64,000 bases of DNA. Source: an uncultured Acidimicrobiales bacterium (GTDB taxonomy: Bacteria; Actinomycetota; Acidimicrobiia; Acidimicrobiales; SZUA-35). Below, in pieces: positions 1 through 64,000 of this stretch. Both the position numbers and the translations under genes were made by a program. Each line of letters starts with the position of its first letter. Position 1 is the stretch's first letter. The notes below the pieces were generated by a model that made no database searches, had not been told where the DNA came from, and was given only the letters and a program-made list of their open reading frames with translations. Location of the stretch: assembly GCA_937997485.1 (NCBI GenBank), contig CALKTH010000016.1:3669-67668 (forward strand). The letters run 5' to 3'.

Positions 1-389
1 TCGATTCGACGCCGCTGTCGCCGCCAACGGTTGATCGTGCGTGGACTCGGAGTCTCGGTTGCTGCGATTTCGGCCAAGAGGTCGCGGTATTCGGCGTCGC
101 GGGCCTCCCTCATCTTCTGTGCAAGCTCGTTGCTGTGGCGACGCCCGGATGGAGTTGCGATCCACACGATGGCGTCGCCGCCGGCCTCGACCACGGTGGC
201 GGCGACCCACTCGAGGTGCTCTTTGGTGCGCGCGTCATTTGGCAGGGCGACCAAGCCGTCTCCGACTTGGTCGGCGCCGAGTTCTTTGAGTTTGCGCCAG
301 ACCGCGATCCGCGGGGTCGACGGCTCACGGGGGATTCGATAACTAAGCAGCACCCATTCGTGGACTGGTTGCGCAACCATGGTTGCCAT
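1..389 (-). CDS. chrB: ChrB-domain chromate resistance protein (partial; 3' end runs off the left window edge)
   Basis: My own translation of the minus strand from ATG at 389-387 gives MATMVAQPVHEWVLLSYRIPREPSTPRIAVWRKLKELGADQVGDGLVALPNDARTKEHLEWV... The frame is open to the window edge, so it is absent from the ORF track. The YRIPREPS..R..VWR.L...GA pattern is typical of the ChrB N-terminal domain. The gene is divergent from chrA. Confidence 0.7.
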   Translation of the reverse strand, partial: MATMVAQPVHEWVLLSYRIPREPSTPRIAVWRKLKELGADQVGDGLVALPNDARTKEHLEWVAATVVEAGGDAIVWIATPSGRRHSNELAQKMREARDAEYRDLLAEIAATETPSPRTINRWRRQRRRI

Positions 390-403
390 TCTACCATAGC
401 TTG

Positions 404-1801
404 ATGATGCAACCACGGTTACACCGCAATTCGGATCGGGCGGCTCGGCCTGGGGACTCGATTCGCTCCCGGGACTGGATCTCGGCCTGGTCGACGGTCG
501 CTGCGAATAGCTTCGGCGGACCGGCCGGGCAGATCGCGGTGATGCATGACGAGATCGTGGTTCGGCGGCGGTGGGTGGGCGAACGACGGTTTCTGCACGC
601 ACTCAACTACTGCATGCTGTTGCCGGGTCCCGAGGCCCAGCAGTTGGCCACCTACCTCGGCTGGCTTCTACGAGGTCCGACGGGGGGCCTGTTCGCGGGT
701 GCGCTGTTCATCCTCCCTGGCTTCGCTTCGATCATGGTGCTCAGCATCCTTTTCGCCGCCTACGGAGATCTGACCTGGGTGACCGGCCTGTTCTTCGGGA
801 TCTCCGCCGCGGTGATCGCTGTGGTGGCCAATGCGGTGCTCCGCATCGGACGTCGCGTGATCAAGAACCGTGCGATGTTGGCCATTGCCGGTGCCGCATT
901 CGTGGGGATCTTCGTCTTCGAGCTGCCGTTTCCGCTCATCGTCGCCGTCGCCGCCTCGATCGGACTGGTGGGCGGGCGGGTCAGGCCAGAAGTGTTCAAT
1001 TTGATCCAGGGCCACGACGAGTCTTCCGTCGCCGACGAACACGACGTGCTCATCGGTGATCAGGACATTGCACTCGGTCGGCCCTCGTGGGGGCGAGCGC
1101 TCCGAGTGCTCGCCATCGGTCTCGGGCTCTGGTTCGGACCGATCATCGTGCTTGTGGTCTGGCTGGGTGAGTCGTCGGTCTTCTTCGATGTTGCCTGGTT
1201 CTTCTCGACTGCCGCTGTGCTCACCTTTGGGGGCGCCTACTCCGTTCTTGCCTTCATCTCACAGGAGGCCGTCAACAGCTTCGGATGGCTCGAGCCAGGC
1301 GAGATGATCAGTGGCCTCGGCATGGCCGAAACCACCCCCGGCCCCCTCATCCAAGTCGTCCAATTCGTCGGGTTCATGGGCCCTTATCGTGACCCCGGCT
1401 CGCTTTCCCCACTTCAAGCCGGCATCTCTGGTGCCGTTATCGCCACGTGGGTCACTTTCGTTCCGTCGTTTCTCTGGATCTTCCTCGGCGCCCCGTTCAT
1501 CGAACACCTCCGCGGCAAACCTGCCCTCACCTCGGCCCTCTCGACCGTCACCGCAGCGGTGGTTGGTGTGGTTCTCAACCTGACGATCTGGTTCGCCCTC
1601 TTCACGCTGTTCGAAACCGTTGCCGAACGACGCTGGTACGGAGCGCTCCTCTATGAACCAGCGCTCTCGTCGCTCGACTGGGCGGCGGCCGCAATCGCCG
1701 CCGGCGCCGCCATTGCCATCTTCCGATTCCAGACCCCGACCCTGAGAGTCATCAGCCTCGCAGCAGTCGCGGGTGTCGCCTATCAATTCCTCGTTGCCTA
1801 G
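404..1801 (+). CDS. chrA: chromate ion transporter (CHR family)
   Basis: ORF 383..1801. It carries FGGPAGQIAVMHDEIVVRRRWVGERRFLHALNYCMLLPGPEAQQ and a second repeat, FGGAYSVLAFISQEAV...GLGMAETTPGPL, i.e. the duplicated CHR domain, and is polytopic. Start moved to ATG 404 to avoid overlapping the chrB start; exact start is uncertain. Confidence 0.88.
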   Translation: MMQPRLHRNSDRAARPGDSIRSRDWISAWSTVAANSFGGPAGQIAVMHDEIVVRRRWVGERRFLHALNYCMLLPGPEAQQLATYLGWLLRGPTGGLFAGALFILPGFASIMVLSILFAAYGDLTWVTGLFFGISAAVIAVVANAVLRIGRRVIKNRAMLAIAGAAFVGIFVFELPFPLIVAVAASIGLVGGRVRPEVFNLIQGHDESSVADEHDVLIGDQDIALGRPSWGRALRVLAIGLGLWFGPIIVLVVWLGESSVFFDVAWFFSTAAVLTFGGAYSVLAFISQEAVNSFGWLEPGEMISGLGMAETTPGPLIQVVQFVGFMGPYRDPGSLSPLQAGISGAVIATWVTFVPSFLWIFLGAPFIEHLRGKPALTSALSTVTAAVVGVVLNLTIWFALFTLFETVAERRWYGALLYEPALSSLDWAAAAIAAGAAIAIFRFQTPTLRVISLAAVAGVAYQFLVA

Positions 1802-1814
1802 AACGGAACCAACC

Positions 1815-2219
1815 ATGACCATCAATGTCCTCTTCCTATGCCCGCACAACGCGGCCAAGAGCGTCGCCGCCGCGGCCTTCTTCGCCCGGGACGCCAAGAA
1901 CCGAGGGCTCGCCGTCAAGACGTCGACCGCAGGAACCGACCCCGACACTCACGTCCTCCCCGTCGTTCGTGAGCGACTCGAAACCGAAGGCCTGCCCGTT
2001 GATCGGCCCTCACGCAAGGTGACCGACCAGAACCTCTCCAACGCCGATGTCATCATCAACATCGGATGCAAACTCGACGCCCTCCCCGCACCCGGACCAG
2101 TACACGACTGGCAAATCCCGAACTTCAGCGACGACCCACAGGCAGCATTCGCCGCGCTCGAAAGCCACACCACCAAGCTCGTCAACCAACTCGCCAGCCG
2201 TCCAGGCACGACCGGGTGA
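1815..2219 (+). CDS. low-molecular-weight phosphatase / ArsC-like family protein
   Basis: MTINVLFLCPHNAAKS is the CX5(K/R)S P-loop of the LMW-PTP/ArsC fold, and the size is about 134 aa. It lies immediately downstream of chrA. Start chosen at the internal ATG (MTINV). Confidence 0.7.
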   Translation: MTINVLFLCPHNAAKSVAAAAFFARDAKNRGLAVKTSTAGTDPDTHVLPVVRERLETEGLPVDRPSRKVTDQNLSNADVIINIGCKLDALPAPGPVHDWQIPNFSDDPQAAFAALESHTTKLVNQLASRPGTTG

Positions 2220-2470
2220 GGAGGCTCGGGGCCTTCGTCATCGAGAAGATCACGCTCGAGCTCGTGCTCAACGGCGCGTGCGACGAAGCCGCTCAGGCCA
2301 CGAACACCGACGCGGACCCTTCCCGCGCTCTGCCAGAGTCTCCTCAACACTCACCGACCACTCCCGAACAGCCATGATGGCCGTAGTCGCATTCAGCGTG
2401 AAGTGTCGCGTTTGACCGAAGGAGGTGTCCCTGCGCTCACCAGCACGACAACTTCGTCGAACGGTCTCCC

Positions 2471-2549
2471 CTACTGAATCCGCACGCCGGAGATGGCTCG
2501 GCTGATCACCAACTGCTGGATCTGCTCGGTGCCCTCGAAGATGTCGAAG
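2471..2549 (-). pseudogene. orphan 3'-terminal fragment of an acyl-CoA dehydrogenase gene (duplicate of 3468..3546)
   Basis: The 79 nt match 3468..3546 with 6 mismatches. They encode the identical peptide FDIFEGTEQIQQLVISRAISGVRIQ plus stop. There is no upstream ACAD-like reading frame. Confidence 0.8.
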
Positions 2550-2696
2550 GTCCTCCCCGAGTGTCCACGCAATGTCGTTCTGTGCCGCTGAGCAGGAAGT
2601 GCTCGTGTTCGGCGTCCACACCGTGACCTTGGATGACGCCTCGTGCCACCAGTTCCTAGGGACAAAACTAGGGACACCCGAGAGTCCGTCACCCGC

Positions 2697-3077
2697 TCAG
2701 ATGACTTCGACGGAGACATAATCAGCGCGCGCTGCGAGCGCCTCGATATCGGCTCGATCGCCAGTCAGAACGGTGCCGCCCGGCTCGGCCAGCGCCACGA
2801 CGAGCGCATCCACAGCCGAACCGGCCCCTGAGCGGCGGCGGAGTTCCGCCGCACGTCGCGCAACTGCCTCGCTGACGGTCGACTCGATCATGCAGGTCTT
2901 GAGAAATCGGTGAGTGTTCGCATCCCGGCTGGAATTGCCGTGAAGCGACTCGACAAGCACCACGGTTGGCACAATTGGCGGCCACAGCCCATCGGATGTC
3001 AGTGCCCGGATAATCGCAAGCGACGTTCTCGTTCGGGCAGCCAAGCGCGAGAGCCCTCCGCTGTCGAGAACGAGCAC
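2697..3077 (-). CDS. vapC: PIN-domain toxin (VapC-like) of a type II toxin-antitoxin pair
   Basis: 126 aa with an N-terminal MLVLDSGGL acidic residue and internal and C-terminal acidic residues typical of the PIN fold. A 2-nt gap separates it from the upstream small RHH gene. Confidence 0.75.
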   Translation of the reverse strand: MLVLDSGGLSRLAARTRTSLAIIRALTSDGLWPPIVPTVVLVESLHGNSSRDANTHRFLKTCMIESTVSEAVARRAAELRRRSGAGSAVDALVVALAEPGGTVLTGDRADIEALAARADYVSVEVI

Positions 3078-3079
3078 AC

Positions 3080-3328
3080 TCAGCTGACTTGTTGGAGCGA
3101 TCGCTCGCGAATTCGCCGTGCGATTGCATCGGCACTCGACTGCACCCGTTGGCTTGGTTCGCCGACTTCAGCGGCCAGTTCCTCGAGGTACCGGGCCGTT
3201 TCATCGAGGGCGTCTTGACGCTCCAGCTCGGCCCGAAGCGCGATCTGCAACAGTTCTGATGCCGGAAGGCCGCGCCGCTTCAACTCGTCGTGCAGTTCGT
3301 CCGGCAGGTAGACCTGAAGTCTCGGCAT
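3080..3328 (-). CDS. ribbon-helix-helix (CopG/ParD-like) antitoxin
   Basis: MPRLQVYLPDELHDELKRRGLPASELLQIALRAEL is a classic RHH N-terminus (beta strand plus two helices). It sits directly upstream of the PIN gene. Start at the internal ATG 3328, 7 nt downstream of a TATAGT box. Confidence 0.72.
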   Translation of the reverse strand: MPRLQVYLPDELHDELKRRGLPASELLQIALRAELERQDALDETARYLEELAAEVGEPSQRVQSSADAIARRIRERSLQQVS

Positions 3329-3360
3329 ACGTCTAACTATACGCCTATCATCACAGGCGT
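3328..3360 (-). promoter_or_regulatory. candidate leaderless promoter plus operator of the TA pair
   Basis: On the minus strand, TATAGT (3341..3336) lies 7 nt before the ATG. The inverted repeat ACGCCT-N8-AGGCGT (3341..3360) overlaps the -10 box. Confidence 0.4.
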
Positions 3361-3467
3361 GCAAAGAATCCTGTCGTGACTACGGCGGCTCTGCGCGCAG
3401 AGGTACACCTCATTTGACGAACGCAGTGTCCCTGGGAACGACAATCACGCAGTCGAAGAATGCGGGC

Positions 3468-4682
3468 CTACTGAATCCGCACGCCGGAGATGGCTCGGGA
3501 GATCACCAGCTGCTGAATTTGCTCGGTGCCTTCGAAGATGTCGAAGATCTTGGCATCACGATGCCAGCGCTCCACGGGGTACTCACGGGTGTATCCGTAG
3601 CCACCGAGGATCTGGATCGCACGCTCGGTGCTGTGCACTGCGACTCGACCAGCCTTCAGTTTCGCCATCGAGCCTTCGGCGTTCTTGAACTGCTTCTGCT
3701 TGCCCAGCCAGGCGGCTCGACGCACGAGCAGCCGGGCGGCGTCGATCTCGGTGGCCATGTCGGCGAGCATGAACGCGATCGACTGGTTCTCGATGATCGC
3801 CCGACCAAAGGCCTTGCGCTCCTTCGCATACTCGAGCGAGTACTCATACGCCGCACGAGCGATACCGAGCGCCTGGGCGCCAACGGCGGGGCGGGTGGCC
3901 TCGAACGTCTGCATGGCGGCTTGCGAGTTGCCGCTCTTGCCTTCCTTCACGCGGGCGATGCGCTCGTCGAGCTTGTCCTTGCCGCCGAGGAGGCAGCGAC
4001 CGGGCACTCGCACGTCGTCGAGTACAACCTCGGCAGTGTGGCTGGCGCGGATGCCGTGCTTCTTGTATTTCTGGCCCTGACTGAGGCCGGGCGTGTTCGG
4101 CGGGATCACGAAGCTGGCGTGGCCCTTCGAGCCAAGCTCGGGCTCAACCACGGCGACCACGACGTGGATGTCGGCGATGCCGCCGTTGGTAATCCATGCC
4201 TTGGTGCCGTTGAGCACCCACTCGTCCGTCGCCTGGTCGTACTTCGCCCGGAGGCGGTAGCCGCCAACGTCAGAACCAGCATCGGGCTCAGAGGCGCAGA
4301 AGGCACCAAGGGCGATCTTGTCGGGTGTGCCATAGCACTGGGGCACCCATTCCATGACCTGCTCGCCCGTGCCGGAAGCGGCAATGCCAGCAGCGGCGAG
4401 GCCGGTACCCATGATGGCCATGCCGAGTCCGGCGTCGCCCCAGAACATCTCCTCGAGCGCGATCATCATCGACTGGCCGGTCGGGTCGTTCATCATCATC
4501 TCGGCCATGAATTCCCAGCCGTAGAGACCGATCTGAGCGGCCTCTTCCACGAAGGGGAAGGGGAACTCTTCGCGCTCGTCCCACTCTTCGGCGATCGGAC
4601 GCATGGAGTTCTCGGCGAAATCATGGATCCACTTCTGGAGCGTGATCTGGTCTTCGGTGAGGGCGAGTGAGAACTCAGTCAT
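3468..4682 (-). CDS. acyl-CoA dehydrogenase
   Basis: About 404 aa from MTEFSLALTEDQ, with GGAG upstream. The sequence is ACAD-like throughout (WITNGGIADIHVVVA, AAYEYSLEYAKERKAFG, QILGGYGYTREYPVERWHRDAKIFDIFEGT). Confidence 0.9.
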   Translation of the reverse strand: MTEFSLALTEDQITLQKWIHDFAENSMRPIAEEWDEREEFPFPFVEEAAQIGLYGWEFMAEMMMNDPTGQSMMIALEEMFWGDAGLGMAIMGTGLAAAGIAASGTGEQVMEWVPQCYGTPDKIALGAFCASEPDAGSDVGGYRLRAKYDQATDEWVLNGTKAWITNGGIADIHVVVAVVEPELGSKGHASFVIPPNTPGLSQGQKYKKHGIRASHTAEVVLDDVRVPGRCLLGGKDKLDERIARVKEGKSGNSQAAMQTFEATRPAVGAQALGIARAAYEYSLEYAKERKAFGRAIIENQSIAFMLADMATEIDAARLLVRRAAWLGKQKQFKNAEGSMAKLKAGRVAVHSTERAIQILGGYGYTREYPVERWHRDAKIFDIFEGTEQIQQLVISRAISGVRIQ

Positions 4683-4811
4683 AGCGGTCTCCTTCGAGAC
4701 GGTGGGGCTGGTGTCGAGGAAAGGCGGCCACAAGTTACCGCCGAGTAACACAACGGTAGCTGAAGTTACCAGGTGGTAGCAAGGGTTGAATTGACCAAAC
4801 TGGTCACCCGC

Positions 4812-4836
4812 GCAAAGAAGTCCCCAGCCTGGGGGC
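4812..4836 (-). terminator. candidate intrinsic terminator after the acyltransferase gene
   Basis: The minus strand reads GCCCCC-aggct-GGGGAC followed by TTCTTTG, 42 nt after the stop at 4878. Confidence 0.4.
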
Positions 4837-4877
4837 GTTCACGACTTGTTTCGTACGCCCGGAAGGCGAGAACGGCG

Positions 4878-5513
4878 TTAGCGGTCAGCCAGGAGATCGG
4901 CGATGGCTTGCATCACTCGATCCGCATTCACCTGATGATCGGTGCTCTCCATCTCGATCGCAGGCCCGATCCGGAGGTGCACCTTCGGCCGCTTGAGGGT
5001 GAGCTTTGGCCCTGCGCCATGAGGCCACGCCTTCTCAGTGTTGAGGAAGCCCACGGGTACGACCACAGCGTCCGCTGCGATCGCGATTCGAGACACACCC
5101 GGCCGACCAGGACCCACGCCGTCAACCCAATCCCTGGGCTTCACCAGGCGACCCTCGGGCATCATCGAGACGATATGGCCGGCCTTGAGCGCCTCGATGG
5201 CGTCGGCCTCGGCCTGTTCGCGAAGATCTCGCGATGTGGGAATGCAGCCGATGCTGGTCAAGTAGTTCCCACCGACCGGCGCCTCCATGAAGGCCTGCTT
5301 CACCATGATGTGGCTGGAGATCCCGAACTTGGTGAAGATCGCCATCGTGGCCGGGAGGTCGAGCAAGCTGCGATGGTTCCCTGCCATGAGGACTGGCCGG
5401 TTGTGAGGGAGCGACAGCCTTTCTGGCAGTTCGAAGTCGGCGATCACGCGCCCGAGAGCGGCCATCGCCTTCCCGCTGCGGGTGAACCAAGTGTGCTGTT
5501 CGATCGGCTCCAC
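4878..5513 (-). CDS. lysophospholipid / 1-acyl-sn-glycerol-3-phosphate acyltransferase family protein
   Basis: NHRSLLD (HX4D acyltransferase motif) and MMPEGR (block III). Confidence 0.82.
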   Translation of the reverse strand: MEPIEQHTWFTRSGKAMAALGRVIADFELPERLSLPHNRPVLMAGNHRSLLDLPATMAIFTKFGISSHIMVKQAFMEAPVGGNYLTSIGCIPTSRDLREQAEADAIEALKAGHIVSMMPEGRLVKPRDWVDGVGPGRPGVSRIAIAADAVVVPVGFLNTEKAWPHGAGPKLTLKRPKVHLRIGPAIEMESTDHQVNADRVMQAIADLLADR

Positions 5514-5522
5514 CGCCGCACT

Positions 5523-6521
5523 CTACGACTCCGACGTGTCTCCCGGGGACATCCCTTCGAGTGCTCGTGGCGGCGCAGACAAGTGGAGACCCACCCTGTC
5601 GCCAATCGCCGGGCCCACATCACTTCGAAACACGATTCGCTGACCAACAAGATCGGTGTCTGGTGCCTCGTCAACTCGTCCAATCAGCCGGTGCTGGCCC
5701 TCGGCGAATTCTCGGTCCTCCACCGTGGCGATGATCTCCCCGTCGGCCGCCACCGAGATGGTGGTGATCGGAGCGAGGACGAACGCACCGCCGAATCGCC
5801 AGAGGTTCGGGTGCCCGAGGAACTCGGCCACGAACCGGTTGACCGGGGAACGCCAGAGCGCCTCCGGCGGGCCCTGCTGTTCGATTCGGCCCTCTCGTAG
5901 CACCACGATGTGATCGGCCAGAGCGAAGGCTTCGGCCTGATCGTGCGTGACGTGGAGCGCAGTGATGCCAAGCTCGCGGACCAGTCGACGAAGATCAGCG
6001 GTCAGCTGCTCGCGCAACACCCGGTCGAGCGAGCCCAACGGCTCGTCGAGCATGAGGAGGCCTGGTGACGGAGCCAGCGCTCGGGCGAGGGCAACTCGCT
6101 GCGCCTCACCGCCGGAGAGAGACCCGACGGAGCGATCGCCGAAACCTCCGAGCCCCACGAGATCGAGCAGTTCCTCAGAACGAGCACGTTGCTCAGCAGC
6201 AGAGCGGCCCTGCATCGACAGACCAAAGCTGACATTGGCCGACACGCTCAGGTGTGGGAACAGCGCATGGTCCTGAAACATGAGACCGAGGTCGCGTTCG
6301 TGCGTAGGGACACCAGCGAGGTCTCTGCCACCCAGTTCAACTCGACCCGAAGCAAGAGGTTCGAGGCCGGCAATGCACCGGAGCAGCGTGCTCTTGCCGC
6401 AACCGCTCGGCCCGACCACCGCAACAACCGCACCGGCAGACACGTCGAGCGAGACGCCATCGAGGGCCACGGCCTCTCCGTAGCGGACACGCACGTTGTC
6501 GATCAGGAGTCGTTGGCTCAT
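5523..6521 (-). CDS. ABC transporter ATP-binding protein (importer type with C-terminal regulatory/TOBE-like extension)
   Basis: Walker A GPSGCGKST, signature LSGGEAQRV, Walker B LLMLDEP. Start taken at MSQRLL. Confidence 0.9.
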   Translation of the reverse strand: MSQRLLIDNVRVRYGEAVALDGVSLDVSAGAVVAVVGPSGCGKSTLLRCIAGLEPLASGRVELGGRDLAGVPTHERDLGLMFQDHALFPHLSVSANVSFGLSMQGRSAAEQRARSEELLDLVGLGGFGDRSVGSLSGGEAQRVALARALAPSPGLLMLDEPLGSLDRVLREQLTADLRRLVRELGITALHVTHDQAEAFALADHIVVLREGRIEQQGPPEALWRSPVNRFVAEFLGHPNLWRFGGAFVLAPITTISVAADGEIIATVEDREFAEGQHRLIGRVDEAPDTDLVGQRIVFRSDVGPAIGDRVGLHLSAPPRALEGMSPGDTSES

Positions 6522-6549
6522 CGGGCGTTCGCTCTCACGGGCCGCAGTT

Positions 6550-8208
6550 TCACAGCAGCACCGCCTCTTCGCCTCGCAGGCGTTCGAGCACCGCAGCAAG
6601 ACACGCAACCGTGGCGCCAATCACCACGCTGAGCGCAAGCGCTTGACCTCGCAGCGCGGCACCCGGTTGGGAGAGCAAGCGGAAGATGGCCAGCGGCGCG
6701 GTAAACGCCGAGGGCGATCGCGAGAGGAATGCTGTGGCCCCGAACTCACCGAGGCTGATGGCGAACGCGAAACCGGAGCCCGTCACAACGGCTCGGCGAA
6801 TCAGCGGCCAATCGATGAGTCGGCTGATGCGGGACGGACGAGCGCCGAGCACTGCGGCGGCCTCGTGCAATCGATCGTCGATCGCACGCAGGGCAGGGAC
6901 CACCGAGGCAAGGACGAACGGCAGCCCGACGACGGCGTGGGCGACAGGAATCAGCCAGGGCGATCGCCGCAGGTCCAGCGCAGTGAATGCCAGCAGGTAC
7001 CCGAATCCGAGCGTGACGGCTGAGACGCCGAGAGGCACCAACGAGATCGCTTCAAGCACGCGCCCGGCTCGGCCGCCGCGGACCACGCCGTAGGCCGCAA
7101 TCACGCCGATGATGCTGGCCAACACCGCGGCGGCCAGGCCGAAGCGCAACGATCGCATCAGCGCCTCGGCGGCCGTCACGGGCAACAAGGGCAAGGGTTC
7201 AAGCAGCGCTCGATAGTGCGTGAGTCCGTACCCACCACCTGTGCGCAAGGACGACTCGATGAGCGCACCAATCGGCACACCGATCACCACACAAGCGAGA
7301 GCGATCACAACGGTGAGATGAGCTCGGCGACCCCACGTGTCGGGGCGCACCGTGCGACGCCGAGCCACGCCTCGTCCTGTATTCACGAACCGTCGCTGAA
7401 AACGGGCGGAGCCCACGGAGAGGAGCACGACGATCGCGAGCTGCACCATCGCCAAGACGGCGGCGACGTCGAATTCCTGGCGAAAGATGGCGTAGCGATG
7501 GATCTCGGTCTCGAGCGTGGCTCGGGCCGGGCCGCCGAGAATGAGGATCACACCGAAGCTCGTGAACGAGAAGAGGAAGACCAGCAGACCAGCGCCCAAC
7601 ACGATGGGAAGCAGAACAGGCAGAGCAACCAGGCGGAAGGCTCGGAAGGGCGTGGCCCCGAGCACCTGAGCGGCCTCGATGTCGCGCCGATCCAACGTCG
7701 CCCAGAAGCCGCCCACGATGCGCACCACAATCGCCACGTTGAAGAACACATGCGCCGCCAGGATCGCCGCGAGCGAACGGTCCAGATCGAGCGCCATCCG
7801 CGTGAACACTGCATCGAGTGCCGCCGCGACCACCACTGTGGGCAGCACGAACGGCACAACAACAAGCGCCCGCACCACTCCCCTGCCCTTGAAGTCGTAT
7901 CGAGCGAGCGCGTGAGCAATCGGCAATCCGACCAGCAGGGTGAGCAGCGCGGAGAGCAACGCCTGCGTGACCGTGAAGGTCAGGACCGAACGAGTTGAGC
8001 TACGAGTCAGGATCTCCAGAACTCGAGCGCCGTCGACGCCACGAAGACTTCGAGAGAAGACCGAGAGCAGGGGCCACACCACCAACGCGCCGAGGAACAG
8101 TGCGGGCACGAGCACGGTGACCACGCGAACCACCGACGAGACAGCGCGGGGCATCATCACGACCCGGCTCCGCACAGAAGCCCGTCGGGTGCGCTGGACA
8201 GCTGCCAC
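6550..8208 (-). CDS. ABC importer permease, fused two-domain type (ThiP/FbpB-like)
   Basis: 552 aa and polytopic, with two repeated MalFG-type halves, each carrying an EAA-like loop (IEAAQVLGATPFRAF; HEAAAVLGARPSRI). Start is uncertain. Confidence 0.88.
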   Translation of the reverse strand: MAAVQRTRRASVRSRVVMMPRAVSSVVRVVTVLVPALFLGALVVWPLLSVFSRSLRGVDGARVLEILTRSSTRSVLTFTVTQALLSALLTLLVGLPIAHALARYDFKGRGVVRALVVVPFVLPTVVVAAALDAVFTRMALDLDRSLAAILAAHVFFNVAIVVRIVGGFWATLDRRDIEAAQVLGATPFRAFRLVALPVLLPIVLGAGLLVFLFSFTSFGVILILGGPARATLETEIHRYAIFRQEFDVAAVLAMVQLAIVVLLSVGSARFQRRFVNTGRGVARRRTVRPDTWGRRAHLTVVIALACVVIGVPIGALIESSLRTGGGYGLTHYRALLEPLPLLPVTAAEALMRSLRFGLAAAVLASIIGVIAAYGVVRGGRAGRVLEAISLVPLGVSAVTLGFGYLLAFTALDLRRSPWLIPVAHAVVGLPFVLASVVPALRAIDDRLHEAAAVLGARPSRISRLIDWPLIRRAVVTGSGFAFAISLGEFGATAFLSRSPSAFTAPLAIFRLLSQPGAALRGQALALSVVIGATVACLAAVLERLRGEEAVLL

Positions 8209-8254
8209 CTCAGAGTCCGGTCAGAGCCGGACTCTGAGGTGGCAGAACGGTGAG

Positions 8255-9433
8255 TCATCGGAGAACGATGTTCGTCCAGCGCTCGGTCCAGTCGAGACGG
8301 CCGGCCTCGATGTCCGCTGGGTCCATCGTGATGGGATTGGCCGTCAGCGGGCCGAACTCCACGAACTCGGGCGGCAGGGCCACCGTCTCATTCGCCGGGT
8401 AGACGAACATGTTCAGCGGGATGTCCGCCTGGAACGTCTCCGAGAGCATGAAGTCGATCAGCTGACCGGCCTCGGCGGGGTGTTCGGTACCAGCGAGAAT
8501 GCCGGCGAACTCGATCTGACGGAAGCAGGAATCCTCGAGCACACCGGTCGGCGGAGCATCCACAGGTGGGTCGGCGAAGATCTTCTCGGCCGGAGGCGAG
8601 GACGCATAGGAGGTCACAAGTGCTCGCTCACCGCCACCGGCAATGAACTCTCCGTAGTAGGCCTCGCTCCAGCCTGAGGTCACCGACATGCCCCCGTCCA
8701 CCAGCTGCTGCCAGTAGTCCTCCCAGCCGTCTTCGCCGTAGCGAACGATGGTGGCCAGCAAGAAGGCGAAGCCCGGCGACGAGGACTCGGGGTTCTCCGT
8801 CACGAAGCTGGCCGCGTTGGCCGGATCAATCAGATCGTCAAGCGACGTCGGCGCATCACCAGGGAGGGCGTCGGTCCAGTAGTTCACACAAACATCACTG
8901 ACGTCGATCGGGGTGACCCGATACTCGGGGTCAAGCTCCAGCTCGTCCGGAACATCAGACAGCGCCGCTGACTGATGGGGAACGAAGAGATCAGCGTCGA
9001 GACCTCGTTGGAGAAAGGTGTTGTCGATGCCGAACATGACGTCGCCCTCGGGCTGCCCAGCGCTGAGCACGGCTCGAGAAACGACCTCGCCGGCATCACC
9101 GGCCGAGAGCAACTCGACGGATATGCCAGTCTCGTCGGTGAAGGTCTGCAAGATGCCCTCGGACACGGCGAAGGAGTCGTGCGTCACGAGCGTGATGGTG
9201 ACCGCTTCGGTCTCCTCCATCGCCTCCTCTTCCACTGTGTCCTCGCCGTCGGCATCAGCGGGCTCCGGCTCTTCGGCTTCGGATTCGGTCTCGGCTGCTG
9301 TGTCGGTCGACGTGTCGCCCTCGGATGAGGAGCTCGCATCGTCGCTGCCGCAGGCGGCTGCCACGAGAGCAAGCGCCATCAGCGTGAGCAAGAAGCGTCG
9401 CATCGAAGACGGAACGGTCGGGTGGTTGAACAT
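8255..9433 (-). CDS. ABC importer substrate-binding lipoprotein, putative thiamine/TPP-related substrate
   Basis: Signal peptide plus lipobox (LVAAAC), then an acidic low-complexity linker and a ThiB/FbpA-like class II SBP body. The start ATG 9433 is preceded by GGGAG that forms the 3' end of the TPP riboswitch. Confidence 0.85.
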   Translation of the reverse strand: MFNHPTVPSSMRRFLLTLMALALVAAACGSDDASSSSEGDTSTDTAAETESEAEEPEPADADGEDTVEEEAMEETEAVTITLVTHDSFAVSEGILQTFTDETGISVELLSAGDAGEVVSRAVLSAGQPEGDVMFGIDNTFLQRGLDADLFVPHQSAALSDVPDELELDPEYRVTPIDVSDVCVNYWTDALPGDAPTSLDDLIDPANAASFVTENPESSSPGFAFLLATIVRYGEDGWEDYWQQLVDGGMSVTSGWSEAYYGEFIAGGGERALVTSYASSPPAEKIFADPPVDAPPTGVLEDSCFRQIEFAGILAGTEHPAEAGQLIDFMLSETFQADIPLNMFVYPANETVALPPEFVEFGPLTANPITMDPADIEAGRLDWTERWTNIVLR

Positions 9434-9437
9434 GTGT

Positions 9438-9540
9438 GGCTCCCTTGCGCTGGTATTACCCAGATCAGGTTCTCGGGTCGGCAGCGGTGCCCTCGCTGAT
9501 GCGAGTTGCAACTGCCCTCTCAGCCCGATCCCTCGAGCTC
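9438..9540 (-). promoter_or_regulatory. TPP (THI-box) riboswitch
   Basis: The minus strand reads ...GGGCUGAGAGGG...(variable stem)...GACCCGAGAACCUGAUCUGGGUAAUACCAGCGCAAGGGAGCC-ACAC-AUG. This matches the conserved CUGAGA, ACCC, GAACCUGAUCUGG.UAAUACCAGCG and AGGGA blocks of the THI element. The SD lies inside the 3' strand. Confidence 0.85.
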
Positions 9541-9593
9541 CCCGGTTTGGATGTTGTTCCCGAAGGTTAGCGCTCGCTTGGCAAGATGGGCTG

Positions 9594-10052
9594 ATGACTC
9601 CGGCCACCACGCAGCTCGAGGCACTCGGCATTGCTCACCGCACGTTGAGTTACGAGCACGACCCGGCGGCCGAGAGCTACGGCAATGAGGCAGCTGCAGT
9701 GCTGGACATCGACAGCGAAGCAGTCTTCAAGACCCTGGTGGCCAAAGTGGATGGTCAACTCGCCGTGGCGTGCGTTCCCGTTTCCGGCCGTCTCGACCTC
9801 AAGGCACTCGCCCGCGCTGCCGGCGCCAAGAAAGCCGTAATGGCTGACCCGATGCTGGCGGAACGAACGACCGGCTACGTCGTTGGCGGCATTTCTCCAC
9901 TGGGCCAGCGCAAGCGTCTGCCCACGTTCATCGATGAGATCTGCGAGGCGCTCGACCTCATGTATGTGAGCGGTGGGCGGCGAGGGCTCGAAATCGAGCT
10001 GGCGCCAAAGGACCTGATTGCCGCCCTCGACGCCACGACGTTCGAGAACTGA
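9594..10052 (+). CDS. ybaK: Cys-tRNA(Pro)/Cys-tRNA(Cys) deacylase YbaK
   Basis: 152 aa from MTPATTQLEALGI. The sequence is YbaK-like throughout (VFKTLV...AVACVPVSGRLDLKALA, GYVVGGISPLGQRK). The long upstream extension of ORF 9018..10052 is antisense to the SBP gene. Confidence 0.88.
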   Translation: MTPATTQLEALGIAHRTLSYEHDPAAESYGNEAAAVLDIDSEAVFKTLVAKVDGQLAVACVPVSGRLDLKALARAAGAKKAVMADPMLAERTTGYVVGGISPLGQRKRLPTFIDEICEALDLMYVSGGRRGLEIELAPKDLIAALDATTFEN

Positions 10053-10068
10053 GCGAACTGAACCCGCC

Positions 10069-10500
10069 TCAGTCGTCCTGTGGCAGTGGAGGCATCTCAC
10101 GGAGCGATCGCAGGATGAGCCCGACACCGGCGGCAAAGCTCACGATCATGATCAGCAGGTGCGAGAGCTTCAGGTTGAACCAGAAGTTCATCTTGCTCAG
10201 GATCTCGATAGCGATCAGTGCGAAACCGATGACCAGGAGCACCCAGGGCCAGCGCGCCCTGGCATTGGCGAACAGGCCAACAACGGCAACGAACAGCGGC
10301 AAGAAGATCACGCCAACGGAACCAGTACCGCCGAACCCGCCAAAGCCCCGGCTGATCACGCCGTAGCCGTCGGAGGTGACTCTCACCGAGTCAACAAAGA
10401 AGTAGGCGGACGCCAACGCGAGTGCCATCCCGCCGAAGAAGGTGCCGATTCCGCCCCGGGTGCCGCCGACGGGCGTTTCACCTATTTTGTCCAGGTCCAT
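10069..10500 (-). CDS. hypothetical membrane protein (about 4 TM, Gly-rich loop)
   Basis: Hydrophobic segments GTFFGGMALALASAYFF, VIFLPLFVAVVGLF, WVLLVIGFALIAIEIL, LLIMIVSFAAGVGLIL. Start guessed at MDLDK. Confidence 0.5.
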   Translation of the reverse strand: MDLDKIGETPVGGTRGGIGTFFGGMALALASAYFFVDSVRVTSDGYGVISRGFGGFGGTGSVGVIFLPLFVAVVGLFANARARWPWVLLVIGFALIAIEILSKMNFWFNLKLSHLLIMIVSFAAGVGLILRSLREMPPLPQDD

Positions 10501-10756
10501 GACCGCAAGATAGGTGCTCCTGCTCAGCGGACTCGGGACCTTGACTGCGGAACAGACGACTTGAGAGGGCAATCCAACCCGGATGGCTGCTTCGCCCTAG
10601 CGCGCATCAACTGCGCTTTCTACCCTCGTCTGTCACGGCCGATTTCCGGCCGAGCGTGATCGAAAGAGCGTCACCCTTGTCGGGTTCTCTCACCATCGAA
10701 CTGCATGCCGCTGTCTTCGTTGCCACTTTCGCTGGCACAGTCCAAGGCGCGCGCTG

Positions 10757-11938
10757 ATGGAGCTCACTCGCCTGATCCTCGAGCCGACCCCGGACTACGC
10801 CGACCGTCTCGATGTCGTGTTCGACCGAGCGGTTGCCGTCATTGACGCTGCGCCCCGAGATTTGCTCCGAATCCGAACAGCGATCGAGTCGCTCTTCGCT
10901 GGCCGACTGGACTTCGGCTCAGCCCGCATGCACATCAACGGCAGCGACGTTCAGGTGAACCGCGAACTCGCTCGTCACCTCGGTCTCCGACTCGGGCACG
11001 ACTATCCCGTCGTGGAAGCGGCGTCACTCACCACGGGCGGCGTTGAGAGCACGGACATCGCAGGCACGATCGCACTGCGCGCTGCCCTTGAGCTCGAGGG
11101 CGCCGTCTCCGGACAGCTCGGGCCTCGCGACATCGACATGGCGTTGCAAACCATCGTTGCCGAGCGCGAACTCATGGCCAGCAATCTCCGCATCGAGATC
11201 TCCGAGGCGCTCCGTGCTCGTGACGAAGCGTCGGAGAACCTGCAGAAGATCTCGCACTGGAAGGGCAACATTCTTGCCGCTCACCGCGAGACCGAGGAAG
11301 CTCGCGAGGCAGCGACCCAACGTCTCACCGGCGCCCTCTCACTCCGACGACTCGCTCGGGCCAAGGCGGCCGAAGCCGAAGTGCTCCGCAAGGGCAACTT
11401 CAGCGACTACAACGACTTCCTGGGGTACAGCGAGCGTTCCGAGTCGACCTATCGCAAGCAGTTCAATCAGGCCAGCGCCGAACACGACGACGCCGCGCAA
11501 CGCTTACTCGAGTTAGAAGCACAGCGGAGCTTGGAGCCCCGAGCGAAGCAGCTGGCTGCACAGGAGTACGCCCTTCGTGTGCGCTCCACATCACAACGAC
11601 TCGACGGGTACGACTCCATGGAGAACGCCCTGCGAGTCATGCTCGGCCTCGGACTGGGCGGAGCCGTATCGCACGACCCCATTCCGGATGCCACCGCGTG
11701 GCTGCACGCGCTGGAGGGAGAGTCGCCGAGTGAGCAGATGGCAGCTCACATCGCCCATCACCAAACGGTTGTACCGGTCGTCGGAACCGTGCCGCTCGTC
11801 ATCGACGGAGCTTTCGCCAAGCTCGACGCAGGGCCTCGCCAAGACACTCTGGCCACGCTCGAAGAAGCGTTCGGCACCACCCAGCTCATCTTCCTCGGCC
11901 CAGACGTCGACACCGAAAAGTGGGCTCTCGCCCGCTGA
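10757..11938 (+). CDS. hypothetical coiled-coil protein with degenerate ABC/SMC-like C-terminal segment
   Basis: 393 aa with a long Ala/Glu/Arg-rich helical centre. The C-terminal VPLVIDGAFAKLDAGPRQ...QLIFLG resembles a Walker B/D-loop, but no Walker A is present. Confidence 0.55.
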   Translation: MELTRLILEPTPDYADRLDVVFDRAVAVIDAAPRDLLRIRTAIESLFAGRLDFGSARMHINGSDVQVNRELARHLGLRLGHDYPVVEAASLTTGGVESTDIAGTIALRAALELEGAVSGQLGPRDIDMALQTIVAERELMASNLRIEISEALRARDEASENLQKISHWKGNILAAHRETEEAREAATQRLTGALSLRRLARAKAAEAEVLRKGNFSDYNDFLGYSERSESTYRKQFNQASAEHDDAAQRLLELEAQRSLEPRAKQLAAQEYALRVRSTSQRLDGYDSMENALRVMLGLGLGGAVSHDPIPDATAWLHALEGESPSEQMAAHIAHHQTVVPVVGTVPLVIDGAFAKLDAGPRQDTLATLEEAFGTTQLIFLGPDVDTEKWALAR

Positions 11939-11944
11939 GTTCGC

Positions 11945-13309
11945 TCAGGCCTTGCGGACAGTTGCCCCATCCGCCGAGTCTTCGATGACCCAGCCATCGG
12001 CGGTCAGCTGATCCCGAATCTCGTCGGCTCGGGCAAAGTCTTTGCCCTTCTTCGCTTCGGTCCGCTCGGCAACAAGCGCCAGAATCTCCGCCGGCACGTC
12101 GTCGCCTCCGCCGATCTCCAACCGGAGGCCGAACGCCTCGCAAATGGCGCGCACGTTGGCACCGATCACGGCGGCCTCAGCTTCGTTCCCGGAATCGAGC
12201 AGCGTGTTTCCCTCACGTACCTGACGGAAAAGAATGTCGACGCCACCCGGCGTGTCGAAGTCGTTGTCCATGACGTCCCGGAACTGCTTGATCAACTCGG
12301 CGTCGGGAGAGACGCCTTCAACGAGTTCTTCGGTGCGGCGTGCGAACGTATCGAGCCGTCCAAGAGCGACACCTCGCTCAACCATCGTCGTGTCTGTCAC
12401 TTCGATCGGAGACCGGTAGTGGCTTTGGAGCACGAGCAATCGGTAGGCGCGAGGGTCGTACTGCTCGGCAAGATCGAGCAGGTTCTTCACGTTGCCCAAC
12501 GACTTGGACATCTTCTCCCCACCCATCTCGACAAAGCCGTTGTGCATCCAGTGGGTGCAGAACGTCTTGCCGTCGGCGATGGCCTGGGCCCGCTCGTTCT
12601 CGTGATGAGGGAAGGTGAGATCGAGTCCACCAGAGTGGATGTCGAACCCCTCACCCAAGAGATCCAAGCTCATCACGACACACTCGGTGTGCCACCCGGG
12701 ACGACCGGCACCCCACGGCGACGGCCACTCGGGCTCGCCCGGCTTGGCCAGCTTCCAAAGCGCGAAGTCGCCTGGATGCTGCTTCTCGTTGCCGACAATG
12801 GCGCGGTCGCCGCCGCCTTCGATCAGCTGATCGAGCGACTGGTGGGCGAGGAGCCCGTAACCGGGAACCTGCTCGACGGAGAGATACACGCCGTCGGACG
12901 TGGCGTACGCCTTGCCCTCATCAACCAGTCGGGCGATGAGCACCACCATTTGCTCCACGTACTCGGTGGCGCGGGGTGTGTGGTCGGGCCGGCGGACATC
13001 AATCATGTCCATCGCCTTCCACCAGATGTTCTCGCACTTCACCGCGATCTCTGCCGGGTCACGACCTTCGGCCGCGCCGCGGTCGATGATCGAGTCATCG
13101 ATGTCGGTGATGTTGGACACGAAGGTGACGTCGAGTCCGGTCCACTCGAGGTACCGACGAACAACGTCGAACACGAGGACCATCCGGCCGTGGCCGATAT
13201 GAGGAGGGGCGTAGACCGTGGGCCCACAGACGTACATGGACACTTTGCCTGGGTCCCGCAGTTCGAGCGGGACCACCTTCTGTTGCGCGGTGTCGTACAG
13301 CCTGATCAT
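11945..13309 (-). CDS. cysS: cysteine--tRNA ligase
   Basis: MYVCGPTVYAPPHIGHGR (HIGH) and KMSKSLGN (KMSKS). Start taken at MIRLYDT. Confidence 0.95.
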   Translation of the reverse strand: MIRLYDTAQQKVVPLELRDPGKVSMYVCGPTVYAPPHIGHGRMVLVFDVVRRYLEWTGLDVTFVSNITDIDDSIIDRGAAEGRDPAEIAVKCENIWWKAMDMIDVRRPDHTPRATEYVEQMVVLIARLVDEGKAYATSDGVYLSVEQVPGYGLLAHQSLDQLIEGGGDRAIVGNEKQHPGDFALWKLAKPGEPEWPSPWGAGRPGWHTECVVMSLDLLGEGFDIHSGGLDLTFPHHENERAQAIADGKTFCTHWMHNGFVEMGGEKMSKSLGNVKNLLDLAEQYDPRAYRLLVLQSHYRSPIEVTDTTMVERGVALGRLDTFARRTEELVEGVSPDAELIKQFRDVMDNDFDTPGGVDILFRQVREGNTLLDSGNEAEAAVIGANVRAICEAFGLRLEIGGGDDVPAEILALVAERTEAKKGKDFARADEIRDQLTADGWVIEDSADGATVRKA

Positions 13310-13375
13310 GGGCGACAGGGTAGGAGCAAGGCGGCACTGGCGAGGCATGATTTCGCATCGCTCCTGCGGAGCAGC

Positions 13376-14020
13376 TCAGCGAAGAAGTGGGTCGTCCTCG
13401 GCGCCGATCGCAGGCGGGATCATCCGCTCGCCTGGCTTCCAGCGGCGCTTGTCGTGCTCGCCCGTCCGGCTTGCTGCCGCCACGGCAAGACCAGCGCCAC
13501 CGACGAGGAGCAAACCGATCGTCAGCGGCACGAGAAGCCAGTTCAGGTCGAGCGTCGTGGCGTTGAGCGAGCTCACGAGCACCGCCAGAACGACCGATGC
13601 GAAGCCAAGCACCCCGAGCCCCGCAAGTTCGTTGGCCACCACGGTGTCGCTGACCCGCCCAAAACGGCGAGTGGCAAAGGTCAGCTGCAGGCAGCTCAAG
13701 AACCCAAGGAAGAAGACTCCGGCAACCGCCCAACCCACTGGCGACTGATCGGTTGCGGACTCGAGCATCAGGGCGATGGGGAGCATCAGGTAGGCCGTGG
13801 CGAGCACGGCCGCGAAGTGACTGCCGCTCGAGATCGCCATGAACGTGAGCGCAAGGCCAATCACCAGGATCACCAGAGATCCGGCCAGCCCAATGAAAGG
13901 AAGGCCGCCCATGCAGACAAGCGTCGTGGCCGCCAGTGCAAGGGCGGCGGGTGGGGTGACGAGAAGATCACGGGTACGCATCTCTTTCTCGCCCGGGTTC
14001 TGGGAATGCGGCTCACTCAT
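13376..14020 (-). CDS. hypothetical polytopic membrane protein, last gene of the MoxR operon
   Basis: Six or so hydrophobic spans. The start ATG overlaps the DUF58 stop (ATGA at 14020..14017). Confidence 0.6.
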   Translation of the reverse strand: MSEPHSQNPGEKEMRTRDLLVTPPAALALAATTLVCMGGLPFIGLAGSLVILVIGLALTFMAISSGSHFAAVLATAYLMLPIALMLESATDQSPVGWAVAGVFFLGFLSCLQLTFATRRFGRVSDTVVANELAGLGVLGFASVVLAVLVSSLNATTLDLNWLLVPLTIGLLLVGGAGLAVAAASRTGEHDKRRWKPGERMIPPAIGAEDDPLLR

Positions 14021-15267
14021 CGGCCAGCTCGCATTCGTCCCATACCGGCAGCAACACGCCGGATCGCCGGTTCCAGAGGCTCGGCCGGGTCCCACGGGAC
14101 CACGAAGATGCCGACGTCGGCGAGTTCCCGCCGCTTGATCTCGTTCTGAACTCGGAAGATCCGCTGTGCCTTGTAGGAGACGTCAGCCGGAGGAAGCGCG
14201 TCCGGCCGGATGACAACGACCTCGTGGCCGCGGCGGCGAAGAGTGGCGAGATCGTTGCGGACGACAACGGAGAGCAGCGGGCTCACGGCGAAGATCGTGG
14301 CGCCGGCCGGAATGGCGCCGAATGAGATGGCGGGCAGACGACCAGCGGTGGGAAGGACGGTGGTAGCGAGCAGCGCATCAACGATGGTGTGAAGCGATCG
14401 TCGGCCGAGTGATGGCTCGAGCCAACGAACACCGGCTCCTCGATCCAGAATTCCCACCCGGTCCATCGAGCGCAGATGCCGCTTTGCGAGGGCCGTCGAG
14501 GCCGTCACCGTCCAGCGGAGCGTCGTCTCGATGTCTTCGCCAATGTCTTGCACCGAGTCCACGTAGATGACCACGTCGGAGGACTCTTCGACATGGCGCT
14601 CGGTCACCATCGGCATGCCTCGACGAGCGGAGAGACGAGGGTGCACCGATCGCAACGGGTCACCGGGCCGGAACGGCCGCACCTCCGCAAGTTCGGTACC
14701 GGAGCCTCGGCGGCGGCTTCGATGGTCGCCCACTGCGGGATTCGTTCGAGCCAGTGGAGCCATCCGGATGAGCCGCTCGGTGTGGGGGTGAACCCGAATG
14801 GGCGTGGGGAGAAGTACGTGTTGCACGACTTCGGTCATCCCGAAGCGATCACGAGTCACGACGGTGAGCCAGTCTGGGCGAGCCACACCCCAGCGGACCA
14901 AGCGGAGCGAAAACGTCTCGGTGTGACGACCAGCGGTAGTGAACGACGTCACTCGGTGCAGCGAGTCGGTGCTCTCCATTGCGGCTGAGACCTGGAGTTC
15001 GAGGTCGACGTACGGCGTCCGGGCGGGAACGTCGAGTTCGACGACGAGTTTGACGATGTCTCCCTCTACCGCCCGAACGGTGGACGGTTCGGCGCTGTTC
15101 ACCGTGACAGAAGGCCACCACTCCTCGGCCATGGAGAGGAGCAACGCCAGAAGGAACGGGAGTCCAAAGGCCAGCACGGCCGGTTCCCCAAGCGCGACGC
15201 CGCCGACGAGACCACACGAGGCCGTGGTCACGCAGAGCCAGAATCGATAGGTGAGGTGCCTGCTCAC
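14017..15267 (-). CDS. DUF58 (vWA-like) domain protein
   Basis: Two N-terminal TM segments, then RPFRPGDPLRSVHPRLSARRGMPMV...VVIYVD, the characteristic DUF58 core. ATGA overlap with moxR. Confidence 0.85.
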   Translation of the reverse strand: MSRHLTYRFWLCVTTASCGLVGGVALGEPAVLAFGLPFLLALLLSMAEEWWPSVTVNSAEPSTVRAVEGDIVKLVVELDVPARTPYVDLELQVSAAMESTDSLHRVTSFTTAGRHTETFSLRLVRWGVARPDWLTVVTRDRFGMTEVVQHVLLPTPIRVHPHTERLIRMAPLARTNPAVGDHRSRRRGSGTELAEVRPFRPGDPLRSVHPRLSARRGMPMVTERHVEESSDVVIYVDSVQDIGEDIETTLRWTVTASTALAKRHLRSMDRVGILDRGAGVRWLEPSLGRRSLHTIVDALLATTVLPTAGRLPAISFGAIPAGATIFAVSPLLSVVVRNDLATLRRRGHEVVVIRPDALPPADVSYKAQRIFRVQNEIKRRELADVGIFVVPWDPAEPLEPAIRRVAAGMGRMRAGR

Positions 15268-16391
15268 TGCCCCGTTGGTGGAGCAGGCTGCATGGAGGCC
15301 GGGTGCTGAGCGGCCGCCTGGGGAGCCGCCGGTTGCGAGAGACCGTTCGCCCCCTGGGGCGTTGCTGTTCCGTGGGCGATTGTCGCCGGCTGAGCGAGGC
15401 CCGGTTGTGGCGCTGCGGGTTGTTCGACGTTGGCCTCGTTGTCATCCAACGCGACCGGGGCCGGAACTTCCTGCAGCACCTCGGCAACGACCTGCTCCGG
15501 CTTCACACCTCGCACCCACTGATCGGGCACGAGAATGATGCGGTGGGCAAGACACGGAATTGCCATCGCCTTGATGTCGTCCGGAAGCACCAGGGAGCGA
15601 CCGGACATTGCGGCCCGCGCTCGGCCCGCCTTGAGCAGCGCAAGCGAACCTCGAGGGCTGGCTCCCGTCTCGGTCCGTGGACTCGTGCGGGTGGCCTCGA
15701 CGAGGTTCACGACGTAGCGGGCGACGGGCTCGCTGATGTGCACCTCTTCCACTCGCTGCTGCAACTGCTGTACGCCAGCAGCATCGATCACCGGCGCCAG
15801 GCGGATTCGGTCCTTCTGCCGCTTCGCCCGGCGCAGCACAATGTCCACCTCGGCATCAACAGAGGGATAGCCGATGCCCGTGCGGATCAGGAAGCGATCG
15901 AGCTGTGCCTCCGGCAGCGGGTAGGTGCCTTCGGACTCGATGGGGTTCTGAGTGCCGATCACCATGAACGGTGACGGCAGTCGACGGGTTTGCCCGTCGA
16001 CGGTGACCTGCCGCTCCTCCATGGCTTCCAGAAGGGCGGATTGCGTCTTCGGGGGAGCACGATTGATCTCGTCACCAAGCACCAGGTTTGCGAACACGGG
16101 GCCGGGTACGAACTCGATCTCGTTGTTCGCCCCGAGCGTTGCGGCACCGGTGATGTCCGATGGAATCAGATCGGGCGTGAACTGGACTCGCGAGAAGTAC
16201 ATGCCGGCGCTTTCAGCCAGCGAGCGGGCGGTCACCGTCTTGGCGACACCGGGCACGTCTTCGAGCAGCACGTGGCCGTCCGCAAGCATCGCGGTGACGA
16301 TCAGTTCGAGAACGGGGCGCTTTCCGACGATGAGCTGTTCCATCTGGTCGACCATTTGCATCGCGGCCTGACGTACATCGGCGTGACTCAT
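15264..16391 (-). CDS. MoxR-family AAA+ ATPase
   Basis: HVLLEDVPGVAKT (Walker A variant typical of MoxR), LGDEINRAPPKTQSALLEAMEE (Walker B/sensor). The Pro/Gln/Ala-rich C-terminal tail is unusual. Confidence 0.95.
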   Translation of the reverse strand: MSHADVRQAAMQMVDQMEQLIVGKRPVLELIVTAMLADGHVLLEDVPGVAKTVTARSLAESAGMYFSRVQFTPDLIPSDITGAATLGANNEIEFVPGPVFANLVLGDEINRAPPKTQSALLEAMEERQVTVDGQTRRLPSPFMVIGTQNPIESEGTYPLPEAQLDRFLIRTGIGYPSVDAEVDIVLRRAKRQKDRIRLAPVIDAAGVQQLQQRVEEVHISEPVARYVVNLVEATRTSPRTETGASPRGSLALLKAGRARAAMSGRSLVLPDDIKAMAIPCLAHRIILVPDQWVRGVKPEQVVAEVLQEVPAPVALDDNEANVEQPAAPQPGLAQPATIAHGTATPQGANGLSQPAAPQAAAQHPASMQPAPPTGQ

Positions 16392-16807
16392 GAGTGGGCT
16401 CCTGGAGCTTGGCTGGGTGCGGCGAGAGGGCTCCCAGCGTCGAATGGGTTCAGAGAGGTTCGCTGCAGCGGTGTCAGCTCGAGATGGTTCTCGAGGGCAG
16501 CAAGGATGAAGTCGACTTCATCAGCGCAGGTTGGGCCGCAGCTCGTGTGCAACGGGAGCGCGACGTCGGCTGCGTTCTGACGAAGGAGATGAGCAACGTC
16601 GCACGGGCTCGTTTCGAGCTTGAGATCGATGTTGCGCAAGTCGAACGCCGTCTCGGTGAGTCCGTAGACAGGAGGTGGCGTGGCGTTGAGCGGGCCGGCG
16701 CTGACGGCGCCGGAGGAGATCCGACGGCTCACCATCACGACGCCAACGATCGCCACGATGATCGCCAGCAACACGAAGAAGCCGAAGTACTCGGCGAGGA
16801 AGGTCAT
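16388..16807 (-). CDS. small N-terminally anchored membrane protein with Cys-containing ectodomain
   Basis: MTFLAEYFGFFVLLAIIVAIVGVVMV is followed by a soluble part with 3 Cys. ATGA overlaps at both ends (16807/16804 and 16391/16388). Confidence 0.6.
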   Translation of the reverse strand: MTFLAEYFGFFVLLAIIVAIVGVVMVSRRISSGAVSAGPLNATPPPVYGLTETAFDLRNIDLKLETSPCDVAHLLRQNAADVALPLHTSCGPTCADEVDFILAALENHLELTPLQRTSLNPFDAGSPLAAPSQAPGAHS

Positions 16808-18009
16808 GCCGGACTGGCCGAATCGTTGGCGGCGTGCGATGTCGCTCCACAGACGGTGTAGACGAGCGTTCGAAGATCGTTGACGGATCGTTGTCGTTCT
16901 GCGTCCTCTGCGATGTGACCACCGAAGCGAATGGCCACGTACCGCTCGAGAAGTGGGCGTAGGAGTTCCGCTCCTTGCGGGTCGAGCTGGCGGGCCCGAT
17001 CCAGCCACTCGTACGGCGTCTCCTCTGAATCACGAACGGGGAGCGTGCCGACACCGCCTTCGGTGTAAGCAAAGGCCAGACGGATGGCGTGCGTTGGGTC
17101 CGGATCGGCTCGGAGATCGTTGAGATACGCCTCGAAGGCCGCCCATGGGTCCGCCGACTCGTAGCGTCGAATCGCAGGGGTTGCCGCCACCGCACCGATC
17201 CCGGCCGGAGCCGCTTCCGGTGCCATCGCGATGAAGAACCACACACCGAGGCCGAGGGCGAGGAGTGCAGCGAGAGCGATCAGAATCACGCTCCAGTTCA
17301 CGGTCGATCCGCCGTCGCCTCCTCCGTCCAGTCCGTTTGGTCCGTCTCTCGGATTCGCGGGAAGCGCCTCGAGATCGAGGGGCGGAAGGTCGCTCGGACC
17401 AACGAAGAGCTCTTCGTCGAGTTGAATCGTGCCATCGGGGTTCTGTCCGAGTGGGACTGGACCAGCGTCGGAGGACATGTCTCGGGCGACGAGTTCACCG
17501 TTCTCGTTCTCGACGCTCACCCTGGTTCCATCGGGACGCACCACGTCGAAACCGCCGCTGGTGTTGGGCCGGATGATCGTGGCCCCCTCGGTGTCGTCAC
17601 CGACTCGAACCGGGCTGAACGTGCCGTCTGGGTTGACTCGGAAACCGACGATGTCTCCGTCCGGGTCCTCGATGAAACGCATGACCTGCGCTTGGCCAAG
17701 GGCGTCTTCTCCGACCACGCGTTCGCCGTCGGTCGTGATCTCGACCGGGCCGTCAGGGGTGTCGATGATGATGCGTGAGGCGTCGAAGGGGACATCGTCG
17801 CCGGTCAGACGTTCAATCGCTTGGTCGTCGGCTCTTCGATCGATGAAGACCTGACGCTCCTCCGCGTTGAGGGCAATCGCTGCGACGAGCACGACAAGAA
17901 GTGCGTAGGGCAGGGCAAGCCACCGCACCCACGGGGCAGGTCCGGAGCGAGGGGCGACTGGCGGTCGGTCATCCATGATCGGAGTCACCCCTTCATCATC
18001 GCCCGACAA
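16804..18009 (-). CDS. DUF4129-type membrane protein with PDG-repeat ectodomain
   Basis: Architecture is TM, then repeated (D/N)PDG(T/D) beta-like motifs, a second TM, and a C-terminal ...AFEAYLNDL...YTEGG...ETPYEW... region resembling DUF4129. It is the first gene of the MoxR operon. Confidence 0.65.
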   Translation of the reverse strand: MSGDDEGVTPIMDDRPPVAPRSGPAPWVRWLALPYALLVVLVAAIALNAEERQVFIDRRADDQAIERLTGDDVPFDASRIIIDTPDGPVEITTDGERVVGEDALGQAQVMRFIEDPDGDIVGFRVNPDGTFSPVRVGDDTEGATIIRPNTSGGFDVVRPDGTRVSVENENGELVARDMSSDAGPVPLGQNPDGTIQLDEELFVGPSDLPPLDLEALPANPRDGPNGLDGGGDGGSTVNWSVILIALAALLALGLGVWFFIAMAPEAAPAGIGAVAATPAIRRYESADPWAAFEAYLNDLRADPDPTHAIRLAFAYTEGGVGTLPVRDSEETPYEWLDRARQLDPQGAELLRPLLERYVAIRFGGHIAEDAERQRSVNDLRTLVYTVCGATSHAANDSASPA

Positions 18010-18069
18010 TCACCCATCCTGTAGCCACCAGCTCAGAACGCGCCTCACACCACCCTTCCCCCTTCGCCT

Positions 18070-18108
18070 CTGGTGAGCATCTGGTGCCAGACACTCATCA
18101 CCTACCAG
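18070..18108. repeat. REP element copy A
   Basis: CTGGTGAGCATCTGGTGCCAGACACTCATCACCTACCAG. Confidence 0.75.
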
Positions 18109-18128
18109 ATGCCAGCTACCCGATCACA

Positions 18129-18167
18129 CTGGTGAGTGTTTGGTGTCAGACACCCACCACCTACCAG
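18129..18167. repeat. REP element copy B (overlaps RAYT stop codon)
   Basis: CTGGTGAGTGTTTGGTGTCAGACACCCACCACCTACCAG. Confidence 0.8.
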
Positions 18168-19117
18168 ATGACCCCGTACTGCTCCGACGCCGAGCGTCGA
18201 AGCACCTCGATCTCGGCGCCGGTGGCGATTCCGTTGGCTGCCCGCCGGATAGCGTTGTCGACTGCGCCTGGGCCGATACCGAACACTTCCCCCGTCGCCG
18301 TCAGCGTCAACCGAGAGAGCACCCGCACGGCCCAAATGGCAAGATCTCGCTCAGGACGCGACCGACGAGTCTCCACCCTCATCAGCACTTCAGGCTCGAC
18401 GTTGAGCCACCCGCAGACGAACGCCAGAACATCATGCGGGTCGGGGTACTCCCCCGCTGGTAGCTCGAGCCGCAGGCCCTTCGTCGCGACACCGGCATGC
18501 GTCAACGACTCCTCCACCTCAGGCAAGAACCTGGTGTCACCCAGCAAGGTCGCGGAACTCTCGACAGCCCTACGAGTGCGCTCATCCACGCCCTGTTCCG
18601 TGAACTCCCGCAGGGCGCTTCGGTCGCCGCCGAACTGACCGAGGACGAACGACGGATCGAGGAACGGAGGCATCTCCGCCAGTCCCATCAGCGGGGCGTA
18701 GGACGAGTACTCGTAGCGCTCGGGGAGATCGACCATGCCGGCTTCAGGCGGGTTGAGATGGATGTACCGAGGGAGCGCGAGCGAATACGGGCCAGTCTGG
18801 ACAAGGCGGTTCTTGAAGCGGGACTCGAACAACGGCCCGCGTCGGCCGTCCATCCAGTTATGACGACGGACGAATCGTGAGCCGAGCATCTGCATCGCTT
18901 CGGAAACGCGGCCCTCCCGGGACAAGACGAACAGATGGAAGTGATTCGTCATCAAGCAGTAGGCGTAGATCGAGATGCCAAACCGGTCGAGGTCGCCGAG
19001 GAGGCGCATGAACCAGATGAAGTCAGCCCGGCTGCCGAACATCAGCAGGTGGGCAATAGCACGGTTGTAGAGGTGGTGGTGCGCCCCCGGATAGTCAGGT
19101 CGAAGCTCTCTAGCCAT
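18161..19117 (-). CDS. REP-associated tyrosine transposase (RAYT, IS200/Y1 fold) fused to a DnaA-domain-IV-like HTH
   Basis: HUH motif in CLMTNHFHLFV and a catalytic Tyr context LPRYIHLNP. The C-terminal RDLAIWAVRVLSRLTLTATGEVFGIGPGAVDNAIRRA resembles the DnaA C-terminal DNA-binding domain. The upstream region is AT-rich. Confidence 0.88.
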   Translation of the reverse strand: MARELRPDYPGAHHHLYNRAIAHLLMFGSRADFIWFMRLLGDLDRFGISIYAYCLMTNHFHLFVLSREGRVSEAMQMLGSRFVRRHNWMDGRRGPLFESRFKNRLVQTGPYSLALPRYIHLNPPEAGMVDLPERYEYSSYAPLMGLAEMPPFLDPSFVLGQFGGDRSALREFTEQGVDERTRRAVESSATLLGDTRFLPEVEESLTHAGVATKGLRLELPAGEYPDPHDVLAFVCGWLNVEPEVLMRVETRRSRPERDLAIWAVRVLSRLTLTATGEVFGIGPGAVDNAIRRAANGIATGAEIEVLRRSASEQYGVIW

Positions 19118-19218
19118 TCCAACAATGTACCTGACCTACGCTTAATTACTTTTCTTTACGTTTATCGCTGCCGCGACTCTTCCTGACTGACGCCAGACGC
19201 TCACCAGCAGCGAACCAA

Positions 19219-19257
19219 CTGGTAGGTGATGGGTGTCTGACACCAGATTCCATCCAG
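19219..19257. repeat. REP element copy C (inverted relative to A/B, 3' half degenerate)
   Basis: CTGGTAGGTGATGGGTGTCTGACACCAGATTCCATCCAG. A further degenerate half-copy lies at about 19187..19207. Confidence 0.7.
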
Positions 19258-19280
19258 GCCATCCGACTGCCACCGTCCAG

Positions 19281-19319
19281 CTGGTGAGTGATGGGTGTCT
19301 GACACCCATCACTCACCAG
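19281..19319. repeat. REP element copy D (perfect 39-nt palindrome)
   Basis: CTGGTGAGTGATGGGTGTCTGACACCCATCACTCACCAG is its own reverse complement around the central T. Confidence 0.9.
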
Positions 19320-19365
19320 AGGGAGAGGGGAGACCGCGGCGGCGGTGGCGGGGGGCTGGCGGCAA

Positions 19366-19403
19366 CTGGTAGGTAGTGGGGGTCAGACACCAGATTCCTC
19401 CAG
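19366..19403. repeat. REP element copy E
   Basis: CTGGTAGGTAGTGGGGGTCAGACACCAGATTCCTCCAG. Confidence 0.75.
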
Positions 19404-19459
19404 AGGCGTGGGCGAAATGGGCACGTGATCCCCGAGGTGGGCGCGTAGCCTGTGCGGCC

Positions 19460-22069
19460 ATGAGCAACGCCCCGGAGAAGCCCTCGCTAGAGGGTCTCGA
19501 GCAGAAGTGGTCCGCCCAATGGCAGACCGCTGACACGTACGCCTTCGACCGCTCGAAGGACCGTGCCGGGGTATTCAGCATCGACACGCCGCCGCCCACC
19601 GTCAGCGGCTCGCTCCACATGGGGCACATCTTCAGTTACACCCACACCGACACGATTGCCCGCTACCAGCGGATGACCGGCAAGTCCGTCTTTTACCCGA
19701 TGGGTTGGGACGACAACGGCCTGCCCACCGAGCGCCGCGTTCAGAACTACTTCGGTGTCCGCTGCGACCCCTCGCTCCCCTACGAAGAGGGCTTCGAGCC
19801 GCCCGCTCGCGAGTCGCTCGGTCCCGACGGCAAGGCCTACAAGGGCCAGGTTCCCGTCAGCCGTCCCAACTTCATCGAGCTGTGCGATGAGCTCGTCGCT
19901 ATTGACGAGAAGGTCTTCGAAGATCTCTGGCGCACGCTCGGCCTCAGCGTTGACTGGTCGCTCCTCTACGCCACGATCGACGAGCGCTCACGCCGCACTA
20001 GCCAGCGCGCCTTCCTACGCAACCTGGCCCGAGGCGAGGCGTACCAGCAGGAAGCGCCGAGCCTGTGGGACGTCACGTTCCAGACAGCCGTTGCCCAGGC
20101 CGAGCTGGAAGATCGTGAACGGCCGAGCGCCTATCACACGCTTCGTTTCACGCTGCCCAACGGCGACGACCTCCTGATCGACACCACCCGGCCCGAGCTC
20201 CTGCCAGCCTGCGTCGCTGTTGTCGCCCACCCTTCGGACGAGCGCTACACACCGTTTGAGGGTCAGACCATCACGACGCCCGTCTTCGGTGTCGAGGTCC
20301 CCATGGTCTTCCATGAGCTGGCGGATCCCGAGAAGGGCACCGGGGTCGCCATGATCTGTACCTTCGGCGACACCACCGACGTCACCTGGTGGCGTGAGCT
20401 CAACCTTCCCGCCCGCGCCGTCATCGGCCGCAACGGCCGGTTCATCGACGAGGCGCCCGAGGTCATGTCGGCTGAGGCCGCCGAGCGCTACGGCCGCATG
20501 GTTGGCAAAACCGTTCACTCGGGCAAGGAAGAGGTCGTCGCCATGCTGCGCGAGACCGACACGCTCATCGGTGAACCGCGCCCCATCACCCACCCGGTCA
20601 AGTTCTTCGAAAAGGGCGACAAGCCGCTCGAGATCGTCACCAGTCGCCAGTGGTACATCCGCAACGGCGGTCGTGAGAAGGAACTCGGCCAAGAGCTCAT
20701 CGCTCGCGGCGGTGAGATGCAGTGGCATCCGCCCTACATGCAAAGCCGCTACACGAACTGGGTCGACGGGCTGAACGGCGACTGGCTCATCAGCCGCCAG
20801 CGCTTCTTCGGCGTTCCGATCCCGCTCTGGTACGCGCTCGACGCCAACGGCGAGCCGCTCTACGGCTCCCCCATCTCGCCCGACGAGTCGCTCCTCCCGA
20901 TCGATCCTTCCACCGACGTTCCCGCCGGCTTCACCGCCGAGCAGCGGGGCGAGCCCGGTGGCTTCATGGGCGATCCCGACATCATGGACACCTGGGCCAC
21001 TTCATCGCTCACCCCGCAGATCGCGGCCCGCTGGGAAGACGACACCCCTGAAGGCGCAGGCCTGTTCGAACGGGTCTACCCGTTCGACATGCGGCCTCAG
21101 GGTCACGACATCATCCGAACCTGGCTCTTCTCCACCGCCGTCCGCTCTCACTTCGAGCACGACGCGGCCCCGTGGAAGAACGCCTGCCTCTCGGGATGGA
21201 TCCTGGATCCCGACCGCAAGAAGATGTCCAAGTCGAAGGGCAACGTTGTCACCCCGATCGATCTGCTCGAGCAGTTCGGTTCCGACGCCGTTCGCTACTG
21301 GGCCGCCTCCGGTCGTCCGGGGACCGACACAGCATTCGACGAAGGCCAGATGAAGGTCGGCCGCCGCTTGGCGATCAAGCTGCTCAACGCGTCCAAGTTC
21401 GCTCTCGGCATGGGCGATCTCGTTGCCGCTCTCGATGCGCCGGTCACCGAGCCTCTCGACCAAGCCATGCTCGCCCGCCTCGGCGACCTCGTCGACGAGT
21501 GCACAAAGGCGTTCAACGACTTCGACTACGCCCGAGCCCTGGAGCGCACCGAGTCGTTCTTCTGGAACTTCACCGACGACTACATCGAGCTGGTCAAGAA
21601 CCGGGCCTACGCCTCTCGGGGCGACGAGGCCGCAGCCTCCGCACACGCCGCGCTGGCCCGGGCTCTCGACACGCTCCTCCGCCTGCTCGCTCCCTTCCTG
21701 CCCTTCGCCACCGAAGAGGTCTGGGACTGGTGGCGGGCCGAAAGCGCCGGCGGCTCGGTTCACACCTCCAGCTGGCCGACCTCGGCTCCACTTCGTGAGG
21801 CTGCGGCGGGCACCGACCCAGCGCTTCTCGCTGTTGCCGGGCAGACCCTGAGCGAGCTGCGACGGGCCAAGAGCGAGGCGAAGCGCAAGCTGCGCACCGC
21901 CATCACTTCCGGCACCATCACCGACGTCACCGAGCGCATCGCCCAGCTCCGGCTCGTCATCGACGATGTTGCCGAAGCCGGTGTCGCCACGGGCCTCTCG
22001 TTGACCGAAGGCGAAGCACTCGCAGTCCAGGTCGAACTCGAACCAGAGCCCGCAGCCGACGAGGCGTAA
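19460..22069 (+). CDS. valS: valine--tRNA ligase (actinobacterial/archaeal-like about 870-aa type)
   Basis: PPPTVSGSLHMGHIFSYT (HIGH-type), KMSKSKGN, a CP1 editing region and a C-terminal coiled coil. Start set to MSNAPEKPSLEG because the ORF-track start at 19376 lies inside REP copy E. Confidence 0.93.
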   Translation: MSNAPEKPSLEGLEQKWSAQWQTADTYAFDRSKDRAGVFSIDTPPPTVSGSLHMGHIFSYTHTDTIARYQRMTGKSVFYPMGWDDNGLPTERRVQNYFGVRCDPSLPYEEGFEPPARESLGPDGKAYKGQVPVSRPNFIELCDELVAIDEKVFEDLWRTLGLSVDWSLLYATIDERSRRTSQRAFLRNLARGEAYQQEAPSLWDVTFQTAVAQAELEDRERPSAYHTLRFTLPNGDDLLIDTTRPELLPACVAVVAHPSDERYTPFEGQTITTPVFGVEVPMVFHELADPEKGTGVAMICTFGDTTDVTWWRELNLPARAVIGRNGRFIDEAPEVMSAEAAERYGRMVGKTVHSGKEEVVAMLRETDTLIGEPRPITHPVKFFEKGDKPLEIVTSRQWYIRNGGREKELGQELIARGGEMQWHPPYMQSRYTNWVDGLNGDWLISRQRFFGVPIPLWYALDANGEPLYGSPISPDESLLPIDPSTDVPAGFTAEQRGEPGGFMGDPDIMDTWATSSLTPQIAARWEDDTPEGAGLFERVYPFDMRPQGHDIIRTWLFSTAVRSHFEHDAAPWKNACLSGWILDPDRKKMSKSKGNVVTPIDLLEQFGSDAVRYWAASGRPGTDTAFDEGQMKVGRRLAIKLLNASKFALGMGDLVAALDAPVTEPLDQAMLARLGDLVDECTKAFNDFDYARALERTESFFWNFTDDYIELVKNRAYASRGDEAAASAHAALARALDTLLRLLAPFLPFATEEVWDWWRAESAGGSVHTSSWPTSAPLREAAAGTDPALLAVAGQTLSELRRAKSEAKRKLRTAITSGTITDVTERIAQLRLVIDDVAEAGVATGLSLTEGEALAVQVELEPEPAADEA

Positions 22070-22088
22070 ATCGGTACCCTGATCGCCC

Positions 22089-23291
22089 ATGAACGGCCCT
22101 GCCACCGTCACGCCCAACCTCGAGACGATTCTGGTTCGTGTCACTGGACCGGATCGCCCGGGCATCACGGCTGGGCTCATGCAGCTGTTGGCCACTGCGG
22201 ATGCGGGGATGCACGACGTCGAGCAGATCCTCATTCGCGGCCAGCTTGCGCTCAGCCTGGTCATCACGGTTCCGGCCGGCCAAGACCTCGTCAAAGAGCT
22301 CCTGCTCTTCGGTTGGGAACAGAAGATGGACGTGGACTTCGAGGTCGTCTCCGAGACTCCGACCACTCGAGGGCTCGGTCTGGTCGTCACGCTTCTCGGA
22401 ACCTCTGTCACGCCCGCCGAGTTCGGGTCCATCGCTTCTGAGGTGGCCAAGCATGGCGGCAACATCGATCGCATCGTGCGTCTGGCCAAGGAGCCGGTGA
22501 TGGCCTATGAGCTCGTGGTCAGTGCCGCTGAACTCGGCCCGCTCCAAGAATCGCTGCTCGCTACCGGCGCAGCGTTGGAGTGCGACGTGGCGGTGAATCG
22601 GGAGGGCTTGAGCCGTCGAGCGAAGCATCTCATCGTGATCGACGTGGACTCCACCCTCATCCAGGACGAGGTCATCGAACTGGCGGCCGAAGAAGCGGGC
22701 TGCCTCGATGAGGTGGCTGCCATCACGGCACGGGCCATGGCGGGCGAACTCGACTTCACTGAGTCACTCGTCGAGCGGGTGAAGCTACTGGCTGGGCTGG
22801 ACACCAACTCGTTCGAGCGAATCCGTCAGCGCGTCAATCTCACACCGGGCGCCCGCACCTTCATCGGCACGCTCCAGCGGATGGGCTACAAAACCGCCAT
22901 CGTCTCCGGCGGCTTCACATTCGTCACCGATTCCCTCGCCGCCGATCTCGGCATCAATCATGCCTACGCCAACACCCTCGAGGTGATCGACGGGAAGGTC
23001 ACTGGTCGAGTCATTGGCCGCATCATCGATCGCAAGGGCAAAGCCGAAGTGCTGGAGCGAGTGGCGGCGGAAGAGGGCATCCCCCTCGACCAGGTCGTGG
23101 CCGTTGGCGACGGCGCCAACGACCTCGACATGCTCAAGACCGCAGGCCTCGGCGTGGCATTCAATGCCAAGGCCGTCGTTCAGGAGGCCGCCGACGCCGC
23201 GGTGAACGTGCCGTATCTTGATGCGCTCCTGTTCGTGCTCGGTGTGCGTCGCGAGGACATCGAAGCGGAGCTCTCCCGAATCGAGAACTAG
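22089..23291 (+). CDS. serB: phosphoserine phosphatase with N-terminal tandem ACT domains (SerB2-like)
   Basis: Two ACT-like repeats are followed by the HAD motifs VIDVDSTLIQDE, VSGGF and AVGDGANDLDML. Confidence 0.9.
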   Translation: MNGPATVTPNLETILVRVTGPDRPGITAGLMQLLATADAGMHDVEQILIRGQLALSLVITVPAGQDLVKELLLFGWEQKMDVDFEVVSETPTTRGLGLVVTLLGTSVTPAEFGSIASEVAKHGGNIDRIVRLAKEPVMAYELVVSAAELGPLQESLLATGAALECDVAVNREGLSRRAKHLIVIDVDSTLIQDEVIELAAEEAGCLDEVAAITARAMAGELDFTESLVERVKLLAGLDTNSFERIRQRVNLTPGARTFIGTLQRMGYKTAIVSGGFTFVTDSLAADLGINHAYANTLEVIDGKVTGRVIGRIIDRKGKAEVLERVAAEEGIPLDQVVAVGDGANDLDMLKTAGLGVAFNAKAVVQEAADAAVNVPYLDALLFVLGVRREDIEAELSRIEN

Positions 23292-23300
23292 CGTCCGGGC

Positions 23301-23990
23301 ATGACGTCCGACGCTCCCACCTCGAACACGAACGAAGTCAACCTCTACGACGCGATGAGCACGCTTCGTGCCGTCCGCCGTCTCAAGCCCGATCCCATTC
23401 CGGCAGACGCCTTGGAGCGTGTCCTCCAGGCCGCTTGTTGGGCACCAACCGGTGGCAACCAACAACCGTGGCGCGTCATTGTGGTGACCGATCCCGAGCG
23501 AAAGGCGGCGTTGCAAGCCATCTACGCTCCGGAGTGGGCAACGTATGTGGCCAACTTTCGAGAGCGGATCAAGGGCCAGCCGGACGAAGACAAGTGGTTG
23601 CGAACCGGCAAGGCCGGCGACTACCTGGCGGATCATCTGCACGAGGCCCCAGCACTCCTCGTGTTCTGCGCCGATCCTCGCCGCATGGCCATCACCGACG
23701 CCGGGCTCGATCGGGTCAGCATGGTGGGTGGGGGCTCGGTCTATCCAGCCGTCCAAAACGCCATGCTCGCCTGCGTCGCCGAGGGGCTCGGTTGCGCACT
23801 TACCACGCTGCACTGCTTGCGGGAACCCGACGTGAAAGCCGTCCTCGAGATTCCCGACGAGTGGGCCACGGTTGCGCTGCTGCCGATCGGATACGCCGTC
23901 GGCCGCGGGCACGGACCCATCACCCGCAAGCCTCCAGCGGAGATGGCCTTCACCAACACGTTCGGCGCGCCGTACTCCTCGGAGTCCTGA
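23301..23990 (+). CDS. nitroreductase family protein
   Basis: RAVRRLKPDPIP...ACWAPTGGNQQPWRVIVV is the typical nitroreductase N-terminal FMN-binding pattern. Confidence 0.85.
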   Translation: MTSDAPTSNTNEVNLYDAMSTLRAVRRLKPDPIPADALERVLQAACWAPTGGNQQPWRVIVVTDPERKAALQAIYAPEWATYVANFRERIKGQPDEDKWLRTGKAGDYLADHLHEAPALLVFCADPRRMAITDAGLDRVSMVGGGSVYPAVQNAMLACVAEGLGCALTTLHCLREPDVKAVLEIPDEWATVALLPIGYAVGRGHGPITRKPPAEMAFTNTFGAPYSSES

Positions 23991-24014
23991 TGTCCCCGAG
24001 GGACATTTATTTGT
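23990..24014 (+). terminator. intrinsic terminator
   Basis: ATGTCCC-cga-GGGACAT followed by TTATTTGT, starting at the stop codon of the nitroreductase gene. Confidence 0.6.
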
Positions 24015-24037
24015 CAGTCGGCTAACGTTTCGCTGCA

Positions 24038-25645
24038 GTGAACGCCACCGCCGCAGGAAGTAGCTCGATTCAGCGCGACGAGATTCTGCAATGGACGCTG
24101 CCCCGGCTCCGGCGTGTGCTCGGCGACCGGGTCCTGCAGCCGCACGATCTCCATGCTGTTCACCAACGAGCAGAGCAGATCCATGGCGGGCCGCTCCCCC
24201 ACCCGTCCGCGGTGTGGCCTGATGAGCCCACGTTCGCCGCCGATGTCATTCGATGGACGGCCCGAGTCCCGCTTCCCGTTCTCACCACCGAGGACCTGGG
24301 CGGCGTCGAGGCGTTGATTCGAGGGAACCACGACGACGCTCAGCTGACGCGATTCGAGCGCCTGCGCAACATCGTCCGGGCGGCTGCGCACGTCCCGTCC
24401 CAGCAGGCGACGACGGTCTCGGAGGCCTACCAGCGACGAATCGCGCTGAACACCATTGCTCTCTCGCTCGCCACGGGTGACCACGAGCGACGGAACCTCA
24501 TAGCGAAGAGTCTGCGCGACTCGTACGAGACGGGTCGAGCCTCAACCAGCCGTCTCTACCGCGCAGGAGCGGCCGGCGCAGGCCTCGTTCCCAACCGCTC
24601 CCTCTTCCCGCGAGGAGCGGCAGGCGAGGCTCTCGCCTTCGACCTCATGGCGACCACGGTCAGCCTTGCCTTGGAGGCGTCCATGCTGCGCGGCGACCTC
24701 GACCCCGCCACACAGGCGATCTCACTCCCAAGCGGGCCCGATGGAAAGTGGGAGGAATGGACGCCAGTTTCGCTCGTGACTCAAGCGCAGATGCACTCAC
24801 TCCTCGAACCGGGCGAGTTGGCGGATCCCGGGCACAGCGAGCTTCTTGATCGAAGAGCGCTACCGACCCATGGGGGCAGTCTCTCGACAGACGAATTCGA
24901 GGCCCTGATGCGAGCAGGCCATGACGAGATCATTCTCTCTGCGCACGAGAGTTTCGTCGGGCCGCACGCAGCCCGGCTCATCGACCTGCACCTCGCTCCA
25001 CGAGCCAAAGAGATTCATGCGCTGTGGGAAACACCTCTCGAGTTCTTCGAGGCACTCGTGAGCCACACCGCTGCGTCGTTCTGGCTCGACGGCCCTGGCT
25101 TCGAGTTGGCCGCCGCGAACCCAGCGTTCGAGGCACTCCCAGCCCCAAATGCGCCGGGCCGCAGCGACGCCGTTCGAGAGATCTGCCGGACCCTCGGCGG
25201 GTTGGATCTCGGTGAGCCGCCGAACAGCGAGGCGTTCAACTCATGGCTTCCGCTCGCCGTGTACGCGACGACTCCTCGTCCCCTTGATCCGTTGGGCGGA
25301 CCGAACGGAACCCAACTCCTCGTTCGCCGGGTGCTGGAAGATGCTCTCGTCAACCGACGAATCATGACCGTCCCCGTGATTCGGGCGGGCGCTGAGGTGT
25401 GCCGCCTCAGGCCACGCCAGGCGCTCTTCGGTGACCTCCCCGAGGCACAGGATCTCGCAGCAGAACTCTTCGCCGTCGTGTTCGCGATAGGCATCGAGGG
25501 ACTCCTTCTTCGAGGGCTGTTCGACCCCATGTGCACCCGGCACCAGCTGCCTACCGGAGCGAGCGGGAGCGATGCGCGTTGGGGACTCCCAAGCCTGACG
25601 GCGTACACGCTGATGAACTTCTTCTACGAAGACGACGCGAGCTGA
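24038..25645 (+). CDS. hypothetical protein, paralog 1 of a tandem pair (no recognisable domain)
   Basis: 535-aa ORF with coding-like codon usage. It is clearly alignable to the next gene and is internally duplicated (aa about 183-258 versus 456-535). GTG start is uncertain. Confidence 0.65.
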   Translation: MNATAAGSSSIQRDEILQWTLPRLRRVLGDRVLQPHDLHAVHQRAEQIHGGPLPHPSAVWPDEPTFAADVIRWTARVPLPVLTTEDLGGVEALIRGNHDDAQLTRFERLRNIVRAAAHVPSQQATTVSEAYQRRIALNTIALSLATGDHERRNLIAKSLRDSYETGRASTSRLYRAGAAGAGLVPNRSLFPRGAAGEALAFDLMATTVSLALEASMLRGDLDPATQAISLPSGPDGKWEEWTPVSLVTQAQMHSLLEPGELADPGHSELLDRRALPTHGGSLSTDEFEALMRAGHDEIILSAHESFVGPHAARLIDLHLAPRAKEIHALWETPLEFFEALVSHTAASFWLDGPGFELAAANPAFEALPAPNAPGRSDAVREICRTLGGLDLGEPPNSEAFNSWLPLAVYATTPRPLDPLGGPNGTQLLVRRVLEDALVNRRIMTVPVIRAGAEVCRLRPRQALFGDLPEAQDLAAELFAVVFAIGIEGLLLRGLFDPMCTRHQLPTGASGSDARWGLPSLTAYTLMNFFYEDDAS

Positions 25646-25653
25646 TGGGACAA

Positions 25654-25669
25654 GCAGCAATATTGCTGC
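25654..25669. promoter_or_regulatory. perfect 16-nt palindrome GCAGCAATATTGCTGC between the paralogs (operator or hairpin; function unknown)
   Basis: Exact palindrome 9 nt after the paralog-1 stop and about 68 nt before the paralog-2 ATG, with an unusually AT-rich centre for this genome. Confidence 0.3.
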
Positions 25670-25736
25670 CTAGGATCGTCAATTCCTGCTGATCTAAGCT
25701 CCGGAATCCCGGTCCTCAATCGCGTCGTCTCTCCCC

Positions 25737-27425
25737 ATGCCTCTCTCCCAAACCTCGCTCCCCGCAACTCCAGCGTCTGTCGCAAACATCTCGGCGGAGG
25801 ACGATGGACCGTTCGAGTCCGTCCTCATGCTCGGACTCGGGCAGATGTATGGGCAGGTTGGGTCAAACCTCGCCCTGCCGTCGCTGGAAGAGCTCGACGC
25901 AGCATCGCCGGTGCCTGGCGCCGGATCGCTCCTTTGGGCGAGCAACGAAGAACTCGTCGCCGAAGTCGCCGATCACCTGTGTTTCTCGCCGAGTCCGGAC
26001 TACTCGGCCGACGATCTCGCGCTGCTGCAGATGGTGTTCGACCCCGAGTCCAGCGAAGAGGCTCGCCGTCGAGCCGTGAGAGACCTCGGTCGGATGACCG
26101 GTCGGACGAGCGCCGCCGACGATGGCCTGCGAGCGCTCTACGAGCGACGTCGTTTCGCTGCAACGCTGGTGTCCAGCTTCGGCTTGGCCTCCACCGCATT
26201 CGGCGAACACATCTCGAAGAAGCTCGAAGACAACTTCGTAAGAGCTCGTCGGGGCAACGAATTGCTCTACGAGGCCTTGGGTCGCGGCTCCCGCCTCGGT
26301 CCAGACCCTGCGCTGTTCGGCCCCGGTGGCACCCATATTCGAGCTGGCCTCCCCTCGATACCGGAGTTGCTGAGCGTCGGCATGGGCTTGGTCTACGAAG
26401 GGCTCGATCTACGCCGGGGCATCGAGCCGCTGTGGCCCACCGTCTACCTCCCATCGGGCCCGAACGGCGACGTGGAAGACTGGGCGCTCGCCGCGATTGC
26501 ATTCGACGCATTCCACCGCTTTCTCACCGTCGACACGGCCAACAACGATCCCGCTCAGGAAAGTGATTTCGGCCTCCTTCTCGACTCTGCGGCGTTCGAT
26601 GAGACCGAGAGCTCGCCGATTCCACCGATTCCGGGCGAACCCCGCCGTCTCACCGAGGCAGCGGGCCTGCGACGCAAGCTTCTCGACGTCGCCGTCGGTC
26701 AGCTCCGGGCCTCTGCCTGCAACTCGCTGGCCGAAGGACCTGACTACGCCTTCTTGCAGACGCAAGCAGCCCTCCGAGACATCGACCCCTCGATGGTGGC
26801 GGGAGATCCGCGCGATTTCCTCACCATGGCAGCGCTCGCTGCATGCAGCGACGACGGCATCGCTTGGGACGAGACGAGACAGCAAACGCTCGAAGACTCG
26901 ATCGATGCGATCATCGAGGGCTGGCCGGAAGAAGAGCGTGCGCTCGGGGTTCAGGAACTGGGACGAGTCTTCGGAAGCTTGATCCCGAACAATCGCCGGC
27001 GCCAACGCCGTATGGCCCGCCGTTTGCCGTTCTTCTGCAGCGTGGGCGCTTCCGGCGTAGCTGAATCGCCGGCAGACGAGCTCGACCTCGCGGCGGTCCG
27101 CCTTCGCCAGACATGCGAAGACGCCTATCGGAGTGCGACGCAGCACATCGCCCTCGTGATACGCCACACCACGCAGCGACTCGGGCTGCGGCCAACCCGA
27201 GCGATGTTCGGCAGCGAGCCGGATGCTGTGGTGTTGGCGAGCGAAATCTATGCCGTGATCTACCACTCCGTCGCTGAGGGAATCGCGTTCCGCGAACGGT
27301 TCGATCCCATGTGCCAGCTCTTCGAGCTGGCCTCGGGCCCGGACAACGAATTGCGTCGTTGGGACTTCGCTGCCCTCATCTCGAGTGCGATGTTGGCCAG
27401 CCTCTACGAGCCAGCTGAATCCTGA
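25737..27425 (+). CDS. hypothetical protein, paralog 2 of a tandem pair (no recognisable domain)
   Basis: 562-aa ORF. It shares with paralog 1 the blocks Y(Q/E)RR...L(R/E)D(S/N)(Y/F)...LY(R/E)A, LPSGP(D/N)G...W and the C-terminal RP..A(L/M)FG...A.E(L/I)(F/Y)AV(V/I)...EG..(L/F)R..FDPMC. Confidence 0.65.
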   Translation: MPLSQTSLPATPASVANISAEDDGPFESVLMLGLGQMYGQVGSNLALPSLEELDAASPVPGAGSLLWASNEELVAEVADHLCFSPSPDYSADDLALLQMVFDPESSEEARRRAVRDLGRMTGRTSAADDGLRALYERRRFAATLVSSFGLASTAFGEHISKKLEDNFVRARRGNELLYEALGRGSRLGPDPALFGPGGTHIRAGLPSIPELLSVGMGLVYEGLDLRRGIEPLWPTVYLPSGPNGDVEDWALAAIAFDAFHRFLTVDTANNDPAQESDFGLLLDSAAFDETESSPIPPIPGEPRRLTEAAGLRRKLLDVAVGQLRASACNSLAEGPDYAFLQTQAALRDIDPSMVAGDPRDFLTMAALAACSDDGIAWDETRQQTLEDSIDAIIEGWPEEERALGVQELGRVFGSLIPNNRRRQRRMARRLPFFCSVGASGVAESPADELDLAAVRLRQTCEDAYRSATQHIALVIRHTTQRLGLRPTRAMFGSEPDAVVLASEIYAVIYHSVAEGIAFRERFDPMCQLFELASGPDNELRRWDFAALISSAMLASLYEPAES

Positions 27426-27486
27426 CGCCACCGAGCGAACGGCACCTGCACGCTCCGGCCAACACCGACGCGACTCGGGCGCACGC

Positions 27487-28503
27487 TCAGAGCAATCGCC
27501 ACGTGGCGACAAGCGACGGCTCACCCTCAACGGGTTCGGCTCGACCTTCACGGTGAAGTGCCAGGAGGTGTGAGTAGACCGAGTTGGCAGCCGCCCGCCA
27601 GAGCCTTTTGTCGGTCTCGGCGTACATCGTTGGCACCAGATCTTTGATCGTGGACGGACCAGCCGAGAGCGCATCAACGATCTGGGTTTCCCGGCCCAGC
27701 CGATGCTCGAGGAAGTCACGTACATATGCCTGCGGTTCGTCGATGGCGGGCCCATGCGTCGGCCAGTAACGCAGGTCGTCCCTGTCGAGCAGCTTGCGAA
27801 GGCTGGCGAGGTAGTCGAAGAGATCGCCATCCGGTGGCGAGATAACGGATGTGGCCCAGCCCATCACGTGGTCGCCGGTGAACAGCACCTTCTCTTCAGC
27901 GAGTCCGAAGCAGATGTGGTTCGAGGTGTGGCCCGGCGTGTGGACCACGTGGACGGTTCCCGTTCCTGCAGTCCCATCAACGCCCTCGACATGAGCACCG
28001 ACCATGATCACGTCGCCGTCGCCAACGATGACATCGGGCAGGAAGTCCTGGTCTGGCCCCTCACGCTTGAGCTCATCAGGGATCTCGGCCCACTCCTTCT
28101 CGATCTTCTGCTTCTCCTCCGGCGTGAAGTACTCGTCGAAGGTCACCTGCTCGAGCGGATCACGATCGGGCACCGGACCGTGAGGACCGAATCCGTAGGT
28201 CACGGCGGAGGTACGAGCGACCAGCTTGGCGACGCCCGCAGTGTGGTCGGTGTGCGTGTGCGTGACGAGGATCTTCGTGATCGTCTCACCCTCGTCGAGC
28301 GCAGCCATGATCGCATCGAGGTGTTCATCGACCGTGGGTCCGGGATCGATCACCGCAACCTCACCTCGGCCAAGGAGGTAGACCCCCGTTCCAGTGAACG
28401 TGAACGGGTTCGGATTCTTGGCCACGACCCGCCGAATCAGAGGCGAGAGCTCAACCACCTCGCCGTACTTGGGTTCGAACTCTCGGTTGAAGGTGATGGG
28501 CAT
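27487..28503 (-). CDS. MBL-fold metallo-hydrolase
   Basis: VTHTHTDHTAG (HxHxDH), later HTPGHT and a C-terminal winged-helix-like tail. Confidence 0.85.
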   Translation of the reverse strand: MPITFNREFEPKYGEVVELSPLIRRVVAKNPNPFTFTGTGVYLLGRGEVAVIDPGPTVDEHLDAIMAALDEGETITKILVTHTHTDHTAGVAKLVARTSAVTYGFGPHGPVPDRDPLEQVTFDEYFTPEEKQKIEKEWAEIPDELKREGPDQDFLPDVIVGDGDVIMVGAHVEGVDGTAGTGTVHVVHTPGHTSNHICFGLAEEKVLFTGDHVMGWATSVISPPDGDLFDYLASLRKLLDRDDLRYWPTHGPAIDEPQAYVRDFLEHRLGRETQIVDALSAGPSTIKDLVPTMYAETDKRLWRAAANSVYSHLLALHREGRAEPVEGEPSLVATWRLL

Positions 28504-28782
28504 CTAGAGAGGTCCTTCGGAGTCGGGTATGACAGTGATGACGAGTCGGCCGTCGGCATTCACCTCGGCGTTGAAACGGGGACGCTCACCGCTGATGACC
28601 GTGGCGGTCCCGTCGGCCGATGCTGAGATCTCGTAGTGCGGGCCGACGAGTTCCACGATGGTTGGAGCCACACGCTCGAGGTGGTCGACAACACCGGCGT
28701 ACCGGTCCATGTCGAATGCATCAAGGTCGAGTTCGACCCAATCCTGATGTCCGAGGCCGGGAAACGTCACCGGACCAGTCAA
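28504..28782 (-). CDS. hypothetical small protein
   Basis: 92-aa ORF whose stop abuts the MBL start (28504/28503). No recognisable motif. Confidence 0.45.
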   Translation of the reverse strand: MTGPVTFPGLGHQDWVELDLDAFDMDRYAGVVDHLERVAPTIVELVGPHYEISASADGTATVISGERPRFNAEVNADGRLVITVIPDSEGPL

Positions 28783-28796
28783 GCACAGCGCTGTGG

Positions 28797-29228
28797 TCAG
28801 TCCGATTCCGGGTCGGGCACGTGGAGCTCCGCCAGGTTCTCAAAGAGCCAGGAGGGTGGCCGCATCGGCTTGCCCGCATTGTCGGTGATCCCACCTCGGA
28901 GCGTGATGGTCACGCATATCTCATCACCACGGCGAATGACTTGGCGCCAGCGTGTGCTGGCCCGGCGCAGCTCGGAAAGCCATGTCTCGACGTGAAGGGT
29001 GTCGCCGGCCACCGCTGGCCGCTTGTAGGCCGCAGTCAGGTCCATCACAACGACCTGCACACCCTGCTCGGCCATCTTCTCCAACGGCAGACCGATGGCT
29101 TCGAGCGCCTCGGTCCGTGCGTGCTCGAAGTAGCTGATGTAGACGGCGTGATTCACGTGTCCGTAGGGGTCGAGTTCGTTGAATCGCACCTTGATGGGCG
29201 TGACGTGCGGAGCGGGCATGCGCCGCAC
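28797..29228 (-). CDS. acyl-CoA thioesterase (4HBT/YbgC hotdog family)
   Basis: VRFNELDPYGHVNHAVYISYFEHAR is the hotdog thioesterase catalytic N-terminus. Confidence 0.8.
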   Translation of the reverse strand: MRRMPAPHVTPIKVRFNELDPYGHVNHAVYISYFEHARTEALEAIGLPLEKMAEQGVQVVVMDLTAAYKRPAVAGDTLHVETWLSELRRASTRWRQVIRRGDEICVTITLRGGITDNAGKPMRPPSWLFENLAELHVPDPESD

Positions 29229-29254
29229 CGTAGCGCTGGGTTAGCGTCCCGCTC

Positions 29255-30442
29255 ATGACCGATCTCGCGGCCCAACCACTACGCGGCGTACGGGTAGTCG
29301 AGCTGGCGCAGTGGGTGGCGGGCCCGGCTGTGGGCGGCCTCATGGCGGACTGGGGCGCCGATGTCATCAAGGTGGAGGCGCCTACCGGCGATCCGCAACG
29401 AGCGCTGTTCCAGTCGACGGGGATCACCAAACCGCTTCCTAACCCGCCGTTCGCGCAAGACAACCGCGGCAAACGAAGCGTCGTTCTCGACCTGCGAAGC
29501 GAGGATGGGCGAGAACGGCTCGACGAGCTTCTCATCACCGCCGACGTGTTCGTCACCAACCTGAGGCCGGGAGCGCTCGAGCGGCTTGACTTGGATCCGA
29601 GTGACGTCGTGAAGCGGTTCCCCGAACTCATCGTCGCGGCACAGACCGGCTACGGCTCGGTTGGCCCCGAGCGTGACACTCCCGGCTACGACATCGGCGC
29701 CTACCTGGCTCGTTCTGGCATTGCTCGCCGGTACAGCCCCGATCCCGAGCCACCGCTTTTCATCCGGTCCGGTGTCGGCGATCACGCCACTGCCCTGGCC
29801 ACACTCACCGGCATTCTGGCCAAGCTCTACGAGCGATCAGGCACGGGCCAAGGAGGCCTTGTCGAGACCTCACTCTTCCAAACTGGCATGTACACCGCGT
29901 CGTGGGACTTGAGCCTGCAGCGGACGTTCGGCAAGCTCGCGCCAACGCCGCATCGCACGGAGAGCGACGGGGCGCTGGTGAACTCCTACGCCGCCTCGGA
30001 CGGTCAATGGTTCTTCCTCATCGGCCTGGAAACGATGCGCCATCTCCCTTCGGTGTGTCACGCCATCGGCCAACCGGATCTCTTGAACGACGAGGACTTC
30101 GCTAGCGCTGCGGCCGCCCGGGACAACGGCCCGCGCCTCGTCGCCATCCTCAGTGAGGCGTTCGGGCGTGAGCCCCTCGCATACTGGCGCCAGCGTTTCA
30201 GCGAGCACGATGTGTGGTGGGCGCCGTGCCAGACCATGGAGCAGGTCATGGATGATCCGCAAGCGGCCGCCCTGGGCAGCTTCCACCGGACGCTCGGACC
30301 GGACGATCCTCGCGAAGCGATGCACACCGTCGCCTCGCCCGTCTGGTTTGACCGGCAGGGTGCCCCTCCGCCTCGGCCAGTTCCGGCCCTCGGCCAGCAC
30401 ACCGAGGAAGTGTTGAGAGAACTCGACAAGCTGGACCCATGA
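29255..30442 (+). CDS. CoA transferase family III (CaiB/BaiF)
   Basis: LRGVRVVELAQWVAGPAVGGLMADWGADVIKVE...DVFVTNLRPGALERLGL-type pattern and a 395-aa length. Confidence 0.9.
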   Translation: MTDLAAQPLRGVRVVELAQWVAGPAVGGLMADWGADVIKVEAPTGDPQRALFQSTGITKPLPNPPFAQDNRGKRSVVLDLRSEDGRERLDELLITADVFVTNLRPGALERLDLDPSDVVKRFPELIVAAQTGYGSVGPERDTPGYDIGAYLARSGIARRYSPDPEPPLFIRSGVGDHATALATLTGILAKLYERSGTGQGGLVETSLFQTGMYTASWDLSLQRTFGKLAPTPHRTESDGALVNSYAASDGQWFFLIGLETMRHLPSVCHAIGQPDLLNDEDFASAAAARDNGPRLVAILSEAFGREPLAYWRQRFSEHDVWWAPCQTMEQVMDDPQAAALGSFHRTLGPDDPREAMHTVASPVWFDRQGAPPPRPVPALGQHTEEVLRELDKLDP

Positions 30443-31197
30443 CCGCACAACCGTTTCCGTTCATCGGTTCACAGGGGCACGAGTTGGCCGGTGTGCTGCA
30501 CCGGCCGAGCAGCGCGGCCAAGGGCTCGGTGCTCCTGGCCCACTGCTTTACCTGTTCCAAAGATCTGCACACGATGACCCGGCTCGCCAAAGGCCTGGCC
30601 GACGCCGGCTACGCCGCGCTTCGTTTCGACTTCACCGGCATCGGCGAGTCCGGCGGAGACTTCGCAGACAAGACAGTCAGCGCGAACGTCTCCGATCTCA
30701 CTCGAGCGGCGGCGTCATTGATTGCCGAGGGCTTTGGGCCCTGTGCCCTGATCGGCCACAGCTTGGGTGGGGCGGCGTCGGTGCTGGCCGCTCACCGACT
30801 GAAAACGGTGCGGTCGCTCATCACCATCGGGGCGCCCAGTAGCACCGAACACGTGACACACCTCTTCGCTGATGATGTGGAGGAACTGGCGAACGCTGGC
30901 CGAGCCACCGTCACCATCAGCGGGCGCTCGTTCGAATTGGCCTCGGGCTTCCTGGATGATCTCGGCCAGCATGATGTGCTGACCAGCGCAGCCGAACTCA
31001 ATCGTCCGTACCTCGTGATTCATGCGCAGGACGACACCGTCGTTGGGTTCGACAACGGTCAGGCGCTCTTCGATGCGGCGCAGGAACCGAAGCGCATGCT
31101 CGCACTCGAATCAGGCGGTCACCTGCTCGGGCCGCGCGATGCCGCCGAGGCAGCCCTCGAGGCGATCGTCGCCTTTCTGGACGAGACCAACGGCTGA
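30439..31197 (+). CDS. alpha/beta hydrolase
   Basis: Nucleophile elbow GHSLGG. ATGA overlap with the CoA transferase gene. Confidence 0.8.
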   Translation: MTAQPFPFIGSQGHELAGVLHRPSSAAKGSVLLAHCFTCSKDLHTMTRLAKGLADAGYAALRFDFTGIGESGGDFADKTVSANVSDLTRAAASLIAEGFGPCALIGHSLGGAASVLAAHRLKTVRSLITIGAPSSTEHVTHLFADDVEELANAGRATVTISGRSFELASGFLDDLGQHDVLTSAAELNRPYLVIHAQDDTVVGFDNGQALFDAAQEPKRMLALESGGHLLGPRDAAEAALEAIVAFLDETNG

Positions 31198-31225
31198 ACC
31201 CATCCGGTGAGCTGAGTTTGAGCCG

Positions 31226-32245
31226 TCAGACCGGACCGCCGCCAAGCGCATCGATCGCCTCGGGCACGGTGGTGACCCGGCGGACGAGCTCCCAGCCCGG
31301 ACGACGGCCACCGTTGGTGCTCGTGAACGATCGATCGAGTGTGGTCAGAACGCCGGAGCTCAGCCAGAAGGGCTCGTCTCCCTCCGGCGGCTCGAGGAAC
31401 ACCATCGGACTCGAGGTTCCAAAGGTTTCGTAGGCGTTCTGAGCAGCGTCCTGGAACACTTCTTGCAGCGTGCCGGGGCCGCCCTGGACGAAGACGATGC
31501 CACCAGTGGCAATGGCCAGCAGACCATCCTCGCGCTCGCTGTTCGAGAAATACTTGGCGATGTGCGTGGCGAATGGATTCGACGGCTCGTGTCCGTAGAA
31601 CCAGGTCGGGATGGACAGGCTCACGACGGGATGCTCGAGCTCCGCCCAGATGTCGGTGGCTGTGCGAATGAAGGCGTCCACGTTTTCGTTGAATCCGGGG
31701 GCTGCGGCCAGCCGGTCAACGAGCGCATCAACATCGGTGGGATCGAGGTTGCTCGTGGCGGCGCCAAGGTTCGCTGCTTCCATCGCCCCCGGGCCGCCGC
31801 CCGTCGCCACGCAGAAACCGGCCACCGTGAGCGACCGACCCAGAGAGACGACCTGCCGATAGCCGCTCGATCCTCGTTTCATCGCATGACCGCCCATGAC
31901 ACCAACCACCGTCTTGCCTTGCCGGAACTCATCGAGAGCAACGGTGATGCCGTGATCGTGCAGGCGTTGAGCCAACGATTCGACCGGGGAGATCGTCGGT
32001 CCTCCGGCGACCCGCGCCCGGCGATAGATCTTCTGGTCGACACACCCACCGAAGCCGACAGCACCGAGATCGACGTAGAGATCCCCCGGCGTGTAGAGCC
32101 GCTCTGGGGTCGCGTGGTAGGGCAGGTAGCCGAGTTGATCGTGAAGGCTCGCGACGAGCTCATCGACCTCGTCGGCCCAGCTGCCGCTGGACCCGTCGCT
32201 CGTGGTCGATTGATCTGCATTGCCGTGGTGCTGCACGGCCAGCAC
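31226..32245 (-). CDS. LOG-family / TIGR00730-like Rossmann nucleotide-binding protein (long form)
   Basis: VVGVMGGH...ATGGGPGAMEAAN and GGIVFVQGGPGTLQE (the PGGxGTxxE-type LOG motif). Confidence 0.72.
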   Translation of the reverse strand: MLAVQHHGNADQSTTSDGSSGSWADEVDELVASLHDQLGYLPYHATPERLYTPGDLYVDLGAVGFGGCVDQKIYRRARVAGGPTISPVESLAQRLHDHGITVALDEFRQGKTVVGVMGGHAMKRGSSGYRQVVSLGRSLTVAGFCVATGGGPGAMEAANLGAATSNLDPTDVDALVDRLAAAPGFNENVDAFIRTATDIWAELEHPVVSLSIPTWFYGHEPSNPFATHIAKYFSNSEREDGLLAIATGGIVFVQGGPGTLQEVFQDAAQNAYETFGTSSPMVFLEPPEGDEPFWLSSGVLTTLDRSFTSTNGGRRPGWELVRRVTTVPEAIDALGGGPV

Positions 32246-32303
32246 CGTAGCGAACCGGTGGCGTGACCTCAGCCCAGGAACCGCTCAGCGGTATCATCTC
32301 GCC

Positions 32304-32507
32304 GTGGACGAACCGACCGAAGAGCTCAACCGTGGGCGACCCCGCACGACCTTCGGCACCATTCTCATGGCGGCGATGATCGGCCTTGCCGATGCACTCG
32401 GCTGGGACCGGCCACGAGACCGAGGGGAGATCGTGCAGCTCGCCCCAGATCTCGACACCGGAGATCTCCCGCTCGACTTCGGCCCGCTACCTCCCCTCGA
32501 TTCATGA
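32304..32507 (+). CDS. hypothetical small protein (67 aa), translationally coupled to the S51 peptidase gene
   Basis: GTG start at 32304. Its TGA overlaps the downstream ATG (ATGA at 32504). One hydrophobic helix (FGTILMAAMIGLADAL). Weak call. Confidence 0.35.
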   Translation: MDEPTEELNRGRPRTTFGTILMAAMIGLADALGWDRPRDRGEIVQLAPDLDTGDLPLDFGPLPPLDS

Positions 32508-33286
32508 CCAGCCCTGCGTCTGCACCATCTCCCGGCCCGATTGCCCTCGTGGGCAGCGGGGAGTTCATGCCAGCGACCGAGGCGGTTGATCGCGCGCTGC
32601 TCGACACTGTCCGCCGCCGCCGAGCAGGGGCACACGACGACGGGCACCAACAGCGGGCCGTGATCATTCCCGTTGCCTCCGGCCAAGAAGGCAGCGGGAG
32701 CGTGAATCGCTGGCTTGACCTGGGTGCTGCTCACTACCGCCGGCTCGGCATTGAGCCCACACCCCTGCCCATCGTCGACGCGGCATCAGCCAACGACGCC
32801 GAGCTGGCTGCGCAGATCCAGGGGGCCGACCTCATCTACTTCTCTGGCGGCGACCCTGCGTATGTGAGCGCTTCGATGCGTGGTTCCTTTGCCTGGGATG
32901 CCGTACTGGAGGCGTGGCAAGCGGGATCAGCACTTGCTGGTTGTTCCGCCGGCGCAATGATGATGGGCTCCTTGACGGGCTCGCCCCGCCAGTCCGGCTT
33001 GAGCCCGGCGCTTGGCATCTTCGAGGACCTGGTCGTCCTCCCTCACTTCGACCGGATGGAGTCCTTCCGCCCGGGCCGCACCAACGACGTCATCAACGAG
33101 GTTGGTCCCGAGACCGTGGTGCTGGGCGTTGATGAGGACACGGGCCTCGTGCAGGACGACCTCGGCTGGGCCGTGATCGGCCGCCAAAACGTCTGGCTCC
33201 TTGCCCCGGGCGAGCGACGCTCATTCCGGCCAGGCGAACGAGTGCCATTCGATCACACGCCGATCAGCTGGACCGCCGAGCGGTAG
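32504..33286 (+). CDS. peptidase S51 / type 1 glutamine amidotransferase-like protein (cyanophycinase/peptidase E family)
   Basis: IALVGSGEF..., LIYFSGGDPAY and the nucleophile context LAGCSAGAMMMG. Confidence 0.72.
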   Translation: MTSPASAPSPGPIALVGSGEFMPATEAVDRALLDTVRRRRAGAHDDGHQQRAVIIPVASGQEGSGSVNRWLDLGAAHYRRLGIEPTPLPIVDAASANDAELAAQIQGADLIYFSGGDPAYVSASMRGSFAWDAVLEAWQAGSALAGCSAGAMMMGSLTGSPRQSGLSPALGIFEDLVVLPHFDRMESFRPGRTNDVINEVGPETVVLGVDEDTGLVQDDLGWAVIGRQNVWLLAPGERRSFRPGERVPFDHTPISWTAER

Positions 33287-33314
33287 GCCCCGAGACCGAG
33301 GCCTCAGTCGCGAT

Positions 33315-34349
33315 TCATGCGGTGTTGCGTACCACGAGGTGCGTCGGTGACACGATGTGCTCCGGCTCGACGCGGTCGTTCGAGTTCCGGGCCGCCATGG
33401 CTCGCAGTGCGAGGCGGGCCGCCTGAGCACCGATGAGATCCACCTCTTGGTGAATGGTCGTGAGACCGAAGATCGGTGCGGTCTCGTGATCATCAAAGCC
33501 CACAAGCGCCACGTCACCCGGCACGTCGAGCCCGCGTTGGCGGGCAAGGTGCAACGCTCCGATCGCCATCACATCACTCATGGCGAACACCGCCGTGGGC
33601 GGCTCTGGTAGATCGAGGAGCTGGGCCATGGCTTCGCCGCCTCCGTCGATCGAAAAGCCACCGGCCGTTTCGAGCTCCACGGAAACATCAAGTCCAGCCG
33701 CCACCAGAACATCTCGGAAACTGTCGCGCCTCGGCAAGGAGGGTCGGAAGTGGACCGCAAGCTGCACGCCAGTGATCATGCCGATGCGCTCATGGCCCGC
33801 GTCGATCAGGTACCGAGCGGCCGCTGCTGCGGCCTCGGTCTCAGCGAGAGTGATGGAAGAGAAGCTCGGCGTCCGGCTGCCCAGCGTGACGATGCGGGCA
33901 CCGGCTGCTGCGAGCCGCTCCGCCTCGAGGTCTGAGATCCGGAGATCCACCATGATGAGAGCGTCACTTCGGCGCCACCATGCGCCGTTTCCGGCCAGGA
34001 ACGCCTGCCGCTCCACCTCATTGGTGATGGCATAGAGCAAGAGATCGACGTTGCTCTCCTTCAGGATGGCTTCGATGCCGGCAACGACTCGGGCGCCATA
34101 CCACGAGTCGAGTACGGGAACGGCCACTGCCACGGTGCCGGTCAGACCACCGGCGAGACGGGACGCACCGGGGTCGGCGACGTAGTCCAGTGCAGCGGCC
34201 GTTTCTCGGACTCGATCACGAGTTGACGGCGCGACGTTGGGGAGGTCTCGCAACGCACGGCTGACCGTCGCAACCGAGACACCAGCCGCAATGGCCACGT
34301 CTTCGATCGTGACGATCTTCGCCCCGTGTTGGGCCCCGTGTTGGCTCAT
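33315..34349 (-). CDS. LacI-family transcriptional regulator
   Basis: The N-terminal HTH VTIEDVAIAAGVSVATVSRALRD is followed by a periplasmic-binding-fold body. Confidence 0.9.
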   Translation of the reverse strand: MSQHGAQHGAKIVTIEDVAIAAGVSVATVSRALRDLPNVAPSTRDRVRETAAALDYVADPGASRLAGGLTGTVAVAVPVLDSWYGARVVAGIEAILKESNVDLLLYAITNEVERQAFLAGNGAWWRRSDALIMVDLRISDLEAERLAAAGARIVTLGSRTPSFSSITLAETEAAAAAARYLIDAGHERIGMITGVQLAVHFRPSLPRRDSFRDVLVAAGLDVSVELETAGGFSIDGGGEAMAQLLDLPEPPTAVFAMSDVMAIGALHLARQRGLDVPGDVALVGFDDHETAPIFGLTTIHQEVDLIGAQAARLALRAMAARNSNDRVEPEHIVSPTHLVVRNTA

Positions 34350-36049
34350 GGCCGGTGGAGGAGCACGGCTTCTCGGGCTTGCAGGCCAAAGCTCTCAGCG
34401 GGGCCGACATCGTCGGCCCCCTTGGAGCCGATGCCGGGTTCGGCCAGCGACCGGAAGTGAACGTCGTCGAGCTCGACCGTGAGGCCTTCGATGTTCAGCG
34501 CTCCATCGGTCGAGTTGAGCAGGGCAACGAACGGGCCTCGACGAAGGCCAACCACCCCGGCGGGGAGCGTCACTCCTGCGAGGGGCGCATCCCACTCGAC
34601 CGTGTCGCTTGTCCCGTCCTGAGCGTCGAGCGCGGCGTTCATGCTGCGGCGGGCGGCGAGCAGCGCTCGCATTCGGTGGAGGTGAGAGGTCGGATCGTTG
34701 CGTTGGAACTCGACGGTGTCGGCGACGTCTCGGCCCCCCATCGGCAACCACGGGTCCTCAGAGGTGCTGAAGCCGAGGCTCGTTCCCGAACCCCAGGGCA
34801 TCGGTGTGCGGCAACCATCGCGATTGTCACTGTCGACGCCGGTGCGGAACGACACCGGGTCCACGAAGCGCTCGGGCGGAACGTAGCCATCGGCCAGCCC
34901 CAGCTCATCGCCCTGGTAGAGGAAGGGCGTGCCCGGCAGGGCCATCATCATCGTCATCAAGGCAAGCGCCCGCTCCGCTCCCTCGCGGCCGCCGCCGAAT
35001 CGGCCAGGGGCACGAGGGTCATCGTGGCTGCTCATCACCCAGCCGATGCCCGAACCCACCGCATCGAGCGGTGCGCGGAGAATGTCGAGAATCGCCTCGG
35101 TCGACCACTCCATGTGCATCGGTTCGAACCAGAAGCCGGTGTGGATGCCGTCGCGAGGCTCCAAGAAGTGACGCAGCGCCATCGCATCCAACACGTAGGT
35201 CTCGCCAATGAGGAACGCGTCATACTCGGCGACGAGTTCATGCCATCCCCGAAAGATCTCGAGTGTCTCGTCCTGCAGAATGTCGCGCTCGTGGACGAAG
35301 CTGTCCCACTGCTCGAAGCGGCTCATGCCCGGCTCGAGCGGTCGCAGCTCGGTGTTGTCGCGGAAGTCGGCATCTTTGACGAAGCCCTGGGTGACGTCGA
35401 TACGGAAGCCGTCCACGCCGCGTTCCAGCCAGAAGCGCAGGACGTCCTTCCACGCCTCGATCACACCGGGATTCGACCAGTTCAGGTCGGGCTGCTCGGG
35501 CAGGAAAAGGTGACAGTAGTACTGCCCGCTCGCCTCATCGAGCGTCCAGGCCGAGCCGCCGAAGTGGGAGATCCAGTTGTTCGGTGGTCCGCCATCCGGG
35601 GCGGGATCTCGCCAGACGTACCAGTCGCGCTTGTCGGCATCGACGGACGCAACGGCGTTCTGAAACCACGGATGCTGGTGAGAGGTGTGATTGGGAACAA
35701 TGTCGATGATGACTCGAATACCGAGTTCGTGGGCCCGGTCGATCATCGCCGTGCAGTCCTCAATGGTCCCGAAGAGCGGGTCCACGCCGGTGTAGTCGGC
35801 AATGTCGTACCCAAAATCCACCATTGGCGATGGATAGAACGGCGTGACCCAAAGAAGGTCAACGCCCAACCAGGCCAAGTGATCGAGCCGGTCTCTCAAG
35901 CCGATGAAGTCACCGACACCATCACCATCGCCGTCGGCAAACGATCGGATGTACGCCTCGTAGCCCACAGAACGGTCCCACCAGGAAGGTGGCGTTCCAG
36001 CGACGGACGCCGATGCCGGAACGGCGGCGGGGGCAATCGAATCGGACAT
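34346..36049 (-). CDS. GH13 alpha-glucosidase / oligo-1,6-glucosidase
   Basis: GVDLLWVTPFYPSP, VIIDIVPNHTS, GVDGFRIDV, GETY and SHDDPR are GH13 conserved regions I-IV. Start at MSDSIAP. ATGA overlap with the LacI start. Confidence 0.9.
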   Translation of the reverse strand: MSDSIAPAAVPASASVAGTPPSWWDRSVGYEAYIRSFADGDGDGVGDFIGLRDRLDHLAWLGVDLLWVTPFYPSPMVDFGYDIADYTGVDPLFGTIEDCTAMIDRAHELGIRVIIDIVPNHTSHQHPWFQNAVASVDADKRDWYVWRDPAPDGGPPNNWISHFGGSAWTLDEASGQYYCHLFLPEQPDLNWSNPGVIEAWKDVLRFWLERGVDGFRIDVTQGFVKDADFRDNTELRPLEPGMSRFEQWDSFVHERDILQDETLEIFRGWHELVAEYDAFLIGETYVLDAMALRHFLEPRDGIHTGFWFEPMHMEWSTEAILDILRAPLDAVGSGIGWVMSSHDDPRAPGRFGGGREGAERALALMTMMMALPGTPFLYQGDELGLADGYVPPERFVDPVSFRTGVDSDNRDGCRTPMPWGSGTSLGFSTSEDPWLPMGGRDVADTVEFQRNDPTSHLHRMRALLAARRSMNAALDAQDGTSDTVEWDAPLAGVTLPAGVVGLRRGPFVALLNSTDGALNIEGLTVELDDVHFRSLAEPGIGSKGADDVGPAESFGLQAREAVLLHRP

Positions 36050-36147
36050 GGTGGCTTTCCTTCGTGACAGTGGGCTGACCTGTTTGTGTACGCAGAGCCC
36101 GAGGGCCAGACCGCTGCGTCGCCGGTCATGGAACAAGTGCGTTCCCG

Positions 36148-37050
36148 TCAGGGAAGCGGAACGCCCTCGGATGCGGGGATGATCCGATACAGATCGTCTC
36201 GGGTGAGGGTGACGGTGGTGGCCTGGGCGAGCTCGGCCAGCCGTTCGATCTTCTGTGTGCCCAGCAAGGCAACGGGCTTGGAGGGATGAGCGAGAACGAA
36301 AGCGACGGCGATCGTGCCGCGAGAGACACCCTCGCGGTCAGCCAGCTCGTCCATGATGCCGAGCAGATCAGCGTTGACGCCCTCACCGGTCGCCAGACTT
36401 CCACCGGCAAGCGGGCTCCACGCCAAGGGCGTGACCCGTTCCTGCATGCACCGGTCGAACGTGCCGTCACGCATCGGGTTGAGATGTGTCATCGAGTACT
36501 CGGGCTGATCGGTGGCGATCGGGAAGTCCAAGTAGCGCTGCAGCGCGTCGGTCTGGGCGGCGGTGTGGTTCGATACGCCGACCTCGCGGATCTTGCCAGC
36601 ATCTCGGAGCGAGGTCAGCGTTGCTGCAACCTGCTCGGGGTGGGCGTACATGTCGGGGCGGTGGATCTGATAGAGATCGATCGTCTCGGCCTGGAGGCGG
36701 CGAAGGCTGTTGTCGCACGCTTCCACGAGGTATTCAGGGCTGGAGTTGTAGGGCGTCGGAGGCACGATGCCGCCCTTGGTGGCCAGCACCATCCGATCAC
36801 GGAGTTCGGGAGCTGCAGCCAGGACCTTGCCCAGGATGACCTCATTGTCGCCGAAGCCCGTTCCACCCCAGTCGAGGCCATAGACATCGGCGTTGTCGAT
36901 CAGGTTCATGCCCTGGTCAAGGGCCGCTTCGATGATGGCTTGCGATGCAGGAACGTCGTCTTTGGTAAACCGCCAGCAGCCGAAGCCAAGCGGTCCGACC
37001 TCGAACGATCCGATTGTGCGCTGCTCACCGGACACCAGAGACTCAGTCAT
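36148..37050 (-). CDS. aldo/keto reductase
   Basis: GFGCWRF..., DNADVYG, and LVLATKGG with a later QPEYS pattern. Confidence 0.9.
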   Translation of the reverse strand: MTESLVSGEQRTIGSFEVGPLGFGCWRFTKDDVPASQAIIEAALDQGMNLIDNADVYGLDWGGTGFGDNEVILGKVLAAAPELRDRMVLATKGGIVPPTPYNSSPEYLVEACDNSLRRLQAETIDLYQIHRPDMYAHPEQVAATLTSLRDAGKIREVGVSNHTAAQTDALQRYLDFPIATDQPEYSMTHLNPMRDGTFDRCMQERVTPLAWSPLAGGSLATGEGVNADLLGIMDELADREGVSRGTIAVAFVLAHPSKPVALLGTQKIERLAELAQATTVTLTRDDLYRIIPASEGVPLP

Positions 37051-37123
37051 CCCCGCAGGCTACAAACCCGGGCCATGCCTCGGACCGGGAAGAAGTCGCC
37101 GATCCAACGTGTTCACTGCACCC

Positions 37124-37429
37124 ATGGATTTCGAGATTTCTCCTGATGCCCTGGACACCGTGCGAGCCAAGGGCGGCACCGCTGCCATCGACTTCATCAA
37201 GCCCATCGGTTGAGGCGGCGTTGAAGAGGTGTCGGTCGACACCTATCTCCAAGGCAAGAAGACGAACGGCTACCGCCGGGAACACATCGAGGACGTGACA
37301 ATTCTTCTCGCGCCTTCCCTCCTGGACTACGCCAACAAGGTCCAGCTCGTCACGAAGAAGAAGATCATCGGCGGGAAGAAGCTGGTGGCCATGGCTCACC
37401 ACGAACACACCGGCGCCTGCCGCCACTAG
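37124..37429 (+). CDS. candidate small selenoprotein (101 aa if TGA 37211-37213 is read as Sec); otherwise a disrupted gene
   Basis: ATG 37124 runs to TAG 37429 in a single frame, broken only by TGA at 37211. The same frame keeps high third-position G+C on both sides of the TGA. The ORF track splits it into 36893..37213 and 37229..37429, which are in the same frame. Product: MDFEISPDALDTVRAKGGTAAIDFIKPIG-U-GGVEEVSVDTYLQGKK...HTGACRH. Confidence 0.5.
37227..37244 (+). promoter_or_regulatory. SECIS-like hairpin downstream of the in-frame TGA
   Basis: AGGUGUC-GGUC-GACACCU has a 7-bp perfect stem and a GGUC loop. The loop begins 20 nt after the A of UGA. Confidence 0.45.
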
Positions 37430-37435
37430 CCCCTC

Positions 37436-37544
37436 CTGGGTGCCTGACCCCCACCATCACCTGTGGGTGCCTGACCCCCACCATCACTGAGACCCTCACC
37501 TGCACCTGTGGGTGCCTGACCCCCACCATCACTGAGACCCTCAG
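37436..37544. repeat. three tandem REP-family copies (same family as at the RAYT locus)
   Basis: TGGGTGCCTGACCCCCACCATCAC occurs three times (starting at about 37438, 37464 and 37508). The last two copies sit in a 44-nt repeat unit CCTGTGGGTGCCTGACCCCCACCATCACTGAGACCCTCA. The reverse complement resembles copy E (GGTAGTGGGGGTCAGACACC). The array lies between convergent genes and overlaps the ogt stop. Confidence 0.8.
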
Positions 37545-38101
37545 AACAGGGTGTTCTCGCCCCACTTGGGTTCCAGGCCAAGCGTCGTCCGCTCGAGATC
37601 AAGCAGGAAGGCCTTCCATTCGAGACCACCGGCGAATCCGGTCAGCGTGCCATCGGCGCCCACGATGCGGTGGCACGGCAGCATGATCGAGACGGGGTTC
37701 TTGCCATTCGCTGAGGCCACCGCTCGAGTTGCTTTGGGATTGCCGAGATGCGTGGCCTGCTCTCCATAGGTGGTGGTGCGGCCGTACGGGATGTCGCTCA
37801 GACCTTGCCAGACTCTGACCTGGAACTCAGTGCCGGCTAGATCAAGCGGTACCTCGAACTGCATGCGTTCGCCGGCGAAGTACTCGGTGAGTTGGCGGGC
37901 CGCTTCGTCGAGGACGTCATTGCTTTCTTCGACCATGGCGCCGAGGCGAACTCGGTTGCGCTCATCGTTGTCGTTCGGCCAGAGAATGGCCCGTAGTCCG
38001 CGCTCGCTGGCCACCAAACGGAGCTGACCCATCGGAGCATCGAACGTGCGAGTTCGTAGGTCGGTGGGTTCGGGGGCGATGTCAGTAACGGTGTCAGGCA
38101 T
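37541..38101 (-). CDS. ogt: methylated-DNA--protein-cysteine methyltransferase
   Basis: The PCHRIV active site is preceded by TEFQVRVWQGLSDIPYGRTTTYGE. Start at MPDTV, an 8-nt overlap with the upstream gene. Confidence 0.9.
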   Translation of the reverse strand: MPDTVTDIAPEPTDLRTRTFDAPMGQLRLVASERGLRAILWPNDNDERNRVRLGAMVEESNDVLDEAARQLTEYFAGERMQFEVPLDLAGTEFQVRVWQGLSDIPYGRTTTYGEQATHLGNPKATRAVASANGKNPVSIMLPCHRIVGADGTLTGFAGGLEWKAFLLDLERTTLGLEPKWGENTLF

Positions 38102-39641
38102 GAGGGGCTCCATCAAGAGAGGGTTCGGATCGGGCGAGATACTCGGCCCAAAGGTGGTGTGTTGCGTAGGCCCGCCACGGGCGGAAACGCTCGACGTACT
38201 GCTCGAGCTCGTCGTCGGTTTCGGCGATGCCCATCTCGGCGGCGATGCGTCTGAGGATGAGATCCTTCGGGGCGAACGCATCAGGATCGGCCAGCGCCTT
38301 CAGGGCAACCACACGAGCCGTCCAAGGGCCGATGCCCTTCACTGCGATCATCTGCGCCTCCGCGTCGGCCCGGTTGGCACTCGGTCCGAGATCAACATCG
38401 CCATTGGCGACGGCAGCGGCCAAGGAAACGAGGGCACGCGCCCGCGCCTTCGGCATGCCCAGCGTGTCTGGGTCGATGGCCGCCCACTCCTCGGCCGAGG
38501 GGAACACCCTTTCGACCGAGCCGAGCGGCTGCGACAGCGGTGTGCCGTGTGCGGCGACGAGACGGGCGCACATCGCTCGAGCGGAGGCCAGAGAGACCTG
38601 CTGGTGGAGGACGGCTCGGATCGCCGCATCGATGCCGTCGACTTCGCCCGGTGAGCGGAGGCCCGGGCGCCGTTGCACTAGGGAGGCGAAGGCGGGATCG
38701 GCGGTCAGAACAGGTTCGATGACGGCCGGGTCGGCATCAAGGTCGAGAAGCCGTCGGGACCGTTGGATTGCAGTTTGAAGGTCCGACAACTCGCTCACTC
38801 GGAAGCGGGCCGCTACGTATCCATCGGCTGGCTGTAGCTCGACCGTTGCCGGGCCACCCTCCAGGCGCAGGCTGCGTCGGAGTACTGGCCGGTTCGGGTC
38901 GGCCTGATCGACCTCCTCGATGCCATTCACGGCATGCAAACGAAACCACGTAAAGAGGTGGGCCGCATGGAACGGCGCACGGTACGGCATACGGAGATCG
39001 ATGCCCATGTCCGCGGTTCTGTCTTCTCCGTTGAGAGCAGTGGATCCTCGCCGGCCACGGAGTTCGGTCGGTGAGGAGGCGAAGACAGCACGGATGGTGT
39101 CGTTGAACTGCCGAATGCTCTCGAAGCCCGAGGCGAAGGCGACATCGCTGAAGGGGACATCGGTGGTCTCGATCAGCACCCTGGCCGCTCGCGCCCGCCG
39201 AGCACGGGCCAGAGCGACCGGGCTCGCCCCGACCTCAGAGTTCAACAGACGAGTGAGGTGGCGAGTGCTCACCGCAAGGCGACTGGCCAGGCCCGGCACA
39301 CCCTCACGATCGATCACTCCGTCGTCGATTGCCCGCATCGCTCGGGCGACCAAGTCATCTCGGCGATTCCATTCCGGCGACCCGGGGACCGCATCGGGTG
39401 CACACCGCTTACAGCTTCGGAAACCCGCTTGTTGCGCCGCAGCTGAGGTGGGAAAGAACTCCATGTTCTTTCGCTTCGGCCGGACGGGGGTCGGGCAGCT
39501 CGGACGGCAGTAGATACCGGTGCTCGTCACACCCACCGTCACCCAACCATCGAAGCGGGCATCCCGACTTTCGACTGCCCGCATCCACGCTTCGAGTGGA
39601 GCGTTGCTGTCGTGGCGGGCGGTCTCGGTCATGACCACCAT
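38094..39641 (-). CDS. bifunctional Ada-like regulator / AlkA DNA-3-methyladenine glycosylase II
   Basis: N-Ada zinc domain (RDARFDGWVTVGVTSTGIYCRPSCP...CKRCAPD), an AraC HTH (VSTRHLTRLLNSEVG), the AlkA N-domain and an HhH-GPD region (IAVKGIGPWTA). Confidence 0.9.
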   Translation of the reverse strand: MVVMTETARHDSNAPLEAWMRAVESRDARFDGWVTVGVTSTGIYCRPSCPTPVRPKRKNMEFFPTSAAAQQAGFRSCKRCAPDAVPGSPEWNRRDDLVARAMRAIDDGVIDREGVPGLASRLAVSTRHLTRLLNSEVGASPVALARARRARAARVLIETTDVPFSDVAFASGFESIRQFNDTIRAVFASSPTELRGRRGSTALNGEDRTADMGIDLRMPYRAPFHAAHLFTWFRLHAVNGIEEVDQADPNRPVLRRSLRLEGGPATVELQPADGYVAARFRVSELSDLQTAIQRSRRLLDLDADPAVIEPVLTADPAFASLVQRRPGLRSPGEVDGIDAAIRAVLHQQVSLASARAMCARLVAAHGTPLSQPLGSVERVFPSAEEWAAIDPDTLGMPKARARALVSLAAAVANGDVDLGPSANRADAEAQMIAVKGIGPWTARVVALKALADPDAFAPKDLILRRIAAEMGIAETDDELEQYVERFRPWRAYATHHLWAEYLARSEPSLDGAPHA

Positions 39642-39952
39642 CTTGCCGGAACAGGAGGCGACTCACCGGCGGTTTTCAGACATCTCAGCACTGCGTTGAG
39701 AACATCCGGCCGTCGCTGGTCGAAGGGCTCCATCGCCGCTCAAGCAAATCGTTCGGCCCATGAGCACGACGCCACCTCGCTCGTGAACTTGGCAGCTGTC
39801 GCTGACATGCTGAACCAGTTTGGTCTTGAGCACGAAAGGCGCGCTCACGACCAGACCGGCCACGGTCTCATGCTTCGCAATCGGGACTGAGCTCGGTGCC
39901 CAGCGGACGAAACTCAGGCGGCGTCTGCAGCTTGGTGTGCCAAGCTCCCCGA

Positions 39953-40681
39953 ATGAATGAAGGCATCTTCGATGGCGACAACGCTGCCCAGTACGACCAG
40001 CGTTCGGCCGATCGCTTTCGACCGGAGGTGCTCGATCCGGCGGTCGATCTCCTCGAAGAATTGGCGGACGGCGGTCCGGCGCTCGAACTTGCCATTGGAA
40101 CGGGGCGGGTCGGCCTGCCTTTGTCGCAACGGGGCGTTCCCGTCTCTGGCATTGAGCTGTCAGCAGACATGGTCGCCCAGCTCCGGACCAAGCCTGGCGG
40201 TGAGCAGCTCCCCGTGACGATCGGCGACATGACGTCCACCCGGATCGACGGCACGTTCTCACTCGCCTACCTCGTCTACAACACGATCGTGAACCCCGGC
40301 ACCCAGGAGGGTCAGGTTGCGTGCTTCACGAACGCTGCGGCCCACCTCGCACCGGGCGGACGCTTCGTCATCGAGACGAACATCTCACCGATTCGCCGTC
40401 TCCCGATGGGCGAACGGTTCGTTCCCTTCCACGTTTCACCCGGACACATCGGCATCGACGAACTCGATGTCGCCACGCAGCAGGGCATCTCTCACCACAC
40501 CTGGATCGAGGGCGAACAGGCACACGTCGTCGACTTTCACTATCGCTACACGTGGCCCAGCGAACTGGACCTGATGGCTCGCATTGCGGGCATGGAACTC
40601 GAACATCGCTGGGAGAACTGGCACCGCGACCCGTTTACGAACGAGAGCGAAACACACATCTCCGTGTGGCGGAAGCTCTAG
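39953..40681 (+). CDS. class I SAM-dependent methyltransferase
   Basis: ALELAIGTGRV is motif I (E/DxGxGxG-like). The fold length is about 240 aa. Start at MNEGIF. Confidence 0.78.
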   Translation: MNEGIFDGDNAAQYDQRSADRFRPEVLDPAVDLLEELADGGPALELAIGTGRVGLPLSQRGVPVSGIELSADMVAQLRTKPGGEQLPVTIGDMTSTRIDGTFSLAYLVYNTIVNPGTQEGQVACFTNAAAHLAPGGRFVIETNISPIRRLPMGERFVPFHVSPGHIGIDELDVATQQGISHHTWIEGEQAHVVDFHYRYTWPSELDLMARIAGMELEHRWENWHRDPFTNESETHISVWRKL

Positions 40682-40693
40682 CGAACGCCACCC

Positions 40694-42790
40694 TCAGCCG
40701 TCAGCCTCGCCAAAGAGCGCTCCCTGCTCGGCGTCGTTCTCTGCGTCATCACCAGGAGCGCCGGTCGTTGCCGCAAGGGCGGCGAGAAACTCTTCGCCGG
40801 TGTGCAACTCGATGCCAAGAGCAGTGATCTTGTCGAGCTTGGCCGGACCGGCACCCTCCCCGGCATAGGCGATATCGACCGACTTCGACGGCGAGCCGGC
40901 GGGCTTGGCACCTACGGCGATGAGCGCTTCCTTGACCTCGGTCCGGGACATGCCGTCGATCGTTCCGGTGACGAGCACCTTCTTGCCGGCAAGTGGGTGA
41001 TCCGATGACTCGACGTCAACTCGCTCCGGCATCGGAAGCGGCTCGAGCCCCAAATCCAGCAGACGGTTGATGACGGGCGTGACCTTCACGAGGTCCTCCT
41101 TCATCTCCGTGCCCCGCTTCTCCTTGATGGCCTCGACCTCGAAGAGCTGCTCGAGTGTTGCGTCTCGCACGGCCTCGAGGGTGCGGAAGTGATCGGCCAG
41201 CCGGCGAGCGAAGGTCTGATTGACCCACCGGATCTGGAGGCCCGCCAACACATTGTCAAGGCGGGTTCCCTTGAGAGCGCGCTGGGTTTCGGCCACGATC
41301 TTGTCAGCCGAGCCCTCAACGCCATCGAGCGTGCGCCACTCATCGGCCGTCAGCGCAAACACATCGGCGATGTTGCTGACGAGTCCCGCATCGATGGCTT
41401 TCTCCATCAAGACCCCCGACGCTCCATCAAGGTCGAAAGCGTTGCGACCCACGGCATTGGTCATCCGGGTCAGAAGCGCACATTCGGGGTTCATGCACTT
41501 GGGACGAACCTTGTCGAAGTTGAGATCTTGTTCGCACTTTGGGCACGTGGTGGGAGCCACGTAGAGCTCGGGGTCGGTGATGTCCTGTTCCTCTGTGAGC
41601 GCCACGATCTGAGGAATGATGTCGTTCATCTTCGACACCGTCACCCGAGCCCCGATGAAGAGACCTTGCCGCGCGATCTGATCGGGATTGTGGAGCGAGG
41701 CTCGTTGCACCATCGTCCCTGCAATGCTCACCGGCTCGGCGAGCACACCGGTGAAGGAGATCCCGCCGGTCTTGCCGACATCGAGTTCGATGCGCTCCAA
41801 GATCCCGATACCGACCTCGGAGGCGAACTTGTACGCCTTCGCCCACTTCGGTGTTCGGCTACCGAGCCCCAGTCGATCGCGCTCGGCGGGGTCAGTGGCG
41901 GAAACGACGACCCCATCGCAGAAGTAGTCATACGCAGGGTCTCGGGTGACCTCGCCGATGGCTTCAATCGTTGCCATCACGACCGTCGGGTCAGCCGGAA
42001 GCACAGCGGAGCCGAACGCGTCGTCCACGATGGTGACGAAACCTTTGCTGGCTAGCCAGCCAAGAGCCTGATCGCCTGCCTCGCTCTCGAGATCTGCGGA
42101 GTAGGCGATGAAGCGGGTGGGGACGTCGTAGGTCTTGGTGCTGTGGCTGGGACGGGCCAGTGCCGGACCAATGGGGTTCCGCCGATTCTTGAACGCCTCA
42201 CCCCGCCCCTCAGCGGCTGCCGCCATATCTTCGTGGGTCATCACGACCTCGCCTCGGACCTCGACACGACCGGGTGCATCAATCGAATCGGGGACGTTGG
42301 CGACGATGCGCCGGTTGTGTGTGACATCGGTGCCCGTGCGGCCATCACCTCGAGTCACCATTCGGGCGAGCTTGCCCTCCTCGAACACGATCGAGAGCGC
42401 AATGCCATCGAGCTTGGGAGTGACGAGCACTGTCTGCTCCTCCGAGAGGGTGGCAAGGAACTTCTGCAACCCTTCCTCGTCGGTGATCTTGTCGAGGCTG
42501 AGCATCGGCGTGAGGTGTTCAACATCTCCTGCCTCGATGACCCCACCAGCGACGGAGTTCAGGAACGTCTGCGCCCCCTCATGTTCGGCAGCGGACGGAT
42601 GGGCCGCGAGCTCGTCCCTGAGACCATCGAAGACCTTGTCCTCCATCACGGGACTGCCGTCTCGGTAGGCCCGCTCCGCCTCGATCAGTTCGCCAAGAAG
42701 ATCCTCGATGTCACGCACTCCCCCATTGTGCCGCTGCCCTGCGACAGTCGCCTCGGTCCGGGAAATCGGCGAGGCCGGAAAGGCCGACAA
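40694..42790 (-). CDS. NAD-dependent DNA ligase family protein (divergent LigA-like, full domain set)
   Basis: Adenylation lysine in TPKLDG, TRGDGRTGTDVTHN, an OB fold, a Cys4 zinc finger (CPKCEQDL...CMNPEC), HhH repeats and a C-terminal BRCT (GKKVLVTGTIDGMSRTEVKEAL). The domain Ia and FxNxRN regions deviate from canonical LigA. Confidence 0.85.
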   Translation of the reverse strand: MSAFPASPISRTEATVAGQRHNGGVRDIEDLLGELIEAERAYRDGSPVMEDKVFDGLRDELAAHPSAAEHEGAQTFLNSVAGGVIEAGDVEHLTPMLSLDKITDEEGLQKFLATLSEEQTVLVTPKLDGIALSIVFEEGKLARMVTRGDGRTGTDVTHNRRIVANVPDSIDAPGRVEVRGEVVMTHEDMAAAAEGRGEAFKNRRNPIGPALARPSHSTKTYDVPTRFIAYSADLESEAGDQALGWLASKGFVTIVDDAFGSAVLPADPTVVMATIEAIGEVTRDPAYDYFCDGVVVSATDPAERDRLGLGSRTPKWAKAYKFASEVGIGILERIELDVGKTGGISFTGVLAEPVSIAGTMVQRASLHNPDQIARQGLFIGARVTVSKMNDIIPQIVALTEEQDITDPELYVAPTTCPKCEQDLNFDKVRPKCMNPECALLTRMTNAVGRNAFDLDGASGVLMEKAIDAGLVSNIADVFALTADEWRTLDGVEGSADKIVAETQRALKGTRLDNVLAGLQIRWVNQTFARRLADHFRTLEAVRDATLEQLFEVEAIKEKRGTEMKEDLVKVTPVINRLLDLGLEPLPMPERVDVESSDHPLAGKKVLVTGTIDGMSRTEVKEALIAVGAKPAGSPSKSVDIAYAGEGAGPAKLDKITALGIELHTGEEFLAALAATTGAPGDDAENDAEQGALFGEADG

Positions 42791-42805
42791 GGCACGGAGG
42801 ACAGA

Positions 42806-43444
42806 TCAGGCGTCGGTGCGGAGGCGGAAGAGCTGGTAGTCCCAACCGTCTGCTCCGAGGTCGAGAACCTCTTCCTCTTCAATGGAACCGCCAGCGATGA
42901 ACAGCTCTCGGTTCTCTTCGGCAGAGCGGAGGTGGAACGGACGGGGTCTGCCATCCATGGCAAACGTGCTCACGATGGAGCCGAGCGAGCCACCCCACAC
43001 GCCGATCTGCAGCGGTGATCCCGGCGCAAGCGCACTGGCCATCGCACGGACTGTCGTCTCGATCGAATCGGCGGGCAGGTGCATCAATGTGCTGATCGAC
43101 CAGCCCGCGTCGAACGCAGCCTGACGGACAGGCGGCGTTGACACCGAGGCATGCACGATGTGGAGACCACGCTCACGACCAAGGCGCGCATTGCCATGGG
43201 CGAGGTCGATCCCAACGAATCGAAGTCCGGCATCAACAAAAGCAGAGCCATCGATCCCTGGACCCGCCCCGAAGTCGATGACGGAAGAGCGCCCTTCGGC
43301 CCGCAGCAACTCGACAAAGGCCGCCTGCCACTCAAGTCGAACGTCGTCCCGAAACTCTGTGCGCAGTCGTCGGCGAGCTTCCTCTTCATAGAACGAACGG
43401 AGGTCTTGTTCTCCAGAATCCAACACCCGCTCACTCATCAACAA
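42806..43444 (-). CDS. class I SAM-dependent methyltransferase
   Basis: VIDFGAGPGIDG is motif I. Confidence 0.75.
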   Translation of the reverse strand: MLMSERVLDSGEQDLRSFYEEEARRRLRTEFRDDVRLEWQAAFVELLRAEGRSSVIDFGAGPGIDGSAFVDAGLRFVGIDLAHGNARLGRERGLHIVHASVSTPPVRQAAFDAGWSISTLMHLPADSIETTVRAMASALAPGSPLQIGVWGGSLGSIVSTFAMDGRPRPFHLRSAEENRELFIAGGSIEEEEVLDLGADGWDYQLFRLRTDA

Positions 43445-43528
43445 AGACTGCCACGGTCGTAAGTTCGCCGCCCGACCCGCACCATTGGGTGCATCTGACC
43501 GTCAAAACACAACGGACTTTGCACCCAA

Positions 43529-43552
43529 CGCCTCCGATCAATGCCGGAGGCG
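43529..43552 (-). terminator. candidate terminator hairpin after guaB
   Basis: CGCCTCCG-N8-CGGAGGCG is an 8-bp perfect stem 33 nt after the guaB stop. The U-tract is weak. Confidence 0.3.
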
Positions 43553-43584
43553 CCCGATGTTCTCGGACCCGGGAGCGAACGGTC

Positions 43585-45087
43585 TCAGTCGCGCAGGACC
43601 TCGACGTCGTGCGGGTGAGACTCTCGCAGGCCTGCACCCGTGATCTTCGTGAGACGAGTGCGAGTACGCAGATCGTTGATGTCGGCGGCGCCGGCGTAGC
43701 CCATGCCTGAGCGAAGACCGCCAACCAGCTGACCTACCAGCTCGCTGAGCGGTCCGGCGTAGCGAACCCGAGCCTCGACGCCCTCGGCCACGTGCTTGGC
43801 CTCGGTCTTCTGCGCCGTGCCATAGCGATCGGCAGCTCGGCCGCGCATCGCGCCGGCTGAGCCCATGCCTCGGTAGGTCTTCCACATGGCCCCGTCGACC
43901 AACTCCAGCTCGCCCGGTGCCTCATCGCATCCGGCGAGCGCGTTGCCGAGCATGACGGCATCGGCGCCAGCCACGAACGCCTTCACGATGTCTCCGGAGG
44001 TGACCACCCCGCCGTCGGCGATGATCGGAATGCGGTCGCCATGACCGTTGCGCAGCTGGGCTGCCGCCTGGGCACATTCGAAGATGGCACTCATCTGGGG
44101 CATACCGGCACCGGCGACGATCCGGGTGGTGCAGATAGAGCCTGCCCCCACGCCGACCTTGATCACGTCCGCCCCGGCCTCGGCCAATGCCTCGACACCC
44201 TCGCGGGTGACGACGTTGCCGCCAACCACGGTGACCTCGGGCCACCCCTTCTTGATCGTGCGCACAGCTTCCACAACGCCTCGGGTGTGCCCATGGGCCG
44301 TGTCGATCACGAGCATGTCGACACCGGCTGCCGCCAACGCCTCGGTCCGCTCCGCCGTGTCGGTCACGCCAACGGCGGCACCGACTCGGAGACGGCCAGA
44401 CTCATCGAGCGATGCGTTCGGCTTCTCCACCCGCTTGCGGATGTCCTTCACCGTGATGAGGCCGTGCAACACGCCATCCTCATCAACCAGCGGGAGCTTC
44501 TCGATGCGGTGCTTGTGCAGCACCTCCACCGCCTCGTCGAGTGTCGTGCCAACCGGTGCCGTGACCAACGGCTCGGTCGACATGAACTCGGTAACCGACC
44601 GGTGGTCGTCTTCGCGAGTGCAGAAACGCACGTCGCGGTTGGTGAGGATCCCGACGAGGCGACCATCGTCGTCGCAAATCGGCACACCACTGATCTTGTG
44701 CTGGGCCATCATCGCCTCGGCGTCGCCAAGCGTCGACGAAGGCGGGAGGGAGATCGGTGCGGTGATCATGCCGGACTGCGCCCGCTTGACTCGGTCGACT
44801 TCGCTGGCCTGATCCTCAACGGAGAGATTCCGGTGCAGCACGCCGATCCCGCCTTCGCGGGCGAGTGAAATGCACAGCGGCGCCTCACTGACGGTGTCCA
44901 TGGCTGCCGACAGCAACGGCACCCGCATGGTCATGCCATCGACTTCCGTGGTGGTCTCGACTTCGTGCGGCAGCACTTCGCTCCAACCGGGCACGACGAG
45001 CAGATCGTCGAACGTGAGCGACTCGAAGTGTCCGAACAACTCAGCGTTCGGGGACGAGTGAGTTTGTGGCTTGGGTGAGTTGGTCAT
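43585..45087 (-). CDS. guaB: IMP dehydrogenase
   Basis: [11 protein letters not shown], tandem CBS domains, and the catalytic loop [12 protein letters not shown]. Start at MTNSPKP. Confidence 0.95.
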
Positions 45088-45089
45088 GC

Positions 45090-45728
45090 TCAAGCTCCTG
45101 CTGTCGGGGTGGATTCGGTGTTGCGTTCTTGTTTGGCGACCTCGTCGAGTGCGATACGGATGCACTCCACGAAGAGTTCGTGTTCGATGTGGTGGACTCG
45201 GGCCTCGTAGGTCTCGAGCGAGTCGCCCGGTTCGAAGGGGACCACGCGAGTGCCGATCACCGGTCCATCGTCGACCCCCTCATCCGGGACCCAATGCACC
45301 ATCACGCCACCCTCGTCGATCTCGCCGGCAGTCAGGGCAGCGTACGAGCGCTCGATGGCATGCAAGCCAGGAAACTGGCCGGGCAGTGCGGGATGCAGGT
45401 TCACTGAGCGGTAGCGCTGCAGGAACCGATTGCCGAGCAAACGCATCCAGCCCGCCATCACGACGAGCGTGGGTTCGTGTTCCCCGACGACATGCGACAG
45501 CACACCGTCGTAGATGGCCCGGCGGCGGCCGTCAACGGGTACGTGGATGGCCGGGATGCCAGCCATGCGTGCCCGTTCCAACCCATAGGCACCCGCTCGG
45601 TTGGCCACGACGGCCACCACCTCGGCGTCGAGGTATCCCGGCGCCCCCTCAGGCAAGGCGCACGCATCCATGATCGCTTGCAGATTGGTCCCCTCGCCGG
45701 ACACCAGCACCACGAGGCGGGCGGTCAT
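45090..45728 (-). CDS. purN: phosphoribosylglycinamide formyltransferase
   Basis: LVVLVSGEGTNLQAI and NLHPALLP-type (NLHPALPGQFPG). Start at MTARL. Confidence 0.9.
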   Translation of the reverse strand: MTARLVVLVSGEGTNLQAIMDACALPEGAPGYLDAEVVAVVANRAGAYGLERARMAGIPAIHVPVDGRRRAIYDGVLSHVVGEHEPTLVVMAGWMRLLGNRFLQRYRSVNLHPALPGQFPGLHAIERSYAALTAGEIDEGGVMVHWVPDEGVDDGPVIGTRVVPFEPGDSLETYEARVHHIEHELFVECIRIALDEVAKQERNTESTPTAGA

Positions 45729-45738
45729 GATGAGCCCC

Positions 45739-46773
45739 TCAGACGAGGGTGACGCCCTCGGAGTCGGTGACCGAGCCCACGATGTAGGTGGCCTCGGGAA
45801 CGGCGGTCCGGAAGGCCTCGACGTCTTCGGGAGCCACGATGGCCACCATGCCGATTCCCATGTTCCAGATGCGGTGGGCCTCGACCATGCCGACGCCAGC
45901 CTCGGCCTGCAGCCACTGGAACAGCGGCGGCGTTTCCCAGGTGGAAGTGTCGACGTGAGCCCCAAGTCCGGGAGGCAGACACCGGGGAATGTTGTCGGGG
46001 AAGCCGCCGCCGGTGAGGTGGGCAAGCGACTTGATGAGCCCGGCATCGAGAGCATGAGTCAGTGGCGCCAAGTACGAGCGGTGCGGAGCGAGGAGGGCCT
46101 CGCCGAGTGGAACGTCCGAGCCGGGCACGGGGTTCTCGAAGCCGTGGGAGGCGCCGAGCTTGCGAGCCAGCGAGTACCCGTTCGTATGAAGTCCGTTGGA
46201 CTCGAGGCCCACCAGCACATCGCCAGCCGCGATGTCCGGCGAAGGCAGGAGGTCCTTGCGGTCGACCGCTCCGACCATCGTGCCAGCCACATCGACGCCG
46301 CCAGGCACGATGAGATCCGGCACCTCGGCCGTCTCACCGCCGAGCAGCACGCAACCGTTTTCCTTGCAGGCGGCGGCCATGGAACGGACGACAACACCGA
46401 CGATGTCGGGGTCGAGCTGACCGGCGGAGATCGTGTCGAGCATGAAGAGCGGGCGAGCGCCCTGAACGAGCACGTCGTTCACACCGTGGTTCGTGATATC
46501 GGCGCCAATCCCTTCCCACATGTTGAGCTCAGCAGCGAGCACGGTCTTGGTGCCGCACGTGTCGGTGGAGCTGACCAAGAGCGGCTGATCCATGCCCATG
46601 TTGGCGATGTCGAACACGCCGCCGAAGCTGCCAACGCCAGCCACAACTCGATCGTTGTGCGTTTCCTTCACCGCATCAGCGATCTGCTCGATCGCCTCGT
46701 CCCCGGCACTGAAGGACACACCGGCTGCGGCGTACGCGTCCTCTGCTGTCTCTGAGGTCTGATCTGTACTCAC
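45739..46773 (-). CDS. purM: phosphoribosylformylglycinamidine cyclo-ligase
   Basis: GSFGGVFDI, STDTCGTK and a DxxNHGVND-type motif. Confidence 0.95.
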   Translation of the reverse strand: MSTDQTSETAEDAYAAAGVSFSAGDEAIEQIADAVKETHNDRVVAGVGSFGGVFDIANMGMDQPLLVSSTDTCGTKTVLAAELNMWEGIGADITNHGVNDVLVQGARPLFMLDTISAGQLDPDIVGVVVRSMAAACKENGCVLLGGETAEVPDLIVPGGVDVAGTMVGAVDRKDLLPSPDIAAGDVLVGLESNGLHTNGYSLARKLGASHGFENPVPGSDVPLGEALLAPHRSYLAPLTHALDAGLIKSLAHLTGGGFPDNIPRCLPPGLGAHVDTSTWETPPLFQWLQAEAGVGMVEAHRIWNMGIGMVAIVAPEDVEAFRTAVPEATYIVGSVTDSEGVTLV

Positions 46774-48044
46774 GATGAAGCTCCGTCCAAGGCTCGGAAT
46801 CCGATGTCACGGCGTGCAAAGAGTTTGGGCTCGGCAGCCACGATCTCGGCCACCACGTTGTTGGCTGCGTTGAGCGCGGCGCGCAGGTCGTCGCCAGTAG
46901 CAACGATGTTCAAGACTCGTCCGCCGTTCGACACCAGGGAGCCCTCGTCAGTGAGCGCCGTTCCGGCGTGGATCAACTGCACGGGCGGTGCAATCTCGAC
47001 TTCGGGGATCGGCACGTGCTTCGCAGCGGTGCCGGGGTATCCCTCGGCTGCCACCACCACGATGGCGGCAGCTCCCGGAGAGACTGCGAGGTCGTGCTCA
47101 GCCAGTGATCCGTCAGTGCACGCCATCATGATGGCGAGGACATCGGACTCGAGGAGCGCAAGGAGAATCTGCGCCTCAGGATCGCCGAAGCGAGTGTTGT
47201 ATTCGATGAGGCGAGGACCGTCAGCGGTGAGCATGAGGCCGGCGTAGAGCATCCCGATGAAGGGGTTCCCCTCCGCCGCCATGCCATCGACCGTGCGCTG
47301 CAGGAAGGTGGCGACAAGCTCGTCGTACTGGTCGGCATCAATACCGGGAACCGGCGTGTACGCCCCCATGCCTCCCGTGTTGAGGCCGGTGTCGCCCTCG
47401 CCGACCCGCTTGTGATCTTGCGCCGTCGGCAGGCCGCGGGCGACGAGACCATCGCAGAATCCGATGAGTGACACCTCGGGGCCATCGAGCCGCTCTTCCA
47501 GAAGGATGCGAGCGCCGGCGTCGCCCAACGTTTCGCCAGACAGCATCGAGCGGATCGCCTCCACCGTCTCCTCAGTTGACTCGGGGATAACCACACCCTT
47601 GCCAGCAGCAAGTCCATCAGCCTTGACCACGACCGGCACGCCCAGCTCGTCGAGCCACGCAATGGCCGGCTCAGCCTCGGTGAACGAAGCGATGCGGGGA
47701 CCAGGGATGCCGTGACGAGCTGCGAACTCACGAGTGAAGGTTTTCGAGCCCTCGAGCTGAGCAGCGGCTCGCGTTGGGCCGAAGGCTCGAATGCCAGCAA
47801 CGGCGAGCGCATCCACGATGCCTGCCACGAGCGGCACTTCGGGGCCGACGACCACGAGGTCGGTGTCGTGGGCACGACACCACTCGACCACGGCGTCGTG
47901 ATCGGTGACATCAAGATCGATGTTGTGTTCAGCCGTTCCCGGGTTGCCGGGCGCCACGGCGAGCGATGTGAGCAGCGGCGAGGCGAGGATGGCCGAGGCC
48001 ATGGCGTGCTCCCGCCCGCCGGAACCGATCAGCAGAACCCTCAA
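46770..48044 (-). CDS. purD: phosphoribosylamine--glycine ligase
   Basis: MRVLLIGSGGREHA and an ATP-grasp body. ATGA overlaps at both ends. Confidence 0.95.
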   Translation of the reverse strand: MRVLLIGSGGREHAMASAILASPLLTSLAVAPGNPGTAEHNIDLDVTDHDAVVEWCRAHDTDLVVVGPEVPLVAGIVDALAVAGIRAFGPTRAAAQLEGSKTFTREFAARHGIPGPRIASFTEAEPAIAWLDELGVPVVVKADGLAAGKGVVIPESTEETVEAIRSMLSGETLGDAGARILLEERLDGPEVSLIGFCDGLVARGLPTAQDHKRVGEGDTGLNTGGMGAYTPVPGIDADQYDELVATFLQRTVDGMAAEGNPFIGMLYAGLMLTADGPRLIEYNTRFGDPEAQILLALLESDVLAIMMACTDGSLAEHDLAVSPGAAAIVVVAAEGYPGTAAKHVPIPEVEIAPPVQLIHAGTALTDEGSLVSNGGRVLNIVATGDDLRAALNAANNVVAEIVAAEPKLFARRDIGFRALDGASS

Positions 48045-49486
48045 CCCAACACTCCGTCGAACCGCTGCTTGGTGTTCAGCAGGCTGAGCTGGACGGGCAC
48101 CGGATATGAGCCGGTGAAGCAGGCATTGCAGTAACCGTCGTCTCGGCCGAGCGCCTTCATCATGCGATCAACGGAGAGGAAGCCGAGAGAGTCAGCGCCG
48201 ATGTGAGCGGCGATCTCCGGCACGCCCAGCTGGTGGGCGATGAGTTGTTCGTAGGTGCCCATGTCGACGCCGAAGAAGCACGGGTGTGCGATCGGAGGGC
48301 ACGTGATGCGCACATGCACCTCGGTGGCCCCGGCGTCTCGGACCATGCGAACCAGCGGACCCGAAGTCGTGCCCCGCACGATCGAGTCGTCGATGACGAT
48401 CACTCGCTTGCCCCGGATGTTCTCCTCGAGCATGTTGAACTTCAGCTTCACGCCCTGGCGGCGGAGCTCGTCAGTCGGCTCGATGAAGGTGCGACCGATG
48501 TAGCGATTCTTGACGAAGCCTTCGTTGTAGGTGATGCCGGAGACGGCGGCGTAGCCAATGGCAGCCGGCATCGAGGAGTCCGGAACAGGGATGACAACAT
48601 CCGCCTCGACGGGGTGCTCACGTGCGAGTTCTTCACCCAACCGCTGCCGGGCCTGGTGGACCGACAGCCCGTCCCACACCGCATCGGGGCGGGAGAAGTA
48701 GATGTGTTCGAAGGTGCAGCGAGCCTGCTCTTCCTTCGCCGGAACGGCCTGATGGCTACGCACAAGCGCTCCCTGGAGCACCACGATCTCGCCCGGCTCG
48801 ATCTCTCGGATGGCTTCGCAGCCGAGCGTCTGCAGCGCTCCGGTTTCCGAAGCGACGACGTGTCCCCCGCTCGGCAGCTTGCCCATCGACAGGGGGCGGA
48901 ACCCCCACGGATCACGGCAGGCGACGACCTTGGTGCCGGCGATCACCACGAGGCTGAAGGCGCCCTCCCAGTGAGGCATGGTGGCAGCAAGGCGCTCTTC
49001 CCAGGTCTCACCTTCGGCCGCAGCCAGCATCAGGGCGATGACTTCGGAGTCCGAGGATGACTGGAGGCCAGCGCCCCGGGTCAACAGCTTCTGTCGGAGT
49101 TGGTCGGTGTTGACCAAGTTGCCGTTGTGGGCGACGCCGAGCGGACCGTGCATGGTCTCCACGACGTAGGGCTGCACGTTGCGCTCAGAGTTGGCACCGG
49201 TCGTGCTGTAGCGGTTGTGACCGATCGCCATGCCGCCCACGAGATGATCGAGCTTGCCGGCGCTGAAGACCTGGTTCACCAGGCCCTGCCCCTTCTCGAG
49301 CCGAACCGAGCGGCCGTCGGCCACGGCGATACCCGCCGCTTCCTGGCCCCGGTGTTGCAGGGCGTAGAGCCCGAAGAACGCCATACGGGCGGCATCATCG
49401 CCGGAGGTCGAGATACCGATGACCCCGCACTCCTCCTTCGGGTAGTCGTCTTCCCCGAAGGTGACGGGATCAGCGTTGGTGCTCAC
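48041..49486 (-). CDS. purF: amidophosphoribosyltransferase
   Basis: The propeptide is followed by CGVIGI (Ntn Cys). PRTase motif VIVIDDSIVRGTT. The GTG start overlaps the purC stop (GTGA). Confidence 0.93.
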   Translation of the reverse strand: MSTNADPVTFGEDDYPKEECGVIGISTSGDDAARMAFFGLYALQHRGQEAAGIAVADGRSVRLEKGQGLVNQVFSAGKLDHLVGGMAIGHNRYSTTGANSERNVQPYVVETMHGPLGVAHNGNLVNTDQLRQKLLTRGAGLQSSSDSEVIALMLAAAEGETWEERLAATMPHWEGAFSLVVIAGTKVVACRDPWGFRPLSMGKLPSGGHVVASETGALQTLGCEAIREIEPGEIVVLQGALVRSHQAVPAKEEQARCTFEHIYFSRPDAVWDGLSVHQARQRLGEELAREHPVEADVVIPVPDSSMPAAIGYAAVSGITYNEGFVKNRYIGRTFIEPTDELRRQGVKLKFNMLEENIRGKRVIVIDDSIVRGTTSGPLVRMVRDAGATEVHVRITCPPIAHPCFFGVDMGTYEQLIAHQLGVPEIAAHIGADSLGFLSVDRMMKALGRDDGYCNACFTGSYPVPVQLSLLNTKQRFDGVLG

Positions 49487-50505
49487 GACAGGATGTCTCC
49501 GAGATTGGCAGTGATGCGTTGCATGGCTTGTTGGTCTCCCGGGACGAATGTGGTCCCGGTCAATCGTTCGAACAGTTCGATGTAGCGATTCGAGGTGGCG
49601 GTCCACACCTCGTCAGGAAGCTCGGGCGGTTCGCCGTCGCCGCTGTAGCCCTTTGCCCGAAGCGCGATCCGCACGGGTTCCTTGTCGAAGCCTTCCGGCG
49701 AGCGACCAGCAGCCACCGCCTCGTCGACCTCGTCGGCATTCCAGTAACGACTGGAGTCAGGCGTGTGCATCTCGTCGATGAGGAGCACATTGCCGTCCCC
49801 ATCGAGCCCGAACTCGTACTTGGTGTCGGCCAGGACGAAGCCGGCAGCGGCCGCAACCTCACACCCGCGAGCGAAGAGAGCGAGCGCCGCCTCGGAGACC
49901 TCCCGCCAGACCTCGGGGCTCACCAAGCCGTCAGCGAGGATCGCCTCTTCCGTGGTTGGCGTGTCGTGCCCGCCCGCATCGGCCTTGGTGGTCGGCGTGA
50001 TGATGTGGACGGGTAGCGGACCGTGGGGGACCAAGCCCTCAGGGAAGATGTGCCCGTACATCTCACGCTCGCCTGCGACATAGCGGGGCAGAACAGCGGT
50101 GTCGGTCGAGCCGGTGAGCCGAGCTCGGACCACGATCTCGACCGGCAGCGGCTCCACGTCTCGACAGATGGTCGCGTTCGGATCGGGGGTGGAAATCAGA
50201 TGGTTGGGAACGATGTCGGCGGTCTGTTCGAACCACCAGGCGGCGAGCTGGTTGAGCACCTGTCCCTTGTGGGGCACGACGCCGATGATGCGATCGAAGG
50301 CGCTCAGCCGGTCCGAGGTGACGAGCAGACGCTGGCCGTTCGGCAACGGCCAGGCTTCTCTCACCTTGCCGGAGGTGCGTCCGGGGAGGTCGAGGTCGAC
50401 CGTCCGCAACGTGCTGATTCCATCAACAGTCACTCGACACGAACTCCCACGAGCAGTCTCCCGACGGGCGTCGGCCACAGCCGGAAACTGGCTGACCCCA
50501 GACAC
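49483..50505 (-). CDS. purC: phosphoribosylaminoimidazole-succinocarboxamide synthase (long form)
   Basis: GKVRE...LLVTSDRLSAFD and LADTKYEFG. Exact start is uncertain. Confidence 0.9.
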   Translation of the reverse strand: MSGVSQFPAVADARRETARGSSCRVTVDGISTLRTVDLDLPGRTSGKVREAWPLPNGQRLLVTSDRLSAFDRIIGVVPHKGQVLNQLAAWWFEQTADIVPNHLISTPDPNATICRDVEPLPVEIVVRARLTGSTDTAVLPRYVAGEREMYGHIFPEGLVPHGPLPVHIITPTTKADAGGHDTPTTEEAILADGLVSPEVWREVSEAALALFARGCEVAAAAGFVLADTKYEFGLDGDGNVLLIDEMHTPDSSRYWNADEVDEAVAAGRSPEGFDKEPVRIALRAKGYSGDGEPPELPDEVWTATSNRYIELFERLTGTTFVPGDQQAMQRITANLGDILS

Positions 50506-50608
50506 CCAATTCTCCCGCCGAACAGTGTGACGCAGCGCCCCCGACTCGGCTCACGGACGGGCCCGTTTCAACAAAAAGTTGCGAGTGACCGGCTGGTGAC
50601 GCATCGAT

Positions 50609-51715
50609 TCAGAGCAGCTTCGTCGCGTGGCCCATTTTGCGACCTGGACGAACCTCTTCTTTGCCATACAGATGGACTCGCCAGGAACCTTCCTCGAGGA
50701 GGGCGGGCACGCGGTCGACGTCGTCGCCAATCAGGTTGTCCATCACGCAGGCACGGCCGCCTGTTGCCCCGAGCGACTCGCCGGTAATCGCCCGAATGTG
50801 CTGTTCGAACTGATCGACAGAGCAAGCGAGCTCAGTCCAGTGACCGGAGTTGTGGACGCGAGGAGCGAACTCGTTCGCAACGAGTTCGCCGTCGGACATC
50901 ACGAACATCTCGAGACCGAGGACGCCCACGTACTCGAGCTCGCGAGCCAACTGTCGGCCCGCAGCTCGGGCAGCATCGAGCACGATCTCGCTGACCGGGG
51001 CAGGAACAGTCGACCGGGAAAGGATTCCGTTGATGTGCTCGTTGTGGGCAGGGGCAAACGTTCGAATGTCGCCGCGCAGCGATCGGCCAACGATGACCGA
51101 GATCTCGAGATCGAAGTCGACGAAGCCCTCGGCGATCGACGGGGCCGAGCCGAGCTGCTCGAAGGCATTTGCTGGCGCTGCGCCGTCGACTCGAACCTGG
51201 CCCTTGCCGTCGTAACCGAAGCGTCGAGTCTTGAGAATCGCTCGCCCGCCCAACGCCTCGACTGCGTCGACCACGTCCTGTTGTGAGTCCACGGCCCGGA
51301 ACGGGGCGACCGACAAGCCGATCCGCTGCAGGAACTGCTTCTCGACGAGCCGGTCCTGGGAGACCTCGAGCGCTCGAGCACTCGGCCGGAGCGGCGGCCC
51401 GCCATCCCGGTGGCGCTCCTCGATCAAGGCTGCGCTCGGGGCGGGAACGTTCTCGAACTCGTAGGTGACGACGTCGCAGCGATCGACCAGCTCGGCGAGA
51501 GCGTTCGGGTCGTCGTAGGCCGCAACGATATGGGAGTTCGCCACCTGGGCGGCCGGGCATGGATCGGACGGTTCGAGCACGATGACCGGATGGCCAAGGC
51601 GGCCGGCCGCCATGGCCAACATGCGTCCGAGTTGCCCGCCACCGATGATTCCGATCGTCGAACCGGGATCGACCGCAGGTTCATCGGCGTGCTCAGCATG
51701 GATGTCGGCGGTCAT
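50609..51715 (-). CDS. purK: 5-(carboxyamino)imidazole ribonucleotide synthase
   Basis: IGIIGGGQLGRM, an ATP-grasp body, and FAPRVHNSGHWT. Start at MTADI. Confidence 0.9.
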   Translation of the reverse strand: MTADIHAEHADEPAVDPGSTIGIIGGGQLGRMLAMAAGRLGHPVIVLEPSDPCPAAQVANSHIVAAYDDPNALAELVDRCDVVTYEFENVPAPSAALIEERHRDGGPPLRPSARALEVSQDRLVEKQFLQRIGLSVAPFRAVDSQQDVVDAVEALGGRAILKTRRFGYDGKGQVRVDGAAPANAFEQLGSAPSIAEGFVDFDLEISVIVGRSLRGDIRTFAPAHNEHINGILSRSTVPAPVSEIVLDAARAAGRQLARELEYVGVLGLEMFVMSDGELVANEFAPRVHNSGHWTELACSVDQFEQHIRAITGESLGATGGRACVMDNLIGDDVDRVPALLEEGSWRVHLYGKEEVRPGRKMGHATKLL

Positions 51716-51720
51716 CGGCG

Positions 51721-52257
51721 TCAGCCTTCCGAAGGAGTGTCGACGGGGGCTTCGGCCACCGCTGCGGTGCGGGCCGATCGCCATGCATCAAGCCGCTCGG
51801 CGAGCTCGTCGTCATGCAGTGCGAGAACAGCGGCCGCCAACAGCGAGGCGTTGGTCGCGCCGGCGTTGCCAATGGCGAGGGTGCCAACCGGGATGCCAGC
51901 GGGCATCTGCACGATGGACAGCAGACTGTCCTCCCCCGAGAGTGCACGTGACTGAACCGGAACACCGAAGACCGGCAATGGCGTCAGTGCCGCCGTCATT
52001 CCCGGCAGGTGGGCGGCGCCTCCGGCCCCGGCAATGATCACATGGAAGCCCTCGGACTTCGCCGAGCGGGCGAAGTCGTACATCCGGTCAGGCGTTCGAT
52101 GCGCTGACACAATGCGGGCGTCGTAGCTGACCCCGAGTTCGTCGAGCACCTCGGCAGCAAGCTTCATCGTGGGCCAGTCGGACTGGCTACCCATGATGAT
52201 CGCCACTCGTGGGGCGGAGGGGACTGATGCGGGTGCGGCTGCGGTCGGCTCTGGCAC
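51721..52257 (-). CDS. purE: 5-(carboxyamino)imidazole ribonucleotide mutase
   Basis: [19 protein letters not shown], and [13 protein letters not shown] 52257 is preferred over the ORF-track start at 52326, which would collide with the divergent GNAT start. Confidence 0.88.
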
Positions 52258-52325
52258 TTGGGCGAGCCTACCGGTCCCGGTCGCCGAGGATCCGATTTCG
52301 CACGTGTACTCCTTTCCGACCTGCA

Positions 52326-52862
52326 ATGCTGCCAGTCGTGTTGATTCGACGAGAGCAAACGACCGATGCCAGCCGCATCGAAGAGATCCACCGCCTTGCG
52401 TTCGGGGGCGAGGTCGAACCCTCGCTCGCCGCGGCTCTTCGCTCCGACGGTGCGGTCCCAGCGTTCAGCCTCGTCGCAGAGCAGGAGGGCGACGTCGTAG
52501 GTCACGTGGTGTGCAGCCGTGGCTATGTCGTACCGTCCGGATCGACACCCGCAGATCCGTCGAGCGTTGAAGCACTTGGTCTCGGCCCCATCGGTGTACT
52601 TCCGGACCTGCAGCGGTCCGGCACAGGTAAGGCCTTGATGCATACCGTGCTCGGTGCCGCTGATGCAGCAGGAGAACCTCTCGTGGCGCTGTTGGGAAGT
52701 CCGGACTACTACCGACGTTTCGGTTTCCAGCCGTCGATCGCGGTCGGCATCAACCCGCCCGAGGCCGCGTGGGGCGAGTACTTCCAGGTGCGAACGCTCT
52801 CAGCCTTCGATCCGAAGCTCACGGGCGACTTCGTCTACGCCCGCCCCTTCCACGATCTCTAA
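52326..52862 (+). CDS. GNAT family N-acetyltransferase
   Basis: [19 protein letters not shown] is the acetyl-CoA Q/RxxGxG/A motif. About 178 aa. Confidence 0.8.
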
Positions 52863-52959
52863 CATCTGCCCGACGCCGGTTTGCCGAACCTGACGTCGTT
52901 CCCGCTGGACGGACTCCGATCCAGCTGAGTGGCGCTCTATCTCGCTCTGCTGTGAGACG

Positions 52960-53706
52960 ATGGCAGACGTGTCACTCGAGCTCGCCGCGCAGGATCTCGA
53001 ACCGCTCGTCCAACGACGACGGGTGCTGCTGATCGGCGAGCCTCCGGGCACCGAGGAGTTTCCGGCACTCGTGCTCGAGCTCGCTCGCCAGGGTCTGGCA
53101 TCCGGGCACGAAGTGATCGTGGGACTCGAAGTGCCCATGACCGAAGAGGTGGAGCGAGGTCCGGTTGGACCGTTCTGGCAACGAGCCGCCGAGTTTCAGG
53201 ACGGTCGCTCGAGCCGGGCGATGGCGAGTCTGGTCGAGGAACTGGCACTGATGCGCCGCAACGGCGACAAGGTCGAGACGGTTGCCATGGATGGTCCGTG
53301 GGTCGCGCCTGGATCAACACTGCCCTTGGAACACATGGGCCTGCTGGAGACGCCGCGAGATGAACTCATGGCCACGAATCTCCTCGCCGTGATGGATCGG
53401 ACACCGAGGGCCTTCACCATCGTGATGGCAGGCGCAATGCACACCACCCTGCACGCTGAAGCCTGGCGCACTCTCGGATCGATTCTCGGTCCCTGGTTCC
53501 CCACGTTGACGGCTCTGTACGGCCAGCTGACCGGCGGCACTCGCTGGCTCCTCCCGGCCGACGCCAGCGAAGGGGCCGTGTTCGACGTACCCCACCTCGA
53601 ACTCCCGGCCGGCGCGCTGTGGGCGGACGAGGTCGGTGCCGACGGCCACCACGGCTACCTCAACATCGGCCACGTCACCGCCTCGCCCCCACACGCCTCC
53701 GCCTGA
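52960..53706 (+). CDS. hypothetical protein (possible ChaN/TraB/erythromycin-esterase-like fold)
   Basis: VLLIGEPPGTEEFP...VIVGLEVP and a later IVMAGAMHT loosely resemble the GE.HG / GxxH motifs of that superfamily. Weak. Confidence 0.45.
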   Translation: MADVSLELAAQDLEPLVQRRRVLLIGEPPGTEEFPALVLELARQGLASGHEVIVGLEVPMTEEVERGPVGPFWQRAAEFQDGRSSRAMASLVEELALMRRNGDKVETVAMDGPWVAPGSTLPLEHMGLLETPRDELMATNLLAVMDRTPRAFTIVMAGAMHTTLHAEAWRTLGSILGPWFPTLTALYGQLTGGTRWLLPADASEGAVFDVPHLELPAGALWADEVGADGHHGYLNIGHVTASPPHASA

Positions 53707-53723
53707 CCACCATCTCCTCCCTG

Positions 53724-53767
53724 GTGGCACCGTTACTTGTCGCTCTGACGACACATAACGGTGCCAC
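53724..53767. repeat. 44-nt hairpin repeat, family 2, copy 1
   Basis: GTGGCACCGTTA-CTTGTCGCTCTGACGACACA-TAACGGTGCCAC. The outer arms are 12 bp and perfect, and there is an inner TGTCG/CGACA pairing. Confidence 0.85.
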
Positions 53768-53785
53768 GAAGGCCCTAAGGAGTTG

Positions 53786-53829
53786 GTGGCACCGTGAGTT
53801 GTCGCTCTGGCGACAAATAACGGTGCCAC
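53786..53829. repeat. 44-nt hairpin repeat, family 2, copy 2
   Basis: GTGGCACCGTGAGTTGTCGCTCTGGCGACAAATAACGGTGCCAC. Same orientation as copy 1, 18 nt downstream of it. Confidence 0.85.
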
Positions 53830-53884
53830 GGGCGGAGGGAGAGGGGGCGTGCGGGGAGGTGGTGGAGGGACCTAGGTTGCCGGG

Positions 53885-54391
53885 ATGGCTGATCTGAAGG
53901 TGTGGCGTTCTCACAAGGTCGAGATCCGGACGAGTGCGCTGGGCGGCCAGGGCATCTTTGCCACCCGGCGGATCGAACCGGGTGAGGTGGTAGCCGTGAA
54001 GGCCGGACACGTCATCCATGCCGACGAGGTCGACGACGTCACCCAGGCAGCCGGCGACTACACGCTCCAGATCAGCGACGACCTCTTCCTGGGACCGCGC
54101 ACGACCGAAGAGATCGACGATTTGGTGGTGATGATCAACCACTCGTGCGACGCCAACGTGGGGTTCGAGGGCGTGAGCTATGTCGCCATCCGGACCATCG
54201 AGCCGGACGAAGAGATCTGCCACGACTACGCGATGGCTCGCACCCTGCCGTACGAGATGACCTGCCTCTGCGGCACCACCGCGTGTCGAGGAACGGTGAC
54301 CCACGACGACTGGAAGCTGCCCGAGCTCCACGAGCGCTATGGCCGCTTCTTCATGCCTCACATCCTGCGCCGGATCGACGCTGGCGGGTGA
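53885..54391 (+). CDS. SET-domain protein-lysine methyltransferase-like protein
   Basis: GIFATRRIEPGEVV, NHSCDANV, EEICHDY and the post-SET cysteines CLCGTTACRG. Confidence 0.85.
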   Translation: MADLKVWRSHKVEIRTSALGGQGIFATRRIEPGEVVAVKAGHVIHADEVDDVTQAAGDYTLQISDDLFLGPRTTEEIDDLVVMINHSCDANVGFEGVSYVAIRTIEPDEEICHDYAMARTLPYEMTCLCGTTACRGTVTHDDWKLPELHERYGRFFMPHILRRIDAGG

Positions 54392-55296
54392 CCGATCAGC
54401 GGGCGCTCATCTTCAACACGAGCGACGGCTCGAACACCGAGCGTTTCCGTCCCTCGGACTGGGGGCTGCTCCTCACCGTCGCCCTGATCTGGGGATCATC
54501 GTTTCTCTGGATCGCCATCGGCCTGGACGCCTTCCATCCCGCTGCGGTGGCATGGTTGCGAGTCCTCTTCGGGGCCATCGTCATCTGGCTCGTTCCGGCT
54601 GCCCGGCGGCCTGTCGCTCGAACGGCCTGGCCGGGGATGGCCGCCGTGGGCGCTCTCGGGAATGCGGGTCCCGCGCTCTTGTTCGCCTTCGCTCAACAAC
54701 GAGTCGAGTCGTCGGTGGCCGGCATGCTCAACGCCTCGTCCCCGATCTTCATCCTTGGGGTTGCCGTTCTGATGACGCGCACCGCACCGAAGCGGCAGCA
54801 GATGCTGGGACTCGCCGTCGGACTCATTGGTGCGCTGACGATGGCCTGGCCGAACCTCGTAGGGGCCGACGCCCAACCACTGGGCGTGTTGCTCGTGCTC
54901 GGCGCGGTCTCCTGCTACGCCACGTCGAACAACATCATCCCGCCGCTGCAGCAGGAGTACGGCGGTGCAGCCGTTGTGGCCCGAGCGTTGCTCTTCTCTT
55001 CAATCTTGCTTCTGCCCTTTGGCGCCTACGGTCTGGCCTACTCATCCTTCGCCTGGGCGTCGCTGATCGCCGTCGTCGTCCTTGGGGTGGTGGGAACGGG
55101 CCTGGCTCGAACACTGTTCGCCACAGCAATCGGACGGGTCGGAGCGCCTCGGGCAGCCGTCGTCGGCTACTTCGTACCGATCTTCGCCACCTTCCTCGGC
55201 GTCGCCGTCCGGAATGAGTCTCTCCATCCGCTCGAGGTGCTCGGAACCGCCATCGTGCTCATCAGCGCAGCAATCATCGGGCGGTCAAGATCGTGA
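54388..55296 (+). CDS. EamA/DMT-family transporter
   Basis: Ten hydrophobic spans in two EamA-like halves. The GTG start overlaps the SET stop (GTGA at 54388..54391). The N-terminal part of ORF 54145..55296 overlaps the SET gene and was discarded. Confidence 0.82.
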   Translation: MTDQRALIFNTSDGSNTERFRPSDWGLLLTVALIWGSSFLWIAIGLDAFHPAAVAWLRVLFGAIVIWLVPAARRPVARTAWPGMAAVGALGNAGPALLFAFAQQRVESSVAGMLNASSPIFILGVAVLMTRTAPKRQQMLGLAVGLIGALTMAWPNLVGADAQPLGVLLVLGAVSCYATSNNIIPPLQQEYGGAAVVARALLFSSILLLPFGAYGLAYSSFAWASLIAVVVLGVVGTGLARTLFATAIGRVGAPRAAVVGYFVPIFATFLGVAVRNESLHPLEVLGTAIVLISAAIIGRSRS

Positions 55297-55301
55297 GATC
55301 A

Positions 55302-55322
55302 TCAGCCGCTGACATCGGCTGA
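55302..55322. terminator. hairpin between convergent genes (possible bidirectional terminator)
   Basis: TCAGCCG-ctgacat-CGGCTGA, with no clear U-tract. Confidence 0.3.
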
Positions 55323-55339
55323 CCGACCGACCCCTGCAC

Positions 55340-56494
55340 TCACGTTCGCGGGCGATGAGATCGCAGCCCGAGGGCAGCGATGAACGCGTCAACGCCGGCA
55401 TCGAGGGCCTGGCGGGCCCGACCGGCGGCAGCAGCATCGCCAGCCTCGTCTGCGGCCACCACCGCTGCCTCCAACTCCGCAAGGTGCAGCACAAGCCGTC
55501 GGCGATCACTGCCGCTCAGGTCCATTCCACCACGATCGGGCTCTCCGGAGTGTGCCGTCGGGTATCTGCCCACCGGCTGGTTGCGCCGGTCAGAACCAGG
55601 CCGCAGCTGCACACTGTCGAAGAGCGGAACCACCCCGCCCAGCATCGATCGAACGGTGTCGGGCATCGCCAGGCCCATCGCCGAGGGAGCGCCCAGGGCC
55701 GGCCGCAGTAATCCGGCAGCCTCAAGCGGGCGAGTCGCTTCGCTTGCCGTTACGACCCGGTCCGGCGTTGCCGCCAGCGCCACCGCATGCTCCCGTTCTC
55801 GAGGGGTGAGAAGGCCCATCGTCCACGCGATCACCTCTGCCACCGAGCGACGTCGACGGCGCCGGCGCTGGGTCGCCCGTTCCTCCCGTGAAAGATCTCG
55901 ACCCAGCATCTCGGCGACACTCATCTGTCGGGCCCGTGTGGCCGCAATCTCGATGGAGAGGGGTACGCCATCGAGCTGGCGGCACACGTTCAGCACCGTC
56001 TCTGCGTCGTCATCGTGGCCTCGATGGCCACCGTCGTCGCCACCTCGACACGCCTCAAACAGTTGACTGGCCGCGGCAGGAACATCGGCGGATGGAAGGG
56101 CCAATGGGCCGAGCAACAACACTGTTTCGCCGTCGAGCTCGAGCGGTTCCCGGCACGTCACGACCACCGGGCCGTCGGCTCCAACCTGGCTGCGGTCAGC
56201 GACGAGGCCAGCCACTTCGGCTGGCAGGCGATCGGACCGATAGTGGTGATGATCAACCACAACGCACTCACCGAATCCGGATCCTCCGGGCTCGGTTGAC
56301 GTCCGATTCAGCAGGTTCATCTGGGCGAGGGTCTCGGAGACCAATCGGGTCTTGCCGACGCCGGGAGCGCCCACGATCGAGATCAATTTGCAAGAGCGGA
56401 GCATCGTCATGAGCTCAGCCAGCTCGTGCTCGCGGCCCACAAACACTGGCCTGACCTGCCCCGACTCGTCGCTCGCCGCTCGCTCCCTCTCCAC
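55340..56494 (-). CDS. P-loop NTPase (STAND/LuxR-LAL-type N-terminal ATPase module, no recognisable output domain)
   Basis: FVGREHELAELMTMLRSCKLISIVGAPGVGKTRL is typical of the N-terminus of large ATP-binding regulators. No HTH is visible in the remainder. Confidence 0.6.
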   Translation of the reverse strand: MERERAASDESGQVRPVFVGREHELAELMTMLRSCKLISIVGAPGVGKTRLVSETLAQMNLLNRTSTEPGGSGFGECVVVDHHHYRSDRLPAEVAGLVADRSQVGADGPVVVTCREPLELDGETVLLLGPLALPSADVPAAASQLFEACRGGDDGGHRGHDDDAETVLNVCRQLDGVPLSIEIAATRARQMSVAEMLGRDLSREERATQRRRRRRRSVAEVIAWTMGLLTPREREHAVALAATPDRVVTASEATRPLEAAGLLRPALGAPSAMGLAMPDTVRSMLGGVVPLFDSVQLRPGSDRRNQPVGRYPTAHSGEPDRGGMDLSGSDRRRLVLHLAELEAAVVAADEAGDAAAAGRARQALDAGVDAFIAALGLRSHRPRT

Positions 56495-56527
56495 GTCGGG
56501 ATTCTGTCAGACGAAGCGATGCTGTCG

Positions 56528-57886
56528 TCAGATGCGCTCGAAGTAGCGACGCCGTTCCCAATCGGTCACAGCTCGGTTGTAGGCGTCGTACTCCATCTGG
56601 AAGAAGCGGCCGTAGTGGGCCACGACCTCGTCGCCGAGGAGGCGAACGCTCTCGGCCGAGGAGCGGAACGCCTCGTTGGCTTCGGCCAGCGTGGACGGCA
56701 CACGCTGCTCGTGGAACGCGGCGTATTGGTCACCATCAGCGGGCGGAGGCGGCTCGGTTTTGTTGGCGATGCCGTCAAGGCCGCTGGCGAGTGCTGCCGC
56801 GAACGCGAGATAGGGATTCGCATCGGCGCCCGGGATCCGGCATTCGATCCGAAGCGAGTTGCCTGAGCCGACGACTCGGAATCCGGCCGTCCGGTTGTCG
56901 GTCGACCAAGCGATGCGGGTCGGCGCCCAGGAGGCGTCCTGGTAGCGCTTGTAGGAGTTCACCGTGGGCGCATAGAACGGCATGAGGTGGTGCGTGTGCG
57001 CCATCCAGCCGCCGAGGAACCACCGGAAGATGTCGGTCCGGTACCCGTCAATGCCATCGGAGAAGGCGTTGCGGCCGTCGTGCCAAAGGCTGATGTGGAG
57101 GTGGCAGCTGCTGCCCGGCGTGTCCGGGAACGGCTTGGCCATGAAGGTCACGCTCATCTCCTTGGAGTCAGCCAAGGCCTTGAGGCACTGCTTCATGACG
57201 ACATGGCGATCGGCCATCTCCATCGCTGGTGCGTAGCGGAGGTTGATCTCGTGCTGGCCGGTGGCCGCCTCGCCCTTCGAGCTCTCCACCGGCACGCCCG
57301 ATGCCTTCAGCGCTCGGCGCGCAGGGCCGACGAAGTCTTCGGTCCGCTCAGACTGGAGGAGGTGGTAGTCCTCGACGTACCAGCCCGCGGCTTGCACGTC
57401 CCGATAGTCCTTGGCATGTGCCGTCTGGTAGCTGTCTCGGAAGATGAAGAACTCGAGTTCGGATGCCGCTGCGCTGCCGACGTTGGCCCGGCCGAGCGCG
57501 TCGACCTGGCGCTGCAGAATGGTCCGAGGAGACACCGAAACGATGCCGTCCTCTCCCTCCACGACGTCGCACAGAACGATCGCGGTGCGGTCGGCCCACG
57601 CGGCAATCCTCAGTGTGTCGAGATCCGGCACGAGGTGCATGTCGCCGTAGCCGCCGGACCAATCAGCAAACTCGAATCCTTCGAGCGGTTCCATCTCCAT
57701 GTCGACGGTGAAGAGGTAGCGACAAGCGTGAGTGCCTTCATCGATGGAGTCGCAGAAGAAGTCGGCATCGAAGCGCTTCCCCATCAGCCTTCCGTAGTGG
57801 TCGGTGAAGCCAACGATGACAGTGTCGATCGACCCGTCCTCAGCCATTGCCTGGAGGTCGGAAAAGGTCAGGGATTCGCCGCTCAT
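56528..57886 (-). CDS. glutamine synthetase family protein (GlnA-like gamma-glutamyl ligase)
   Basis: FTDHYGRLMGK, a beta-grasp, SKGEAATGQHEINL, GSSCHLHISLW and NSYKR. Confidence 0.9.
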   Translation of the reverse strand: MSGESLTFSDLQAMAEDGSIDTVIVGFTDHYGRLMGKRFDADFFCDSIDEGTHACRYLFTVDMEMEPLEGFEFADWSGGYGDMHLVPDLDTLRIAAWADRTAIVLCDVVEGEDGIVSVSPRTILQRQVDALGRANVGSAAASELEFFIFRDSYQTAHAKDYRDVQAAGWYVEDYHLLQSERTEDFVGPARRALKASGVPVESSKGEAATGQHEINLRYAPAMEMADRHVVMKQCLKALADSKEMSVTFMAKPFPDTPGSSCHLHISLWHDGRNAFSDGIDGYRTDIFRWFLGGWMAHTHHLMPFYAPTVNSYKRYQDASWAPTRIAWSTDNRTAGFRVVGSGNSLRIECRIPGADANPYLAFAAALASGLDGIANKTEPPPPADGDQYAAFHEQRVPSTLAEANEAFRSSAESVRLLGDEVVAHYGRFFQMEYDAYNRAVTDWERRRYFERI

Positions 57887-58416
57887 CCCCGAGAGTCTGG
57901 TGGATTCGGGAGCGAGGCGCTGACCTCGGCGACGAGTTCGTCGATCGGTCGGGCTGCGTCGAGTGTGATCTGGGCGAGCGATTGCCAGTGTGGACGACGC
58001 CGCGACTGGATGGCGGCCAACTCGGCCTCGGCGATGGATCGTCGATGGGATCCAGTGGCGATTCGCTGGTGGAGCTGATCGAGGGGCAGGTCCAACCACA
58101 CTGGCGCCGAGCGGCGGGCCATCGCGTCTCGACACAGCGCCGACTCGATCGTCCAACCCGCAGCCGAGATCACGTGTGGCTCCGACAGCGCAAGCGCGCC
58201 GAGAAGGACGGCCTCTTCGAGCGCGTGCAGATCGTCGACACGTCCTGCTTCTGCCAGCTCGGCGCCGGTCTGTCCCGTGAGACGCTCAACGTCGACGTCG
58301 GAATCTCGCGTCGGTAGACCCAACCGTTCGGCAATGGCCCCAGCCGTCGAGCTCTTACCGATGCCCATCATTCCCATCACCACGATGTGGCGTGTGGGCG
58401 AGTTGAAGTCAGTCAC
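57883..58416 (-). CDS. shikimate-kinase-like P-loop kinase (divergent)
   Basis: Walker A GMMGIGKSS and DSD. The GGG shikimate-binding motif is absent (VISAAGWT). Its stop overlaps the GS-like start (ATGA). GTG start at 58416. Confidence 0.6.
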   Translation of the reverse strand: MTDFNSPTRHIVVMGMMGIGKSSTAGAIAERLGLPTRDSDVDVERLTGQTGAELAEAGRVDDLHALEEAVLLGALALSEPHVISAAGWTIESALCRDAMARRSAPVWLDLPLDQLHQRIATGSHRRSIAEAELAAIQSRRRPHWQSLAQITLDAARPIDELVAEVSASLPNPPDSRG

Positions 58417-58435
58417 CCGATTAGTGTGCCGATTC

Positions 58436-58927
58436 GTGTCCCCCGAGATCCACCCCGCTATCGCCCACCTCGCATCATTGCTCGGCACATGGCGGGGTCG
58501 AGGTAGCGGCCACTATCCGACGATCGATCCGTTCGAGTACGTAGAGGAGGTCACCATCGGCCACGTCGGCAAGCCGTTCCTCAGCTACACCCAGAAGACC
58601 CGGCACGCCGAAACGGATCTGCCGCTCCACGCCGAGGCCGGGTACTTCCGACCGGTGGGCCTGGAGGCTGTTGAACTGATCCTGGCCCAGCCCTCAGGCA
58701 TTGTTGAGATTGATGAGGGCTCCGTTGCGATCGACGAGGGCGTGATCAGAATCGACATCACCTCGCAGGTGGTCGCCACGTCGAGCACGGCGAAGGACGT
58801 GGCCTCCGTGCGCCGAACCCTCTCGATCGCAGGCGATGAGTTGCGTTACGACGTCGAGATGGGGGCCGTGGGTCAAACCCATCAGCATCATCTCAACGCT
58901 GTCCTCACACGAGTGACGACACCCTGA
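58436..58927 (+). CDS. nitrobindin / FABP-like (DUF1794, THAP4-type heme-binding beta-barrel) protein
   Basis: LASLLGTWRGRGSGHYPTIDPFEYVEE...EAGYFR... is typical of actinobacterial nitrobindins. Start (GTG 58424 or 58436) is uncertain. Confidence 0.72.
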   Translation: MSPEIHPAIAHLASLLGTWRGRGSGHYPTIDPFEYVEEVTIGHVGKPFLSYTQKTRHAETDLPLHAEAGYFRPVGLEAVELILAQPSGIVEIDEGSVAIDEGVIRIDITSQVVATSSTAKDVASVRRTLSIAGDELRYDVEMGAVGQTHQHHLNAVLTRVTTP

Positions 58928-60206
58928 CGTCCTGCACAGGCCGGCCCGTTGACGACAGCTTCGGAACTGGACTCGAGGCGGGCTGGTCGCCAGACACCAT
59001 CCGGTTGAGCATCTCCTCCGCCTGATCAATGGCATGAGCGCTGGATTGAGCCGACGCTCGTAGTGCAAGGGATCGTTCGAGAACGCCATCTGCGGCATAG
59101 GTGGCTGTCCGCAACCGCTCCCCCGTGACGAGAATCGAGTCAGGATCGGACCAGTCAGCAACGGCACCAATGCCGTGGGCTTCGATCTCGTCCCGCAGCG
59201 GACTCGAGTTTCCGGCCAGTCCGAGGATCGGGGTGCCGGCGGCCGTTGATGGCAAGAGCTTCGACGGCAGGAAGGAGGCAGCATCTGTCGGAAGCTCGGG
59301 AACCACGAAAGCGTCAGCCCAGTGCAGACGTTCGATGAATTCGTCCTCCGAGAGGAACGGACGGCGGCGAAAGCGAGCGTCGCCTGCAGGCAGTACCTGA
59401 TCGACGGCCTCGGCCCCGGCACCGGCACCACAGATCTCGAACTCAAAGTCGCGATCGCTGGCAGCCAGCATGTCGACCACGCGGTCGACGCCCTGCTTCT
59501 TGCCAATGTTGCCGGCATAAAGAAGACGGAGGGGGCGGCGGCGGTCATGACGGTCCTCGGCGTCTGCGGCAGCCCGAGCACGCACGATGGATGCCTCCGC
59601 GGTGGAGTGCAACCAGTTCGGGAAGGTCTGGACCTTCTGTCCATCGGTGTTGAGGTGCGACAGCTCGGCGGTCATCTGCGGGGCGATGGTGGTCACCAGC
59701 GAAGCCCGTGCCAACACGGCCTCTTCGACCTGCGTCAGCGCCTTGCCGATGGTGCCGGAATAGCTCGCTGCGGCTCTGCCAGACAGATCTTGCACGTTGA
59801 TCCAGGTCGGAACGTCGGGCTGGCCCTTTGTATCGAGCATGGCCGCCACACCCGAGCTCAGCAGCGGAAGAAACGCCACGACAGCATCGACGGGGGCTGA
59901 CTGGAACGTGGAGCGGGCGAGCGAAAGGGCGTAGGAACCCTCATAGGCCGCTCGCTGGACCGTGGAGCCGGGATTGCGGGGGATGAACATGCCGTGACGA
60001 ACGACAGAGACGCCGTTGACGACCTCACGTTCGCGGCGCCAAAGGTTCGCTCCGCTCTTGTTCACCCACTCCGGGTAGTACGGATACGAGCAGAACAGCT
60101 CGACATCGTGGCCACGCTGAGCAAGACCCTCGCTGAGATCGGTGAAGATGCTCGCACCACCACCTCGATCGGGCCGGTGGAGATGACTGAACACACGGAT
60201 CTTCAT
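58905..60206 (-). CDS. GT4-family glycosyltransferase (WcaI/WbuB-like)
   Basis: MKIRVFSHLHRPDRGGGASIF... N-terminus, and a C-terminal EX7E-type region (VVPELPTDAASFLPSKL). Confidence 0.85.
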   Translation of the reverse strand: MKIRVFSHLHRPDRGGGASIFTDLSEGLAQRGHDVELFCSYPYYPEWVNKSGANLWRREREVVNGVSVVRHGMFIPRNPGSTVQRAAYEGSYALSLARSTFQSAPVDAVVAFLPLLSSGVAAMLDTKGQPDVPTWINVQDLSGRAAASYSGTIGKALTQVEEAVLARASLVTTIAPQMTAELSHLNTDGQKVQTFPNWLHSTAEASIVRARAAADAEDRHDRRRPLRLLYAGNIGKKQGVDRVVDMLAASDRDFEFEICGAGAGAEAVDQVLPAGDARFRRRPFLSEDEFIERLHWADAFVVPELPTDAASFLPSKLLPSTAAGTPILGLAGNSSPLRDEIEAHGIGAVADWSDPDSILVTGERLRTATYAADGVLERSLALRASAQSSAHAIDQAEEMLNRMVSGDQPASSPVPKLSSTGRPVQDVRVSSLV

Positions 60207-61000
60207 CAGAAGGCTCCTTGATCGTGTCGCCCGAGAAGGGCGAAGAACGTCTGCTGGATCGTTCGTGCGATGAGCACCGCATCGCCAACGTTTGTTCGCG
60301 TCAGCACGTACTCCTGGTCGAGCGCCACCCGCTGCTCGTACGGGAGTTGGTTGCGGCCTGAGACCTGCCAGAGGCCGGTGAGTCCGGGACGAACGGCAAA
60401 CACGATCGTGCGGGCAGCCCCGTACCGACCCGCTTCATCGACAACGATCGGGCGGGGGCCAACCAGGCTCATGTGGCCGACGAGCACGTTCACCAGCTGG
60501 GGAAGCTCATCCAGATTCGTGGAACGGAGGCGGCGGCCGAGAGCCGTCACTCGCGGGTCCTTGCGAAGCTTCTGGTCTCGTCGCCACTCGGCCCGGAGAT
60601 CGTCGTTTTCGGCAAGCAGCTTCTCGAAGTCTTCCGGCGTGAGCGCCTTCATCGTCTTGAACTTGAGGCACGGGAACGTCCGAGCGTCCCGGCCGACCCG
60701 TTCCTGGACGAAGATCGGGGACGTCCGAGTCGAAAGAGCGATCGTCAGCGCGATCAACGCGAGCAACGGTGCGAGCACCATGAGGGCGATCGCGGACAAC
60801 ACGATGTCGAAGACCCGCTTGAGGAGCTCAGAGCGAGCTCGACGGACGGTGAGCTGGGGCGCCTCGAGAACCGTGGGCTCGATGGCGACGATTCCACCGG
60901 AGGTCTCCGCTACGGGACGACCGGCGGGCGTCGCAGCTCGCAGGGCGCGAGCAGACCGACGAGGAGTCGGATCAAGGCGGGAGGAGAGTTCCGAAGGCAT
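60206..61000 (-). CDS. polyprenyl-phosphate sugar phosphotransferase (bacterial sugar transferase, small PGT)
   Basis: KRVFDIVLSAIALMVLAPLL...PIFVQERVG...KFKTM...DPRVT..GRRLR.TNLDELPQLVNVL.G.MSLVGPRP. Start at MPSELS, preceded by GGGGAGG. 1-nt TGATG overlap with the GT4 gene. Confidence 0.9.
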   Translation of the reverse strand: MPSELSSRLDPTPRRSARALRAATPAGRPVAETSGGIVAIEPTVLEAPQLTVRRARSELLKRVFDIVLSAIALMVLAPLLALIALTIALSTRTSPIFVQERVGRDARTFPCLKFKTMKALTPEDFEKLLAENDDLRAEWRRDQKLRKDPRVTALGRRLRSTNLDELPQLVNVLVGHMSLVGPRPIVVDEAGRYGAARTIVFAVRPGLTGLWQVSGRNQLPYEQRVALDQEYVLTRTNVGDAVLIARTIQQTFFALLGRHDQGAF

Positions 61001-61097
61001 GCCTCCCCTCCTTCGGCTGCCCCAGACCGTGGCGGCAGTGAATTGGGCGAGGCTGCGAAACGAATGAACTCTTCGGCCCATATGCCGATAGGTCGGG

Positions 61098-63488
61098 ATG
61101 CCCAGCCGCCGTCCTCTGGATGCGTGGTCCCTCGTCGGACTCACGCTTGCCGTCGTCGCGGCCACTGGACTGCCCGTGGCGCCGACCGGCATCGACGCCT
61201 GGGATCGATGTCTCGCTGCGCTCTTTGCGGCGTTCGTGTTCGTTGCTGCGCAGCGAGCTTCAGAGCGCCAGTTGTTCCCGGCCACAGCGGTGGTCGCTCT
61301 GTGCGCCGGACCCATCGGCTGGACGTTGCTGGGGACCGTGGGTGTTGTGCTGCTCACCGCTTCTCGGCTCATCGATTCCCAGGGGGCGACCAGCGGTCAC
61401 CGGGCCACCGAGCCGGTTGACCAGTCGCCCAAACCATCACTGCATCGCCTGGTCGCCGGGGTGATCGGCGTCGTTCTCGGAGTCGGCCTGCTCCAGTTGC
61501 GGCCAATGACTGCGTTCGGCGTGCCCAGCCTGGTCGTGGCGCTGGCCCTGCTTCCGTTGGCCGCTCCCCTGCTGCGCCCGCCGACCCGCCGCTGGGTTGG
61601 CATCGCCCTCGCTGGACTCGTGCTCATCGCCGGGGCGGGAACCGTCGCCGGCGCCCGAACGGCTCTGGATCTCCGAGCCAGTGCTGACGCCCTCGGCGGC
61701 CTCGAGGCGTCGACCTCCTCAGCCGCTGAGTTCGACACTGTCGCTGACCGTTTGGCCGGCGCCCATCGGCGGTTGAACCAGTGGTGGGCGAGACCAGCAC
61801 GACTCGTTCCCGTTGCCTCGCAGCATCTTCGTGCGCTCGATGCGCTGGCGGAGGGCGGAGCATCGATCGCCGCCAGCGGGTCCGAGGTGGTGACCAGTGT
61901 GGATCTCGCCATGAGCTCACCCGATCCGGGCCAGCGTCTGGACCTCAAACGACTCGCGGCCACCGAGCCTGCGTTGAACGCAGCCGTATCCAACCTGACC
62001 GCGACGCTCGATGCCATCAACGAAAACCGTTCGCCCTGGTTGCTCCCGCTGGCTCAGCGCAATATCACGAGAGCCGAAACCGAGTTGGCAGCGGCCAAGC
62101 CTCGGTTGAACATCGCTCAGCTCGTCTCGAGCGAGCTCCCGGCCCTGCTCGGCGCCGACCGCGAGATGGTCTATCTCGTCATCTTCACCAACCCGGCCGA
62201 GGCTCGGGAGGCCGGCGGCATTCTCGGCTCCTTCGCTGAGCTTCGCGTCAGGGACGGCCGGCTCGCCATCACCGACCTTGGCCGCGATGTCGACCTCAAC
62301 TGGAACGGTTGGGGCACGCCGCTCGATCCCGCGAACTTCCCCGCTCGGCTCGTCACCAGCCGGCCGGAGCGGTTCTCACAGAACTGGACTCGCTCCACCG
62401 ACGTTCCAACGGTGGCCCGAGCGATCGATCACCTCTACCCGTCCCTCGGCCGCGCCGAGCTCGACGGGGTCATCAGCCTCGACCCATTCGCGCTCGCTGC
62501 GCTGGTGGATCTAGCCGATGGCATCGAAGTCGTTCTCGAACCGGATCTGGCAACGGAGGTTTTTGACGGGCCCGCCATGATCGACTTCTTGTTCGATGGC
62601 CAATACCGACGCTTTGACGAGGAACGGGAGCGCAGCCTTGCCTTGGCGGTGCTGACCGACGCCGTCTTCGAACAGTTCCTCGACGCCCCGCTCGATCCCA
62701 TCCGTTTGGCGACGGCGATGGCCCCCTCTGTCGCCGAACGTCGGCTCTCGGTCGTGCGCACGCCGAGCGCTCCGGCCGATGGCCAGACTGCGCTTGCCCC
62801 CAACCCCCTGCTTGAGGCGCTCGGCGTGCGAAATGCCCATGACCCGAGAGCCAGCGACGACAACATGTACGTCGACCACCTCGCCGTGGTGCATTCGAAC
62901 ATGACAGGCAACAAGTTGGATGCGCACCTGGAGCGCGAGGTCGACGTTCGCACGCAACTTGACTGGGCCACGGGAAGGCTCACGAGCGTTGTGACGACCC
63001 GGCTGACCAATGGCGCCACTCCTGATCTGCCGGCCTACGTTCTCGGCCGGGAGGATCGGACCGGGATTCCGTCGGGTCATCACCGGGTCGAACTGTCCGT
63101 GTTCACGCCCCACCGGCTCACGCAGATGACCGTTCACCGCCTGGCTGATGCCGGCGAGACCGAACCGCGCACCGGCGAACCCGTGGCACCGAGCGTTGAG
63201 AACGAACTGGGGCTGACTCGAGCGTCGACCATCGTCGAACTCGCCCCCGGTGAGACCGTCACGATCACCACCGTCTGGAACGGCTCGCTACCTTCAGGCT
63301 TCAGTTCGGAGGGCGGACGCTCTCAGGCTTACGAGCTCGACATCCACGCCCAACCGTTGGTCCTGACCGACACGATGAGCGTGCTCGTTGAGAAACTCAC
63401 TGGTCGAGAAGGCGAACCTGCTCCGAACGCGCTGATCGACCAGTCGTTCATGCTCCGCGGTGACCGCACGCTCGTCAGCGAAGGATGA
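61098..63488 (+). CDS. DUF4012-domain membrane protein
   Basis: N-terminal TM segments are followed by VYLVIFTNPAEAREAGGILGSFAELRVRDGRL, the hallmark of DUF4012 proteins found next to actinobacterial polysaccharide genes. Confidence 0.8.
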   Translation: MPSRRPLDAWSLVGLTLAVVAATGLPVAPTGIDAWDRCLAALFAAFVFVAAQRASERQLFPATAVVALCAGPIGWTLLGTVGVVLLTASRLIDSQGATSGHRATEPVDQSPKPSLHRLVAGVIGVVLGVGLLQLRPMTAFGVPSLVVALALLPLAAPLLRPPTRRWVGIALAGLVLIAGAGTVAGARTALDLRASADALGGLEASTSSAAEFDTVADRLAGAHRRLNQWWARPARLVPVASQHLRALDALAEGGASIAASGSEVVTSVDLAMSSPDPGQRLDLKRLAATEPALNAAVSNLTATLDAINENRSPWLLPLAQRNITRAETELAAAKPRLNIAQLVSSELPALLGADREMVYLVIFTNPAEAREAGGILGSFAELRVRDGRLAITDLGRDVDLNWNGWGTPLDPANFPARLVTSRPERFSQNWTRSTDVPTVARAIDHLYPSLGRAELDGVISLDPFALAALVDLADGIEVVLEPDLATEVFDGPAMIDFLFDGQYRRFDEERERSLALAVLTDAVFEQFLDAPLDPIRLATAMAPSVAERRLSVVRTPSAPADGQTALAPNPLLEALGVRNAHDPRASDDNMYVDHLAVVHSNMTGNKLDAHLEREVDVRTQLDWATGRLTSVVTTRLTNGATPDLPAYVLGREDRTGIPSGHHRVELSVFTPHRLTQMTVHRLADAGETEPRTGEPVAPSVENELGLTRASTIVELAPGETVTITTVWNGSLPSGFSSEGGRSQAYELDIHAQPLVLTDTMSVLVEKLTGREGEPAPNALIDQSFMLRGDRTLVSEG

Positions 63489-63999
63489 GGACCGCTGCCC
63501 CGAACACGACCATGAGGCCGACCACGACGATCCACCAAGGGAACGGAGCGAGCGGCACATCGTCGTTGAAGGCGAGCACCGAAGGCGCTGGCTGATCACT
63601 CGGGGCTGCTGCCTGGTCCCGCCCGAGCTCCACCTCGTCACTCTTCGAGACCAGTCCTGTCGCCCCGGCCCCGCCGCGAACATCGATGGGAACCGAGCCC
63701 AGTTCCACCCCGCCGGAGGTCACCGTCAGCGCGAAGCTGCCCGTCGGCAGATCCGGAATGGTCACGGTGAAGCTGAACGTTCCGTCAGCACCTGCGATGC
63801 CCGAGCCAATCGTGGTCCCGTCGACAACAGCAAGAACGGTTTCTCCTGCCGCCACGGTGCCAGCGATCGTCACCTCATCGCCCGGAAGTGGCGATGGATT
63901 CGAGAACCGCACGTTGACCTCGGCGACGTATTCTGCTGCCGCCTCAGCAACCGCGCCGGATGTGCCGACAGTGAAGAGGATGAGCGAAAGGCACGCCAT
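63475..63999 (-). CDS. secreted Ig-like-domain protein with C-terminal membrane anchor (start at or beyond the window edge)
   Basis: A signal-like N-terminus, beta-rich repeats (GDEVTIAGTVAAGE...GADGTFSFTVTIPDLPTGSFALTV) and a C-terminal TM WWIVVVGLMVVFGAAVLIL. Confidence 0.5.
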   Translation of the reverse strand: MACLSLILFTVGTSGAVAEAAAEYVAEVNVRFSNPSPLPGDEVTIAGTVAAGETVLAVVDGTTIGSGIAGADGTFSFTVTIPDLPTGSFALTVTSGGVELGSVPIDVRGGAGATGLVSKSDEVELGRDQAAAPSDQPAPSVLAFNDDVPLAPFPWWIVVVGLMVVFGAAVLILR

Positions 64000-64000
64000 G

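Follow-up and report, generated by a model that had tools for sequence, protein, structure and literature searches.

Introduction

The described systems closest to the locus studied here occupy the 3' ends of protein-coding genes. At fda of Streptococcus thermophilus, cis-mobilisable elements (CIMEs) and elements of the ICESt1/ICESt3 type build up by tandem accretion (Pavlovic et al. 2004, as summarised in PMC5704250). There the elements enter the 3' end of the gene by means of a tyrosine integrase, CIMEs have lost the integration and transfer genes and kept attL and attR, and new elements enter the resident att site to give tandem arrays. At icd of Escherichia coli, the site of e14 and phage 21 (Hill et al. 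1989, cited in PMC13626634), the target is again the 3' end of a gene for a housekeeping enzyme. There e14, a cryptic prophage of 15 kb that encodes an integrase of its own, brings along a stretch that replaces the C-terminal coding sequence. The original end, now displaced, stays as an orphan pseudogene (icdC); most changes between the two ends are conservative, and on excision the gene is joined to its orphan end again (PMC13626634).

Two other kinds of element are relevant. In genomic islands at the 3' ends of tRNA and tmRNA genes, the element regenerates an att core that overlaps a conserved gene at its 3' end. Vibrio superintegrons contain small, promoter-bearing toxin-antitoxin (TA) cassettes, scattered in site-flanked cassette arrays and thought to prevent large deletions.

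Here we describe a locus of an uncultured Acidimicrobiales bacterium that is like the fda elements in all the respects named above, like e14 in its mode of entry, its substitute gene end, its displaced orphan, the mostly conservative differences between the two ends and, as we read it, the outcome of excision, and like the tRNA and tmRNA islands in the placing of its core. Unlike the fda CIMEs, it has an acyl-CoA dehydrogenase (ACAD) gene as target and an uncultured actinobacterium as host; its units are far smaller (0.8-1 kb), many hold a TA pair only, arrays reach five or more cores, and mobilisation is inferred from sequence. Where e14 is a prophage with an integrase, the ACAD cassette measures 0.9 kb, carries none and sits in an array. 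Unlike that of the tRNA and tmRNA islands, the core is protein-coding, and divergence between its copies therefore appears as synonymous change. Small promoter-bearing TA units among site-flanked cassettes also recall chromosomal integrons, but the ACAD system is without IntI, attI and attC hairpins, and its sites are phage-type att sites of ~250 bp that include a gene end. Classification as an integron gene cassette was accordingly rejected: the integrases nearby belong to the phage type and have an arm-binding architecture, and the repeats combine a gene-end core with tandem arm motifs and are not attC sites. We conclude that the duplicated gene end is very probably the att core of integrative elements that target the ACAD 3' end across the Acidimicrobiales, and that the stretch analysed holds a reduced array of them. 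This kind of mobile-element remnant is already known; for the ACAD landing site, a literature search for an ACAD 3'-end integration site in Acidimicrobiia returned nothing relevant, and we found no paper that describes it.

Results

The two gene ends differ at synonymous positions

The window, the whole stretch of DNA analysed, comprises 64,000 nt of contig CALKTH010000016.1 (assembly GCA_937997485.1, a metagenome-assembled genome or MAG); positions below refer to it, and the ACAD gene, the TA genes and the att features are all on the minus strand. A repeat search of the window gave one direct repeat (n = 1) of 83 nt, at 2470-2552 and 3467-3549, with copies 92% identical. It contains the 79-nt repeat with six mismatches described in an initial sequence-only reading and extends it by one and three flanking bases. 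The copy at 3467..3549 is an attL-like, gene-terminal core made of the last 25 codons and the stop of an intact 404-aa ACAD gene (3468..4682; four Pfam domains, Acyl-CoA_dh_N/M/1/2), the target gene of the element family, and the same segment is also repeated in relatives. ACAD orthologues align end to end in 34 of 41 relatives (65-93% aa), with a syntenic acyltransferase gene upstream. The other copy, at 2470..2552, is an orphan, as the sequence-only reading had proposed: no ACAD homology exists upstream of its first codon, F(-25).

Both copies translate to the last 25 ACAD residues, FDIFEGTEQIQQLVISRAISGVRIQ-stop. Their six differences fall in five codons and are synonymous in six cases out of six, a TCC versus AGC serine among them, so that codon comparison bears out the original observation of a synonymous-only duplicate; six random substitutions would leave the peptide unchanged with P = 1.25e-4 (2,000,000 trials). 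Thirteen orphan/intact pairs from eight genomes carry the same signature of purifying selection, with 74 synonymous against 5 non-synonymous codon differences. We explain the duplicate as a trace left by site-specific integration, in which either copy has served as a working gene end. Past both stop codons, a weaker homology between the copies runs for ~60 nt, to about 2409 and 3411, and includes two common blocks, CAGGGACAC and TTCG(G)TCAAA. Neither the cassette, for which a search for further copies had been proposed as a check, nor either repeat copy recurs elsewhere in the assembled genome.

Cassette 1 is a complete unit with att-type ends

Between the two cores lies a complete cassette of 918 bp (cassette 1). 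Its left, P'-arm-like end (3376..3466) is homologous to the sequence that follows the orphan core and to the left ends of G020 cassettes with other cargo, and at 3427-3435 it carries the arm motif in inverted form, CCAGGGACA. Towards the orphan core stands a tandem arm-type motif, GTCCCTAG-TTTT-GTCCCTAG (2656..2679, period 12; CTAGGGACA at 2656 and 2668), the only copy in the genome, which thus has two cores and one arm motif. This is the 9-nt direct repeat reported earlier, now recognised as the family's conserved tandem motif (TCCCTAS-N4-RTCCCTAS), which occurs around cores and, in relatives, on both sides of them. The exact 19-mer of the window's arm was found at 15 places in 13 loci of Acidimicrobiales MAGs, and at 14 of these an ACAD core follows after ~105-120 nt; the exception is a truncated G019 copy (L053). 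The spacer between arm motif and core (P-arm, 2553..2655) is 79-85% identical to the segment preceding four G020 orphan cores. A reading of 2550-2655 as the remnant of an integrase N-terminus was rejected, the stretch being a conserved non-coding P-arm spacer common to cassettes.

The only ORFs between the cores are an RHH-like and a PIN-like gene, in agreement with the first description of this ~0.9-kb interval. The putative antitoxin gene, RHH-like and VapB-like (82 aa, 3080..3328), matches Pfam RHH_5 weakly (E=0.0027, under the cut-off and confined to the N-terminal strand); it stops 2 nt ahead of the start of the PIN gene, and this RHH/PIN pairing is kept at all homologous loci. For the putative 126-aa PIN-domain, VapC-like toxin (2697..3077), the Pfam PIN match (E=1.4e-4, 22.9 bits) is just short of the 23.6-bit cut-off; a profile of 20 homologues matches Mycobacterium tuberculosis VapC15 (4chg; E=5.8e-4), and D5, E43, D90, D107 and D110 are invariant in these homologues. 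NCBIfam gave no match for either protein. A putative TA promoter read from the sequence (3329..3364) consists of a -35 box TTGCAC (3364-3359), a 17-nt spacer and a -10 box TATAGT (3341-3336), overlapped by an inverted repeat, CGCCT-N8-AGGCG; the start ATG lies 7 nt past the -10 box, which would make the transcript leaderless, and the arrangement is kept in the G020 copy. We regard the pair as a VapBC-like RHH/PIN module, with a predicted TA activity.

The closest homologues of the PIN protein (at least 87% identity) lie in ACAD-core arrays (G019, G020, L073, L074, L075). Relatives of the pair at 85% identity or less occupy ordinary chromosomal contexts without att features, which indicates that the TA module is not intrinsically bound to cassettes. 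Residence in an att cassette is not general among relatives of the PIN toxin: the core was present at one of 71 metagenome loci and in none of three long-contig contexts. The TA pair at this locus without the repeat, named in the sequence-only reading as evidence against insertion, occurs once, in G019; the arm motif is retained there, and the case looks like a secondary deletion.

The orphan core opens a second, truncated cassette

The orphan core would serve both as attR of cassette 1 and as attL of a second cassette. The left end of cassette 2 (2405..2469), with CAGGGACAC at 2425-2433 and TTCGGTCAAACGCGAC, is collinear with positions 2641-2720 of the G020:C5 array (L050). It leads into an RHH antitoxin gene that is frameshifted and truncated (2237..2375; MAVREWSVSVEETLAER, frameshift, GLSGFVARAVEHELERDLLDD) and matches a gene of L050, where an intact 76-aa counterpart (2752-2982) is followed by a PIN gene. 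Only the first ~230 nt of cassette 2 are kept: homology ends at 2237, 18 nt from the stop of a convergent LMW-PTP/ArsC-like gene that comes after chrB and chrA.

This arrangement does not agree with the orphan as a native gene end with its native flank, since it is an internal core of the array, followed by the truncated left end of cassette 2. The comparison with an empty site proposed earlier gave no counterpart: in none of the relatives does the left flank of the window (LMW-PTP/ArsC-like, chrA, chrB) lie downstream of ACAD, and the regions downstream of ACAD have no synteny in common, those of G006 and G001 of the same genus included.

The same gene end is a recurrent landing pad

Downstream of ACAD, at a distance of 0.8-15 kb, orphan cores that begin at this same codon are present in G005, G006 (two), G014, G016, G018 and G020 (three), and such orphans also occur in G122, a member of another family. 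The core pattern occurs in 131 of 401 genomes sampled from the order, ~28 of which have two or more copies. Homology breaks off sharply at the same codon (-25) in over 30 orphan copies drawn from many genera. Genes with the Pfam Phage_integrase domain (E=2e-20 and 1e-21) directly follow the core and arm motif in G014 and, twice, in G020; integrase remnants hold this position in G016, G017 and G018, and one integrase-bearing member of G020 also has a TrwC-like relaxase, like IMEs. The recurrence at one codon, the flanking tandem motif and the frequently adjoining tyrosine-integrase genes together identify the repeat as an att core and the ACAD 3' end as a landing pad that recurs across this uncultured order of actinobacteria.

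These data also bear on a simpler history, in which ACAD was duplicated in tandem, the downstream copy decayed and a TA pair was inserted between the copies. Two gene ends in direct orientation 1 kb apart are what such a history would leave; nevertheless, it is very improbable, as ACAD-derived sequence is lacking upstream of every orphan, the homology is cut at the same codon throughout, the copies are flanked by conserved arm motifs and integrase genes, and decay would bring non-synonymous changes, yet 74 of 79 differing codons are synonymous. Classification as a tandem duplicate in decay was rejected on the sharp codon -25 boundary and this synonymous excess, and no relative has the decaying ACAD upstream of an orphan that the sequence-only reading had named as contrary evidence. 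Its main proposal, a site-specific insertion that comes with a substitute 3' end for the gene, in the manner of islands at tRNA genes, is supported by the same-codon orphans, the arm motifs and the adjoining integrase genes. A self-sufficient, TA-only mobile cassette is not what emerged: the unit is a non-autonomous member, or a remnant, of an integrase-bearing family.

The absence of a visible integrase, also noted at the outset, extends to the whole assembled genome, a 93%-complete MAG in which no cognate integrase was found and the best hit, on contig C22, is 27% identical; the missing part could therefore hold one. The window's arm, GTCCCTAG, differs from the motif beside most integrase genes, ATCCCTAC, so that its recognition by those integrases is an assumption. 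A strict division into 'A-type' arms with and 'G-type' arms without integrase was tried and fails, as integrase-bearing units of G020 and L047 end in a G-type arm.

Arrays, cargo and horizontal spread

Positions 3375-2237 of the window are collinear with G020:C5, from another genus, at 85% nt identity (RHH 94%, PIN 91%), and the RHH proteins are identical at 81 of 82 aa. The ACAD gene is 80% identical to that of G020, and chromosomal intergenic DNA does not align. The higher identity of the TA genes (91-94%) than of ACAD (80%) across genera shows that the two-cassette block moved horizontally.

The route of this block is a separate matter. The ACAD end and both cassettes may have arrived as one piece by homologous recombination from an array-bearing Acidimicrobiales donor, with ACAD as anchor and the att structure inherited, in which case no site-specific event would have taken place in the present lineage. 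The genome without integrase, the order of cassette 1, core and cassette 2 as in G020:C5, which implies that the block travelled as a unit, and an ACAD 3' region conserved enough (80-88% nt) to serve as anchor all fit this route. We consider it unlikely, as a second, distal anchor is not evident, the distal end being a truncation beside unrelated chr/ars genes, and site-specific recombination of the outer att sites is another known way for composite arrays to move (PMC5704250). It would in any case alter the route of arrival and not the nature of the structure.

Cassettes with the same ends carry differing cargo: VapBC of three kinds, MazEF, Phd/Doc, HigBA, an HTH protein and a TrkA-like channel. 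It is possible, though less likely than not, that the ~1-kb cassettes are maintained as cargo-only satellites with an integron-like function, their complete att sites under selection, the integrases of the family shuttling them in trans and their TA content enriched for array stability. Seven cassettes of 0.8-1.0 kb with conserved ends and unrelated cargo and without integrase fragments, arrays of at least five cores in 8 kb (G020:C5) and of seven cores (G004), TA modules in about half of 16 small cassettes and the spread of a block between genera would agree with such maintenance. Against it, decay of integrase-bearing elements and recombination between arrays could look alike, some units hold integrase remnants (G018), and several orphan cores are degenerating in a long array (L050). 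In its broadest form, which is equally doubtful, the proposal would be an integron-like system of the Acidimicrobiales: phage-type tyrosine integrases would use the last 25 ACAD codons as their site and shuttle ~1-kb integrase-less cassettes with complete att sites, largely TA and other defence modules, which would accumulate in arrays, be exchanged between genera and be kept as a class rather than as debris, the VapBC cassette of the window being one unit.

Discussion

Integration at the ACAD 3' end, the reading that we prefer, can be set out as follows. The attP site would consist of the tandem arm motif (TCCCTAS-N4-RTCCCTAS), a copy of the last 25 ACAD codons and stop ~105-130 nt beyond it, and a short downstream arm. 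A phage-type tyrosine integrase would recombine attP with the end of the ACAD gene, catalysis at the core and the position of the crossover being inferred. ACAD would come out of this integration whole, its 3' end now supplied by the element and its former end displaced to become an orphan; tandem arrays of att-flanked units would be built by repeated rounds of integration together with internal deletions. The array of the window would read, in order, ACAD, cassette 1 (918 bp), orphan core and ~230 nt of cassette 2.

With no cognate integrase in the assembled genome, cassette 1 would currently be stranded, movable only if an incoming element supplied an integrase in trans. As such it matches the definition of a CIME: it is bounded by the 83-nt repeat and its ~60 nt of weaker homology, with arm motif and spacer as in other elements; its RHH and PIN ORFs stand without integration or transfer genes; and integrase-bearing relatives occupy the same site (G014 and two in G020, with remnants in G016, G017 and G018). 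Resistance of addiction modules to loss is the probable reason for the persistence of the TA pair, which may lend the array stability. Very small, TA-rich, att-flanked cassette arrays are a natural place to study how addiction modules outlive their carrier elements, and to ask whether non-integron cassette systems exist.

A practical consequence concerns annotation, as short ACAD 'pseudogenes' and contig breaks at the ACAD locus in MAGs are att cores. Such repeats do break assemblies (in G004 the cores are spread over seven short contigs, and L075 is a contig that begins exactly at a core), and the genome studied here is itself a MAG, so that a chimeric join might be suspected of having made the duplicated end. 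We find this scarcely credible: the two copies differ at six positions inside one 74-kb contig, and the order cassette, core, cassette was assembled independently in another MAG. One apparent pair of cores, 309 bp apart in G311, did prove to be an artefact, a scaffold gap of Ns with duplicated edges.

The ACAD gene end and its orphan copy

A repeat search of the window revealed an 83-nt direct repeat (2470-2552 and 3467-3549, 92% identical), both copies of which encode FDIFEGTEQIQQLVISRAISGVRIQ-stop on the minus strand. One copy is the 3' end of an intact acyl-CoA dehydrogenase (ACAD) gene (3468-4682, minus strand, 404 aa, four Acyl-CoA_dh Pfam domains), and no ACAD homology was found upstream of the other, orphan copy (2470-2552). 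As the sequence-only reading had described, the six differences between them, which fall in five codons, are all synonymous and include a TCC versus AGC serine codon; in a simulation of 2,000,000 trials, six random substitutions left the peptide unchanged with P = 1.25e-4. Past both stop codons, weaker similarity continues for about 60 nt and includes CAGGGACAC. The repeated gene end (hereafter the core) starts with the inverted repeat CTTCGA-CATCT-TCGAAG, which could plausibly be a pair of core-binding sites flanking the crossover.

Only two genes lie between the repeat copies, as had been stated, both on the minus strand and identified by ORF and domain searches: an RHH-like antitoxin gene (3080-3328, 82 aa) and a PIN-like toxin gene (2697-3077, 126 aa). 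A promoter predicted by sequence reading (TTGCAC at 3364-3359, 17-nt spacer, TATAGT at 3341-3336, minus strand) is overlapped by a palindrome, and the ATG lies 7 nt past TATAGT. With both ORFs intact, a conserved promoter and operator, and invariant acidic residues, this toxin-antitoxin (TA) pair is probably active. The domain matches are weak, however: the PIN protein scores 22.9 bits against Pfam PIN (cut-off 23.6), the profile of its family matches VapC15 (E=5.8e-4), and neither protein obtained an NCBIfam name. The protein collection contains 3433 homologues of this PIN family, almost all exactly 126 aa long and paired with an 82-aa partner; only a few reach the Pfam PIN threshold, which indicates that the family is under-annotated. 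A search of the genome assembly for further copies of the cassette segment, a check proposed with the earlier reading, found it to be unique.

Probable recurrent integration at the ACAD locus of relatives

The ACAD orthologue and its syntenic upstream acyltransferase were found in 34 of 41 relatives. The DNA 3' of ACAD differs in every relative, yet it is built by a recurring grammar. A short way past the ACAD stop stands a tandem motif (the arm), ATCCCTAC-N4-ATCCCTAC, and in four relatives (G014, G020, G016 and G017) the product of the next gene begins with MASIRERRSGVWEV and finishes with LRVYAHAVE, the two intact examples matching Pfam Phage_integrase (E=2e-20 and 1e-21). Once the flanks were lengthened, orphan ACAD ends appeared downstream in G005 (one, at 1.5 kb), G006 (two, at 15.4 kb and 3 kb beyond), G014 (one, 12 kb), G016 (one, 6.2 kb), G018 (one, 3 kb) and G020 (three). 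All orphans start at the same codon position (F/Y/H-DIFEGTEQ), with the tandem motif about 105-130 nt ahead of each. Arm-type repeats, a core over the gene end and a second arm by the integrase gene constitute a tyrosine-recombinase attP layout.

Among 13 pairs of orphan and intact ends from eight genomes, 74 differing codons were synonymous and five were not, indicating that the copies diverged while working as functional ACAD ends. Such divergence is expected if a replacement end borne by the element becomes the end of the gene upon integration.

Specificity of the arm motif and arrays of cores

A search for TCCCTAGTTTTGTCCCTAG across 596 Gb of genomes, one per species, returned 19 loci, of which the 13 from Acidimicrobiales MAGs contain 15 motif copies; an ACAD core followed about 105-120 nt after the motif in 14 of these 15 places, the exception being a truncated copy in G019. 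The 9-nt repeat CTAGGGACA noticed earlier is present in the window at 2656 and 2668 (period 12) and proves to be a variant of the arm motif, GTCCCTAG-TTTT-GTCCCTAG.

The core pattern occurred in 131 of 401 sampled genomes of the order, about 28 with two or more copies, often on the same strand and contig and 0.8-30 kb apart. G020 contig C5 (L050) opens with five cores in 8 kb, locus L060 has three, L047, L049 and L055 have two each, and G004, from the same genus as the window, has seven on short contigs (C443, C476, C498, C505, C528, C802). In G122, from another family of the order, two units of 0.8 and 3 kb follow ACAD, and a core closes each of them. Among the genomes with two or more copies, G311 was rejected: its two cores 309 bp apart (L079, G311:C37:85467-85807) are a scaffolding artefact, a stretch of N whose edges are duplicated.

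The L050 array (G020:C5:1-8000) may continue that of G020:C71; among its cargo are two VapBC units, Phd/Doc and a TrkA-like K+ channel, and several of its cores are degenerate (9-nt insertion, amino-acid changes, one truncated). In the G122 locus (L077, G122:C1, 2716-6700), whose cargo includes a DUF433 gene adjoining a PIN-like gene, an identical 40-nt flank (GGGCACTGCAGGCCACGAGATGGACCGCCGGAGATGATCT) ahead of both orphan cores reads as a third flavour of element end. Fragmented assemblies (G004; L075) break at att cores, one Logan contig (L075) starting exactly at CTTCGACATCTTCGAAGG, and MAGs probably recover the arrays of this locus incompletely.

A second, truncated cassette in the window

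The sequences directly after the two window cores (3466-3411 and 2469-2405) belong to a single family of cassette left ends, which also occurs after G020 cores and contains the arm motif in inverted form, CCAGGGACA. The left end after the orphan core indicates that a second cassette starts there. Window positions 3375-2237 are collinear with G020:C5 1747-2901 (85% nucleotide identity), in the common order TA promoter, RHH, PIN, arm, spacer, core, left end and 5' part of a second RHH gene. This second RHH gene is intact in G020 (76 aa), where a PIN gene (Pfam PIN, E=7e-9; both genes in L050 2752-3383), an arm and another core come after it; its window counterpart is a truncated pseudogene with a 1-nt frameshift (2237-2375, minus strand). 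Homology to G020 breaks off at 2237; the stop codon of a convergent LMW-PTP/ArsC-like gene, which comes after chrB and chrA, lies 18 nt away. The array is therefore truncated at that point. The orphan is thus an ACAD end lacking a gene body, as first described, and more precisely the internal core of a truncated array.

Window positions 1-2219 hold chrB, chrA and the LMW-PTP/ArsC-fold gene, abutting the truncated cassette. This block was absent downstream of ACAD in all relatives examined, and may itself have been acquired or indicate where a deletion cut the array short.

Horizontal spread of the cassette

Between the window and G020, from a different genus, nucleotide identity is 94% for the RHH gene, 91% for the PIN gene, about 80-85% for the non-coding parts of the block, 80% for ACAD and 65% for the acyltransferase gene, and chromosomal intergenic DNA does not align; ACAD identity to same-genus G006 is only 83%. 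The same TA pair occurs in the ACAD array of G019 (arm present, core deleted) and in metagenome contigs L073 (ACAD - Doc unit - TA pair), L074 (core - TA - arm) and L075 (core - AbiE - TA - arm). Relatives of the pair at 85% identity or less lie in ordinary contexts with no att features, which argues that the cassette lineage captured the module, rather than having it as an inherent part.

Cargo, integrases and mobility

Type II or IV TA systems make up the cargo of about half of the 16 small units that were examined (three VapBC kinds, MazEF (PemK), Phd/Doc (Fic), HigBA and AbiE), and ParD lies at the end of a larger unit. Other cargo comprises a TrkA-like channel, a beta-lactamase-fold protein, a LysR regulator with a hydrolase, a DUF4143 ATPase and an NAD-binding dehydrogenase. 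The integrase-bearing element of G014 (L032, G014:C5 1-12100) encodes a complete type I restriction-modification system (HsdR/S/M), and those of G020 (L033, G020:C71 1-6400) a TrwC-like relaxase and a ParD antitoxin; the family therefore includes both defence islands and IME-like elements.

The window's own genome contains two cores and one arm motif, no more. The failure of the earlier reading to see an integrase extends to the whole assembly, where no cognate enzyme was found (best match 27% identical, contig C22); as the MAG is 93% complete, its true absence is likely rather than certain. The only tyrosine recombinase there resembling the ACAD-site integrases (26-27% identity) is encoded at C22:242235-243311.

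We have strong confidence in a mechanism whereby a family tyrosine integrase acts at the ACAD 3' end, with later accretion and deletion yielding arrays and integrase-less cassettes. The integrase would recombine attP (arm - core - arm) with the gene end, the 25 codons carried by the element turning into the end of ACAD; successive integrations and deletions would build arrays, in which units that had lost the integrase gene would stay as att-flanked cassettes, moving only with an integrase from another element. On this reading, the window holds a single VapBC-like cassette of this sort plus the stump of another. Recurrent orphans, arms and adjoining integrases support the site-specific insertion with its own replacement 3' end proposed from sequence, with three refinements. 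Instead of a self-sufficient TA-only mobile element, the cassette is non-autonomous; the orphan is a core inside a truncated array; and the 9-nt repeat is the arm motif. The more interesting idea, that TA-rich cassettes of about 1 kb form a maintained, trans-mobilised class, is tentative, and we consider it rather improbable.

Comparison with known systems

An integron was rejected, as there is neither IntI nor attC, and our literature search found no paper on an ACAD integration site in Acidimicrobiia. The window structure fits the published definition of a cis-mobilisable element (CIME) and also the accretion model developed for ICESt1/ICESt3 at the fda 3' end (PMC5704250). Its intact and orphan ends match the icd/icdC arrangement of e14 in E. 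coli, where a substitute gene end borne by e14 and the orphan original end show conservative differences (PMC13626634).

Follow-up and report, generated by a model that had tools for sequence, protein, structure and literature searches.

The TIRYT/TIRtron arrangement of a gene with its repeats was described by Di Nocera, De Gregorio and Rocco in 2013 (PMC3733652). TIRYTs are equated with TnpA_Y1 subclass 2.1, as defined by Quentin, Siguier, Chandler, and Fichant in 2018 (PMC6006769), and with RAYT Group 1 of Bertels et al. (2017; PMC5581495). In Table 1 of the 2018 survey, subclass 2.1 is defined by an HuH motif (NHVH or NH[YF]H), a tyrosine motif (YIELNP or Y[IV]HLNP), an SS motif, and a distal HTH resembling Bac_DnaA_C, HTH_23, or HTH_28 (PMC6006769). 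The same authors saw no REPs beside the genes of this subclass and were doubtful that its HTH recognizes the TIR (PMC6006769). Published surveys disagree on the tie between subclass 2.1 and dispersed repeats. To our knowledge, this subclass (Group 1) is the largest RAYT-like group and has no biochemically tested member. The classical REPtron is reportedly that of E. coli, in which TnpA_REP acts with REP/BIME elements, in work attributed to Nunvar (2010), Ton-Hoang (2012), and Messing (2012).

The window, a stretch of 64,000 nucleotides from an uncultured actinobacterium, contains an intact, single-copy gene (18161–19117, minus strand), which we refer to as RAYT1. Its 318-aa product is a TIRYT-type tyrosine transposase of the Y1/HUH kind (TnpA_Y1 subclass 2.1). 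We consider it quite probable that the locus represents a TIRtron/REPtron, in which a chromosomal, single-copy Y1 (HUH) transposase of subclass 2.1 is accompanied by a short, non-autonomous repeat family, most likely made and maintained by the enzyme.

The sequence-only reading had placed this DNA in a GC-rich, Actinomycetota-like genome; the genomic GC content is 64%, and the ValS orthologs carry the names Acidimicrobiales, Acidimicrobiia, or Actinomycetota. RAYT1 lies between two conserved neighbors. On the left is a DUF4129-like gene of a MoxR/DUF58 cluster (16804–18009, minus strand), with synteny in relatives L093, L095, and L096. On the right is valS (19460–22069, plus strand; 869 aa), whose true start is the ATG at 19460 rather than the GTG at 19376, as orthologs with 85–86% identity align from the ATG. 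The intergenic region upstream of valS spans 1,450 nt here versus 84–108 nt in three close relatives, and in silico deletion of 18070–19403 leaves ~116 nt. The remnants of the ancestral short divergent intergenic region correspond to 18010–18069 on the left and 19404–19459 on the right, the latter being the sole native DNA left upstream of valS. Homology to the relatives ends before 18070 and resumes at ~19446–19457. These alignments indicate that the extra DNA equals the REP-bounded cassette at 18070–19403.

One repeat family, REP1, brackets the gene as originally proposed, with two minus-strand copies downstream and three plus-strand copies and a half-copy upstream. The outer 3′-side copy (18070–18108; nhmmer E 1.9e-10) forms the left edge of the inserted cassette. 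The inner 3′-side copy (18129–18167; E 1e-12) has its head toward the gene and, in agreement with the earlier observation on the stop codon, runs into the 3′ end of RAYT1, covering its last two codons and TAG stop (18161–18167). On the 5′ side, a search for inverted-repeat pairs revealed a degenerate plus-strand half-copy at about 19189–19207, consisting of the tail half only (16/19 matches aligned by eye). It is followed by the inner copy with its head toward the gene (19219–19257; E 3e-11), a perfect 39-nt palindrome of 19+1+19 nt (19281–19319), and a truncated 34/39-nt copy with the exact family core GGGGTCAG, which forms the right edge of the cassette (19366–19399; E 1.7e-7). The conserved 26-nt head of REP1 (CTGGTRRGTRATGGGTGTCWGACACC) points toward the gene on both sides, and the core GGTGTCWGACACC occurs four times in the window versus 0.07 expected.

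The copy at 19281, already recognized as a perfect palindrome, folds as single-stranded DNA at −21.2 kcal/mol (z = −8.1). It is the sole perfect one among the 45 full-length copies. By comparison, the hairpin of the REP1 consensus is weak (−6.8 kcal/mol, z = −1.2), with 12–15 of 19 Watson-Crick pairs in a typical copy, and hairpin recognition is therefore not assured. Strictly, the term palindrome fits only the gene-adjacent copy at 19281; REP1 is otherwise an imperfect palindrome. Position 6 is A in 28 of the 45 copies, so that at most ~28 copies read GTAG at positions 4–7, which lie inside the stem foot and not 5′ to it. No conserved target or cleavage motif was found in the REP1 flanks. Over the repeats, Rfam returned no more than sub-threshold miRNA matches attributable to chance, and on the ~200-nt companion element it returned nothing.

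The repeats had also been assigned to the promoter and leader region of valS. Their position 61–241 nt upstream of the valS ATG agrees with this; a promoter and terminator scan of 17900–19550 yielded no sites, and the promoter part of the claim thus stays positional. Between the upstream repeats and the RAYT1 start codon lies an AT-rich leader (19118–19185, minus strand; 44% GC versus 64% for the genome), presumed to be the promoter region of RAYT1, in which no sigma-70 consensus was found.

The RAYT1 open reading frame and its motifs are as first described, with NHFH at residues 58–61 and YIHLNP at residues 118–123. The catalytic Y1/HUH domain, together with the SS motif, comprises residues 1 to ~145 (18683–19117, minus strand), based on invariant columns and a profile comparison with PDB 4er8. 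In a 41-sequence alignment, H59, H61, Y118, N122, and S138 are invariant, and S139 is kept in at least 90% of the sequences. NHFH, YIHLNP, SS, and the distal HTH match the respective subclass 2.1 features. H59 and H61 would be the predicted metal ligands, and Y118 the predicted nucleophile. The AlphaFold model of RAYT1 has a pLDDT of 92, and its best Foldseek match is 4er8 (E 8.6e-6), the structure of E. coli TnpA_REP (RAYT) in complex with a REP hairpin; the IS608, ISDra2, and IS200 TnpAs rank behind it. Likewise, the RAYT1 family profile matches 4er8 with an E of 5e-5 over positions 11–142, versus at least 0.17 for the IS TnpAs. NCBIfam NF047646 (REP_Tyr_transpos, equivalog) gave 42.6 bits (E 5.3e-11), below the curated cut-off of 80 bits, and RAYT1 was accordingly rejected as a classical E. 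coli-type RAYT. Based on its motifs, architecture, and flanks, RAYT1 is assigned to TnpA_Y1 subclass 2.1, the TIRYT/TIRtron class or RAYT Group 1. A search at E ≤ 1e-10 yielded 8,400 relatives.

The C-terminal segment (residues ~224–314; 18176–18448, minus strand) had been likened to DnaA domain IV, and both profile and fold comparisons bear out the homology. In hhalign, the RAYT1 family profile aligned with domain IV of the same genome's DnaA over 95 columns (96.5% probability, E 8e-10), and it matched DnaA PDB chains with E values from 1e-10 to 7e-13. Foldseek superimposed the domain on 3pvp with a TMt of 0.76 and an rmsd of 2.6 Å. Pfam Bac_DnaA_C is matched by 30 of the 41 aligned family members; a Pfam search with RAYT1 alone left the HTH region without a match. 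The homology to DnaA domain IV (Pfam PF08299; PDB 1j1v, 3pvp) covers the entire DNA-binding domain, over ~95 aligned columns, and includes the conserved Arg that starts the ‘ARQxAMY’ helix. In contrast, the DnaA base-reading signature RDHTTV is not conserved, being GPGAVD in RAYT1 and SPTGVS in its paralog RAYT2, and DnaA-box specificity is therefore not expected. Unlike DnaA, RAYT1 has no AAA+ module; together with the loss of RDHTTV, this led us to reject a role as a DnaA replication initiator. By eye, the only DnaA-box likeness in the repeats is a CCACA in the REP2 family described below, which we do not rely upon. The fusion to a DnaA_C domain is not special to RAYT1 and is the standard architecture of the large, published subclass 2.1.

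REP1 is dispersed through the genome rather than confined to this locus, with ~53 copies at ~28 loci detected by nhmmer. A 20-nt REP1 pattern produced 61 strand-hits, versus none for the reversed control, and 0–2 two-mismatch chance matches in each of 30 relatives. The genome contains only two Y1 genes, each flanked by its own repeat family. The second, RAYT2, is a RAYT1 paralog (39% identical) on contig C80, with a similar AT-rich leader, and is flanked in the same inverted layout by REP2. This second family numbers 71–73 copies and reaches into the window as a cluster of three (37437–37535, minus strand). Both families lie mostly outside the coding mask, which covers 75% of the genome (47/53 REP1 and 62/71 REP2 copies). 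REP1 has diverged (82% mean identity, 58% at the tail positions; 40 of 45 full-length copies distinct) and may thus no longer be mobile. REP2 includes 24 identical copies, and the sister system therefore looks recent.

Wherever the repeat orientation switches, it does so from minus to plus (11/11 cases). REP1 forms five clusters with an adjacent inverted pair, the rest being predominantly direct doublets and singlets; REP2 occurs nearly entirely as direct doublets. The two families were accordingly not classified as REPINs, in which inverted doublets are the main unit. REP1 and REP2 co-locate or interleave at C43:40779–40966, C27:1826, and C43:33100. An IS110-family transposase lies inside a REP2 cluster, and the genome holds further palindrome families without a dedicated enzyme.

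These last observations bear on an alternative, in which the repeats serve the host in a structural or regulatory role (protein-binding sites, RNA stabilizers, or terminators) and the gene landed in, or targets, existing clusters. The interleaving gives the impression that clusters attract further insertions, and both the IS110-family transposase and the palindromes lacking an enzyme would fit. We nevertheless regard this explanation as quite unlikely. The family flanking each paralog is specific to that paralog, the inverted polarity is the same for the two, and neither family occurs in 30 relatives, of which six are congeners. Repeat orientation does not follow the direction of transcription (15 same and 12 opposite for REP2, 5 and 14 for REP1, the copies being non-independent), and a transcription-coupled origin of the polarity rule was rejected on these counts. 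Furthermore, among 80 homolog loci drawn from many phyla, roughly half are bordered by inverted repeats whose core is GGGGTCAG(G/A)(T/C)C. The REP2 core GGGGTCAG and the REP1 copy at 19366 fit GGGGWSAS, and the REP1 consensus GGTGTCWG is one mismatch off. The REP1/REP2 core is a variant of the core flanking homologs in unrelated phyla, suggesting that repeat and enzyme travel together.

Genes enclosed by a minus-strand and then a plus-strand repeat differ structurally from congeners or close relatives in all five units examined, with repeats at or beside the breakpoints. Two of the five, the RAYT1 and the APH-kinase cassettes, are clean insertions; in the latter, the extra DNA matches the REP-bounded unit. 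A creatininase gene between a REP pair is inverted, a NUDIX gene between another is joined to two foreign flanks, and the RAYT2 cassette is situated at the breakpoint of an inversion. Synteny was kept at both solitary REP1 sites examined (2/2). Solitary copies showed only a 150–200 nt length excess over congeners and no base-precise empty site, because the congeners are just ~70–77% identical and their intergenic DNA is not alignable. The possibility that the other such units contain decayed RAYT genes was rejected; tblastn detected nothing, and the contents are NUDIX, creatininase, APH, and IS110 genes. Tentatively, and with considerable doubt, we suggest that inverted REP pairs (minus then plus, heads inward) may serve as the ends of a gene-sized cassette that is inserted, inverted, or relocated by a transposase supplied in trans, with the HTH pairing the duplex ends. 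Host genes, and not only the 39-nt repeats, would then be shuffled; if true, this would illustrate a way in which domesticated transposases of this type remodel the order of genes.

A second alternative holds that RAYT1 is a decaying or domesticated relic, inactive on DNA repeats, whose sole role might be, for instance, that of an HTH transcription factor, and that REP1 is a fossil family. The divergence of REP1 and the poor folding of most of its copies are in keeping with this. However, the catalytic residues and the full fold are all intact, the sister family retains its 24 identical copies, and REP pairs are located at lineage-specific rearrangements, which makes the relic reading improbable. 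The weakest alternative, an ordinary autonomous IS of the IS200/IS605 kind whose ends are the flanking repeats and whose solo ends or MITEs from past transposition are the dispersed copies, draws on the insertion of the entire cassette, on a patchy gene distribution that suggests horizontal transfer (5 of 31 relatives; 15 of 301 genomes of the class), and on the description of Group 1 as the most IS-like RAYT group by Bertels et al. (PMC5581495), but it is highly improbable given that the two Y1 genes are single copies with just 39% identity, implying no recent self-copying, that tnpB is absent, that the ends are inverted and multiple, unlike the direct subterminal hairpins of IS200/IS605, that the repeats outnumber the gene ~50–70 to 1, that the Pfam Y1_Tnp score of RAYT1 is under the gathering cut-off, and that its GC and GC3 are host-like.

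The RAYT/REP reading proposed at the outset is thus supported by the dispersed repeat, the single-copy gene, the inverted flanking repeats, and the nearest structure, 4er8, which ranks ahead of the IS608 and IS200 TnpAs. It is strengthened by the paralog with a separate cognate family and by the empty site in relatives. Counted against the TIRtron/REPtron explanation are the weak fold and divergence of REP1, the loss of RDHTTV, the lack of a flank motif, and the position of Quentin et al. (PMC6006769) on REPs and the HTH in subclass 2.1. By analogy with E. coli TnpA_REP and IS608 TnpA, RAYT1 would bind the repeat in single-stranded DNA, for instance at the replication fork. The HUH histidines would hold a metal ion, and Tyr118 would cut and rejoin the DNA at the repeat boundary, so that repeats are copied or moved one at a time, in direct doublets, or in inverted minus-then-plus pairs. 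The probable target of the DnaA-like HTH is the conserved head/core (GGKGTCWG) in duplex form and not DnaA boxes. Such binding would hold the enzyme at its own ends, autorepress its promoter, or do both.

As a natural experiment, the genome is unusually clean. It combines two diverged enzymes with two repeat families that are related yet distinct, of which one looks old and the other young, and it adds a defined empty site and a DnaA-like domain amenable to deletion and to exchange between the paralogs.

Compared with the E. coli REPtron, the locus shares the catalytic fold, TnpA_REP being the closest solved structure, and a single-copy gene bracketed by inverted copies of a chromosome-dispersed extragenic repeat. 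The E. coli enzyme, by contrast, has ~165 aa and no HTH domain. The REPs of E. coli form stable hairpins that carry a 5′ GTAG, and hundreds of them are present, whereas REP1 is a weak hairpin with ~53 copies, a count that is modest next to the hundreds in E. coli or Pseudomonas. The Pseudomonas REPIN-RAYT systems (Bertels and Rainey 2011) likewise have one transposase per repeat family, several pairs per genome, and recurring inverted pairs. Their REPINs are mostly inverted doublets and long vertically inherited, whereas direct doublets and singlets dominate here, congeners lack orthologs of the genes, and the enzyme falls into a different RAYT group.

The closest match is to TIRYT/subclass 2.1/Group 1, which RAYT1 resembles in protein length, in the motifs NH[YF]H, Y[IV]HLNP, and SS, and in the distal Bac_DnaA_C-like HTH. 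Additional shared features are flanking inverted repeats, whose core fits GGGGWSAS in REP2 and in the REP1 copy at 19366 and is one mismatch off in the REP1 consensus, a low gene copy number, a patchy taxonomic distribution, and the presence in some genomes of two or more such genes, every one paired with a separate, moderately abundant repeat family arranged in dimers or clusters, as published for S. maltophilia K279a. This kind of system has been known since 2013, and the present locus is a very clean example in an unexpected lineage. It differs from the described subclass 2.1 systems in its Acidimicrobiales host, as the 2018 survey found only the IS200-type (subclass 1.1) in high-GC Actinobacteridae (PMC6006769), and in its full 39-nt, REP-like imperfect palindrome, where Quentin et al. 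list ‘REP: no’ (PMC6006769). The REP2 16-mer count of 68 is at the level of the classical REP-associated Group 2, versus a Group 1 mean of 12 (PMC5581495). What is new here is the Acidimicrobiales host, which widens the range of class-2 Y1 transposases with repeat families to include Actinomycetota, the two cognate enzyme/repeat pairs in one genome, and, unlike in the described TIRYTs, the strict minus-then-plus polarity and the REP pairs that border gene-sized insertions, inversions, and synteny breaks.

The genome assembly (4.86 Mb, 64% GC, 158 contigs; the window is C16:3669-67668) carries the tyrosine transposase gene RAYT1 at 18161-19117 on the minus strand, encoding a 318-aa product with the motifs N-H-F-H (residues 58-61) and Y-I-H-L-N-P (residues 118-123). 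On the 3' side of the gene, we identified two copies of the imperfect palindrome REP1, at 18070-18108 and 18129-18167, the second of which covers the last two codons and the TAG stop. The 5' side holds an AT-rich putative promoter region (19118-19185, 44% GC), a half-copy (~19189-19207), two full copies (19219-19257 and 19281-19319), and a copy truncated to 34 of 39 nt (19366-19399). Every copy listed around the gene in the sequence-only reading was found, and the perfect 39-nt palindrome claimed among the 5' copies is the one at 19281, with a 19+1+19 arrangement. The repeat core motif occurs four times within the window, against 0.07 expected. A mechanical ORF call begins the right neighbour, valS, at GTG 19376, within a REP1 copy; ortholog comparison places its true start at ATG 19460.

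In three close relatives, whose ValS proteins are 85-86% identical, the order DUF58, MoxR, small ORF, DUF4129-like gene, and then divergent valS is conserved, but the interval before valS measures only 84-108 nt, versus 1,450 nt in this genome. Homology to these relatives ends at the start of the left neighbour, the DUF4129-like gene (TTG 18009), and resumes ~14 nt before the valS ATG. Subtraction of 18070-19403 from the interval leaves ~116 nt. Given this remainder and the short interval in the relatives, the coordinates first assigned to the element, 18070-19403, coincide with the limits of the inserted unit, and the sequence comparison indicates that the REP-RAYT1-REP cassette is a discrete insertion. 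Its GC and GC3 are host-like.

RAYT1 scored 18 bits against Pfam Y1_Tnp, below the threshold, and 42.6 bits against NCBIfam REP_Tyr_transpos, under the cut-off of 80. An exhaustive search with a limit of E<=1e-10 returned 8,400 relatives; many are ~320 aa long and match over their full length, and the nearest is just 41% identical. In a 41-sequence alignment, H59, H61, Y118, N122, and S138 were invariant, and the members matched Y1_Tnp (41/41) and Bac_DnaA_C (30/41, best E 3e-13). The AlphaFold model was confident (pLDDT 92, pTM 0.75), and its best PDB match was 4er8, E. coli TnpA_REP with a REP hairpin (E 8.6e-6, TMt 0.74); the IS608, ISDra2, and IS200 TnpAs ranked lower. Additionally, the modelled C-terminal domain superposed on 3pvp, the box-bound DNA-binding domain of M. 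tuberculosis DnaA (TMt 0.76, rmsd 2.6 A, 89 columns). With the family profile, DnaA chains in the PDB gave E-values between 1e-10 and 7e-13 and 4er8 gave 5e-5, and hhalign aligned the family with domain IV of the genome's own DnaA (96.5% probability, E 8e-10, 95 columns). These profile, alignment, and fold matches bear out the suspected resemblance of the C-terminal segment to DnaA domain IV and show that the domain is a real homolog. The base-reading RDHTTV of DnaA is replaced by GPGAVD in RAYT1, and the domain is therefore predicted not to read DnaA boxes.

The genome-wide dispersal that had been named as a check was found: an nhmmer profile detected 53 REP1 copies, which are single, in direct doublets, or in small clusters, at ~28 loci spread over many contigs. 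Only 6 of the 53 lie inside a coding mask, mostly at over-extended ORF starts; this mask is crude, covering 75% of the genome by a GC3 heuristic rather than a gene caller. A 20-nt REP1 pattern gave 61 strand-hits in the genome and none for the reversed control, and each of 30 relatives, including six congeners, yielded only 0-2 two-mismatch chance matches. REP1 is conserved asymmetrically: the head (positions 1-26, CTGGTRRGTRATGGGTGTCWGACACC) and the terminal ACCAG show almost no variation, and the tail (positions 27-34) is variable. A typical copy therefore forms only 12-15 of 19 Watson-Crick pairs and is a weak ssDNA hairpin (-6.8 kcal/mol, z = -1.2). A strong hairpin was observed only in the copy beside RAYT1 (z = -8.1). 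A ~200-nt multi-hairpin repeat (C74:14130-14330, C79:25552-25752, C64:50436-50635, C60:220-417, C12:48369-48471, and C5:27283-27473), for which an Rfam search gave no match, directly adjoins REP1 copies of the subtype ...CCAGATTTCCACCAG at three loci, which suggests a composite element.

The genome contains exactly two Y1 transposase genes. The second, RAYT2 (C80:23621-24589, 322 aa), is 39% identical to RAYT1 over the full length and is bracketed in the same manner, but by a separate family, REP2 (GTGATGGTGGGGGTCAGGCACCCACAG). Among the 71-73 REP2 copies, 24 are identical to those flanking RAYT2, and three lie in the window at 37437-37535. Its 16-mer is the commonest in the genome (68 occurrences), and no REP2 was found in 30 relatives. 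The mean identity is 82% for REP1 and 93% for REP2, and REP1 looks old and REP2 recent. Since both share GTGATGG...G(G/T)GTC(A/T)G(A/G)CACC, the families are related, as are their two enzymes. Copies of the two are interleaved or adjoining at C43:40779-40966 (R2- R2- R1+ R2- R1+), C27:1826-1898, and C43:33100-33182, forming BIME-like mosaics. An IS110-family transposase gene (DEDD_Tnp_IS110 and Transposase_20) lies within a REP2 cluster at C46:97360-98914; IS110/IS1111 elements habitually insert into REP sequences, and this placement fits.

All 11 orientation changes within a repeat family run from minus to plus, with none in reverse, so the conserved heads always face inward, as around RAYT1 and RAYT2. 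With these two gene-flanking cases set aside as defining, the remaining nine give p ~0.002. Repeat orientation did not track transcription. For repeats at REARRANGEMENTS, three further units with a gene inside such an inverted pair were compared with six congeners. On C33, two minus and two plus REP2 copies enclose an APH-family phosphotransferase gene (1,265 nt in all); the locus measures 206-249 nt and lacks this gene in all six congeners, and the extra length here matches the 1,037 nt bounded by the REPs. On C29, inverted REP2 copies surround a creatininase gene that is flipped relative to both flanks in 4/4 congeners keeping the locus, and on C54, inverted REP1 copies enclose a NUDIX gene joined to flanks that sit at three separate places in 6/6 congeners. 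Furthermore, the RAYT2 cassette lies at an inversion breakpoint, and two solitary REP1 sites keep synteny. Mobilisation of such gene-bearing units as cassettes is the boldest reading of this pattern, which comprises few units, and a rather unlikely one.

Other repeats were also observed. A third extragenic family, a ~45-nt perfect palindrome, GTGGCACCGTTACTTGTCGC-CAGAG-CGACAAGTAACGGTGCCAC, occurs in the window at 53700-53760 (half-site 53724) and at ~20 other loci (half-site 16-mer, 42 times); the genome holds no Y1 gene dedicated to it. A fourth palindrome family, CTGCCACCTCAGAGTCCGG-N6-CCGGACTCTGAGGTGGCAG, lies at 8205-8242 and ~13 other loci (26 half-site matches), and its ends resemble a palindrome, AACTGCCA...TGGCAGTT, upstream of valS in two relatives (L095 and L096). 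A ~100-nt repeat around GCCCACCGGAACGGTGGGCTGGGCACGAAATTTCGGC has 25 copies (C5:55682, C5:78838, C9:159554, and ~20 more loci), all of them outside the window. The RAYT1 gene was also assembled independently in a 1,107-nt Logan contig from run ERR9287623 (L092), which reaches 130 nt beyond the ORF upstream and 20 nt downstream. Its ends coincide with the flanking repeats, as expected if repeats break short-read assemblies; several repeat copies of our genome are likewise found where contigs end (C153, C109, C24, and C98).

The system comprises a Y1/HUH enzyme that is intact and carries a DnaA-IV HTH, cognate repeats that are inverted, dispersed, and extragenic, and a discrete insertion. TnpA_REP and IS608 TnpA suggest a mechanism by analogy: the enzyme would recognise the repeat in single-stranded DNA, and Tyr118 would cut and rejoin at the repeat edge, which could spread repeats beside existing ones or as inward-facing pairs. 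The proposed spread next to existing repeats would explain the direct doublets and the mixed REP1/REP2 clusters. The most plausible target of the HTH is the duplex head/core, where binding would tether the enzyme or repress the putative promoter region at 19118-19185.

Named ValS matches place the host in Acidimicrobiales. RAYT1 homologs occur in 5 of 31 relatives (best identity 39%), with no close ortholog; 15 of 301 genomes of the class have a match, and only RAYT1 and RAYT2 match the profile end to end. High-GC Actinobacteridae held IS200-type genes only in the survey by Quentin et al. 2018 (PMC6006769). That study defines subclass 2.1 of TnpA_Y1 by NH[YF]H, Y[IV]HLNP, an SS motif, and a distal HTH like Bac_DnaA_C/HTH_23/HTH_28, all of which RAYT1 has, and equates it with Bertels's RAYT Group 1 and with the TIRYT/TIRtron class of Di Nocera et al. 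2013 (PMC3733652). On either side of TIRYT genes lie inverted repeats whose core is GGGGWSAS, and some of these repeats make up families of moderate abundance, arranged as dimers or clusters (PMC3733652). Among 80 homolog loci spanning Desulfobacterota, Nitrospirota, Omnitrophota, Gammaproteobacteria, Acidobacteriota, Acidimicrobiales, and others, about half have the gene flanked by inverted repeats with GGGGTCAG(G/A)(T/C)C, typically ~45-100 nt upstream of its start. The exact GGGGTCAG is present in REP2 and in the REP1 copy at 19366, and the REP1 consensus differs by one base. The recurrence of this core argues that the enzyme-repeat link belongs to the whole family and is no coincidence at the RAYT1 locus. 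The original observation at this locus is confirmed, the REP/transposase interpretation first proposed for it is supported, and these sequence features indicate that the RAYT1 system belongs to an already described class, with added interest from its host lineage, its two cognate enzyme/repeat pairs, and its rearrangement pattern.

Follow-up and report, generated by a model that had tools for sequence, protein, structure and literature searches.

Tandem TetR-like paralogs with two units per chain and degenerate helix-turn-helix segments in an uncultured Acidimicrobiales bacterium

Few groups of bacterial transcription factors are as abundant as the TetR regulators (TFRs), which also find wide use in synthetic biology. 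To our knowledge, Mce3R is the only natural single-chain double TFR whose structure has been solved. This 406 aa protein of Mycobacterium tuberculosis forms an intramolecular asymmetric pseudo-dimer via a four-helix bundle, carries two functional helix-turn-helix (HTH) motifs and has a non-palindromic operator; its halves stem from distinct TFR subgroups and thus represent a fusion (PMC11667970). COQ9 has kept the TFR fold, and DNA binding is not predicted for it (PMC9774615).

Here we describe two consecutive genes, P1 and P2, found in a window of 64,000 nt (the whole stretch of DNA analysed) from an uncultured Acidimicrobiales bacterium. Their products are best read as members of an uncommon, fast-evolving branch of the TetR superfamily, and not as a new kind of protein. 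So far, all sightings of the branch come from metagenome assemblies, and one relative (P0003) also comes from an Acidimicrobiales MAG.

Two paralogous genes and four copies of one unit

Both genes, their positions and their strand were borne out by the list of open reading frames (Table 1). Their products, for which "hypothetical protein" is the sole name encountered, share 26% overall identity. Four significant BLASTP HSPs (E = 2e-15, 6e-11, 2e-10 and 4e-6), among them cross-matches between mid-protein and C-terminus, confirmed the homology that the original prediction had read from shared motif blocks, and every one of these blocks is present in the P1/P2 alignment.

P1 and P2 are real genes under selection. 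Codon usage had been taken to argue in this direction, and indeed their GC3 of 0.74 matches that of the neighbouring genes. Population SNPs comprise nine synonymous and three non-synonymous changes. The P1 gene call is identical in four public contigs, both calls recur in public assemblies, and intact ORFs were found in at least five lineages, with full-length products of 485–562 aa in which the conserved motifs are co-linear.

A repeat of 75–80 aa had been described within each protein. The repeat is real, and four copies of one element do run through the pair, but its extent was underestimated: it covers a whole unit of ~265 aa, and all four halves can be aligned over their whole length. The N-half of P1 matched its C-half across 135 aa (E = 2.4e-11), the N-half of P2 could be aligned to the C-half of P1 across 255 aa, and comparison of N-halves with C-halves by hhalign gave a probability of 97.7% (E = 1.8e-12, 205 columns). 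Similarly, the family HMM matched two domains in each protein. A bootstrapped NJ tree of half-units gave no clear order of the internal and the gene duplications: neither the N-halves nor the C-halves were monophyletic, and the subfamily clade had 66% support. N and C units are relatives within one subfamily, which points to internal duplication. A family search found no additional member elsewhere in the 64,000 nt.

The shorter module originally described consists of the core of the TetR C-domain, alpha8-alpha9, and a family-specific LPxGPxG...W hairpin. Its first copy contains the end of alpha8, alpha9 with E-G-x-x-L-R, then D-P and the L-P-x-G-P-x-G...W hairpin, and, as judged by coordinate transfer via alignments, it corresponds to the region matched by Pfam TetR_C_6 in relatives P0032 and P0039. 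The best-conserved columns of the family are E213, G214, R218, P223, L230, G233 and W241 (P1 numbering).

Table 1. Positions of genes, units, modules and other elements in the window
Feature	Position	Strand	Description
Hairpin with T-rich tail	23989..24017	+	stem-loop 23989-24007, 8 pairs, 4 G-C
P1	24038..25645	+	535 aa, pI 5.5; single chain of two fused TetR-like units
P1 unit 1	24038..24847	+	aa 1-270; AF2 pLDDT 85.9, Foldseek TetR matches
P1 unit 1 HTH-equivalent segment	24140..24217	+	aa ~35-60; helices 35-49 and 56-59 (DSSP of models)
Module copy 1	24584..24760	+	P1 aa 183-241; end of alpha8, alpha9 and hairpin
P1 unit 2	24848..25642	+	aa 271-535; end-to-end alignment with unit 1, whose order of helices it shares in the full-length model
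Module copy 2	25406..25582	+	P1 aa 457-515; BLASTP and half alignments
Perfect 16-nt palindrome GCAGCAATATTGCTGC	25654-25669	+	in the 91-nt P1-P2 spacer
P2	25737..27425	+	562 aa, pI 4.6; P1 paralog of the same two-unit architecture
P2 unit 1	25737..26576	+	aa 1-280; alignment of four halves
Module copy 3	26286..26483	+	P2 aa 184-249; BLASTP and half alignments
P2 unit 2	26577..27422	+	aa 281-562; alignment of four halves, hhalign
Module copy 4	27186..27362	+	P2 aa 484-542; BLASTP and half alignments

The pair had also been regarded as a unit of its own, preceded by a clean terminator and separated by a perfect palindrome. Both elements exist, but neither is statistically significant, and the argument built on them has no statistical support: two terminator-like sites were found versus 2.8 expected, so that there is no enrichment, the local fold at the upstream hairpin is not unusually stable (z = -0.78), and perfect 16-nt palindromes occur six times in the window. 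The hairpin, which overlaps the stop codon of the nitroreductase gene, is a possible weak terminator or attenuator. No T-tract lies 3' of the palindrome, and an Rfam search of the window gave no match.

Superfamily placement and state of the HTH segments

As originally predicted, no curated family model or annotation covers P1 or P2: searches of Pfam, NCBIfam, PADLOC and PDB sequences gave no match. Close relatives were likewise absent, since a word-indexed search of 5.8 billion proteins with P1, P2 or a seven-sequence alignment as query, in which the candidate list saturates, returned only the query proteins themselves. An exhaustive hmmsearch, however, revealed 88 relatives, mostly single-unit proteins of 250–300 aa, and several of these lead to TetR. 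P0032 and P0039 scored 32.4 and 35.1 for Pfam TetR_C_6, above its gathering score of 27, and P0058 scored 25.7 for Pfam TetR_N, above the threshold of 24. Profile-profile alignment (hhalign) of 14 subfamily units with the TetR-positive relatives gave 99.1% probability (E = 1.8e-18) over 229 columns that include the HTH region. NCBIfam matches among the relatives were MtrR, AcuR, CurR, AcrR and DicD; CurR is labelled there as TetR-family, and the other four are TetR-type repressors. At its N-terminal segment the family profile also matched PDB entries 2zb9, 3aqs and 8zf2, of which 3aqs carries the label TetR family, while HapR (8zf2) belongs to the TetR-type regulators.

Structure prediction points the same way. 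The AF2 model of P1 unit 1 (pLDDT 85.9) has the overall TFR fold, and TetR-family regulators, as counted by reading the entry descriptions, made up 47 of the 50 best PDB matches that Foldseek gave for it. The match to 4nel had a probability of 1.00 and that to 3kkd a TM(target) of 0.61, within a set of matches whose E values ranged from 0.02 to 2, with TM(target) 0.43–0.61, TM(query) 0.3–0.5 and rmsd 6–9 A. Full-length P1 was modelled with pLDDT 80.2 and pTM 0.84 as an all-alpha protein with small beta elements, a pTM that implies a defined placement of the two units relative to each other; a Foldseek search with this two-unit model returned generic alpha-solenoid and transporter noise, and Mce3R was absent among the top 50.

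The assignment of P1 and P2 to TetR is transitive, being made via the profiles of their relatives and the predicted fold of the unit. Thus, the TetR_C-type all-alpha C-domain is recognised through P0032 and P0039, P1 and P2 having no direct Pfam match. The description of the module as unrecognised held in so far as no curated model matches either protein, but profile and fold identify a divergent TetR C-terminal core. Once profiles and structures are taken into account, a known group is thus confidently matched at the superfamily level, a result that had been named beforehand as contradicting an undescribed family.

The N-terminal part of the units behaves differently from that of their relatives. 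Neither protein gave a TetR_N (PF00440) match, even with a cut-off of E<=1, and alignment with HTH-keeping relatives showed the TetR HTH signature residues to be missing in 14 of 14 subfamily units, where a short DPxxxW/F stands in place of G(L/I) and the S-A-A-Y-(K/R)-I-W signature. A topologically equivalent three-helix segment is nevertheless kept, and confidently modelled, in all of them. Net charges of the four HTH-equivalent segments of P1 and P2 are +1, -3, -7 and 0, versus a mean of +1.8 with nine K/R in the relatives. The extreme value belongs to P2 unit 1, which has no Lys or Arg there, whereas P1 unit 1 keeps six Arg. Acidity of the whole protein is also usual in HTH-keeping relatives (mean pI 5.1). 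In the P1/P2 subfamily, identity is 10–17% in the N-domain and 25–28% in the C-domain, the opposite of the pattern in single-unit relatives (34.5% and 24.8%, respectively). Given degenerate, neutral or acidic and poorly conserved HTH segments next to a conserved C-core, canonical operator binding has, as far as can be read from the sequences, most likely been lost.

Genomic context and competing explanations

Inspection of the syntenic site revealed a single gene copy in three loci (L005, L009 and L011), and unrelated genes filling this variable slot in sister lineages; nothing points to a multi-gene "system". Syntenic counterparts are 23–27% identical to the P1/P2-type gene, versus 62–81% for most flanking genes. 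None of 80 orthologous nitroreductase loci carried a family member; at the four of these with the MBL gene downstream, the slot was occupied by S49 peptidase, CBS or CMD genes. This count weakens the idea, considered as a candidate role, that the pair is functionally coupled to its nitroreductase and MBL neighbours. A role in anti-phage defence was rejected, since the PADLOC defence models gave no family at E<=1 for either protein and homologs on plasmids or in phages were not found.

We lean towards an account in which P1 and P2 are pseudo-dimeric paralogs, each made of two TetR-like units, that probably work with a ligand and without canonical operator binding. They would be tandem members of a small branch of the TetR superfamily that evolves fast, and each unit of ~265 aa would comprise a three-helix N-segment followed by an all-alpha ligand-binding and dimerisation C-domain, with a small family-specific beta element made from the GL(R/x)P, LPxGPxG and W motifs. 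The long alpha8 and alpha9 helices would pack between the two units of one chain and give an intramolecular pseudo-dimer like that of the double TFR Mce3R. If so, P1 and P2 would each act as monomers, and a heterodimer would not be required. The conserved ligand-binding core would serve small-molecule binding or sensing, with an output other than classical DNA binding, and the tandem pair would descend from an ancestral single two-unit gene by a lineage-specific duplication. A bolder version, somewhat doubtful to us, holds that DNA binding has been wholly abandoned by this bacterial TetR fold, whose recently duplicated pseudo-dimer would use the core and the LPxGPxG...W hairpin in a new, rapidly diversifying role. 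Such a role may be to bind, sequester or present a small molecule, or to regulate through a protein partner, by analogy a prokaryotic counterpart of COQ9.

We think it rather unlikely that P1 and P2 still serve as transcription factors, that is, ligand-responsive, Mce3R-like double-TFR repressors with divergent three-helix segments and an asymmetric or unusual operator. Double TFRs can bind non-palindromic DNA, as the precedent of Mce3R shows (PMC11667970), and the three-helix segment is well modelled in all 14 units; yet the recognition-helix signature is gone from it, its charge is neutral or acidic, down to the lack of K/R in P2 unit 1, and conservation is lowest in the N-domain, the reverse of DNA-binding relatives. 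Other family members do look like ordinary TFRs: P0012, P0032, P0039 and P0069 have an intact HTH, and P0010 and a DUF2855 gene lie 90 bp apart and are transcribed divergently. The targets would be P1 and P2 themselves, the adjacent nitroreductase or MBL/thioesterase genes, or both. In the loci of relatives the gene adjoins or overlaps a nitroreductase gene, which suggests an operon, but sister lineages keep nitroreductase and MBL genes without it, so that it is not their obligatory regulator. The palindrome of the spacer, just upstream of P2, could be cited here too, but it is statistically ordinary.

Another reading is that P1 and P2 are functionless relics, ex-TetR genes drifting under relaxed selection in a variable slot and kept open by the scarcity of stops at 64% GC. 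The low identity to syntenic counterparts relative to the flanks, the patchy distribution with other genes in the slot of sister lineages, the degenerate HTH and the want of an assignable function would all fit. This is very unlikely, however, in view of the intact, motif-bearing ORFs in every lineage, a C-terminal core conserved as much as in functional relatives, confident AF2 models, native GC3, the SNP bias and retention of the duplicate copy. That the pair is a truly new family or two-gene system of novel fold, acting as a P1-P2 heterodimer with a novel activity, a reading that goes back to the undescribed family or system of the original prediction, is hardly credible and largely refuted already: no direct match was found in the sequence databases and the full-length Foldseek search was empty of meaningful matches, but the evidence from profiles, profile-profile alignment and fold leads to TetR in each case, and relatives have one gene only.

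Comparison with known systems

If the account we lean towards is true, a double TFR with both HTHs decayed and its core conserved would be a case of a repressor scaffold put to a use outside DNA binding. It would also bring an uncurated family, of which 88 representatives can be detected, into the TetR clan. More generally, "orphan" proteins of uncultured Actinomycetota prove placeable by combining profile and fold methods. The practical value is limited as long as the ligand or partner is not in hand.

The likeness to COQ9 is a functional analogy only, of a TetR fold that may work via a ligand pocket; COQ9 is eukaryotic, mitochondrial and lipid-binding, with a single unit that forms a homodimer, and no homology beyond the superfamily fold is claimed. 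With canonical one-unit TFRs whose C-domain is of the BetI type (PF00440 TetR_N plus PF13977 TetR_C_6) P1 and P2 share the order of the fold and the two long helices of the C-domain. In contrast, they match neither Pfam model nor, at the sequence level, any PDB TetR chain, their units exceed the canonical ones by ~70 aa, they have lost the HTH signature, with conservation residing in the C-domain, and packing within the chain presumably takes the place of dimerisation.

Mce3R differs in having two HTH motifs, in double TFRs of its type spaced so as to reach successive major grooves, which both equivalent segments of P1 and P2 lack, and in being a fusion of subgroups, whereas the ~265 aa units of P1 and P2 are mutually paralogous through internal duplication and carry a family-specific beta hairpin. 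Like Mce3R, however, P1 and P2 contain two TetR-family units per polypeptide in an actinobacterial setting, and the predicted structure of P1, with its pTM of 0.84, is compatible with the same pseudo-dimer arrangement.

Four copies of a ~265-aa unit in two tandem genes

The tandem paralogs P1 and P2 were called identically in four public metagenome contigs sharing 99.65–99.95% identity with the window. BLASTP between the two proteins gave four significant HSPs, C-terminus against C-terminus (2e-15), N-half against N-half (6e-11), and two cross matches of mid-protein with C-terminus (2e-10 and 4e-6), which bears out the homology proposed in the original prediction; all the motifs listed there were found in the pairwise alignment. 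The N-half of P1 matched its own C-half over 135 aa (E 2.4e-11), the match of the P2 N-half to the P1 C-half spanned 255 aa, the four halves were alignable end to end, and hhalign of N-halves versus C-halves gave 97.7% (E 1.8e-12, 205 columns). The locus therefore consists of four copies of a ~265-aa unit. Four copies had been proposed, but the repeat is this whole unit and exceeds the predicted module of 75–80 aa. GC3 of both genes is 0.74, like that of their neighbours (0.70–0.84), so both are native coding genes; G+C is 63–67% all along the window.

Features at and around P1 and P2, and a second gene pair (window coordinates unless a locus is named)
Feature	Coordinates	Strand	Remarks
Hairpin with T-rich tail	23989-24007		found by terminator scan
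P1	24038-25645	+	ORF, GTG start, 535 aa
Perfect 16-nt palindrome	25654-25669		unique sequence
P2	25737-27425	+	ORF, ATG start, 562 aa
Small ORF	28504-28782	-	92 aa from stop to start, 88 aa in the gene call; between MBL-fold and 4HBT thioesterase genes
P0007/P0006 pair	L006 6871-8328 and 9330-10850	one strand	also in L007, L008

A terminator and a palindrome had been thought to mark the pair as its own unit. The hairpin and the palindrome exist, but terminator-like sites are not enriched (2 found, 2.8 expected), the local fold at the hairpin has a z of -0.78, and the window contains six perfect 16-nt palindromes including this one, which folds as a 6-bp hairpin without U-tract; the uniform-base expectation is about one per 64 kb. 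The five others are at 12819, 16506, 17402, 26836 (TCGCTGCATGCAGCGA, inside P2) and 47121. No sigma-70-like promoter was predicted around P1 and P2.

Membership in the TetR superfamily

Searches of Pfam, NCBIfam and PADLOC with P1 and P2 gave no match, none of their curated models covering the family; a PDB sequence search gave no significant match, and a word-indexed search of 5.8 billion proteins retrieved only the queries themselves. An exhaustive hmmsearch with a four-unit profile, run against 1.84 billion representatives, detected 88 proteins at E<=1e-3. Most are 250–300 aa long and match one full unit; the unit is therefore a real domain that can stand alone. Two units were found in P0003–P0007 (485–539 aa), the five relatives close to P1 and P2 that form with them the subfamily, and also in P0012, P0032, P0039 and P0069.

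In the single-unit relatives, the N-terminal segment is legible as a TetR helix-turn-helix (HTH). Relative P0058 exceeded the Pfam gathering score of TetR_N (25.7 versus 24), and P0032 and P0039 that of TetR_C_6 (32.4 and 35.1 versus 27). NCBIfam matches among the relatives were CurR, labelled TetR-family in the output, and MtrR, AcuR, AcrR and DicD, which are TetR-type repressors. The family profile matched three PDB entries, all in the N-terminal segment: 3aqs, labelled TetR family, and 8zf2 (HapR) and 2zb9, both TetR-type. The profile of the 14 subfamily units aligned with that of the TetR-positive relatives over 229 columns, HTH-equivalent region included (99.1%, E 1.8e-18).

Unit 1 of P1 was modelled by AlphaFold2 from 48 sequences (pLDDT 85.9, pTM 0.80). 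As judged from entry descriptions, 47 of its top 50 Foldseek matches in the PDB were TetR-family regulators, including 4nel/4jnn (probability 1.00), SlmA, HapR, FasR, EilR, AcrR, KstR, EthR and 3kkd, with target-normalised TM-scores of 0.43–0.61 and weak E-values (0.02 or worse). Full-length P1 gave a pLDDT of 80.2 and a pTM of 0.84; Foldseek with this model as query found nothing. On predicted fold and transitive homology, P1 and P2 are members of the TetR superfamily. The label “unrecognised” holds for curated libraries, but by profile homology and predicted fold the unit is TetR-like; at superfamily level, once profiles and models are used, this is the kind of match to a known family that had been named as arguing against an undescribed one. 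In the 75–80 aa module, the last part of alpha8 is followed by alpha9 (E-G-x-x-L-R ... D-P) and by a hairpin specific to the family (L-P-x-G-P-x-G...W); the module is also where TetR_C_6 matches relatives, with coordinates transferred through alignments.

HTH decay, genomic slot and selection

Judged by sequence, P1 and P2 lack the HTH signature that defines the TetR family. In 14 of 14 subfamily units, a short “DPxxxW/F” stands where the “G(L/I)” following alpha1 and the recognition helix “S-A-A-Y-(K/R)-I-W” would be. The 60-aa HTH-equivalent segment has net charges of +1, -3, -7 (with zero K/R) and 0 in the four P1/P2 units; its mean in single-unit relatives is +1.8, with 9 K/R. Subfamily identity is 10–17% in the N-domain versus 25–28% in the C-domain, a pattern inverted relative to that of single-unit relatives (34.5% versus 24.8%).

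One of the latter, P0010 (266 aa, HTH kept), is transcribed divergently from a DUF2855 gene, with 90 bp between them (L013 3825-5801). A close divergent pair is the classic layout of a TetR regulator and its target, and this arrangement suggests that members of the wider family are ordinary regulators. The two-unit fusions P0012, P0032, P0039 and P0069, from other branches, have the HTH intact in both halves. The halves of P0032 and P0039, four in all, group as a separate clade with 100% support, so that unit duplication and fusion seemingly occurred more than once in the family.

A single two-unit gene is present at the syntenic site in three further lineages, L005 (an Acidimicrobiales MAG), L009 and L011, the order being SerB, nitroreductase, gene, MBL-fold+WHD, small ORF, 4HBT thioesterase, CoA-transferase. 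Flanking proteins are 62–81% identical to the window's, except for the small ORF (47–56%), which has no Pfam match, keeps its position in the three lineages and evolves faster than its neighbours. Identity of P1/P2 to P0003–P0005 is only 23–27%, and that of P0003–P0005 among themselves 32–35%. Among 80 metagenomic nitroreductase loci (orthologs at 66–78% identity), no family member was present; in the four that also had the downstream MBL gene, the slot, which is thus variable, held an S49 peptidase, CBS-domain or CMD-family protein. Among contigs L016–L095, which carry the orthologous nitroreductase, many bear the title of “marine metagenome” assemblies. Where 7 kb downstream are available, most loci lack the MBL/thioesterase block within that distance, and the window's gene order is therefore confined to a subclade.

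The ORFs are intact in every lineage carrying the two-unit gene. Among near-identical contigs, the few variants were 5 synonymous and 0 non-synonymous for P1, a count partly conditioned on exact-protein look-up, although P1 is alone in its 90% cluster, and 4 and 3 for P2. By these sequence comparisons, P1 and P2 are still under selection.

One contig, L002 (ERZ6864208 contig c_000001337796), matches the window at 99.65% identity between 19372 and 27950; past 27950, inside the MBL-fold gene, all megablast-level similarity is gone. Beyond this break come syntenic, divergent MBL, 88-aa ORF and 4HBT genes, then an additional MFS transporter gene and an ORF of 317 aa. Either two related strains were joined in a chimeric assembly, or the break marks a recombination.

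A second subfamily pair, P0007 (485 aa) and P0006 (506 aa), which share 30% identity, came from the same metagenome samples as the window; a DMRL-synthase gene (-) and a MerR-family regulator gene (+) lie between them. This pair suggests that subfamily genes were locally duplicated repeatedly. A tree of half-units did not resolve the order of duplications.

Possible mode of action and known double regulators

A TetR-superfamily unit would have been duplicated inside a gene, and the whole gene then duplicated. The pTM of full-length P1 and the precedent of Mce3R suggest that each chain may fold as a self-contained pseudo-dimer, which would make the predicted P1/P2 heterodimer unnecessary. Since only the helices of the C-terminal part and the beta hairpin are strongly conserved, P1 and P2 probably act through ligand binding in the C-terminal core, and would have given up canonical operator binding. 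The main rival, that they are still regulators of the Mce3R type and read DNA through an unconventional surface, would fit the retained three-helix segment and the relatives' gene abutting or overlapping the nitroreductase gene (11-nt gap in L011, 4-nt overlap in L009); we regard it as less likely. That P1 and P2 are relic genes is very improbable, given the intact ORFs, the conserved C-domain and SNPs biased to synonymous changes.

Ligand-centred P1 and P2 would be the more interesting case, DNA binding having been lost and a new role gained. The structure of Mce3R is an intramolecular asymmetric pseudo-dimer with two TetR-family regulator (TFR) units per chain, and 204 double TFRs are predicted in actinomycetes (PMC11667970). 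Mce3R-like proteins share with P1/P2 the two units per chain, but they arose by fusion of distinct subgroups, whereas the units of P1/P2 arose by internal duplication; P1/P2 also differ by their ~265-aa units with an extra beta element and by the degeneracy of both HTHs. COQ9, a TFR fold for which DNA binding is not predicted (PMC9774615), offers an analogy for the probable mode of action of P1/P2.
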